In this document: positions 1 to 32,000 of the stretch, piece after piece
Layout: the number at the start of each line of letters is the position of its first letter
Position numbering within the stretch: position 1 is the stretch's first letter
From: Candidatus Saccharimonadota bacterium
GTDB lineage: Bacteria > Patescibacteriota > Saccharimonadia > Saccharimonadales > Saccharimonadaceae
Assembly: GCA_023898645.1 (NCBI GenBank)
Contig: CP060232.1
Coordinates: forward strand, 420,001 to 452,000
Direction: 5' to 3'
Length of the DNA stretch: 32,000 nt
The notes under the pieces: model-generated
Seen by the model: the letters and a program-made list of their open reading frames with translations, nothing else
Database searches by the model: none
What the model was told of the DNA's origin: nothing
Position numbers and translations under genes: made by a program

Positions 1-1
1 G

Positions 2-565
2 AAGTTTAATATGCAGCCGGATGTTATTAAATCAGGTCTTGAAAAAATTCGACCAATTCCCGGTCGCATGAACATGTTGCGTGGACTCAACGGCAGCATG
101 ATTATAGACGACTCGTATAATTCTAGTCCCGCTGCCGCTGTAAGTGCTATTCAGACCTTTTATAGTATCGATGCGCCACAGCGCATTGCCATAATGGGTA
201 GTATGAATGAGCTAGGTGACTCGTCGCCGGCTGAACATAAAATGATAGGTGAAATGTTTCATCCGGATGTCGTCGAATGGGTGATTACCATCGGCGATGA
301 CGCTGAAAAGTACCTAGCGCCGGCTGCACACTCGCAGGGATGCCAGATAAAATCGTTTAAAAATGCCGTCCAAGCTGGAGCGTTTGCCCATAGTGTCATG
401 GCAAAAGGAGCGCTCGTGCTAGTAAAAGGCTCGCAGGGTAATGTTTACGCCGAAGAAGCCGTGAAAATATTGTTGCTTGATCAAAACGATGCCGACAAGC
501 TTGTCCGCCAGTCGCCTGCTTGGGTCGCTCATAAAGAAGAATTTTTTGAGCGGAATCTTGTTTGA
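2..565 (+). CDS. murF: UDP-N-acetylmuramoyl-tripeptide--D-alanyl-D-alanine ligase, C-terminal part (5' end outside window)
   Basis: The frame is open from the window edge. The translation has the Mur-ligase C-terminal signatures IIDDSYNSSP and GSMNELGD, typical of MurF. Confidence 0.75.
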   Translation, partial: KFNMQPDVIKSGLEKIRPIPGRMNMLRGLNGSMIIDDSYNSSPAAAVSAIQTFYSIDAPQRIAIMGSMNELGDSSPAEHKMIGEMFHPDVVEWVITIGDDAEKYLAPAAHSQGCQIKSFKNAVQAGAFAHSVMAKGALVLVKGSQGNVYAEEAVKILLLDQNDADKLVRQSPAWVAHKEEFFERNLV

Positions 566-1494
566 TGTACCCCGAGCCGCCGATTATTAACGAAGGGGAA
601 TACAAACCTTGGTATCGGCGGCGCTGGGCTCGATTATCGGCGGTTGTTTTTGTGGGCATTGCTGTAGTTGCCGTTGTCATGTCGATCGTCATGGCTATCA
701 CCTGGAATGCTAGTGCTGAAAAGGCGCTACTTGACGCTACTGATTATGCGTTAAAAACGCCTGGGACGTACCACGTGCAGTATGGCAATTTGACGAATTT
801 GACGGCGAGAGTAGACGGCAAGAAATACGCGTTTGATGGTACATTCGACAAGACGCCAGTAAGTATCGTTATAGCCGACGGCATGCTGTATGCTAAGTCA
901 TCCGATCCGCAAAAGCTTTACGAAACATTTGTAAACCCCTCTAAATCGTCGAGTGCGATGTCGGCGCTATTGGAAAGTATATTGCCGAATCTCAAAAACC
1001 ATTGGATCAGTATTAACTTGCGAACTACGTCGTCATCTTCAAACATTGGAGGCATTAATTGCCCTCTTGATATCCGCGATGCTCTGACTGTCGACAGTTC
1101 ACGTCAGCAGCTAATCGAAGTGTACGCTGCGAATCCATTTCTGACTGTCACGCGGTTAAATGGGTCGGACTACAGAGTTGCAATTCGTAGTAAAAAATTC
1201 TCGGCGTTCGACAAGGAATTAGTTAAATCGAACGTGTATCAATCGCTTACAAGTTGTCCTCAAGAAAACAATCTCATTAAAGATAATTTGTTAATCGGTG
1301 GAAGCGTCGTGTTAAAGCTTTCTCAGGATCATAAGCTGCAATCTATGACAGCAACGAGTAAATCCGTTACCGCAAAGGTCACTGCAGATTACGGTGCTGT
1401 CGCTAAAATCATTACCCCGTCAGACTCCGTTGACGTTGGTCAGATCATAGGTAGTGTCATCCAGTCGCTTTTTAGTTCACACGCTATCAAATAA
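565..1494 (+). CDS. hypothetical N-terminally membrane-anchored protein
   Basis: Long ORF. The ATG at 565 overlaps the murF stop (TGATG). There is a single N-terminal TM segment (LSAVVFVGIAVVAVVMSIVMAI). No recognisable motif. Confidence 0.6.
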   Translation: MYPEPPIINEGEYKPWYRRRWARLSAVVFVGIAVVAVVMSIVMAITWNASAEKALLDATDYALKTPGTYHVQYGNLTNLTARVDGKKYAFDGTFDKTPVSIVIADGMLYAKSSDPQKLYETFVNPSKSSSAMSALLESILPNLKNHWISINLRTTSSSSNIGGINCPLDIRDALTVDSSRQQLIEVYAANPFLTVTRLNGSDYRVAIRSKKFSAFDKELVKSNVYQSLTSCPQENNLIKDNLLIGGSVVLKLSQDHKLQSMTATSKSVTAKVTADYGAVAKIITPSDSVDVGQIIGSVIQSLFSSHAIK

Positions 1495-1518
1495 AAGCTA
1501 CGCCCACATACACAAAAC

Positions 1519-1527
1519 TGATATACT
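1519..1527 (+). promoter_or_regulatory. extended -10 promoter (TGaTATACT) for leuS; leaderless-type spacing
   Basis: TATACT at 1522-1527 is preceded by TGa. Exactly 7 nt (GTAACAG) separate it from the leuS ATG at 1535. No Shine-Dalgarno sequence. Confidence 0.45.
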
Positions 1528-1534
1528 GTAACAG

Positions 1535-3973
1535 ATGAAGCGATACAATCCGACAGAGATAGAACCCAAGTGGCAACAATTTTGGGATGAAAAAGGCACG
1601 TACGTGGCTGATCTTGCTAGTGACAAGACCAAATATTACGCCTTGAGTATGTTTAATTACCCGAGCGGTGCCGGAATTCATATCGGGCATGCTATGAACT
1701 ACACCATCAGTGACGTTATGGCACGATTTAAGCGACAGCAGGGCTACGAAAGCTACCATCCGGTTGGTTGGGACGCTTTTGGATTGCCGGCCGAGAACTA
1801 CGCTATCAAAACTGGCGTATCGCCGCAGCAAAGCATGAAATCCATCATCCCTGGCTACCATAAACAGTACAAAGCCATGGGCTGGAGTAACGATTGGACC
1901 AAAGAAATCGCCACTCATGAGCCCGAGTATTATAAGTGGACACAATGGATCTTTGCGCAGATGTACAAAGAGGGTTTGGCTTATCAAGACAGCCGTATGC
2001 AGTGGTGGTGCGACAAGGACAAGACGGTCCTTTCGAACGAGCAAGTAATTGATGGCAAGTGCTGGCGTCACGACGGACCGGACGACCCGCTGGTCGCTAA
2101 AAAAGAAATCAAACAATGGTTTTTCAAAATCACCGAATATGCTGACGAGTTGCTCGAAGCAACAGACGCGCTGGATTGGACCGAGAGCGTCAAGCTGGCG
2201 CAAAAGAACTGGATTGGTAAGTCGCAAGGTGCGGAAGTTGATTTCAAGGTTGACGGTTCAGATGAAAATGTTCGCGTATTTACGACTCGCCCAGACACTC
2301 TTTACGGTGCAACATTCCTTGTCATGGCACCCGAACATCCGCTCGTAGCAAACATTACGACCGATGAGCAAAAACAAGCGGTCGATGAGTACGTAAAGGA
2401 TTCAACCAAAAAATCTGAACTCGAGCGCATGGAAAGCAAAGAAAAGACGGGTGTATTCACCGGCGCATACGCGATTAATCCAGCAAGTGGCGAAAAAGTC
2501 CCGGTCTGGGTTGCTGACTATGTGCTGTATGGCTACGGCACCGGAGCTATCATGGCTGTGCCTGCTCACGATGAGCGTGACAATGAGTTCGCGCAGAAGT
2601 TTAACTTGCCGATAGTTGAAGTCGTGCAAAAACCAGAAGGCGAAGAAGGCGTCTGGCATGACGAAGGCGTCATGATAAATAGTGGCGAGTTTAACGGATT
2701 AAATAGCAGCGAAGCTCGCGAAAAGATCGTTAATAGCCTAGAGGCGCAGGGTATAGGTGAATCGAAAACAACCTTTAAAATTCGTGATTGGTCGGTGAGT
2801 CGTCAGCGTTACTGGGGTGCACCGATTCCGATTATCAACTGTCCAACTGACGGTACGGTTATCGTTCCAGACGAGGATTTGCCTGTCGTTCTACCTGAAT
2901 TAAAGGACTTTGCACCGAGTGGCGATGGCCGCAGTGCTCTCGCTCGTGCCGATGATTGGCTACAGGTGAAATGTCCGAAGTGTGGCGGCGATGCTGAGCG
3001 TGAAACCGATACGCTAGATACGTATATTTGTAGTAGCTGGTATTTCTTGCGCTACCTAGACCCGACAAACGCTGAATTGCCTTTTGGTAAGGACCGCGCA
3101 GATAAGTGGCAGCCAGTTGATTTTTATAACGGTGGTGACCACGCTACGGCACATATGATTTATGCTCGATTCGTGACGAGATTCCTGCACAAACAGGGCC
3201 TGCTCGAAAATCCAGAGCCGTTCAAACGGTTCCTGTTTAACGGTAAAGTTACGGCGCACGACGGCCAGATGTTCAGTAAGAGCAAGGGCAACGGCGTCGA
3301 CCCGCTCGAAATCATCAACAGCGGCTATGGTGCCGATTCGTTGCGCACTTACTTGATGTTTGCCGCACCGCTTGATCTATGGATCCGCTGGGACGAAAAG
3401 GGCGTGCCTGCAACCTATAGGTTCCTCAATCGTGTTTGGAATTTGGTTCAGGAATTTAACGAAACTAACGAAGGCGAAAAGTCTGACGCCGTACTTAAGG
3501 CTGTTCACCCAGCAATTAAAAAGGTAACGTCTGACCTCGAAGATCAAAAATACAATACCGCCATAGCGGCTATGATGAAGCTGACAAATGATTTATATGA
3601 ACTCAAAGTCAAAGAGAGGTTCAGCGATCGTGATAATTGGAGGTTTGCGTTGGAGTCTCTCGTTGCAATGGTTGCGCCGTTTGCGCCACACATCGCCGAA
3701 GAACTGTGGCATCAGCTTGGTCACGACACATCCGTACATCGCGATAGCTGGCCGCAGTGGGTTGATAAGTATTTGGTTGGCGATAGTATGACCATTGTCG
3801 TACAGGTAAATGGTAAGCTTCGCGCAACACTCGAAGTACCGCTTGATGCAAACGAAGACGACATCAAATCTCAAGCCCTTGCTGCTGAAAATGTTGTTAA
3901 GTTCATCGGCGACAAAGAGCCTTTCAAGGTGATCTACGTGCCCAAAAAACTAGTCAACGTCGTCGTAAAATAA
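1535..3973 (+). CDS. leuS: leucyl-tRNA synthetase
   Basis: 812-aa ORF with the class I HIGH motif (GIHIGHAMNY), a KMSKS-like FSKSKGNG motif, and LeuS-type editing and anticodon-binding regions. Confidence 0.95.
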   Translation: MKRYNPTEIEPKWQQFWDEKGTYVADLASDKTKYYALSMFNYPSGAGIHIGHAMNYTISDVMARFKRQQGYESYHPVGWDAFGLPAENYAIKTGVSPQQSMKSIIPGYHKQYKAMGWSNDWTKEIATHEPEYYKWTQWIFAQMYKEGLAYQDSRMQWWCDKDKTVLSNEQVIDGKCWRHDGPDDPLVAKKEIKQWFFKITEYADELLEATDALDWTESVKLAQKNWIGKSQGAEVDFKVDGSDENVRVFTTRPDTLYGATFLVMAPEHPLVANITTDEQKQAVDEYVKDSTKKSELERMESKEKTGVFTGAYAINPASGEKVPVWVADYVLYGYGTGAIMAVPAHDERDNEFAQKFNLPIVEVVQKPEGEEGVWHDEGVMINSGEFNGLNSSEAREKIVNSLEAQGIGESKTTFKIRDWSVSRQRYWGAPIPIINCPTDGTVIVPDEDLPVVLPELKDFAPSGDGRSALARADDWLQVKCPKCGGDAERETDTLDTYICSSWYFLRYLDPTNAELPFGKDRADKWQPVDFYNGGDHATAHMIYARFVTRFLHKQGLLENPEPFKRFLFNGKVTAHDGQMFSKSKGNGVDPLEIINSGYGADSLRTYLMFAAPLDLWIRWDEKGVPATYRFLNRVWNLVQEFNETNEGEKSDAVLKAVHPAIKKVTSDLEDQKYNTAIAAMMKLTNDLYELKVKERFSDRDNWRFALESLVAMVAPFAPHIAEELWHQLGHDTSVHRDSWPQWVDKYLVGDSMTIVVQVNGKLRATLEVPLDANEDDIKSQALAAENVVKFIGDKEPFKVIYVPKKLVNVVVK

Positions 3974-3976
3974 AAT

Positions 3977-4006
3977 CAGCCCGTCGCACATGTGTGCGAC
4001 GGGCTG
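3977..4006. terminator. 14-bp perfect hairpin between convergent leuS and the small membrane gene; U-tract only on the minus-strand side
   Basis: CAGCCCGTCGCACA-TG-TGTGCGACGGGCTG. On the minus strand it is followed by ATTTTATTTTAC. Confidence 0.7.
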
Positions 4007-4014
4007 AACTTCGA
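4002..4014. repeat. 13-nt motif GGCTGAACTTCGA, inverted partner of 4318-4330 (12/13)
   Basis: The reverse complement of 4318-4330 is GGCCGAACTTCGA. The motif lies 10 nt past the P1 stop and overlaps the terminator stem. Confidence 0.7.
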
Positions 4015-4024
4015 TGGCTGGACG

Positions 4025-4303
4025 TTAGTCGGCGTCTTCTGTGAAATGATTGACGTTGAAGCGCCAAAGTATTCCGGTCAAAAGACTCATAACTAAGAAT
4101 CCGCACACGGCAATCGTGGCGTCGTTACGTACGAACCGTGTGATATCAAGTAGCCAGCAAACGAAGAAGCCAATTGCTGCAACAGCGCAGGCCGCTTCGG
4201 TGGTTTCGAGAACTTGCTTATCATTGCTCACTCTCATGAGACCGCGAACAATGACGTAGGCGATGAACGGCGTCCAGGCTAGCACTATATGCACATAATC
4301 CAT
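4025..4303 (-). CDS. small 3-TM membrane protein P1 (92 aa from ATG; track ORF begins at an upstream TTG)
   Basis: ORF with three hydrophobic segments, its own promoter and terminator. ACAGAAAG lies upstream of the ATG, as for P4. Confidence 0.55.
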   Translation of the reverse strand: MDYVHIVLAWTPFIAYVIVRGLMRVSNDKQVLETTEAACAVAAIGFFVCWLLDITRFVRNDATIAVCGFLVMSLLTGILWRFNVNHFTEDAD

Positions 4304-4315
4304 AGTCAATCTTTC

Positions 4316-4338
4316 TGTCGAAGTTCGGCCACCTGGTC
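4316..4338. repeat. 23-nt exact repeat, copy 1 (TGTCGAAGTTCGGCCACCTGGTC) in the P1 5' leader
   Basis: Identical to 5038-5060. Confidence 0.9.
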
Positions 4339-4367
4339 GATCGACCGACCGGTGAATGGCTAAATAT

Positions 4368-4396
4368 ATTTAACCATAAAAATCATAAAATTACAA
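4368..4396 (-). promoter_or_regulatory. promoter of P1: TTGTAA-17-TTAAAT (minus strand)
   Basis: The hexamers are read on the minus strand. 22/29 positions are identical to the P4 promoter at 5514-5542. Confidence 0.5.
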
Positions 4397-4408
4397 TACA
4401 TTGTACAT

Positions 4409-4441
4409 AAAAAATAAGCCCGCCACTTGGTAGTGACGGGC
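4409..4441 (-). terminator. intrinsic terminator of the P3-P2 unit
   Basis: Hairpin GCCCGCCAC/GTGACGGGC (one mismatch), followed on the minus strand by TATTTTTT. Confidence 0.65.
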
Positions 4442-4451
4442 TAAACTTCGA
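4439..4451. repeat. 13-nt motif GGCTAAACTTCGA, inverted partner of 5040-5052 (11/13 plus one G-U on RNA)
   Basis: Lies 13 nt past the P2 stop and overlaps the terminator stem. Confidence 0.65.
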
Positions 4452-4464
4452 GGGACAACAAAGT

Positions 4465-4734
4465 TTATTTCACGCGGTCTCGTTGCTCATTCTGATACGC
4501 ATACTCTCCGAGTAGCGCAGCACCGCCCCATACGACAGCGCCGACAGCGGCGGCCCACGTGCTATGTACGATGCCAGCCAGGTGTAGCACGATGCAAATT
4601 GTAAGCACGGCTCCAGACAGTTCAAGGGAGCGCAGGAAGAACATCACGATTTTTGCTTCGTCGCCTGTAAAGAATGCTGCGACAAATAATGAAAGTACTG
4701 GCCACAGGGCGAAGAATATCACTAAATTTTGCAT
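4465..4734 (-). CDS. small 3-TM membrane protein P2 (89 aa), paralog of P3
   Basis: ATG start. Shares MQNL/VQNV N-termini and the LHLAGIVHS / LHIAGTIHS motif with P3. Confidence 0.6.
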   Translation of the reverse strand: MQNLVIFFALWPVLSLFVAAFFTGDEAKIVMFFLRSLELSGAVLTICIVLHLAGIVHSTWAAAVGAVVWGGAALLGEYAYQNEQRDRVK

Positions 4735-4753
4735 AGCCGTTACGACCTTTCGA

Positions 4754-5023
4754 TTACGTTCGGTAGCCTAGTTCTCGCCACGGTAGGTGGTCAAGGAGTA
4801 GAGCAATTACACCGGATCCGATACAGTAGAAAGCTGCAAAAATGAGATTGCTGTGAATCGTCCCGGCAATGTGTAGCAGGGCAAAGGTGCCAAAGCAGAC
4901 AGCGCTGATACTAAACAAGCGGATCTCAAACCGAATAAATGGTATGTCACTAGCGAAAAACCGTGAAGCAATGAAATATTGCGGCCCGGTAAGTATCGCC
5001 AGAATCGTCAATACATTTTGCAC
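4754..5023 (-). CDS. small 3-TM membrane protein P3 (89 aa from GTG; track ORF starts at an upstream TTG)
   Basis: GTG at 5023 gives VQNV..., aligned with the MQNL start of P2, and the same length (89 aa). Confidence 0.55.
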   Translation of the reverse strand: MQNVLTILAILTGPQYFIASRFFASDIPFIRFEIRLFSISAVCFGTFALLHIAGTIHSNLIFAAFYCIGSGVIALLLDHLPWRELGYRT

Positions 5024-5037
5024 ATGGAGTCCCAATT

Positions 5038-5060
5038 TGTCGAAGTTCGGCCACCTGGTC
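5038..5060. repeat. 23-nt exact repeat, copy 2, in the P3-P2 5' leader
   Basis: Identical to 4316-4338. Confidence 0.9.
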
Positions 5061-5085
5061 AGGTGACCATGAGATAGCTGACTTT

Positions 5086-5113
5086 ATTATAACAAAAAAA
5101 TATAAATTAGCAA
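5086..5113 (-). promoter_or_regulatory. promoter of P3-P2: TTGCTA-16-TATAAT (minus strand)
   Basis: Hexamers read on the minus strand. The -35 overlaps the U-tract of the P4 terminator. Confidence 0.5.
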
Positions 5114-5147
5114 AAAATGATCAACCCCTCGTCAAAAAGACGAGGGG
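5111..5147 (-). terminator. intrinsic terminator of P4
   Basis: CCCCTCGTC-AAAAA-GACGAGGGG hairpin, followed on the minus strand by TTGATCATTTTTT. Confidence 0.7.
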
Positions 5148-5169
5148 CCGACCTACAGAGCTGAGTTGA

Positions 5170-5451
5170 TTAAGTGCGTGTGCGAGGGTGATCGTGACGG
5201 ACATTGAGCCAAAAGCCCAAGAACATCACGGCGAAACCGATGATTATACTGGGAACTCCGACTTGAAACCACGCCATTTGAAGTTCGGTCGGAACTTCAT
5301 TGCGGCTGCTGACCACGCGGCCAACAATCACGAATACGAAGCCGATGAACATCACGAAGACGCCGGTTCCTTGAAAGCCCTTTACCTCTTTCCAGTTGAG
5401 TACCGGAACGAAGATGAAGAGAGCCAGAATCCCGCAGGGGATCAACCACAT
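5170..5451 (-). CDS. small 3-TM membrane protein P4 (93 aa from ATG; track ORF starts at an upstream TTG)
   Basis: ATG at 5451 is preceded by ACAGAAAGGG. Three hydrophobic segments. Confidence 0.55.
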   Translation of the reverse strand: MWLIPCGILALFIFVPVLNWKEVKGFQGTGVFVMFIGFVFVIVGRVVSSRNEVPTELQMAWFQVGVPSIIIGFAVMFLGFWLNVRHDHPRTRT

Positions 5452-5513
5452 TGTAAAACCCTTTCTGTAGGTACATGTGACTGCAGGGAGTGTACCCTCC
5501 AATCAGTAATTTA

Positions 5514-5542
5514 ATTATAGCATAAACATCATAAAAAAGCAA
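5514..5542 (-). promoter_or_regulatory. promoter of P4: TTGCTT-17-TATAAT with the TTTATGCTATAAT module
   Basis: Read on the minus strand. Confidence 0.55.
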
Positions 5543-5548
5543 TAACTC

Positions 5549-5577
5549 TTGAGCTCTAGGCACAAAAATGCTATAAT
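5549..5577 (+). promoter_or_regulatory. promoter of rpmF: TTGAGC-17-TATAAT (TGc extended -10)
   Basis: Hexamers and spacing read directly from the sequence. Confidence 0.55.
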
Positions 5578-5617
5578 CGCATAAAGTTATAGATAAAGCC
5601 GAAAGGAGAACTTTTCC

Positions 5618-5773
5618 ATGGCAGAACCAAAAAAACAGAGTAGCCCTCGAAAAACGGGTCTACGTCGTAGCCACTTGGTACTTAAGTTGGCTCGTCGCGT
5701 CAATGGGACGTCACCTGTTAAAGTGAAGACAACTAAAAACGAAACAGGCAAAAAACTCGCAAAGAAAGCATAA
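5618..5773 (+). CDS. rpmF: 50S ribosomal protein L32 (51 aa; below the ORF-track cutoff)
   Basis: RBS AAAGGAGA lies 8 nt upstream. Translation MAEPKKQSSPRKTGLRRSHLVLK... has the L32-type basic N-terminus with RRSH. Confidence 0.7.
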   Translation: MAEPKKQSSPRKTGLRRSHLVLKLARRVNGTSPVKVKTTKNETGKKLAKKA

Positions 5774-5820
5774 ACGCGATACACTAGAGTAAATCATTAA
5801 CAAGAAAGAACCAAAGAGTA

Positions 5821-6282
5821 ATGGCATCAAACCGTCACTTGGGTAGGATCGTCGCACTACAGTCTCTATACGAATATGAGTTTCGTGTACAGGCTGAGGA
5901 TAAAAGTGCCGCGGTAGACGACATACTTAGCCGCAATCTTGACCGCTACGAGCAAGAGATCGAAGACACCGACTTTGTGTCTCAGTTGGTCCATGGCGTC
6001 CTTGAGAAACAGGATGATCTTGACGACCAGATTCGCCCTCTTGCGCCTGAGTGGCCACTGGAGCAAATCGCACGTATCGATCGCAATATTTTGCGACTCG
6101 GTCTGTACGAATTGCTCTACCGTGGCGAACACGTGCCACCAAAGGTAGCAATCAACGAAGCGGTTGAACTCGCCAAAGCATTTGGTTCTGACAACTCAAG
6201 CAAGTTCATAAACGGCGTGCTCGGCACGGCGTACCGAACGCTTGTGGAGGCCGTACCGGATGCCGACACCAAAGTTCAATAA
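5821..6282 (+). CDS. nusB: transcription antitermination factor NusB
   Basis: 153 aa with a typical NusB N-terminus (RIVALQSLYEYEF) and C-terminal AINEAVELAKAFGSDNSSKFINGVLG. Confidence 0.85.
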   Translation: MASNRHLGRIVALQSLYEYEFRVQAEDKSAAVDDILSRNLDRYEQEIEDTDFVSQLVHGVLEKQDDLDDQIRPLAPEWPLEQIARIDRNILRLGLYELLYRGEHVPPKVAINEAVELAKAFGSDNSSKFINGVLGTAYRTLVEAVPDADTKVQ

Positions 6283-6754
6283 ATTCAAGCAATATTTCAA
6301 CCGCAACAAACCATCTATCCAAGAAATTGTCCGCGAGCCTACCTCGGGAGGTATCGTGTTTCGTCATGGCAAAAACAACCAAGTTGAGATTCTACTGATT
6401 CAAGATGCAAAAGATCGCTGGACTATACCGAAGGGTCACATAGAGGAAGGCGAGACAGCGCAACAGACGGCTAGGCGTGAAATCGGTGAAGAAGCCGGTT
6501 TAAGCAAGGTTGATATCCTCGGCTGGTTGGGTAAAATCCATTTTCGCTATCGCCGTGTCGACAAGTTAGTCCTCATGACCACGCAGATTTACCTGGTAAA
6601 GGCCAAGGGTGATACGAACGACATTCAAAAAGAGGACTGGATGAATGACATCGGTTGGTTCTCGTTCCATGACGCACTCGACAAAATTGAATACGAAGAC
6701 ATCGGTAAGCTGATGTTGCTCGCAATGAAGCGGATTAGACAGGAAAAGTTATAG
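6260..6754 (+). CDS. Nudix hydrolase
   Basis: Complete Nudix box GHIEEGETAQQTARREIGEEAGL. ATG at 6260 is chosen over TTG at 6242. The gene overlaps the nusB end, so the start is uncertain. Confidence 0.8.
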   Translation: MPTPKFNKFKQYFNRNKPSIQEIVREPTSGGIVFRHGKNNQVEILLIQDAKDRWTIPKGHIEEGETAQQTARREIGEEAGLSKVDILGWLGKIHFRYRRVDKLVLMTTQIYLVKAKGDTNDIQKEDWMNDIGWFSFHDALDKIEYEDIGKLMLLAMKRIRQEKL

Positions 6755-7471
6755 ATGAGTGGCATGCAGATTGCACCCTACCAAGATTTTGCTCGCGACA
6801 AGATTGGTTTTGAGTTCGAGCATATTGACTACTTGATTACTGCGTTGACGCACCGCAGCTACGTCAACGAACATCGTAAGAGCGTGTCTGAACACAATGA
6901 ACGTCTGGAGTTTTTAGGCGATGCCGTGTTGGAACTTGTCGTAACTGATTATTTGTATAATCAGTTTGATGAAGCCGAGGGTATACTCACAAGCTGGCGT
7001 TCTAGTTTGGTGCGTACCGAAAGCATTGGTGACGCGGGTCAGAAGCTAGGCTATGAGCCGCTACTTCGAATGAGCCGTGGTGAAAAGAACGGCAGCCCAC
7101 GTGCTCGTCAACAGATCTTGGCGAATGCGTTCGAAGCCGTCATTGGCGCGATTTACCTCGAGAAAGGCTACGGGGCGGCGGAAGAATTTATAAAGAAGCA
7201 TATTTTAAGCAAGCTCGATGACATCTTGGCGAGTGGCAGCTGGCGCGATCCGAAGTCACATCTGCAAGAAGTTTCTCAGCGGATAGATGGCCTCACGCCT
7301 GTATACAAAGTACTCGAAGAAGTCGGTCCTGATCACGACAAGGTCTTTACGCTTGGTGTATTCGTTGGCGACAAGATGATGGGCAAGGGAAACGGCTCAA
7401 GTAAACAAAGCGCCCAGCAAGAAGCGGCTAAAGCTGCAATCGAAGCCTACGAAAAGCGGAAGAGCAACTAA
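6755..7471 (+). CDS. rnc: ribonuclease III
   Basis: RNase III signature ERLEFLGDAVLELVV plus a C-terminal dsRBD. The start codon directly abuts the Nudix stop. Confidence 0.9.
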   Translation: MSGMQIAPYQDFARDKIGFEFEHIDYLITALTHRSYVNEHRKSVSEHNERLEFLGDAVLELVVTDYLYNQFDEAEGILTSWRSSLVRTESIGDAGQKLGYEPLLRMSRGEKNGSPRARQQILANAFEAVIGAIYLEKGYGAAEEFIKKHILSKLDDILASGSWRDPKSHLQEVSQRIDGLTPVYKVLEEVGPDHDKVFTLGVFVGDKMMGKGNGSSKQSAQQEAAKAAIEAYEKRKSN

Positions 7472-7475
7472 CAGA

Positions 7476-7504
7476 TTGACATCTGGGGTAAAAGTCTGTA
7501 CAAT
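7476..7504 (+). promoter_or_regulatory. promoter of rpsP: TTGACA-17-TACAAT
   Basis: Hexamers and spacing read directly from the sequence. Confidence 0.6.
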
Positions 7505-7557
7505 TGGCAAAGAATTAGGGAAAACTCTAAGTAATAGAAAAGGAATTTGTATTTAAT

Positions 7558-7974
7558 ATGCTCGCAATTCGTTTGCAACGTCTCGGTCGTAAGGGCCTAC
7601 CAATCTACCGCGTCGCCGTTCAGGAAGCTCAGCGTCACCCTTCAAGTGGTCGCGTAGTTGCCTATGTCGGCACTTATAACCCACACACTAAAGAAGTCAC
7701 CATACAAAAGGATGCTGCTCAAAAGTATCTAGACAACGGCGCACAGCCAAGCCCTCGCGTGGTTAAATTGCTAAAGGCAGAGGGTGTTAAACTACCTAAA
7801 TGGGTTAAAGAGCCTGTTGCAGACAAGCAGAAGACTATCAAGAATATCGAGAAGCTTCGCAAGAATCAGCCGGCTGAAGAAGTCGCTGAAGAACCTGCAG
7901 TAGAAGAAGCAGCAGAAGAAGCGCTAGCGGAAACTCCTGCCGAAGAACCTGCAGTTGAAGAAAAAGCAGAATAA
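7558..7974 (+). CDS. rpsP: 30S ribosomal protein S16 with an acidic Ala/Glu/Pro-rich C-terminal extension
   Basis: The N-terminus MLAIRLQRLGRKGLPIYRVAV is canonical S16. The tail is EEVAEEPAVEEAAEEALAETPAEEPAVEEKAE. Confidence 0.9.
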   Translation: MLAIRLQRLGRKGLPIYRVAVQEAQRHPSSGRVVAYVGTYNPHTKEVTIQKDAAQKYLDNGAQPSPRVVKLLKAEGVKLPKWVKEPVADKQKTIKNIEKLRKNQPAEEVAEEPAVEEAAEEALAETPAEEPAVEEKAE

Positions 7975-7999
7975 TAATCTAAAGATAAAAATATAGAAT

Positions 8000-8020
8000 C
8001 CCCGCACTCGCGGGGGTTTT
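8000..8020 (+). terminator. intrinsic terminator of rpsP
   Basis: CCCCGC-ACTC-GCGGGG followed by GTTTT. Confidence 0.7.
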
Positions 8021-8031
8021 AATTATAAAGG

Positions 8032-8064
8032 AAAAGACCCCTAGCAAATGCTTGGGGTCTTTTT
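8032..8064. terminator. bidirectional hairpin (terminator of minus-strand gene 8091-8675)
   Basis: AAAAGACCCC / GGGGTCTTTT 10-bp stem, flanked by A and T runs. Confidence 0.65.
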
Positions 8065-8090
8065 GCGAGAGGACGTCTCGCGGCGTTTTT

Positions 8091-8675
8091 TCAGGAGGAC
8101 TTGATCGTGGCCGCGGCAACGCGCTGGGCAACACTCTGGCGTGTAGCTTCGGCGTGACCAGCGGAGACGAGCGCCTGGGCGAATCCGCTCAGCTGCTTGT
8201 TGGCGTTACGATTGCTCGGACGCTTGCGCTGCTGATTTGCCTCGGTTCGTTCTTGCTCTTTCTTGGCCATCAGGGGCTCGAAGAAGTCGCAGTTACGACC
8301 GCGGACGGCCAGCTGGTCGTCGACTTTGGCGAATGCCGAGTCGGGTACCAGATTGCATCCGTAGACGAATGCCTCTTGTGCGAGCTGAAGCTTGTCGCCG
8401 GACATTTCGTCGCTGGGCTCGAAGTTATCGACTCCACTCCAGAAATCGATTCGATACTGGAAGTCGGTGGTCTCCTCGATGTTCCTGAGCTTCAGGTACT
8501 CGGAGGCGTGGGCCTGCACCTGCTTGCAGATCGCTTGGACGCGACTTGTGCTGGTAATCCATCGCGGCTGCGGCTTGCGACCGCCGGTGCGATTGACCAC
8601 CTTGGGGTCGGCCACGACACGCCGCTTCTTGCCGGCGTTCTTGACCTTCGGTGATACCTTCTGCTTGGCGGGCAT
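8091..8675 (-). CDS. orphan protein B (194 aa), Lys/Arg-rich N-terminus, GC-rich gene
   Basis: The start is set at ATG 8675 (RBS GAGAGGA 5 nt upstream). The track start at 8762 lies inside the promoter. No recognisable motif. Confidence 0.6.
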   Translation of the reverse strand: MPAKQKVSPKVKNAGKKRRVVADPKVVNRTGGRKPQPRWITSTSRVQAICKQVQAHASEYLKLRNIEETTDFQYRIDFWSGVDNFEPSDEMSGDKLQLAQEAFVYGCNLVPDSAFAKVDDQLAVRGRNCDFFEPLMAKKEQERTEANQQRKRPSNRNANKQLSGFAQALVSAGHAEATRQSVAQRVAAATIKSS

Positions 8676-8733
8676 TTCTATCCTCTCAATTGTAGGTACT
8701 TTGATGGGCTTTCCTACCATCAGTGTTGGATGC

Positions 8734-8762
8734 ATTATAGCATAAGTAGTGTAAAATGTCAA
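8734..8762 (-). promoter_or_regulatory. consensus promoter TTGACA-17-TATAAT for gene B
   Basis: The minus strand reads TTGACATTTTACACTACTTATGCTATAAT. Confidence 0.65.
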
Positions 8763-8771
8763 TATATGAGA

Positions 8772-8806
8772 AGACCCCCTGCCAGTGGATTCTGGTCAGG
8801 GGGTCT
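8772..8806 (-). terminator. terminator hairpin of gene A
   Basis: AGACCCCCTG ... CAGGGGGTCT 10-bp stem with inner CCAG/CTGG pairs. Confidence 0.6.
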
Positions 8807-8817
8807 AGGGGTGGGAG

Positions 8818-9651
8818 TTAGTTTGGCGGTTTGTTGGCGGCTTCGATCAGCAGAGGCGTCAGCTCTTTAACCAACGCTTCCGCGATCTCGGATTCAGGCT
8901 CATCTGCGGTGGATTCCGTAGATTCACTTGATTCCTTGGCGTCAACCTGTGCATCCACTTCGGCTTCACGGCTTGACCAGAACTCACGCTTGATTTGCTT
9001 GAGTTCGGGGCCACGGACTTCATTAGCCCAGAGCTTGAAGGCAACGAAACTGGGTCTCGTTTCCTTGTCGTCATAGCGGTTTGCTTTTGTCTCGATTTGA
9101 GCCAGTGCAACATCGACACGATCAAGCTCTGCCTCGAGGCCTTGGCAATACCAGTCCGCCTCTTCGATCATGGCGTATGGCTTGACGGCCGTGTCGTCTT
9201 TGTCTGCAGCGAGTGACTTACCCGGCTGCATTTCGGACGCTACGACAATCAAGAACGCTGATTGAATGCCTTTGACCTGGAAATCCGTCAAGACGGATGT
9301 GTCGGAAAGTTGTCCCATCCAATACCATTTTAGGATCTTGGCGTGGACACTTTCGAGCGGTCCGTAGCACAGCTCTGCGACGAGTCGCATTGCCGCGTAC
9401 TTTTGCTTGTCATTCCAGGCCATGATGCCGTACGACCGCCCCTTTGGGGTTTTGGCCTGTGTACGTTGACGGTCCTGGATGAATAGTTCGACGACCAGAT
9501 CACAGGTCAGACGACGTACGACCTCTCTGGCCGGCGTCACCTTTCTGTATACGGTCTTTCTCGTTCGCTTGTCAGTGAACGAGTAGGGCTCGTAGATGAT
9601 CTTGTCGTAGCGAGCGGGTACGCTCTTTTTCGACTCTTGGCTGTTCACCAT
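8818..9651 (-). CDS. orphan protein A (277 aa), acidic Ser/Glu-rich C-terminus
   Basis: ATG preceded by CAGGGAG. Has its own promoter and terminator. No recognisable motif. Confidence 0.65.
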   Translation of the reverse strand: MVNSQESKKSVPARYDKIIYEPYSFTDKRTRKTVYRKVTPAREVVRRLTCDLVVELFIQDRQRTQAKTPKGRSYGIMAWNDKQKYAAMRLVAELCYGPLESVHAKILKWYWMGQLSDTSVLTDFQVKGIQSAFLIVVASEMQPGKSLAADKDDTAVKPYAMIEEADWYCQGLEAELDRVDVALAQIETKANRYDDKETRPSFVAFKLWANEVRGPELKQIKREFWSSREAEVDAQVDAKESSESTESTADEPESEIAEALVKELTPLLIEAANKPPN

Positions 9652-9704
9652 GTTAACTCCCTGTAGGTACTTCGCATCGACACGGTGTCGACAGCAATAG
9701 GGTT

Positions 9705-9733
9705 ATTTTAGCATAAATACAATAGAAAGTCAA
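9705..9733 (-). promoter_or_regulatory. promoter TTGACT-17-TAAAAT for gene A
   Basis: The minus strand reads TTGACTTTCTATTGTATTTATGCTAAAAT. The leader contains the palindrome TCGACACGGTGTCGA (9677-9691). Confidence 0.6.
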
Positions 9734-9779
9734 TCTGTTATATAGTAACTATGTCTTTTTAAAGCATAAGCGGATACTG

Positions 9780-9788
9780 TGCTATAAT
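9780..9788 (+). promoter_or_regulatory. extended -10 (TGcTATAAT) for the KH gene
   Basis: Read directly from the sequence. The -35 is weak. Confidence 0.4.
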
Positions 9789-9829
9789 AAAGGAACGATA
9801 CTACTGATACGACCGCAAAGGGGGCAAAT

Positions 9830-10279
9830 ATGTCAGCAACAATAGATCAGCAATTTGTCGAATATATCGTAAAGTCACTTGTAGGACATCCGGACGACGT
9901 TTCTGTCGAGCGGATTATAGATGAAAAGGGCGTCCTGCTTTCACTCACGGTTCACCCAGAAGATTTGGGTCGCGTGATTGGAAAGCGTGGAATTACTGCA
10001 CAGAGCTTGCGTACGTTACTACGTGCTCTTGGTACTAAGAACGACGCGCGTTACAACCTGAAAATCGTCAACACTGACGGTGGTCGCGATGAGGTTATTT
10101 CCTCAAGTGACGACTCAGCGCCAGTAGTTTCTGACGATGTGGCTGACGACGCCGCAGATGATAGCGACGAGCCTGTGGAAGAATCTACAGAGGAAGTTGT
10201 GGAAAACCAGGACGATGAGTCTGATTATGCGAAAAAGTCTCGAAAAGAGCTTGCCGAACTCGACGACCTTGATATATAA
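9830..10279 (+). CDS. KH-domain RNA-binding protein (YlqC/KhpA-like) with a long acidic C-terminal extension
   Basis: KH core GRVIGKRGITAQSLRTLL. Sits between rpsP and trmD, as in other bacteria. The tail is rich in D/E. Confidence 0.8.
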   Translation: MSATIDQQFVEYIVKSLVGHPDDVSVERIIDEKGVLLSLTVHPEDLGRVIGKRGITAQSLRTLLRALGTKNDARYNLKIVNTDGGRDEVISSSDDSAPVVSDDVADDAADDSDEPVEESTEEVVENQDDESDYAKKSRKELAELDDLDI

Positions 10280-10365
10280 TCATAACTAGTTCAAACACAA
10301 TCTGAACTGCGAGCCTAGCGAGATAGCACCACCTATATCGCTTGAGAGATTTATGTGTAAAAAAT

Positions 10366-10389
10366 GACCCCAATAGGGGTCGTTTTTTA
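10366..10389 (+). terminator. intrinsic terminator of the KH gene
   Basis: GACCCC-AATA-GGGGTC followed by GTTTTTT. Confidence 0.75.
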
Positions 10390-10395
10390 TTGCTA

Positions 10396-10422
10396 TAAAA
10401 AAGCCCGCCGGAAAAGCGGCGG
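10396..10422 (-). terminator. intrinsic terminator of 10480-10821
   Basis: CCGCCG-GAAAAG-CGGCGG, followed on the minus strand by GGCTTTTTTAT. Confidence 0.6.
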
Positions 10423-10479
10423 TCGAGCGTACTGCTCTCCATTGGGCTTTTCCGACGGTATATCTATCTCGTGGTACCG

Positions 10480-10821
10480 TTATTTATATATTGCGAGGCG
10501 TTTCGGACGGTCTTTGGCAAGCAGGTCTGCTTGAAGCATAGTCCGTTCGAAGGTTAGTTTTTTGAGAGGCTCCCAGAGCACGCTGGCTGCGAAGACGGCC
10601 CCGCCTACAAAAAACAATGCAACGGTAACGTAATCGTGAAAGGTCGATATTGTTTCAGGGTGTACGGTGTGTTGATGCATGGTAGTAACGGCAGCTTTGC
10701 CTATAACGATCCACACACAAATCCAGGCTGCGTATCCAAATAACAAGAGAAACATGATGTCCTCGATGCGTTGGAGACGCTCTTCCTTTTGTCGTTTGAA
10801 CTCCTTGCGTGAAAGACCCAC
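10480..10821 (-). CDS. hypothetical 2-TM membrane protein (113 aa, GTG start)
   Basis: RBS GAGGAGAAGG upstream of the GTG. Two hydrophobic segments. Confidence 0.55.
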   Translation of the reverse strand: MGLSRKEFKRQKEERLQRIEDIMFLLLFGYAAWICVWIVIGKAAVTTMHQHTVHPETISTFHDYVTVALFFVGGAVFAASVLWEPLKKLTFERTMLQADLLAKDRPKRLAIYK

Positions 10822-10885
10822 GTGCGCCTTCTCCTCTTCTAAATGTGCTCGTACTATATCTAAACGGTAGAACGAATATGAGGGT

Positions 10886-10914
10886 AGTATAAAAATGATT
10901 TACAAAAATGTCAA
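10886..10914 (-). promoter_or_regulatory. promoter TTGACA-17-TATACT for 10480-10821
   Basis: Read on the minus strand. Overlaps the divergent trmD promoter. Confidence 0.55.
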
Positions 10915-10927
10915 GATGACATACAAT
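10899..10927 (+). promoter_or_regulatory. promoter TTTACA-17-TACAAT for trmD; leaderless-type spacing
   Basis: The -10 is followed by 7 nt (TTAACAG) and then the ATG at 10935. No Shine-Dalgarno sequence. Confidence 0.55.
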
Positions 10928-10934
10928 TTAACAG

Positions 10935-11594
10935 ATGAGAAAGTTCCAAGTAATCACCTTGTTTCCCGATATGTTTACGGGTGTATTTGGCAGTTCTATG
11001 ATGTGGAAGGCGCAGAAAGATGGCAAAGTTGAGTTGTCGACGGTAGATCTACGCCAGTTTGGTTTAGGGCCACGCAAAACGGTTGATGACACTCCGTATG
11101 GCGGTGGTGACGGCATGTTGCTGATGGCTGAGCCTTTATTTGCAGCTGTTGAGGCAGCCAAAAAGAATGACTCTGATGCTAAAGTGCTGCTAATGACGGC
11201 TCGGGGGCGGCGTTGGAAGCAGGAGGCTGCTCAAGCGCATGCCGATAGCAATGATAGCTATATATTAATTTGTGGTCGCTACGAGGGTTATGACGAACGA
11301 ATAACCACACTAGTAGACGAGCAGATTAGTGTAGGTGACTATGTACTGACAGGTGGCGAATTACCGGCTATGACGGTAGTAGACAGTGTCGTACGGCTGA
11401 TACCTGGCGTGCTCGGCGGTGAAATGAGTGCCGAGATTGAAAGTTTTAGCGATGGCGAGACGCTTGAGTTTCCGCAATACACACGTCCAGAAGAATTTCG
11501 AGGCATGAAAGTGCCAGAGGTATTACTCAGTGGAAATCACGCTGCAATTGCCAAGTGGCGAGCAGAGAACTCTCTGAAGGCAGACAAAGAATAA
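10935..11594 (+). CDS. trmD: tRNA (guanine37-N1)-methyltransferase
   Basis: TrmD motifs GRYEGYDERI and LLSGNHAAIAKWR. Confidence 0.9.
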   Translation: MRKFQVITLFPDMFTGVFGSSMMWKAQKDGKVELSTVDLRQFGLGPRKTVDDTPYGGGDGMLLMAEPLFAAVEAAKKNDSDAKVLLMTARGRRWKQEAAQAHADSNDSYILICGRYEGYDERITTLVDEQISVGDYVLTGGELPAMTVVDSVVRLIPGVLGGEMSAEIESFSDGETLEFPQYTRPEEFRGMKVPEVLLSGNHAAIAKWRAENSLKADKE

Positions 11595-11600
11595 AGTAAA

Positions 11601-11621
11601 GACCCGTCACGAGGACGGGTC
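11601..11621. terminator. hairpin shared by convergent trmD and gene C
   Basis: GACCCGTC-ACGAG-GACGGGTC. It overlaps the stop codon of gene C and has a T-rich tract on the minus side. Confidence 0.6.
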
Positions 11622-11948
11622 TGTGGATTTGGAAAGAAGGTTTTCCCAGCTGCCTTCGTTGGCGATTTGCTCAACATAGGACGGCTGCCAGCCGAGATAC
11701 TCTGCGAACTGCGCAAGGCAATCCAGCATGTCATCACACCGCGTACGCAGGTAAATGCGCGTTTGATTGGCATAGTGCTCACACACTTTCGCCTCTTGGA
11801 TTTGCTCGTTCAGTTTGGTCAGCTGCTCCTCGTATTCGAACAAGAAGGTCGCTGGCTTGGGTAGAATTGCTTGGACGAACTCAGCAGGGTAGCCGTGCCA
11901 CTGGACGAACGGGTCGCAGCAGCTGAGTTGGATGTCGTCGTCGTTCAC
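11607..11948 (-). CDS. orphan protein C (113 aa, GTG start)
   Basis: RBS AGGAG lies 4 nt before the GTG, with a consensus promoter upstream. No recognisable motif. Confidence 0.55.
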   Translation of the reverse strand: MNDDDIQLSCCDPFVQWHGYPAEFVQAILPKPATFLFEYEEQLTKLNEQIQEAKVCEHYANQTRIYLRTRCDDMLDCLAQFAEYLGWQPSYVEQIANEGSWENLLSKSTDPSS

Positions 11949-11984
11949 TTCGCTCCTATGGGTTGTGAAAAGTACGTGATATAT

Positions 11985-12013
11985 ATTATACCAAATTTAT
12001 ATAAAAATGTCAA
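11985..12013 (-). promoter_or_regulatory. consensus promoter TTGACA-17-TATAAT for gene C
   Basis: The minus strand reads TTGACATTTTTATATAAATTTGGTATAAT. Confidence 0.65.
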
Positions 12014-12029
12014 TATACCTTGTATATAG

Positions 12030-12056
12030 AAACACCCCGGTATGGTCGGGGTGTTT
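12030..12056 (-). terminator. 10-bp hairpin, possible distal terminator of 12231-12797
   Basis: AAACACCCCG-GTATGGT-CGGGGTGTTT, followed on the minus strand by a moderately T-rich CTATATAC tract. It lies about 175 nt past the stop codon. Confidence 0.4.
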
Positions 12057-12230
12057 CCTGTTGTGGTGGATATCGTAGAGCGATCAGTCACAACATATTT
12101 TTTGTACTTTCGTACTTTTTGTTTTGGAGTGTATGTTTGTTTTTGTAACTTTCGCTGTATTTAAGATACATGCTAGACGAGCAAAACGCAAGCGTTATGA
12201 CAAAAACACAACACTTTTATGACAGGCGCT

Positions 12231-12797
12231 TTATGACTTGGCAAGTTTATGTGTCATATTTTTGACGTCTATAGAGAGAGCTATCCATAGCGGACCGCTA
12301 ATCAGCGCAAAGAGGCCGATGATCCATACGAATGCGACACCGCTGCTTGCTGGCTGAAAAAGCATCATGACGCCGGCTAAAACAGCTAGTCCACCAGTAA
12401 TACTTAGTAGGGATTTACTCATAGCTGAGGCTGTTTCGTCGGCAAGTGCCGCTACGACTTCAAAGATACCGAGGACGATAAGGCTGAACGCAACGATGAG
12501 CACGAGGAGTGTAAATGATACAAGGGGGTGACGGAGAAGGTAGATACCAACACCCACTTCAAGAACGCCTAGTAATAGCGTTAAAAACCAGGCCTTTTGG
12601 TGCCCTATTGACGCAATACCCTGAAAAACCGATACCATACCTGCTACGAGTATGTAGATGCCAAACAGGTACACGAATGTAGCCAGTGTTAGTCCGGGCC
12701 AAAATACGCACGCTATGCCGAATAGTATTGTAAAAATACCACGCATAGTCAGCGTCCACCAATTACTTTGCCAGTACAGCAGTTCCTCTGAAACCAT
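12231..12797 (-). CDS. HdeD/DUF308-like multi-TM membrane protein
   Basis: Strong RBS AAGGAGG. The repeated pattern W..L.GI..I.LGI..L..P resembles HdeD-family proteins; this is by-eye similarity only. Confidence 0.6.
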   Translation of the reverse strand: MVSEELLYWQSNWWTLTMRGIFTILFGIACVFWPGLTLATFVYLFGIYILVAGMVSVFQGIASIGHQKAWFLTLLLGVLEVGVGIYLLRHPLVSFTLLVLIVAFSLIVLGIFEVVAALADETASAMSKSLLSITGGLAVLAGVMMLFQPASSGVAFVWIIGLFALISGPLWIALSIDVKNMTHKLAKS

Positions 12798-12926
12798 GTG
12801 ATCCTCCTTTGTTTCTCAATGTTTCCTTACATACATTTTTGTACTAAATGAGATAAAAGTTTGTGTGAAAACATACAAGTCCGACAAATAGCAGGGTGTG
12901 GCTCGTGGTGCTATACTAGAGGTACT

Positions 12927-13400
12927 ATGGTACAGCTTGCACATGCAACTAAAGCTTTGGCGCCACGATCCGATGTAGTTAGAAACGCTGCTTGGGTATA
13001 CGCGGCCGTCCTGACGGTCATGGCGGTGGCGCAATTGTTCGCCTTTGAGGACTTTGTGCCAATGATGGCAAACTACAGTCTGCCGGGTGGCCACGGTACT
13101 GCTATTTTGTTTGCGTGCTTAATTGTATTTACAGAGGTATTTGCAGTTCCTTTCTTGCTTAGGATGCCACTTAGTCAGCTCATGCGTTGGGTAGGACTGG
13201 CGTGTAGCGTGCTGGCGCCTCTTATGTGGGTGAAGCTGGCTGTCGTAGGAATCGTCGGCGGGTCTACGGTAGTAAATAGCGGTCTATTAGGGACGAAGGT
13301 CACCATTCATGCTGGCGTGCTGTCGCTAATCGTATCTATTGTGCTATTGGCGCTGTCTATGTGGACTGCTTGGGGTCTGTGGCCCACAAAAAACCGGTGA
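12927..13400 (+). CDS. hypothetical 4-TM membrane protein (possibly DoxX/MauE-like)
   Basis: ATG at 12927 with AGAGG upstream (the track ORF starts earlier). Hydrophobic throughout. The family guess is weak. Confidence 0.55.
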   Translation: MVQLAHATKALAPRSDVVRNAAWVYAAVLTVMAVAQLFAFEDFVPMMANYSLPGGHGTAILFACLIVFTEVFAVPFLLRMPLSQLMRWVGLACSVLAPLMWVKLAVVGIVGGSTVVNSGLLGTKVTIHAGVLSLIVSIVLLALSMWTAWGLWPTKNR

Positions 13401-13467
13401 AATAGTACGTTGTTGCCACCCTCGTACTGAAGTATCATGAAAGTGATAACGCCGGAGGAATGGATAT

Positions 13468-14004
13468 ATGTCAAAGTCTAGTAATGATGGATTCGAAGAA
13501 GATCTTGCTGGTTGGTATGAAAATATGCCACATATGCCAAAAAACGTACGCGAGCAGCTGGCAAGAAATGTATGGTGGTTGGTGCTGATCGGTACGATTG
13601 CTAGCACATTAGGGCTACTCTACATCATACCTGTGTTTTTTGCAGAGATGACTTATGCGCCCTACGAAGCTATTTACGGTATACGCTATGATGCCATTAG
13701 TAGAGATATTGGTCGGTTGAGTGCGTCGTTGACGCTGATAGGGCACATAATAACAACTGTGTTGATGGCGGTGGCAGCTAGTCCGCTGAAAGCGCGGCTT
13801 TATGCGGGGTGGCGCATACTGTTTTGGTCATTTGCTATAAATTTCATTTTGAGCATTTTGAGTATGGTGTTGATTGTGAATCTTCTCAGTATTGCCATCA
13901 TGGTAGCGCTTGCTGTTGCGGTAGGCTACGTATTGTTTGAAATTCGTGACTGTTTTGACGATTTCAAACTAAATACAAATGAAATTAGCACTCGGAAAAA
14001 TTAG
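13468..14004 (+). CDS. hypothetical multi-TM membrane protein
   Basis: RBS GGAGGA. Four hydrophobic segments. Confidence 0.6.
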   Translation: MSKSSNDGFEEDLAGWYENMPHMPKNVREQLARNVWWLVLIGTIASTLGLLYIIPVFFAEMTYAPYEAIYGIRYDAISRDIGRLSASLTLIGHIITTVLMAVAASPLKARLYAGWRILFWSFAINFILSILSMVLIVNLLSIAIMVALAVAVGYVLFEIRDCFDDFKLNTNEISTRKN

Positions 14005-14021
14005 ATATATCATCGGACGGA

Positions 14022-14336
14022 CTATTTTTCGCTGTCTACGTCGAGCTCGATACCGGTAGACGTATGCAAAAACAAGTTGGCGATTAGCGATAAAACCGCA
14101 CCGTAAAGCCAGCCGAACAGGAAAGCAATCAGCGGGATGACGACGAGGCTAAACAGGGCTACACCGATGGTGCCGAAAATTCTTTCAAATATGTTCCACC
14201 CCTGTTGGGTTAAGACTGCCGATATGCCGCCGAATAGTGCAACGAAACTAGCAGCGAATCCCAATATGGCTTGCGCAACACCTGTAAACCTGGCGACGGA
14301 GCCTACTCCGAGTCGTCGGATGATAATTTTTTTCAT
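14022..14336 (-). CDS. hypothetical small membrane protein (DUF3566-like pattern)
   Basis: RBS AGAGGGGGA. The N-terminal RRLGVGSVARF followed by TM segments resembles DUF3566; this assignment is weak. Confidence 0.55.
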   Translation of the reverse strand: MKKIIIRRLGVGSVARFTGVAQAILGFAASFVALFGGISAVLTQQGWNIFERIFGTIGVALFSLVVIPLIAFLFGWLYGAVLSLIANLFLHTSTGIELDVDSEK

Positions 14337-14434
14337 ATTTCCCCCTCTTTTAAGTTATCTGTAATACTAGATATAGTATTGATGGTGAGCTAAGTCAGTG
14401 GGCTATTTCACAGCTAGCATCAGGACTCTAGAAG

Positions 14435-14443
14435 TGTTATAAT
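14435..14443 (+). promoter_or_regulatory. extended -10 (TGtTATAAT) upstream of tRNA-Gln
   Basis: Read directly from the sequence, about 17 nt before the mature tRNA 5' end. Confidence 0.45.
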
Positions 14444-14459
14444 CTGTTTCTGAACCTAT

Positions 14460-14534
14460 TGGGGATTCGCCAAGTGGTAAGGCACTGGTTTCTGGTACCA
14501 GCATTCGGGGGTTCGAATCCCTCATCCCCAGCCA
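14460..14534 (+). tRNA. tRNA-Gln (anticodon CUG), CCA encoded
   Basis: The cloverleaf was folded by hand. Acceptor is TGGGGAT/ATCCCCA, anticodon stem CTGGT/ACCAG with loop TTCTGGT, T arm GGGGG-TTCGAAT-CCCTC. Length is 75 nt. It aligns closely with the canonical bacterial tRNA-Gln architecture. Confidence 0.93.
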
Positions 14535-14537
14535 TGA
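14517..14537 (+). repeat. direct repeat copy 1 (ATCCCTCATCCCCAGCCATGA): 3' end of tRNA-Gln plus 3 nt
   Basis: Identical 21-mer at 14703-14723. Confidence 0.9.
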
Positions 14538-14541
14538 AAAA

Positions 14542-14572
14542 AGTCCAAGGTCTGTAGGCCTCGGACTTTTTT
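14542..14572 (+). terminator. intrinsic terminator after tRNA-Gln
   Basis: GTCCAAGGTCT/AGGCCTCGGAC hairpin followed by TTTTTTC. Confidence 0.7.
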
Positions 14573-14575
14573 CTT

Positions 14576-14634
14576 TGGTGGCGAATCGGGATCCGAACCC
14601 TCGCTTTTGCAAAGCAAAACGACGGAGGGTTCGG
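14576..14634. other. inverted tRNA-3'-end-like fragment (...GGGTTCGGATCCCGATTCGCCACCA on the minus strand) embedded in a long imperfect hairpin
   Basis: CCGAACCCTC (14593-14602) pairs with GAGGGTTCGG (14625-14634), with an inner TTTTGC/GCAAAA stem. No full cloverleaf can be drawn. Confidence 0.5.
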
Positions 14635-14702
14635 CGCAGTGAGAGAAGCGAAAGAAAGCGCGTAGCATTTTCTTGAGCGAACGAACGGAGGAGCGGAGCG
14701 AT

Positions 14703-14723
14703 ATCCCTCATCCCCAGCCATGA
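14703..14723 (+). repeat. direct repeat copy 2 of the tRNA-Gln 3' end (orphan, no tRNA body)
   Basis: Identical to 14517-14537. The upstream sequence cannot form a T arm or acceptor stem. Confidence 0.9.
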
Positions 14724-14804
14724 GAATCGTCAGATTTTTTAGCTTGACGCCTCACTAATTAAGATTTGGCCAGATAGCTTCGGGATAATTTCTACATAAG
14801 CATA

Positions 14805-14833
14805 TTTACTTTTTTTCAAGCTTATGCTATAAT
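14805..14833 (+). promoter_or_regulatory. promoter TTTACT-17-TATAAT (with the CTTATGCTATAAT module) for the GT2 gene
   Basis: Read directly from the sequence. The ~85-nt leader contains nested hairpins (GCATGT...ACATGC; ACGGA-CAA-TCCGT). Confidence 0.55.
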
Positions 14834-14924
14834 AATCATTGTAAGAATAATGCATGTGCTTATACGGACAATCCGTACATGTACATGCCGTAAGGATGGA
14901 AGTAGTTAAGGAGTTTATAGATAT

Positions 14925-16529
14925 ATGAGTGGGTATGCAATGTTGAAGCCAAAAGAACGACGCTCTCAAGATACTCTTGAAGAGATTGATCGTGTTTTGC
15001 GTGAACACAAGTTTGGAACTGAGATTCCTGTACAAATCCATTACGGTGGTATCGTTGAGCCTTTGACTCGCTCTAAGCGCGTGAAAGCTCTGGATAAGAA
15101 ACATAAAGAATCTAATGCGGTAAAAGCGCGACTGAAAAAAATTAAGAATGATTCGCTGGCGGAAGCCGAGTGCGCACGTATATTGGCGATTGTGCCTACA
15201 TTTGAAAAGGAAGATGAAATTGACAAGACGGTCATCAGCCTGCTTTTGCAGACTCGTCAAATAGATCAGATCGTCGTTGTCATTAACGGCCCAGGTGAAT
15301 CAGATGCTGCATATAATGCCATTCTTCCACTTGTCCGTGAGTTTCGTGATCAGCTTATAGTTGAGCGTCCTGAGCAGCTAAATGGTCGCAACGAAGACGG
15401 TTCATCGAGGGGCTCAAAAGTTAATACGTTGAACTGGATGTACTGGCGTTATATTCAAATGGGTGACTTTGATTTTGTTCTTGGTATCGATGCCGATATT
15501 GAGGCTGATAAGGACATGGTTCACCATCTTGAGACGGATCTCATACGACGTGTCAAAGCCGCTGGTGTTATGGCTCGCTACTCATTTAAAATTCCATCAA
15601 AGAAAAATATGCGCGGTAAGTCGTTGTCGCTTATTCAAGGTCAGCGTCATGAATTTGCGGTGACTGGTATTAAACACCAGTTGCGTGGATATAAGTCAGA
15701 TATTCTCGGTGGTCAAGCGACGCTCTTTCGTGCAAAAGCACTGAGAGAGTCAGCGCAAGTCACTGATGGCGGTGCGCCCTGGGACCAGGAATCGCTGGTT
15801 GAAGACGCGCAGCTTACTCGAACACTCCAAAAACTGGGCTACTCTACCGCTACTAGCGGTAAGGCACGTGCATGGACCGGGCTTATGTATACGGCATATG
15901 CATGGCAACGACAGCGCCGTAAGTGGCAGGATGGCCACTTCGACGACATGATCCGTGATTTTCAGCCTTGGGGCGACCGACGTCGATGGCTTGACCAACT
16001 TGCTCTCGGTTGGAACCTAATCCTTCGTGTACTGTTTGCAGTCGTTCTCATTACTAGTATTGCAATCAATAAGTTTGAGTTTAGTCCGATATGGTTCATA
16101 CCAGTTGCGCTTGCGATAATTCAGTCGGTATTGGTTGCCACAAAGGTTCCAAACCGAACATTTCGTGAAATCGTTCGATCGTTCCTGTTTATTCCAGGAG
16201 AGATATACTACATGCGAACATTGGCTGTGTGGCTCGACTCTACAATGGTTACAGTCGTAAATATACGCCGTGATGGTTGGGGTAACCAACAAAGGGCTGA
16301 AACGGCGCAGCGTACGACAGCCATTTCAAGCTGGTTATTAATTCTTTCGGCCGTTACACTTCCGTCGCTCGCACTACTTATGGCAAATCGAATCCTTCCA
16401 GATGAGACAATGGGAAATATAGTCACGTATCTGTGGTATACCGTAACGATTCTAACTATAGGTTCAACTTTCTCGATGGCCAGGTTTATCTTACGAATGC
16501 TTCGAAATTATCGTACGATTGCACCGTAA
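14925..16529 (+). CDS. family-2 glycosyltransferase of the processive beta-glycan synthase type, with a C-terminal multi-TM domain
   Basis: RBS AAGGAG. Motifs: GT2 N-terminal motif ILAIVPTFEKEDEI, DxD in LGIDADIEAD, and Q(Q/R)xRW as QRRKW. Four to five C-terminal TM segments. Confidence 0.8.
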   Translation: MSGYAMLKPKERRSQDTLEEIDRVLREHKFGTEIPVQIHYGGIVEPLTRSKRVKALDKKHKESNAVKARLKKIKNDSLAEAECARILAIVPTFEKEDEIDKTVISLLLQTRQIDQIVVVINGPGESDAAYNAILPLVREFRDQLIVERPEQLNGRNEDGSSRGSKVNTLNWMYWRYIQMGDFDFVLGIDADIEADKDMVHHLETDLIRRVKAAGVMARYSFKIPSKKNMRGKSLSLIQGQRHEFAVTGIKHQLRGYKSDILGGQATLFRAKALRESAQVTDGGAPWDQESLVEDAQLTRTLQKLGYSTATSGKARAWTGLMYTAYAWQRQRRKWQDGHFDDMIRDFQPWGDRRRWLDQLALGWNLILRVLFAVVLITSIAINKFEFSPIWFIPVALAIIQSVLVATKVPNRTFREIVRSFLFIPGEIYYMRTLAVWLDSTMVTVVNIRRDGWGNQQRAETAQRTTAISSWLLILSAVTLPSLALLMANRILPDETMGNIVTYLWYTVTILTIGSTFSMARFILRMLRNYRTIAP

Positions 16530-16656
16530 ACAGTAGGTAGAATTACTCAACCTAAGCTATGAAAAGCGCTAGATTATTTGGTCTGGCGTTTTTCATAGTC
16601 TATAGATTGAAATTTAAAAAAATGAAGATATCAGGATAAGTTTGGTGAAATTGATA

Positions 16657-16665
16657 TGGTAATAT
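16657..16665 (+). promoter_or_regulatory. extended -10 (TGgTAATAT) for the response regulator; leaderless-type spacing
   Basis: 7 nt (AGAGCAT) lie between the -10 and the ATG at 16673. No Shine-Dalgarno sequence. Confidence 0.45.
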
Positions 16666-16672
16666 AGAGCAT

Positions 16673-17113
16673 ATGAGCACTGATAAAAATAAGATTCTTA
16701 TCGTTGATGACGAAGAAGTACTAGCTAGTATTTATAAAACGCGATTTGAAACCGAAGGGTTTGAGGTGCAATATTGCAATAATGGTGAGGACGCGCTTAA
16801 TCTTGCAAAAGAGTTTCAGCCGGATCTTATCATGGTAGATATTATGATGCCGAAAATGGACGGATACGATACGATCAAGTCGTTCCGGGCAATCCCAGAA
16901 GCAAAGAATTCATACATTATTATCTATTCTGCTTTGACGATCCCTAAAAGTGACGCAAACGCTGAAAAATATGGAGCAAATGATTTTTTTGTTAAGTCTG
17001 CCATTTCGTTTGAGGAATTAGTTGAACGAGTGAAAAGTGCAATAAGGAACAGGGAGTCTAGTGAATTGTCGGATACTGTTGACCCTGATGGATCGGCACA
17101 ATCTTCGGACTAG
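16673..17113 (+). CDS. single-domain (receiver-only, CheY-like) response regulator
   Basis: KILIVDDEE, phospho-acceptor context LIMVDIMMPKMDG, conserved K in FFVKS. No output domain. Confidence 0.85.
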   Translation: MSTDKNKILIVDDEEVLASIYKTRFETEGFEVQYCNNGEDALNLAKEFQPDLIMVDIMMPKMDGYDTIKSFRAIPEAKNSYIIIYSALTIPKSDANAEKYGANDFFVKSAISFEELVERVKSAIRNRESSELSDTVDPDGSAQSSD

Positions 17114-17120
17114 ATAAGAG

Positions 17121-18728
17121 ATGGGTGATTCTCAAGCACTTCAGCCTACATATTTCATAAAGATTGCTCAAAACATGAGATGGCTAATCTTAGCTATGCT
17201 GTTAATATCGTACCCGTGGGCCGGGCCCGAAGCGATGTATGTAGGTGGCTTGGCTGTTGCAGTAGCAGTTTATAATGCTCTCTATTACACACCGTATATT
17301 CGAGGGATAAAAAGCCTACGGATACTTGCAGTGATTATCTGTATTGACAGCCTGATTATTGCCGCATTCCTCATTTTGACAGGTGGCGCGGACAGTCCCT
17401 ATAGACCGATAGTGGTATTTATGCTCATAACCGCAGCGTATTTTTACCGCTTAAAAGGAGTAGCTCTGATTATCCTATTAGAGGCAGCTATAATTCTTAT
17501 CGTCGACAGATTTTCATTTTTTCCGTCAATACATTTGGACGCGATTCGATACGACAGCCTCTTGATTTTTATATTGCTAGGAATTGGCTTCTATGTTGAG
17601 CGCTTGACGCACCAAGATAAAGTTGAACGTGATTTATTGCGTCAACTTAGACAGCGAAGCGATGAACGTCGATTGCGTCTCCTTGCGTTGATAAATAGCC
17701 TTAGTTTTGCAATATTCGTCACCGATGAAAAAGGCGGCATTATACTCTATAACGAAGCTGCACGAATTATGGCCAATATTAAGGACGAGGGCCAACATTT
17801 GGTATTTACAAAGGCGCTACCTCTTTATAAGAGAGCGGACCCGCATAGGGCAAAAGTTAATATTTTTCAGGAACAATCGAGCGTACAGCGCAGACGAGAC
17901 CTTAGTACTGACGGCGGAGAAAATGGGCAAATTGATCTCGACATAGACGTTACGCCAGTTAGCCAAGGTGATGCTGATACGGAATATCTTATTGTTTGTA
18001 GCGATATATCTCAGGAGCGAACACTTGAGGAGGAGCGCACGGAATTTATATCAGTAGCCTCTCATGAGCTTCGAACACCGATTACGATCGTGGAGGCGGC
18101 ACTAGGGTCATTATTAAGAAGTGAAAAGACGATGTCGAAGTCGGGGTACGAACTACTGGAGCAGGCGCATCGTAATACGATACAGCTTGGTGGAATTGTT
18201 AAGGATTTGTCGGTATTGGCTGAGTCACAAAATGACAACATACCTATTGATCTGGGAGAGATAAACCCGTCGGAGATGATAGCTAGTTGCGTGTCCGATT
18301 TCAGGGCGCAAGTTAAAAATAAAGGTTTAGAATTAAATTATTCCGTTGAACCGCAAGTGCCTTTTGTAATATCAACAGAACGATATATTCGTGAAATACT
18401 ACAGAACTATTTGACGAATGCAATTAAGTACAGCGAAAAGGGTACGGTTACTCTTCGTGCAGAAGAAGCGAAAGGCGGCGGTGTGCTATTTAGCGTCAAA
18501 GACAATGGTATCGGTATATCGCCAAGCGACCAGAAAATGCTGTTTACAAAATTCTTCCGAGCAGAGAGTTACCTGACCCGCACGACAGGCGGCACCGGCC
18601 TCGGGCTATATCTGTGCATGGAGTTAGCCGAGCGTATAGGCGCAAAGCTGTGGTGTAAGAGTGAGTTGGGTAAGGGCTCGACATTTTATTTAGAAGTTCC
18701 GTTGCGAAGTACTTCAAAACGTAAATAG
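17121..18728 (+). CDS. membrane sensor histidine kinase
   Basis: About 5 N-terminal TM segments and a central PAS-like region. H-box SVASHELRTPIT, N-box NYLTNAIKYS, G-boxes DNGIGI and GGTGLGLYL. Confidence 0.85.
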   Translation: MGDSQALQPTYFIKIAQNMRWLILAMLLISYPWAGPEAMYVGGLAVAVAVYNALYYTPYIRGIKSLRILAVIICIDSLIIAAFLILTGGADSPYRPIVVFMLITAAYFYRLKGVALIILLEAAIILIVDRFSFFPSIHLDAIRYDSLLIFILLGIGFYVERLTHQDKVERDLLRQLRQRSDERRLRLLALINSLSFAIFVTDEKGGIILYNEAARIMANIKDEGQHLVFTKALPLYKRADPHRAKVNIFQEQSSVQRRRDLSTDGGENGQIDLDIDVTPVSQGDADTEYLIVCSDISQERTLEEERTEFISVASHELRTPITIVEAALGSLLRSEKTMSKSGYELLEQAHRNTIQLGGIVKDLSVLAESQNDNIPIDLGEINPSEMIASCVSDFRAQVKNKGLELNYSVEPQVPFVISTERYIREILQNYLTNAIKYSEKGTVTLRAEEAKGGGVLFSVKDNGIGISPSDQKMLFTKFFRAESYLTRTTGGTGLGLYLCMELAERIGAKLWCKSELGKGSTFYLEVPLRSTSKRK

Positions 18729-18828
18729 GACTATGTATTTAAGTTGACGGAGCAAGAGTCGGGCTACGGTTTTAAGATATCGTAGAAATGTCGTCTGTTT
18801 CGGTGCCGTACTTTGATATCATTGTAGT

Positions 18829-20271
18829 GTGGATGAATCTTTGCTTTTCATTATTATAGGTGGGGTTTTGGCAATTAGTGTGCTTGTTGCGCTTGTGGCT
18901 TCAAATGCCGGCGTGCCGGCATTGGTTGCATTTTTGGGATTCGGTATGCTGCTTGGCGTGGATGGTCCGGGTCATATTGGGTTTACAGATGTAGGCCTGG
19001 CGCAGGCTGTCGGTACGATCGGTCTAGTAGCGATTCTGTTTGAAGGTGGTTTATCGACATCGTTAAGGCGGTTGCGCGAAGCGGCTGTGCCAGCGGCGTT
19101 GCTTAGTACGGTCGGCGTTGCTGTCACGGCATTACTAACGGGAGTCGCTGCGCAAATTATATTTAAGCTACCAATACTCGAGGCTTTGCTACTCGGCGCC
19201 GTGGTGGCGTCGACCGACGCGGCTGCCGTGTTTTCGACGTTTCGTGTTTCACATATTCGAAGACGCTTGGCACGTATACTCGAGGCTGAGTCGGGTGGTA
19301 ACGATCCGACGGCGATTGCTCTTACTGTCGGTATTATTAGCTGGATTCAACAGCCTACATATCATTTTGGTAACGTTGTACTACTTCTCGTTCAGCAATT
19401 AGGCATTGGTTTATTGGTAGGTTTAGCTCTGGGTAAGCTTGCTATGTATGTGTTTGCTCGCTTGCCGCATAGTATCGGCGCCTTTGCGCCTGTAGCGTCT
19501 GCGTCTGCAGCATTGTTATCGTTTGGTGTTGCGGGTTTGTTTGGCGGCAGTGGTTTTTTGGCAGTATACATTGTGGGTCTGGCAATCGGTAGTACGCCAT
19601 CGCGTTACCGTGGGCCACTAACGTTGTTCCATGAAGGATTGGCATTTTTGGCACAGGTAACGATGTTTATTATCATGGGTATTTTTGTGGTTCCACATAC
19701 TCTATGGAAAATTGCGTTACCTAGTATTATATTGACGCTAGTATTGATAGTAATCATTCGTCCGGTTGCGGTATGGATATCGATTCCGCTTGGTAGACTG
19801 ACTACTCGTGAGCGAGCGTTTTTAGGTTGGGCAGGTTTGCGCGGTGCGCTACCAATTATCTTGGGAATGTATGTATTGTCAGCCGGCTTGCCGCACGCGC
19901 AGTTTATTTTTAATACTGTCTTTTTCGTTGTGTTGTTTTCGGCGCTTATACAGGGAACCACGCTCAACTGGGTGGCTAAGCGCCTTGGTGTACTTGATAA
20001 ATTACCAAGCGACAAAGAGTCGCGTCATAGGGACTCGATTGAGAAGATCTACTTTCACGTGGCGCCGCAACACTCCATCGCCGGCGCTGCGGTGCGAGAA
20101 GTGGGATTGCCACCGAGAGCTCACATAATTGAAGTTAAACGTCGTTCAAAAATTATTGAAATCGATAATCAAACGGTCATTCGTCCACGAGATCGACTGT
20201 GTGTTGAAGCACCTTATTCTATTCATCCTGAAATCGAGGATGTGTTCATGCGTTGGCGTCGACGCGTGTAG
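18829..20271 (+). CDS. K+/H+ (CPA1, NhaP2/CvrA-type) antiporter with a C-terminal TrkA-C/RCK_C domain
   Basis: GTG start. About 12 TM segments. The C-terminal VREVGLPPRAHIIEVKRRSKIIEIDNQTVIRPRDRL matches the TrkA-C pattern. Confidence 0.75.
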   Translation: MDESLLFIIIGGVLAISVLVALVASNAGVPALVAFLGFGMLLGVDGPGHIGFTDVGLAQAVGTIGLVAILFEGGLSTSLRRLREAAVPAALLSTVGVAVTALLTGVAAQIIFKLPILEALLLGAVVASTDAAAVFSTFRVSHIRRRLARILEAESGGNDPTAIALTVGIISWIQQPTYHFGNVVLLLVQQLGIGLLVGLALGKLAMYVFARLPHSIGAFAPVASASAALLSFGVAGLFGGSGFLAVYIVGLAIGSTPSRYRGPLTLFHEGLAFLAQVTMFIIMGIFVVPHTLWKIALPSIILTLVLIVIIRPVAVWISIPLGRLTTRERAFLGWAGLRGALPIILGMYVLSAGLPHAQFIFNTVFFVVLFSALIQGTTLNWVAKRLGVLDKLPSDKESRHRDSIEKIYFHVAPQHSIAGAAVREVGLPPRAHIIEVKRRSKIIEIDNQTVIRPRDRLCVEAPYSIHPEIEDVFMRWRRRV

Positions 20272-20275
20272 CGAG

Positions 20276-21670
20276 CTAGGATTGTGGGGCGACGTTTTCA
20301 CCTTCGATAACTGCCTGTGAAATACCTTTTGGTCTTCCAGCGCGCACCCATAGCGCGTAGAGCACGGCTGCTATCAGCAAAGATGCGACAAGACTGATAA
20401 TAGGGTCACCGCGACTGAGGTTGACGACAAGCGTAAATCCGACGACTAATGCTCCGAAGCCGTTCAGTAGTGCATTGCCAGGTTTGCGATCTGAAATTGC
20501 GAATCGTGCCATAGCCATAAGGCCGATAAAGAAGCTGACAAATACTGAGACGGCGTAAAACAATACAAGCTCTTGGTCTTTGGCGCCTGCAGCTAAGACG
20601 ACAAGTGCCGAAATGATAAGGAATACGGCAACAGCAAAATAGGGTGTGTGGTGGTGATTTGTTCGCCCAAGATGCGGGTGTAGTACTCCGTAAATAATAC
20701 CGGACTTGTGCGTTTTTCGTGCCAAAGCTTTAAGTAGACCTGGTCCGGCCTGAAACGATGAGCTGGCGGCCGCCAACAGAAGTAGCGCCGTCACGAATTG
20801 GAACGCAGCGAATACATGCGAGCCGACTGACACGCGGGCAATGTCGGCAATCTGAGTTGAATCTGCCTGCGGAATGCCGATCCCAAGTTTGACTGCGACA
20901 AACGTGAATCCAATAGTCAAGAGGCCTACAGTAGCTAAAGTAAGCCATAGAGTTACGCGACCGAAAAATTTTCTACCCTTGTTGTCTAACTGTCCGAGCT
21001 GGGCAATCGCCGAACTTGGCGCTTCGACTCCGGTGGCGAGTGCCATGGCAACGGGAAATGCTAGTAATATGGCAATGAATGCCGGGTGCGCGGATTGAAC
21101 TGTACTTACAACAGCGACTGGTTGCGCTTGAATACCGCCGGTTAAAACCATTAAGCTGACGATTACGAAAGCGACAGTCATAGTTGCGAATACGGCCCGA
21201 CCTATATGCCCGAACCACGTTAGTCCGGCAACGGCTAGCAAAAGAAACAGCGCAATAATGATGCGGTATGATGCAAGCGTAGGGAAGTATGCAATCAAAG
21301 CGGAGGCCCCGGCCGAGACACTTATAGCAATCGTCAAGACAAAATCGACGACAAGTGCTCCAATTGGTACGAACGCCCATGCTTCACCGAATGCTTCGCC
21401 AGCTGCAGCTGCTGCGCCACCACCTTCCGGATAGCGGGCTACGAGTTGGTGGTAGTTAATAATGATGAGTGTAATGATGCCTACGACAAGCCCCATTGTA
21501 GGCAAGAGCAAGCTGAGGTCGCCGTTGAGTGAGCGCAGAGCTGCCTCTATGGCGTATGCAACTGAAGACACGGGATCGGCCATGACAGCTAGTGCGAATG
21601 CAAAAAGGAGAGCTCCTCGTCCTGTTAGTATTTTTTTATATTTGCCCATGCCCAAAAATGTAGTTTTCAT
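20276..21670 (-). CDS. APC-superfamily amino acid/polyamine permease
   Basis: 464 aa, about 12 TM segments, glycine/alanine-rich helices typical of APC transporters. The start codon is uncertain (M1 or M8). Confidence 0.7.
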   Translation of the reverse strand: MKTTFLGMGKYKKILTGRGALLFAFALAVMADPVSSVAYAIEAALRSLNGDLSLLLPTMGLVVGIITLIIINYHQLVARYPEGGGAAAAAGEAFGEAWAFVPIGALVVDFVLTIAISVSAGASALIAYFPTLASYRIIIALFLLLAVAGLTWFGHIGRAVFATMTVAFVIVSLMVLTGGIQAQPVAVVSTVQSAHPAFIAILLAFPVAMALATGVEAPSSAIAQLGQLDNKGRKFFGRVTLWLTLATVGLLTIGFTFVAVKLGIGIPQADSTQIADIARVSVGSHVFAAFQFVTALLLLAAASSSFQAGPGLLKALARKTHKSGIIYGVLHPHLGRTNHHHTPYFAVAVFLIISALVVLAAGAKDQELVLFYAVSVFVSFFIGLMAMARFAISDRKPGNALLNGFGALVVGFTLVVNLSRGDPIISLVASLLIAAVLYALWVRAGRPKGISQAVIEGENVAPQS

Positions 21671-21829
21671 ACGGTACGTCTGACCTTTCTTTAGAAAATT
21701 CCTATGTGCTGACCAGACTTCCCAGCTTCCAATAATACGGAATTATATATAAGAATCATTACTTTGTCTATGGACAGTTATAAGCGAATCAGTTATTATG
21801 CTTAAGTTTATTAATAACGAGGAGCGTAT

Positions 21830-22384
21830 ATGGCAAAAGCAAAATCCGATAGAAAAACGATTGATATAGTGTTTGTATTACTAGGCTTGGCGGCGACGGT
21901 TGTGTTGCTGGCGGTCGGTACGCTTGCATGGGTTGCATCTGACTTTGCTAAAACTACAGTTAAGGATGAGCTTTCGTCGCAGAAGATTTATTTCCCTGAA
22001 AAAGACAGTCCAGCTTTGAAGTCATTGCCAGAGTCTGACAGGGTGGCAATGGAGCAATACGCTGGCGAGCAACTAACGACGGGCGACCAGGCAAAGGTAT
22101 ACGCAGACAATTACATTGGTGTACATCTGGGTAAAATTGCCGGCGGCAAGACATATTCAGAAGTTAGTGCCGAGGCAATGGCGAACCCAACTGACACAAA
22201 GCTTGCGGCTCAGAAGCAAACACTATTTCAGGGTGAAACATTGCGTGGCTTGTTGCTTGGCGATGGCTATGCGTACTGGACTATTGGTCAGATCGCATAT
22301 TACGCAGCAGCTGCTGCCCTTGCCGGAGCTGGCGTAATGGTCATATTGGTATTGTTCGGTATGCGACACATCTCGAGAAAATAA
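21830..22384 (+). CDS. hypothetical protein with N- and C-terminal TM anchors
   Basis: RBS GAGGAG, with a terminator downstream. Confidence 0.6.
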   Translation: MAKAKSDRKTIDIVFVLLGLAATVVLLAVGTLAWVASDFAKTTVKDELSSQKIYFPEKDSPALKSLPESDRVAMEQYAGEQLTTGDQAKVYADNYIGVHLGKIAGGKTYSEVSAEAMANPTDTKLAAQKQTLFQGETLRGLLLGDGYAYWTIGQIAYYAAAAALAGAGVMVILVLFGMRHISRK

Positions 22385-22400
22385 TATTTATATATACAAA

Positions 22401-22427
22401 AAGGACTCCAAATGGAGTCTTTTTTTG
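22401..22427 (+). terminator. intrinsic terminator
   Basis: GACTCCA/TGGAGTC hairpin followed by TTTTTTT. Confidence 0.7.
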
Positions 22428-22549
22428 TTGCTTTGGTTGATTGTTAAATTTAGCCTAGAGCAAATGAGGCATATCTCACGTCATGTTACATAAGCAAGAC
22501 GTATAATCATACGAGCAGTTCCTGGATGCGTGGCAATGTTAGGGGTGTG

Positions 22550-22774
22550 ATGAAATGGTTCGGCGTGTCAAATCGGTGCGAGTTTGTCCAAGCCAGGTTT
22601 GGTTTGTGCGGCAAGATGCGTGTGATCGATTCGATCTATTGCGATGCACATTTAGGAGTCCTCTGTTTGGATTCTAGATGCGAAAGGCAAGCGTCGCGCA
22701 TATGCGGCGAAGACGATGGCGAACTTTGGTGTAGCGTACCATTATGTGGTGAGCATAGGCATATTCACACTTGA
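22550..22774 (+). CDS. Cys-rich small protein (74 aa from ATG 22550)
   Basis: RBS AGGGGTG precedes the ATG. 9 Cys and several His residues (…CGEHRHIHT), probably a metal-binding fold. No family recognised. Confidence 0.45.
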   Translation: MKWFGVSNRCEFVQARFGLCGKMRVIDSIYCDAHLGVLCLDSRCERQASRICGEDDGELWCSVPLCGEHRHIHT

Positions 22775-22792
22775 CTACGCTAGGAAGGTGCC

Positions 22793-22832
22793 GGCCCCGC
22801 TTCAGGTTGATATTTATCCCTGGAGCGGGGCC
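22793..22832 (+). terminator. 9-bp GC hairpin after the Cys-rich ORF (large loop, weak T-tract)
   Basis: GGCCCCGCT ... AGCGGGGCC. Confidence 0.4.
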
Positions 22833-22950
22833 TCTTCATTTGCATGTGATGAGTTGAATCGTATGTAGGTAGGCATTTTATAGCGATTTAGTAATTTATA
22901 TTAGTGAACGAATATGTAAGCCGATGTTTAATGGGATTAGGAGGAACTGT

Positions 22951-23610
22951 ATGGAATTTTATGATCGTGAAGATGCGGGTAGGCAACTTGCGATGTTGTT
23001 GAAACGTTTTAAAGGAGGGCACTCAGTCGTGATGGCGTTACCTCGTGGTGGGGTTGTCGTTGGGGCAGAGGTTGCGCGCATACTTCAAGTGTCACTTGGG
23101 GTTATACTTGTCAATAAAATAAGTCATCCAGCGGATCCGGAATTTGCAATTGGCGCCGTTGCTGAAGACGAACAGCCAGTATATAACGAACTGTCCATTA
23201 TAGGAGTGGACTTGACGTGGCTGAAACTCGAGGAAGAGGCGGCTGCGGAGTTGATCGAAAGACGACGACAGATGTATTTTGACGGCGACTACACGCGACC
23301 GTCCATAAGGGGGCGCGATGTAATTATCGTTGATGATGGTATCGCGACAGGCTTAACGATGCTTGTTGCGGTGCGATGGGCACAAACGCACGGCGCACAA
23401 AGTGTGGTGATTGCTGCCCCTGTCGCATCTAAGTCCGTTATCGATATGCTGTCTCGCGAAGCAGACGATGTTTGTGTGCTCGGTGATCCTGATGCGTTTC
23501 GCGGATCCGTGGGGGCGCACTATTATGAATTTGGCCAAGTCGATGACCTGAGTGTCAGACAAATATTAAGAGACGTTAAGGTAAACCCTAACGGAGCAGC
23601 GTATCTATAG
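22951..23610 (+). CDS. phosphoribosyltransferase-family protein (type I PRTase fold)
   Basis: RBS AGGAGGA before ATG 22951. PRPP-binding loop VIIVDDGIATGLTM. Confidence 0.75.
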   Translation: MEFYDREDAGRQLAMLLKRFKGGHSVVMALPRGGVVVGAEVARILQVSLGVILVNKISHPADPEFAIGAVAEDEQPVYNELSIIGVDLTWLKLEEEAAAELIERRRQMYFDGDYTRPSIRGRDVIIVDDGIATGLTMLVAVRWAQTHGAQSVVIAAPVASKSVIDMLSREADDVCVLGDPDAFRGSVGAHYYEFGQVDDLSVRQILRDVKVNPNGAAYL

Positions 23611-23649
23611 AAGATATAGTCTATAATAGAGGCAAGGAGATGCACAAAT

Positions 23650-24543
23650 ATGAAGCAACCCATAACCTCCACAAAATCAAATGAAGAACGTGTAATGCGG
23701 GCTTTGAAGAATGCCGGCGTATCGGAATACGGCTTACATAGATTTACGAGCACCTACTTACCGCGCGTTATACACCCTGATGAAAATATCGAGGCAGCTG
23801 TCTTTGGTCGTATGAAGGAAAGCGAAGGATTTTTTGGATTTGTTGAAGGCCTGCTGGTTGCGACTGATAAAAGGGTGATTTTTATTGACCATCGTCCTGG
23901 ATATACGACGATGGACGAAGTAACGTATGATGTTGTGTCGGGCGTGAATATATCGACGACGATATTTTATTCCAGTGTGACGCTTTTTACGAAAGTGGCT
24001 AACTACAGACTTTCATTTGCAAACAAAAAGAGCGTGCAACGATTTGCCGACTATATTGAGTCGCGTAGAATTGATACGACAGAGCGCGAAGAGCCAATAG
24101 AGTCGAAGCCATACGTAGTATTGCTGTCAAATGAAGCGTTGCAATTTTTGACCAGCCACGAGATCGGCGTACTTTCATCTACAGAAAGGACGGGTTTGAT
24201 TAGCGGTGCCGTGGTGTACTATACGGTGAGGGGCAATGGTATATATTTCATGACTAAGGTCGGAACGCGTAAAGCTGACAATATATTAGGAAATCAACAT
24301 GTTGCTTTTACTGTGTATGACGAACTGAAACTTCAGACCGTTCAACTCCATGGAGTAGTGGAACTGGAAACGGATGAATTAATAAAAAAAGAAGTAGCCG
24401 AGTCGGTAATTCGTTTACGCAGTTATGAAAATGGTAAACATTTGCCTCCGATTATGAAAATGGGTGGCAAAGATGAGTTTGTGACATTCCGCATAACTCC
24501 TACGAAGTATTCATATACAGACTTCAAAAACTTGTCGGTGTGA
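23650..24543 (+). CDS. fusion protein: N-terminal bacterial PH-like region plus a C-terminal pyridoxamine-5'-phosphate-oxidase-like split barrel
   Basis: RBS AAGGAGA. The domain calls are by-eye similarity only (LLVATDKRVIFIDH... ; GAVVYYTVRGNGIYFMT...HVAFTVYD). Confidence 0.55.
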   Translation: MKQPITSTKSNEERVMRALKNAGVSEYGLHRFTSTYLPRVIHPDENIEAAVFGRMKESEGFFGFVEGLLVATDKRVIFIDHRPGYTTMDEVTYDVVSGVNISTTIFYSSVTLFTKVANYRLSFANKKSVQRFADYIESRRIDTTEREEPIESKPYVVLLSNEALQFLTSHEIGVLSSTERTGLISGAVVYYTVRGNGIYFMTKVGTRKADNILGNQHVAFTVYDELKLQTVQLHGVVELETDELIKKEVAESVIRLRSYENGKHLPPIMKMGGKDEFVTFRITPTKYSYTDFKNLSV

Positions 24544-24956
24544 TGATAAACGGACAGCGACTTATTGAACTGGTAAAACAGGAGCGATTTCCTGACGGTT
24601 CGTTTGTTATCTTCGGTAGCGGTCCATTGGCGCTGGCGGGCATTCGTCCCGTGATGGATATCGATATCGTCGTCACTGATGATTTATATAAAGATCTTAA
24701 GCGGAGGGGCTGGCGAGAGAAGATAGGGTTGAATGGTGATAAGATGATTTGCCATGATGTGTTTGAAGCGAGCACAAGTTGGCAATTCGGTGAATATCGA
24801 CCGTCTTTCGACGAATTGCTAGCGTGTGCTGAACGTATTGATGGCGTTACATTTTTACCTCTTGGAGAGGTTAAGAAATGGAAATTGGCCATGAACCGAG
24901 ACAAGGACCACGAAGATATACTACTTATTGATAAGTATTTAGCGACTCAGCTATAG
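24543..24956 (+). CDS. small Pol-beta-superfamily nucleotidyltransferase-fold protein
   Basis: The start overlaps the upstream stop (TGATG). It has the GS-x11-DxD pattern GSGPLALAGIRPVMDIDIV. Confidence 0.6.
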   Translation: MINGQRLIELVKQERFPDGSFVIFGSGPLALAGIRPVMDIDIVVTDDLYKDLKRRGWREKIGLNGDKMICHDVFEASTSWQFGEYRPSFDELLACAERIDGVTFLPLGEVKKWKLAMNRDKDHEDILLIDKYLATQL

Positions 24957-26461
24957 CCAAAGAAGTAATCAACCTTAACTTGGCTGGACGGTACGCCTAG
25001 GTCTATTAGGTTTTCTTTTATAGTGAGTACCATCGGTTGTGGCCCAGATATATAAAACGTTCGCTCCAGGTAGTCGGGGATTGCCGTTTTTATTAGTTCG
25101 GCATTGATTTGACCCGGCCTGACATGTGGTGACGGCAAGGATTTTAATTCATTTACAACGTATGTTGTATCGACACGTACTTTGCGTCGCGCTTCTTCGA
25201 ATACGTCACTGTACGTAACGTCGTCTACGGTACGTTCGCTGTAAATCATCTTTACAGAACGATCGTCGCCGGTGTCGGACAAGTATTTGACCATGCTACG
25301 AAACGGTGTGACGCCGATGCCGCCGGCAATGAAAGCAAGTTTAAGTTTTTTGTCACTAGGCATTGTGAAGTCACCGCCTAATTGACCTGCGGATATAAAT
25401 AAGTCGTCATCGGCTTCTCGGAGTGTTTGCTTAAACGTACTGCTTGGATCGTAGTAGCGGATGCCAAAACGAATGGTGTCTTCGGTTGGCGACGATGCTA
25501 GTGTGAAGTAGCGTCTAAGACCGCGCGAATCGGCCGAAGAGTGAGGTAGGGTCAACTCGACATATTGGCCGGGCTTGTAGTTAAAGGCACGTTCAGGTGT
25601 AAATTCAATATCTTCCGTTCGTTTACCGAACAGATGACGATCTTTTAGGTATAAACGAGTCTTGACCATGGGAGATACTAAGAAGGCAAAAATATTACCG
25701 ACGACAAGCGCCAGCTCGGGTGTAGAGTAAATGGAGCCAACGTGCAGTGCGGGTGCAAATAATATACCGACTATAAGAGCGTAAATGATTCGTTTGCCTT
25801 TTGTCGCAGGCGACGTCCAGGGCTCTGTTAGCATGACAAAAGCTAGGAAGAACAGGGAGGAGTGGAGTATGACGTTCTGAAGTGCTACTCCTGTATCTCT
25901 TCCACTAAGCCAGACGAAGAATAGTGTCGACAGGATCGCCGTCGCTATGAAGGTGAGAACCATGCCTAGTCTGCGTATTTTACGCGAAATAAGGAGGCCG
26001 CCAACGACAACTATCGGCAAGAGTACTGAAGCACCAACCCACCAGCTTGCTGATTCTTGCGGGCCAAATGCAGTTAGTACGACAGCAATAGCCGCAGGGT
26101 TGAATATGTGTTTATAACGTATCGCCAGCAGATACTTCGACGCGATTGCTAGACCGGCCGCTGCCGTAAAAAACGTAATGTCTTTGAACGATGCGGCAGG
26201 CGTGATGATAAGCGACAGTATGAGAGCGGTTAGTATAGACGATTCCCAGTTAGTCGGGGCGTCGAAAACCTTTGCGAACACATAATTAATGACGAGGCAT
26301 GTTATGACGAAATACGACGATGTAAACAATATAGAGTAAGGACTGTACGTAAGCCAGCCAAGTGTGCCGAACAGCATGGCCGCGCCTACGAGTGCAAGCA
26401 GATAATAGAGCAGCAAGCGATACATAGTAATTCGGTCTATAAGTAAGTCTATGAATTTCAT
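24947..26461 (-). CDS. fusion of an NqrB/RnfD-like polytopic membrane domain with an FNR/NqrF-like FAD/NAD(P)H oxidoreductase domain
   Basis: The start ATG overlaps the ApbE stop (ATGA). Motifs: HIFNPAA and MLTEPWTSP (RnfD/NqrB-like), RRYFTLAS (RxY[ST] FAD site), GGIGVTPF (NAD(P)H site). Confidence 0.75.
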   Translation of the reverse strand: MKFIDLLIDRITMYRLLLYYLLALVGAAMLFGTLGWLTYSPYSILFTSSYFVITCLVINYVFAKVFDAPTNWESSILTALILSLIITPAASFKDITFFTAAAGLAIASKYLLAIRYKHIFNPAAIAVVLTAFGPQESASWWVGASVLLPIVVVGGLLISRKIRRLGMVLTFIATAILSTLFFVWLSGRDTGVALQNVILHSSLFFLAFVMLTEPWTSPATKGKRIIYALIVGILFAPALHVGSIYSTPELALVVGNIFAFLVSPMVKTRLYLKDRHLFGKRTEDIEFTPERAFNYKPGQYVELTLPHSSADSRGLRRYFTLASSPTEDTIRFGIRYYDPSSTFKQTLREADDDLFISAGQLGGDFTMPSDKKLKLAFIAGGIGVTPFRSMVKYLSDTGDDRSVKMIYSERTVDDVTYSDVFEEARRKVRVDTTYVVNELKSLPSPHVRPGQINAELIKTAIPDYLERTFYISGPQPMVLTIKENLIDLGVPSSQVKVDYFFGYS

Positions 26462-27204
26462 GATTCGTTTACCTCGAATTTTTTCCATCCGTTCGTCATA
26501 GTGACATTTTTGTTTGCGCTTACCATGTAGCCCTCGTAGCCTTTTAACTTTTCTATAAATTCTATGCCACGCGAGCCCATTGCGAACGCCGCCGTTGCCA
26601 TGCGGTCGGCGTCAATTATGCGCGGCGCGATGACTGACAGTGACACGATATCTGTCGGTGGGTTGCCGGAAATTGGGTCATATATGTGTTGTCCGCGGAT
26701 GGCGGAGCCCGATGTGGCAACTGCATGATTACCGAGCGAAATAATTGAAATATTTTCATGACGATTGAAAGGGTTCCGTATGCCGACGCGCCATGATTGT
26801 TGTTTGTCGTTATTGCCACTTACTTGAATGTCGCCACCCGCTTCTATATAAAAATCATCGCTGAAACTCTGCAAAATACTCGCTGCTCGTTGTATGGCCC
26901 AGCCCTTAACAATGCCCGAAGGGTCAAATGTATGATCATGCCACACGTCAAAATAGCCATCGGTTTCATGTTTTGTATTTTCGGCGAGTTCCAAGATCTC
27001 GTGCATTTCGATACTGTAGTCAGATTCAGTGAGTTCATGGCGGTTTATTTGTGATACCTCGCTGGAGTCTATGTAGGGACTATAGCGCTTATCGACTTGA
27101 TTGAAAAAATCAAAGACTTTTTTGAATGCTACGTCAGAATCTGTTTCATGTGGCGTCATGAGCGTGACGGGCATGCCCATGATTATACGCGTCTCTTTGA
27201 TCAT
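26458..27204 (-). CDS. apbE: ApbE-family FAD:protein FMN transferase (short form, no signal peptide)
   Basis: N-terminal IMGMPVTL, and C-terminal IDADRMATAAFAMG typical of ApbE. ATGA overlaps at both ends. Confidence 0.75.
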   Translation of the reverse strand: MIKETRIIMGMPVTLMTPHETDSDVAFKKVFDFFNQVDKRYSPYIDSSEVSQINRHELTESDYSIEMHEILELAENTKHETDGYFDVWHDHTFDPSGIVKGWAIQRAASILQSFSDDFYIEAGGDIQVSGNNDKQQSWRVGIRNPFNRHENISIISLGNHAVATSGSAIRGQHIYDPISGNPPTDIVSLSVIAPRIIDADRMATAAFAMGSRGIEFIEKLKGYEGYMVSANKNVTMTNGWKKFEVNES

Positions 27205-27701
27205 GCACGCGCCTGAGCTAATGCGTCGCCAAGAGATTCGATAAATGCCTGGCTGGTATCGGTAGCGCCCGATACGCCGTCTACCTGTGCAGATTGGACC
27301 TGGATAGCCTGACTTTTCAATATAGGCATTGCATATTGGTTGATATAAATTGAATTGCTACGATCCTGGGGGTAATCAAGGAAGTCTACGTTAGTGAGCT
27401 TGCCACCAGAAATAGTCGCTTTGACTTGTATGAAACCATAGAATGCATCACTACTTTTTCCGGTGAAGCTACCATCTTTGTATTTGCTCGTAGTCTTTGA
27501 TACCGAACTTGAAGCAACGGGTGTTGACGAGGAGGACGGAGTAGTTGTACTGCTAGCTTTGTTTACGATTGCTTGTGAAGTGGTATTTGCGGACAACTGG
27601 CTAATCGCTTGAGTGCCTTCACTGCGTTGATGAGTACTATATATAACAAAAGTGAACGCCACGAAGGCACCGATTGCTACTTTGGCTATTGTTCTGTTCA
27701 T
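27201..27701 (-). CDS. membrane-anchored FMN-binding-domain protein with a flavinylation motif
   Basis: N-terminal TM anchor, Ser/Thr-rich linker, and VDGVSGATDTS (27252-27281), which matches the NqrC/RnfG-type [ST]GA[ST] site. Confidence 0.75.
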   Translation of the reverse strand: MNRTIAKVAIGAFVAFTFVIYSTHQRSEGTQAISQLSANTTSQAIVNKASSTTTPSSSSTPVASSSVSKTTSKYKDGSFTGKSSDAFYGFIQVKATISGGKLTNVDFLDYPQDRSNSIYINQYAMPILKSQAIQVQSAQVDGVSGATDTSQAFIESLGDALAQARA

Positions 27702-27801
27702 GTCATTAGTAAACTATGTAAAACTTATTTTTTGCTTATATCAAGCCGGTTTGTCAATTTTATTTTGCTACTACTATACATTGTATAGATTTGTTTAATT
27801 T

Positions 27802-27830
27802 TTGGCTAGCATTGACCAACGTATTATAAT
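27802..27830 (+). promoter_or_regulatory. promoter TTGGCT-17-TATAAT
   Basis: Read directly from the sequence, upstream of RBS GGAGGTGA and ATG 27857. Confidence 0.55.
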
Positions 27831-27856
27831 GTGTGAATCCGGAGGTGATTAAAATT

Positions 27857-28273
27857 ATGGAAAAACTGACACATAGAAGTGTGATACGAGCGTTGCAAGA
27901 ATCTTGGGACATAAAAACAAGTTCGATACCAGACGAATGGTCCGAAGCTAATCGTGCTCGTGGGCAATGCGTACCGTCGTCGCTTGTCGTGCAGGATTAC
28001 TTCGGTGGTGAACTGGAGCGTGTTATGGCTACTGGAGACGCACTGAGCGAAAGTCACTATTTCAACAGATTGGTCGATGGCGGGGTTATCGATTCGACTG
28101 CTATGCAGTACTCGATGTATGCTCCTACGAAGTTTACACGTATGCCTGTCGACTTGGCTGCAAAGAACTGCATGACTATACGTGAATATGTGCTGAAAAG
28201 TGAGCAAACTCTTGCTCGCTACGCGTTGTTGAAAACACGAGTAATGGATTTACTTGAAATGGCTGAGGAATGA
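27857..28273 (+). CDS. conserved hypothetical protein (GQC...VVQDYFGGEL motif; possibly YunG-like)
   Basis: Strong RBS. The stop overlaps the next gene's start (ATGA). The family guess is from memory and weak. Confidence 0.6.
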   Translation: MEKLTHRSVIRALQESWDIKTSSIPDEWSEANRARGQCVPSSLVVQDYFGGELERVMATGDALSESHYFNRLVDGGVIDSTAMQYSMYAPTKFTRMPVDLAAKNCMTIREYVLKSEQTLARYALLKTRVMDLLEMAEE

Positions 28274-28776
28274 AACGAAAGAGTATTTCACTTATCGGTA
28301 TGCCTGCATGTGGTAAGTCGACCATCGGGAAAGAGCTGGCCAAGGTGTTGGGCATGCCGCTGCTGGACGTTGACAAGTGGATGGAAGAGAGGGAAGGTAT
28401 GCCACTGCGGGAGGTTATTGAAACTAAAGGCAAGGATTATACTCTTAGACTGGAGACAGACTGCATACGTAGCCACGATTTGCATGACGTTATTCTATCT
28501 ACGCCTGGCAGTATAATTTATAACGACGTGTTGGACGTACTACAGGAACAAACGCACATCGTATGGCTTAATGTTCCGTTCGCTGCTATCGAAGAGCGTT
28601 TAGCGCCAGACGTAGACAATAAGCGGGGGGTTATAGGTCTGAAGGAAAAGGGCTTGAAGAGACTTTTCGACGAACGTACACCATTTTATGCTGAATGGGC
28701 AACAAGCGTAATAGACTGTGGTTCAAAGAGCGCTACCGATATAGTTGATGAGATTGTTGGTATCTTTAGGAAATAA
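28270..28776 (+). CDS. shikimate-kinase-like P-loop kinase
   Basis: Walker A GMPACGKST. The layout matches AroK (LLDVDKWME..., STPGSIIY, VWLNVPF...ERL). Substrate not provable. Confidence 0.65.
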   Translation: MKRKSISLIGMPACGKSTIGKELAKVLGMPLLDVDKWMEEREGMPLREVIETKGKDYTLRLETDCIRSHDLHDVILSTPGSIIYNDVLDVLQEQTHIVWLNVPFAAIEERLAPDVDNKRGVIGLKEKGLKRLFDERTPFYAEWATSVIDCGSKSATDIVDEIVGIFRK

Positions 28777-28780
28777 TGAA

Positions 28781-28805
28781 ACCCCGCATCCATAAGATGC
28801 GGGGT
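28781..28805. terminator. hairpin between convergent genes
   Basis: ACCCCGCATC-CATAA-GATGCGGGGT. T-rich on the minus side. Confidence 0.6.
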
Positions 28806-28819
28806 GCGAGGGGGGCGAG

Positions 28820-29371
28820 TCACGCCATCCAGGCGGGCGCTAGTTCAATGTCGGCTAGTTTGAGGTGTGTTGAGGGTGGTTGTACGCAACATGCTTTTAG
28901 TGATAGCGTATGCCTACCCTCGCTGTCGAACATATAGCCATGGTCGGGGTAGCAAAATATGTTTATGCGTCGTTTTAGTTCTGACGACACAACTCCTGTG
29001 TCTACCTTGTAATATTCGGTAGCAAAGTTTTCGGGCAACCCTACATCCAATTCGACTATATCGATAGTTTTCCAGCGTTGTTCGTGGCTCAAACCGACGA
29101 TTTCGTCAAACATCAAAGCTCCGAACTCCATTTCATCGCGTTTGTTACGATGAAATGTCCTGCACTCAGACGGTTTTATGGTTAGTAGCCCGTCCATAAA
29201 TTCTTGTAGAGCACAATCATCATACAGCCCATCGATTGGACAGACGTGTATATAACGTATCTCTATATATCCCTTTACAGACGGTGGAAAATAATTGTAT
29301 GTCTGAGATTCGCTGACATACACCGATCCATTGCTAGCTAGTGACTCACGAATTGTTGCGAGCAGGCTCAT
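28820..29371 (-). CDS. orphan protein D (183 aa)
   Basis: RBS GGGAGAG precedes the ATG. No recognisable motif. Confidence 0.55.
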   Translation of the reverse strand: MSLLATIRESLASNGSVYVSESQTYNYFPPSVKGYIEIRYIHVCPIDGLYDDCALQEFMDGLLTIKPSECRTFHRNKRDEMEFGALMFDEIVGLSHEQRWKTIDIVELDVGLPENFATEYYKVDTGVVSSELKRRINIFCYPDHGYMFDSEGRHTLSLKACCVQPPSTHLKLADIELAPAWMA

Positions 29372-29450
29372 TTGCTCTCCCTTCTTAGGTACGATGAGCT
29401 ACTTTTATTGTTGCGTACGTCACCGCGATAGTCCGTATGAAATCTAACTT

Positions 29451-29479
29451 TTGACAAAAAGGGCATAAAGATGTATAGT
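29451..29479 (+). promoter_or_regulatory. promoter TTGACA-17-TATAGT for gene E
   Basis: Read directly from the sequence. Its -35 overlaps a minus-strand TTGTCA. Confidence 0.55.
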
Positions 29480-29530
29480 ACCTTTATCGTATCCGTACTA
29501 TGAGCTAGAAGCAAAGAGAAGGATAAGTAC

Positions 29531-29905
29531 ATGGACGCCGCTCTATTAGACAAGGAAGTAACTGCGCCATATCGTGAAGGTCTCTTCAGGCAAGAATGGG
29601 GCGCGTATTCAGACAGGTGCTTGTGGCACATTACGTACATTACTCACTATGGTGTGTCGGGGTGGACGCGTTTTATAAAAATTGGTCTGGTAACAGAGCC
29701 GTTGTATCGCAAGCGTAGCTCGAAGTCGCTTGTTCCGATGCGTGAAGTAACTATACATCCGGAAAGGTGTACGTATACAAAAGCGGTCGACGGGCTGATG
29801 ACAATCTACGAAGGTAGTCGGACGCTTAAGTTATATCCGCCGTCACACCTGGCCGAAAGGCTAGAGGCATGGCTTAATCAGCCATCGGCATTCGGCGTTG
29901 ACTGA
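29531..29905 (+). CDS. orphan protein E (124 aa)
   Basis: RBS GAGAAGGA, with a strong terminator downstream. No recognisable motif. Confidence 0.55.
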   Translation: MDAALLDKEVTAPYREGLFRQEWGAYSDRCLWHITYITHYGVSGWTRFIKIGLVTEPLYRKRSSKSLVPMREVTIHPERCTYTKAVDGLMTIYEGSRTLKLYPPSHLAERLEAWLNQPSAFGVD

Positions 29906-29925
29906 TGCCGTAAGATACAGACAAA

Positions 29926-29978
29926 ACCCTCGAGGCGGGCGGACAGAAATGTCCCTCGCCCGAGGGTGTTTTTATTTT
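29926..29978 (+). terminator. long GC-rich intrinsic terminator
   Basis: ACCCTCGAGGCGGGCGGACA / TGTCCCTCGCCCGAGGGT followed by GTTTTTATTTT. Confidence 0.75.
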
Positions 29979-30201
29979 GTAAAGTAAAGTGCGTTTCCTA
30001 AAGGTGTATGCGAGACGGTATATTCATTTCATAAGCTTGCTCTAAAGTAAAAGCCATATTATGGGACATGTTGCTGGCTGACGAGCCGCAGCAATTTACT
30101 TGAAACTTGACTACAATTCGCGTGGATAGATATGCCCATAACGCAGTGGCGTTGCTCAGCATACCCCGACGAAACCTGTAGTCTTAACAGAAAGGAACAA
30201 C

Positions 30202-30729
30202 ATGAAAGCATTTACCAAATCACTTATAGTAGCGGGCGCCGTAGGGACGGTCGGCTTAGGCACGCTTACGGCGGGCGCAGTCGCTAACGCAGAATCAGGT
30301 ACGGGCAACGGCTCGGGAGGTCCCGCGTCTAGCCTCGTGGGCAAGATTGCTTCGACATTTCATTTGGACAAGTCAAAGGTGCGGCAGGTTTTTGACCAAC
30401 AAAGATCTGAAAATGAGGCGAAGCACGAGCAAAGAGCGGGCGACCGGCTACAAAAGCTCGTAGACGATGGTGTGATTACGTCTGCGCAAAAGAGCGCAAT
30501 TGAGTCTAAGCTGGCCGAGCTGAAGACTGAACGCCAATCTGATCGTGGCACTTTTAGAGATTTGACACCAGCACAGCGCAAGGCAAAAATGGATCAAAAG
30601 CGCAGCGAGCTAGAGACGTGGGCAAAGCAACAGGGTCTTGATCTGAGTAAGCTCATGGGTATCTTTGGCGGTCCCGAGGGTCATGGGCGGCATGGTGGCC
30701 ACGGTACGCCACAGGAATTAGGCACCTAA
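30202..30729 (+). CDS. secreted LTXXQ-motif (Spy/CpxP/ZraP-like) protein with a His/Gly-rich C-terminus
   Basis: Signal peptide ending AVANA. ITSAQ and LTPAQ motifs in predicted helices. Tail GHGRHGGHG. Confidence 0.5.
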   Translation: MKAFTKSLIVAGAVGTVGLGTLTAGAVANAESGTGNGSGGPASSLVGKIASTFHLDKSKVRQVFDQQRSENEAKHEQRAGDRLQKLVDDGVITSAQKSAIESKLAELKTERQSDRGTFRDLTPAQRKAKMDQKRSELETWAKQQGLDLSKLMGIFGGPEGHGRHGGHGTPQELGT

Positions 30730-30752
30730 GCCTGGAACATTCCTCACATCAG

Positions 30753-30777
30753 GAAGCGCCCACCGGGGCGCTTTCTT
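30753..30777 (+). terminator. intrinsic terminator
   Basis: AAGCGCCC-ACCG-GGGCGCTT followed by TCTTT. Confidence 0.7.
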
Positions 30778-30891
30778 TACGAGGCTCAGGGTTCTATAAG
30801 CACAGGCTGTCATACTAATAGTAGTGCTTCGGGTATATACACGAAGCCGCACAGAAGCAGATAAAAATGCAATCCCTCCATATTATTAAAA

Positions 30892-30913
30892 ACGCCCCGC
30901 TTGGGGCGTTTTT
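30892..30913. terminator. orphan bidirectional terminator hairpin
   Basis: ACGCCCC-GCTT-GGGGCGT, flanked by A5 and T4 runs. No ORF of 60 aa or longer upstream. Confidence 0.6.
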
Positions 30914-31041
30914 AAAAAATTATTGTTGCTATGTATTTTATGAGACTGGCTTTTTGGATATCGCAAACCGTTGCCGTTAATAGTATACAATTAAATAACA
31001 TTGATTAATTGTCACAAATAGATTAAAATATATATAGCTTT

Positions 31042-32000
31042 ATGATGAAATATTTAAAAAAATCTATTTACATTATTCTTAGCGTAGTGCTACTTTCGCC
31101 TATGCTTTTACCTTATTCACGTGCATTGGCCGATGGTTCCAACTTGATTGCCAACGCTTCTGTCGAGGCGGCGGCAAGTAACAAGCCACTTAACTGGACT
31201 ACAAATAGTTGGGGCACAAATACAGCTACATTTGATTATGCGACAACTGGTCATACGGGGAGTCGAAGTCTTTCTGTGTCCGTATCTAATTATACTAACG
31301 GTGACGCTAAGTGGATGGCTGATCAGGTCGCTGTAACTGCGGGTCAAACATACACGTATACTGATTATAGTAAGTCAAATGTTATGACTGAGCTCGATCT
31401 TGCATATATGAAAGCTTCTGGTGGCATGAGCTTTGTGTATCTTAAATCTATACCAGCAAGTAACACGTGGCAACAAACATCTACTACTTTTACAGTACCC
31501 GCAGGGATGGTGAGTGTTTCTGTGTACCATATTGTGTATTCTAACGGTTCAATGCAGACCGATGACTATAGTTTGACTCTGCAGGGCCAACCTACACCTA
31601 CACCTACACCTACACCTACACCTACACCTACACCTACACCTACACCCAACCTTATAGGGAATTCTTCGTTCGAAACGGCAAATGGAATTGATCCGGCAGG
31701 GTGGCATCGTGGCGGTTGGGGTACAAACACTCCTACATTTACGTACGCGTCAAGCAGTGCACGTACAGGTAGCCGTAGTGTAAGCGTTAGTCTGTCGAGT
31801 GTGAGCAGTGGTGATGTGAAGTGGTATGCCGATCCAGTACCTGTGAGTGTCGGCACGACGTACACGTATGAGGACTATTACACTTCAACCGTAGGTACTC
31901 GTGTTCTTGTGGCTATGACCAATACAAATGGTGTCAACAGTTACAGCGAGTTGACTGCCGCGCCAGCTGAAGCAACGTGGGCTCTTTATACGGATAGCTT
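31042..32000 (+). CDS. secreted protein with two tandem carbohydrate-binding-module-like (CBM4/9-type) domains joined by a (PT)9 linker; 3' end outside window
   Basis: The frame is open to the window edge, so it is absent from the ORF track. Signal peptide ends ...SRALA. The two modules are paralogous (NLIANASVE...GDAKWMAD...GQTYTYTDY versus NLIGNSSFE...GDVKWYAD...GTTYTYEDY). Confidence 0.75.
   Translation, partial: MMKYLKKSIYIILSVVLLSPMLLPYSRALADGSNLIANASVEAAASNKPLNWTTNSWGTNTATFDYATTGHTGSRSLSVSVSNYTNGDAKWMADQVAVTAGQTYTYTDYSKSNVMTELDLAYMKASGGMSFVYLKSIPASNTWQQTSTTFTVPAGMVSVSVYHIVYSNGSMQTDDYSLTLQGQPTPTPTPTPTPTPTPTPTPNLIGNSSFETANGIDPAGWHRGGWGTNTPTFTYASSSARTGSRSVSVSLSSVSSGDVKWYADPVPVSVGTTYTYEDYYTSTVGTRVLVAMTNTNGVNSYSELTAAPAEATWALYTDS
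31591..31644 (+). repeat. perfect tandem hexanucleotide repeat (CCTACA)x9 encoding a Pro-Thr linker
   Basis: Counted directly. In frame with the CDS. Confidence 0.95.

Follow-up and report, generated by a model that had tools for sequence, protein, structure and literature searches.

The repeats that flank two neighbouring transcription units for small membrane proteins in a 32-kb stretch of Candidatus Saccharimonadota DNA (hereafter the window) are probably RNA elements, through which the 5' UTR and the 3' UTR of each unit's own mRNA would pair. Such 5'-3' UTR pairing was one of three readings offered in a first-pass annotation of this DNA, and it is now backed by the predicted folds of whole transcripts, by conservation of the elements with compensated or wobble-compatible changes, and by recurrence of the arrangement with other sequences.

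Both units are read from the minus strand, as are the features placed below unless the plus strand is named, and the promoters, TSSs, and transcript ends of both are consensus predictions. Unit 2 is predicted to start at ~5079, downstream of the promoter-like site TTGCTA-16-(TG)TATAAT (5086-5113), which has 10 of 12 consensus matches with an extended -10 and is kept in the relative L045. Its leader contains a hairpin, GGUCACCU-GACC-AGGUGGCC (5049-5068; -11.7 kcal/mol), whose 3' arm lies within one of two copies of a 23-mer (5038-5060; GACCAGGUGGCCGAACUUCGACA in mRNA sense). The same copy holds the leader box GAACUUCGA (5040-5048), the 5' strand of a predicted long-range helix with a mean pair probability of 0.97, and an SD-like GGGAC (5029-5033) then stands ahead of the first gene, P3 (4754-5023). 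Downstream of the second gene, P2 (4465-4734), come a GUCCC (4452-4456), which is complementary to the leader GGGAC and its predicted partner, a trailer box, UCGAAGUUUAGCC (4439-4451), whose core UCGAAGUUU (4443-4451) pairs with the leader box, and an intrinsic terminator hairpin followed by a U-run (4417-4442; -19.3 kcal/mol). Unit 1, which contains P1 alone (4025-4303), is built in the same order. Its putative promoter, TTGTAA-17-(TGg)TTAAAT (4368-4396; predicted TSS ~4361), was read by eye and is absent from the consensus-scan list; its leader hairpin, UCACCGGUCG-GUCGAU-CGACC(A)GGUGG (4329-4355; -14.1 kcal/mol), again has its 3' arm within the 23-mer (4316-4338), and the leader box GAACUUCGA (4318-4326) has a mean pair probability of 0.78. 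The trailer box UCGAAGUUCAGCC (4002-4014), with the core UCGAAGUUC (4006-4014) that pairs with the leader box, precedes an intrinsic terminator at the convergent end of leuS (3976-4007; -29.1 kcal/mol). In both units, the leader box falls within the stretch from the predicted TSS to the start codon, and the trailer box within that from the stop codon to the terminator.

Judged from their sequences, P1, P2, and P3 are diverged tandem paralogues, and what had been described as cassettes are duplicated units, not mobile elements. All three are proteins of 89-92 aa with three hydrophobic segments each: P3 and P2 are paralogous 89-aa three-helix membrane proteins of a very small family, and P1, a 92-aa three-segment membrane protein, is a diverged paralogue that is tied to them through P0127, its CDS having diverged from the P2 and P3 CDSs past direct recognition. 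The terminators of the two units are homologous (repeat family D1), and the promoters are weakly similar. P3 has no gene call in public assemblies; its start is most likely the GTG at 5023, which gives MQNV... (compare MQNL... in P2), rather than the TTG at 5035.

The description of the repeats themselves was borne out. On the plus strand, the exact 23-mer TGTCGAAGTTCGGCCACCTGGTC occurs twice in the window, at 4316-4338 and 5038-5060; no third copy is present in the window at up to 3 mismatches, and 0 are expected (100 shuffles). The 13-mer TCGAAGTTCGGCC, at up to 2 mismatches, has five matches, all inside 4002-5290, against an expectation of 0.65, and five were reached by no shuffle. These lie at 4002-4014 (minus strand, 1 mismatch), 4318-4330 (plus), 4439-4451 (minus, 2 mismatches), and 5040-5052 (plus), with the fifth inside the P4 CDS. 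As claimed, the 3' half of the 23-mer in the leader is complementary to the trailer box at 12 of 13 positions in unit 1 and at 11 of 13 plus one G-U in unit 2 (the window repeat search gave 92% and 85% complementarity for the inverted pairs). Likewise, the trailer box starts 10 nt (unit 1) or 13 nt (unit 2) past the TAA stop and overlaps the first 4-5 nt of the terminator stem, and the lengths of 329 and 614 bp given for the units are correct. The 23-mer is identical at 23 of 23 positions between the units, whereas the flanking non-coding DNA is identical at 40 of 98 (41%); from this comparison, the identity appears to reflect constraint on the element, possibly with a contribution from gene conversion. 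In ~190 kb of related sequence, the motif is found at these unit boundaries only. A scan with the 18-mer CAGGTGGCCGAACTTCGA of a genome contig collection that does not contain the source genome gave 34 single matches in unrelated high-GC taxa, which is chance level.

When the predicted full transcripts are folded, the MFE and centroid structures of both units alike contain a 9-bp helix, GAACUUCGA/UCGAAGUUY, with the 5' leader hairpin on one side and the intrinsic terminator on the other, and the whole-transcript fold of unit 1 has a z-score of -5.2. Folding also recovers the leader hairpins as they had been proposed, with differing 5' arms and a 3' arm within the 23-mer. The isolated leaders, however, are no more stably folded than shuffled sequences (z -0.2 and -0.3); the signal is the long-range pairing and its conservation, not leader stability alone. 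The 9-bp core helix is compatible with the full terminator hairpin, which it adjoins, and the overlap concerns 3-4 outer base pairs only. In the predicted fold of unit 2, the SD-like GGGAC pairs in addition with the trailer GUCCC. The predicted accessibility of the SD is not reduced in unit 1 (0.51 to 0.80) or the L045 unit (0.35 to 0.36) and is reduced only a little in unit 2 (0.63 to 0.49), so translational repression is unsupported for the GAACUUCGA class; in most units of the P4 type, SD accessibility is lowered.

The relative L045, whose LeuS is 83% identical, has one homologous unit, with a P2 homologue of 45% identity and with the leader hairpin, the helix (P ~0.9), and the terminator arranged as in units 1 and 2. 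Across the three leaders, 16 nt, UGGCCGAACUUCGACA, are invariant, whereas the flanks are 41-60% identical. Within the leader hairpin, the L045 change of GGUGG to GAUGG is offset on the opposite arm by CACC to CAUC. Two of the three trailer-box substitutions are C-to-U opposite G, a change that is tolerated by an RNA helix but not by a match at the DNA level, and thus counts for RNA pairing. Among these three sequences, the changes in the GAACUUCGA helix are one-sided and wobble-compatible, with no double compensatory change, and L045 lacks one terminal pair. Invariance over 16 nt and an exact 23-mer are more than a 9-bp helix calls for, and a protein or RNA that recognises the sequence may play a part as well.

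The same design recurs with other sequences in the neighbouring genes. Ten related genomes contain 16 small minus-strand units in the leuS-nusB interval. Of these, 12 have a leader/trailer helix of their own of at least 7 bp, with sequences that differ by gene family, and a convincing helix is absent from 4; the helix is in the MFE of 11 of the 12, with P 0.78-0.99. Because MAFFT misplaced paired indels in the concatenated leader and trailer alignment, alignment-free statistics that compare cognate with non-cognate pairs were used in place of a formal covariation count. The cognate leader-trailer duplexes of the 16 units sum to -307.8 kcal/mol, compared with -229.9 +/- 13.3 kcal/mol after permutation (0 of 20,000), and the contiguous-helix score is 296 for cognate pairs versus 235 +/- 11 for permuted ones (0 of 50,000); when each box family is represented by one unit, this score is exceeded in 36 of 50,000 permutations. 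Scores of at least 18 are reached by 11 of the 16 gap units but by only 8 of 106 other genes (Fisher 1.7e-7).

The example nearest to units 1 and 2 is P4 (5170-5451), a 93-aa membrane protein with orthologues in relatives, which has their architecture with a different sequence. Its leader box, ACCUACAGA (5464-5472; P 0.98), lies directly 5' of the SD AAAGG, and its trailer box, UCUGUAGGU (5151-5159), adjoins the P4 terminator (5119-5153). In this class the helix has undergone compensatory changes, from ACCUACAGA/UCUGUAGGU to ACCUAUAGA/UCUAUAGGU and to GCCUAGAAA/UUUCUAGGC, as well as paired indels, ACCGCAGAA/UUCUGUGGU and ACCUACGA/UCGUAGGU. Several relatives carry an explicit anti-SD in the trailer, for example UAGGAGAUU/AAUCUCCUA in the unit L056_gA, and the trailer box in relatives adjoins the terminator stem and does not invade it. 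Orthologues of a DUF308 membrane protein show no consistent helix, and the design is therefore not shared by all monocistronic membrane genes. Relatives differ in how many small genes, and of which kinds, they have at the leuS-nusB locus; a metagenome scan with the LeuS C-terminus returned 8 loci only, and comparable small genes stand beside leuS in none of these.

Taken as a whole, these features are consistent with the following model. The P3-P2 and P1 units would be tandem paralogous copies of one transcription unit, in whose mRNA the leader box GAACUUCGA, just 5' of the ribosome-binding site, would pair with UCGAAGUUY between the stop codon and the terminator. The 9-bp helix so formed would close the whole mRNA over a span of ~310 or ~600 nt and, being placed directly between the 5' leader hairpin and the terminator hairpin, could stack on both. 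This closed form may be quiescent and protected from nucleases, with both ends buried. Since the trailer box lies 0-15 nt past the stop codon, a terminating ribosome should melt the helix, and since the start codon follows the leader box at 4-20 nt, an initiating ribosome would compete with the helix; the helix should therefore persist on untranslated mRNA only. It is also conceivable that, on mRNA under translation, a 9-bp helix with a span of 300-600 nt does not form in vivo. As to the output of the pairing, we consider stabilisation of the mRNA a possibility that is somewhat likelier than the second one, repression of translation by fold-back, which is itself tentative; hand-over of ribosomes from stop to start is less likely than either.

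The earlier remark that nothing with this layout has been described goes too far, for the hok (tac/fbi), aapA1, icaR, and hbs mRNAs all pair their 5' and 3' UTRs. The closest match to the mechanism proposed here is the Bacillus subtilis hbs mRNA, a short, highly structured, monocistronic message whose 5' and 3' UTRs pair over 14 bp, an interaction that modulates the access of RNases and couples the stability of the message to the initiation of translation (PMC5737220). It differs in that hbs encodes a histone-like protein, that its RNase Y and RNase J1 sites were mapped experimentally whereas the pairing here is a prediction, and that no family-wide recurrence has been described for it. In Staphylococcus aureus icaR, a 3'-UTR motif pairs with the message's own ribosome-binding region and controls translation and decay (PMC3868564), and the trailer anti-SD of unit 2 (GUCCC/GGGAC) and of several relatives' units resembles this. 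However, icaR is a single regulator gene with a long 3' UTR, whereas here the 3' UTR is ~40-50 nt, the box adjoins the terminator, and the design recurs across many small membrane-protein genes; furthermore, the unit 1 helix lies beside the SD and not on it. No comparable element for Saccharibacteria or Patescibacteria/CPR was found described in the literature searched.

The remaining two precedents belong to type I toxin-antitoxin systems, and a special case of RNA pairing would be that the small membrane proteins are toxic, that fold-back keeps the full-length mRNA inert in the manner of hok and aapA1, and that the activated mRNA is countered by an antisense RNA. Such a module is distinctly unlikely. 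The products are indeed small hydrophobic proteins of unassigned function from a tiny, fast-evolving family, but type I toxins typically have fewer than 60 aa and one transmembrane helix, whereas the proteins here have 89-93 aa and three helices. In hok/sok, a tac/fbi fold-back (PMC9841398 and its references 8-10) provides the precedent for the predicted joining of 5' and 3' UTRs in a full-length mRNA, and the 5' partner likewise lies just upstream of the translation start region; the pairing of the unit 2 SD-like GGGAC and the trailer anti-SDs of relatives would also suit such a module. Hok, though, has ~50 aa and one helix, and no counterpart was found here of either the Sok antisense RNA or the mok leader ORF. 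The hok fbi stands at the extreme 3' end and is trimmed off, whereas the box here is upstream of a strong terminator hairpin, so that 3' trimming would not remove it, and sequestration of the SD is not predicted for unit 1. In Helicobacter pylori aapA1/IsoA1, a further likeness, the 5' and 3' parts of an mRNA for a small membrane protein interact over a long distance, and hairpins in its leader govern how accessible the start region is (PMC6733600). The toxin there, however, has ~30 aa, its antitoxin is a defined antisense RNA, and the mRNA undergoes 3' processing, and nothing of this is evident here. Candidate antisense promoters on the plus strand of the window have only 9 of 12 consensus matches, lie in AT-rich promoter regions, and all point away from the leader, and L045 has none. 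Searches with the small proteins against Pfam, NCBIfam, and PADLOC gave no match past threshold and thus no similarity to known toxin or defence families; Rfam gave nothing at the gathering threshold for the locus, only terminator-like noise below it with E up to 1. Finally, the genes occupy a conserved housekeeping position.

It could also be argued that the 23-mer, or its 16-nt core, is a site for a sequence-specific trans factor (as a DNA operator downstream of the TSS, the site of an RNA-binding protein, or an sRNA target) that co-regulates both units, with the complement in the trailer secondary or coincidental. The identity of the 23-mer amid diverged flanks and the 16 nt invariant in two species go beyond what pairing needs and would fit such a site, as would the small palindrome CGAAnUUCG, which was read directly from the sequence. 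We nevertheless consider a trans factor alone improbable, because it leaves unexplained both the conserved complementary trailer boxes and the matching trailer that each gene family has for a quite different leader box. Moreover, no regulator gene was found adjacent to the units in the window, and no complement of the 23-mer or the 13-mer occurs elsewhere in the window or in ~190 kb of related loci.

That the units are miniature mobile or recombining cassettes, another suggestion of the first-pass annotation, is very improbable. The 13-bp inverted repeats would then be MITE-like termini, integron-like boundaries, or invertase sites that flip the CDS relative to its promoter; they do flank segments of 329 and 614 bp, the variation in small genes among relatives would fit cassette movement, and one ENA contig, L005, joins both 23-mer copies as recombination between them would. 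However, the boxes lie inside transcription units of paralogous genes, with promoters and terminators outside, so the repeats do not bound a self-contained unit. A target-site duplication is absent, the outer flanks of unit 1 being unrelated (...TGTGCGACG / ACCTGGTCG...), and the 32-kb window contains no transposase, integrase, or invertase. Copies of the motif are not scattered over the window and ~190 kb of related loci, and the unit that L045 lacks has direct, not inverted, repeats at its boundaries; the L005 junction, at 5060|4339 and also between direct repeats, points to homologous exchange or an assembly chimera and not to transposition by terminal inverted repeats. Boxes that differ among families and yet remain complementary within each unit, with changes that tolerate G-U pairs, are not expected of recombinase sites. 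The strain comparison at the repeat boundaries that had been recommended found, in look-ups with P1 and P3, no deletion or inversion variant, and in this shallow sampling all public contigs of this species with P1 or P2 are colinear with the window, with no empty site or inversion.

Two particular kinds of cassette were considered and rejected. An attC site spans 57-141 bp in the order R''(RYYYAAC)...R'(GTTRRRY), and integron cassettes are promoterless and have IntI nearby. Here the core sites are in the wrong order and at the wrong spacing: boxes in the order AAC...GTT surround the ORF at a distance of 303-588 bp from each other, the pair between genes has the order GTT...AAC, every unit comes with its own promoter-like site, and an integrase is absent from the window. 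An inverton was rejected on the single orientation seen in the public contigs with P1 or P2, again a shallow sampling, and on the absence of a recombinase from the window.

A functionless relic of tandem duplication, in which the units are similar by descent only and the inverted match arose by chance, would be in keeping with the paralogy of P1, P2, and P3, with the homologous D1 terminators, and with the weakly similar promoters, but it is hardly tenable when the 23-mer is 100% identical between units whose CDSs have diverged past direct recognition, when the element is kept in a species with 83% LeuS identity, and when most of the neighbouring units show leader-trailer complementarity of different sequence, far beyond the level in controls. 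Scarcely credible, too, is the remaining suggestion of the earlier annotation, competition with terminator folding, in which the leader box would pair with the 5' arm of the terminator and cause read-through (antitermination): the 13-nt pairing does overlap 4-5 nt of each stem, and the extended duplex is stronger than the core (-17.3 versus -11.1 kcal/mol), but of the 11-14 pairs in the stem only the outermost 3-4 would be touched, the hairpins are far more stable (-19 to -29 kcal/mol), the terminators stay intact beside the 9-bp helix in the MFE and centroid structures, and the box in relatives adjoins the stem without invasion.

The predicted end-to-end pairing of these mRNAs gives an architecture of fixed position and variable sequence (leader hairpin, closing helix, terminator) that recurs, with compensatory changes of natural origin, in most small membrane-protein genes of one locus in ~10 Saccharibacteria species. 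Should the helix form in vivo, it would offer a testable handle on post-transcriptional control in the Patescibacteria/CPR, which have few classical regulators, and a search rule, namely a trailer box that adjoins the terminator and is complementary to the SD-proximal leader. A bolder extension, which we regard as rather unlikely, is that most small membrane-protein genes of the leuS-nusB gap, and a few elsewhere in the clade, share a generic closed-loop mRNA frame in which an SD-proximal box pairs with one between stop codon and terminator, so that start and stop meet and both ends are buried. This frame would act as a translation-coupled switch, opened by terminating ribosomes and closed on idle mRNA, and would be reused when genes are duplicated or exchanged, the 23-mer serving as a recombination point (as at the L005 junction). 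If true, this would be a lineage-wide principle of post-transcriptional design in an ultra-small, regulator-poor bacterium rather than a one-off element.

Formation of the helix in vivo would also single out the orphan three-helix membrane proteins as products under tight control and perhaps sensitive to dosage. Searches of 5.8 billion proteins with P2 alone, and then with a profile of P2, P3, and the L045 protein, matched only these sequences themselves, and an exhaustive search brought the P2 family to 4 clear and 3 marginal members. The AF2 model of P2, for which a fold search gave no significant PDB match, is a three-helix bundle with a pLDDT of 79.

Four small hydrophobic-protein ORFs, P1 to P4, lie on the minus strand between leuS (1535-3973, + strand) and the rpmF-like gene plus nusB (5618-6282, + strand). 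P4 (5451->5170) has its own terminator at 5153-5119. Unit 2 follows, with a predicted promoter-like site, TTGCTA-16-TGnTATAAT (5113-5086), a predicted leader of ~53 nt, P3 (5023->4754, the GTG start being chosen by similarity to P2), and P2 (4734->4465); after P2 come a trailer box, that is, an mRNA segment complementary to a leader box before the start codon, and, 3' of it, a terminator (4442-4417). Unit 1, also on the minus strand, contains P1 alone (4303->4025), preceded by a putative promoter read by eye, TTGTAA-17-TGgTTAAAT (4396-4368), and a predicted leader of ~58 nt, and followed by a trailer box and a terminator (4007-3976) that faces the end of leuS. All of these transcript boundaries are predictions. 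The P4-type gene and rpmF are separated by a divergent promoter region (5549-5577, + strand; 5503-5560, - strand) with TTGCTTTT...TATGCTATAAT on the minus strand and TTGAGC-17-TATAAT on the plus strand; it is well conserved among relatives, being found at the matching position in the related loci L041, L043, and L045, and therefore supports the predicted TSSs.

The small proteins have no family match in Pfam, NCBIfam, or PADLOC. Both hydropathy and an AlphaFold model (pLDDT 79) point to three helices, a fold search with this model gave no significant PDB match, and an Rfam scan of the region found nothing. P3, a clear P2 paralogue with a GTG start, is uncalled in every public assembly of the species, and in some assemblies a spurious opposite-strand ORF is called at its position instead.

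A search of the window confirmed that the 23-mer TGTCGAAGTTCGGCCACCTGGTC is present in exact copies at 4316-4338 and 5038-5060, as reported in the first-pass annotation, whose coordinates, unit lengths, and distances from stop codon to trailer box (10 and 13 nt) are all correct. There is no third copy at up to 3 mismatches, and none is expected in shuffled sequence. The 13-mer TCGAAGTTCGGCC, allowing up to 2 mismatches, has 5 matches, all inside 4002-5290 (expected 0.65; no shuffle reached five), and a repeat search returns the inverted pairs 4002-4014/4318-4330 (92%) and 4439-4451/5040-5052 (85%) together with cross pairs. The fifth 13-mer match is explained by a perfect 7-bp palindrome within the P4 coding sequence (5280-5298; GAAGTTC-CGACC-GAACTTC in mRNA sense), whose heptamers recur in the trailer and leader boxes; since it is not conserved in the P4 orthologue of L045, it is probably due to chance.

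When the predicted transcripts of units 1 and 2 (396 and 672 nt) are folded whole, three adjacent elements are common to the MFE and centroid structures of both: a leader hairpin, a 9-bp helix, and a terminator hairpin. As had been proposed, the leader hairpin takes its 3' arm from the 5' half of the 23-mer. The proposed complementarity of leader and trailer likewise reappears in both units as the long-range helix GAACUUCGA/UCGAAGUU(C/U), which links the two across ~310 or ~600 nt with a mean pair probability of 0.78 in unit 1 and 0.97 in unit 2, and the terminator hairpin lies directly 3' of its trailer strand. In unit 2 the helix is lengthened by GGGAC/GUCCC, thereby covering the SD-like stretch before P3. 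The whole unit 1 transcript folds 5.2 sd better than shuffles; the stability of the isolated leaders is not unusual.

P2 and P3 share 27% identity (E 3e-7) and are paralogues. P1 shows no detectable similarity to either in direct comparison; it does match the protein P0127 (31% over 55 aa, E 1e-9), which is a marginal match of the P2/P3 profile in an exhaustive search, and because P0127 links P1 to P2/P3, units 1 and 2 are best seen as tandem paralogues. The coding parts have diverged until they are barely recognisable as related, whereas the 23-mer is identical at 23/23 positions (versus 40/98 in the flanks) and the trailer core is nearly identical. This argues for constraint, with a possible contribution from gene conversion. 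A 694-bp ENA contig (L005; ERZ27309241 k141_435841) joins window 4932-5060 to 4339-4903 and has a single 23-mer, which lies between the P3 start and the promoter and hairpin of unit 1. Such a junction is expected of unequal exchange, tandem duplication, or circularisation of the 722-bp segment that runs from one 23-mer to the other, and it may come either from a genuine exchange at the repeat or from a chimeric assembly.

P2 is recorded from one species only, in a MAG that NCBI labels Candidatus Nomurabacteria (1.13-Mb contig) and in a handful of Logan and ENA contigs (99.9-100% identity). The closest LeuS proteins are from Saccharibacteria/Saccharimonadales; because the named nearest ones all carry one of these labels, the public label 'Candidatus Nomurabacteria bacterium' is probably wrong. 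In nine relatives from which the leuS-nusB region was taken (LeuS identity 79-90%), the gap holds 1-4 small minus-strand genes whose kinds vary. The leuS locus is a rearrangement hot spot, and in some more distant relatives (LeuS proteins P0006, P0024, P0033, and others) LeuS is a fusion of ~960-980 aa with a C-terminal NUDIX domain; there, leuS and the NUDIX gene have between them neither the small-gene gap nor rpmF and nusB.

The design itself is kept in L045 (LeuS 83% identical), where P4 has an orthologue and P2 a single homologue (45% identity). The promoter and leader of the homologue's unit align with those of unit 2, and its trailer and terminator, adjoining leuS, with those of unit 1. 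The leader, GACCGGAUGGCCGAACUUCGACA, has two differences, both within the hairpin arm, where GGUGG -> GAUGG is matched on the opposite arm by CACC -> CAUC; the trailer, AUGAAGUUCAGCC, includes the stop codon; and the transcript again folds into hairpin, helix (pair probabilities ~0.9), and terminator. Two of the three trailer-box substitutions are C-to-U opposite G, a change that is tolerated by RNA pairing and not needed by a DNA-level inverted repeat, and the third breaks a terminal A-U pair. Only three sequences support the GAACUUCGA helix itself. All three leaders share the 16 nt UGGCCGAACUUCGACA without change, the flanking non-coding DNA being 41-60% identical, and a sequence-specific trans factor that recognises this 16-mer may act in addition to the pairing.

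The same layout recurs, with sequences that differ between genes, in nearly every other small gene of these gaps: a leader box sits immediately before the SD, and its complement in the trailer directly adjoins the terminator stem. The leader/trailer pairs are ACCUACAGA/UCUGUAGGU in P4 of the window and in L041, ACCUAUAGA/UCUAUAGGU in P4 of L045, ACCGCAGAA/UUCUGUGGU in L043, ACCUACGA/UCGUAGGU and UCCGAACC/GGUUCGGA in L042, GCCUAGAAA/UUUCUAGGC in L057, AUUCCGUUCUU/AAGAGCGGAAU plus UAGGAGAUU/AAUCUCCUA in L056, and AAUCGUU/AACGAUU in L058. Within the P4-like class, the boxes change by double substitutions and by indels of one or two bases that are matched between the two strands. Over the 16 gap units of ten genomes, the summed RNAduplex energy is -307.8 kcal/mol for cognate boxes versus -229.9 +/- 13.3 for permuted ones (0/20,000), and the contiguous-helix score is 296 versus 235 +/- 11 (0/50,000); with one unit per box family, this score is exceeded in 36/50,000 permutations. 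A helix of at least 7 bp is present in 12/16 units, with the terminator stem directly 3' of the trailer strand, which starts from 3 nt before to 23 nt after the end of the stop codon (at most 15 nt in 11/12). Full-transcript folds of those 12 units have the helix in the MFE in 11/12, with mean probabilities of 0.78-0.99. Against 106 other called genes of the same DNA, the mean helix score is 18.5 for gap units versus 13.4, and a score of at least 18 is reached by 11/16 versus 8/106 (Mann-Whitney 3e-5, Fisher 1.7e-7).

In most P4-type units, predicted SD accessibility falls clearly when the 3' UTR is included (0.63 to 0.32, 0.60 to 0.16, 0.63 to 0.27). There is no drop in unit 1 (0.51 to 0.80) or the L045 homologue (0.35 to 0.36) and only a mild one in unit 2 (0.63 to 0.49); SD sequestration is therefore not general in the 23-mer class. 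What is conserved is the geometry: 4-20 nt separate the leader box from the start codon, the trailer box falls inside a ribosome footprint of the stop codon, and no gap parts the helix from the 5' hairpin or from the terminator. This geometry suggests a closed, end-protected mRNA form, which would be present only while the mRNA is untranslated and which might affect decay (as in B. subtilis hbs), re-initiation, or both. Pairing between 5' and 3' UTRs is established for icaR (PMC3868564), B. subtilis hbs (PMC5737220), hok (PMC9841398), and aapA1 (PMC6733600), so this type of mechanism is already known; the searched literature gave no description of such elements in the Saccharibacteria phylum. 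What is new is that the architecture recurs across a whole locus, with natural covariation, and that the helix is predicted to stack between leader hairpin and terminator.

The first-pass annotation had also considered that the pairing competes with terminator folding. On its own, the 9-bp helix contributes -11.1 and -9.5 kcal/mol; a 13-nt version (-17.3 and -15.5 kcal/mol) does compete with the outer 3-4 pairs of the terminators, but at -29 and -19 kcal/mol these make such a role unlikely. Its remaining reading, that the inverted repeats are the ends of a mobile cassette, fails, as does that of an integron or inverton: the boxes lie inside the transcription units and are without target duplication, no recombinase was found within 32 kb, public contigs are all colinear, the motif is undispersed in ~190 kb of related sequence, and the boxes vary between families yet stay cognate. 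A type I toxin module, which would have the fold-back in common (hok tac/fbi, PMC9841398; aapA1, PMC6733600), fails because protein size, topology, and family similarity do not fit; no antisense RNA promoter is conserved.

Outside the gap, similar pairings are seen in a few genes, but not in DUF308 orthologues. The top control score belongs to a Na+/H+ exchanger gene (18829-20271, +), whose 12-bp G-U-rich leader/trailer complement GAAAUGUCGUCU/GGGCGACGUUUU spans 1.4 kb and is of unclear significance. In a 277-aa gene with no Pfam domain (8818-9651, -), the SD region GGGAGUUA has its complement, UAACUCCC, beginning at the gene's own stop codon, and at the matching position L043 (9100-9654, -) has AGGGG, and UCCCCCU right after the stop; these two genes possibly have a further 5'-3' pairing, directly on the SD. 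The second-highest score among the 106 controls is that of L045 11298-11801 (-), in which the leader CGAGAGGAU, SD included, is complementary over 9 bp to the trailer GUCCUCUCG just 5' of the terminator.
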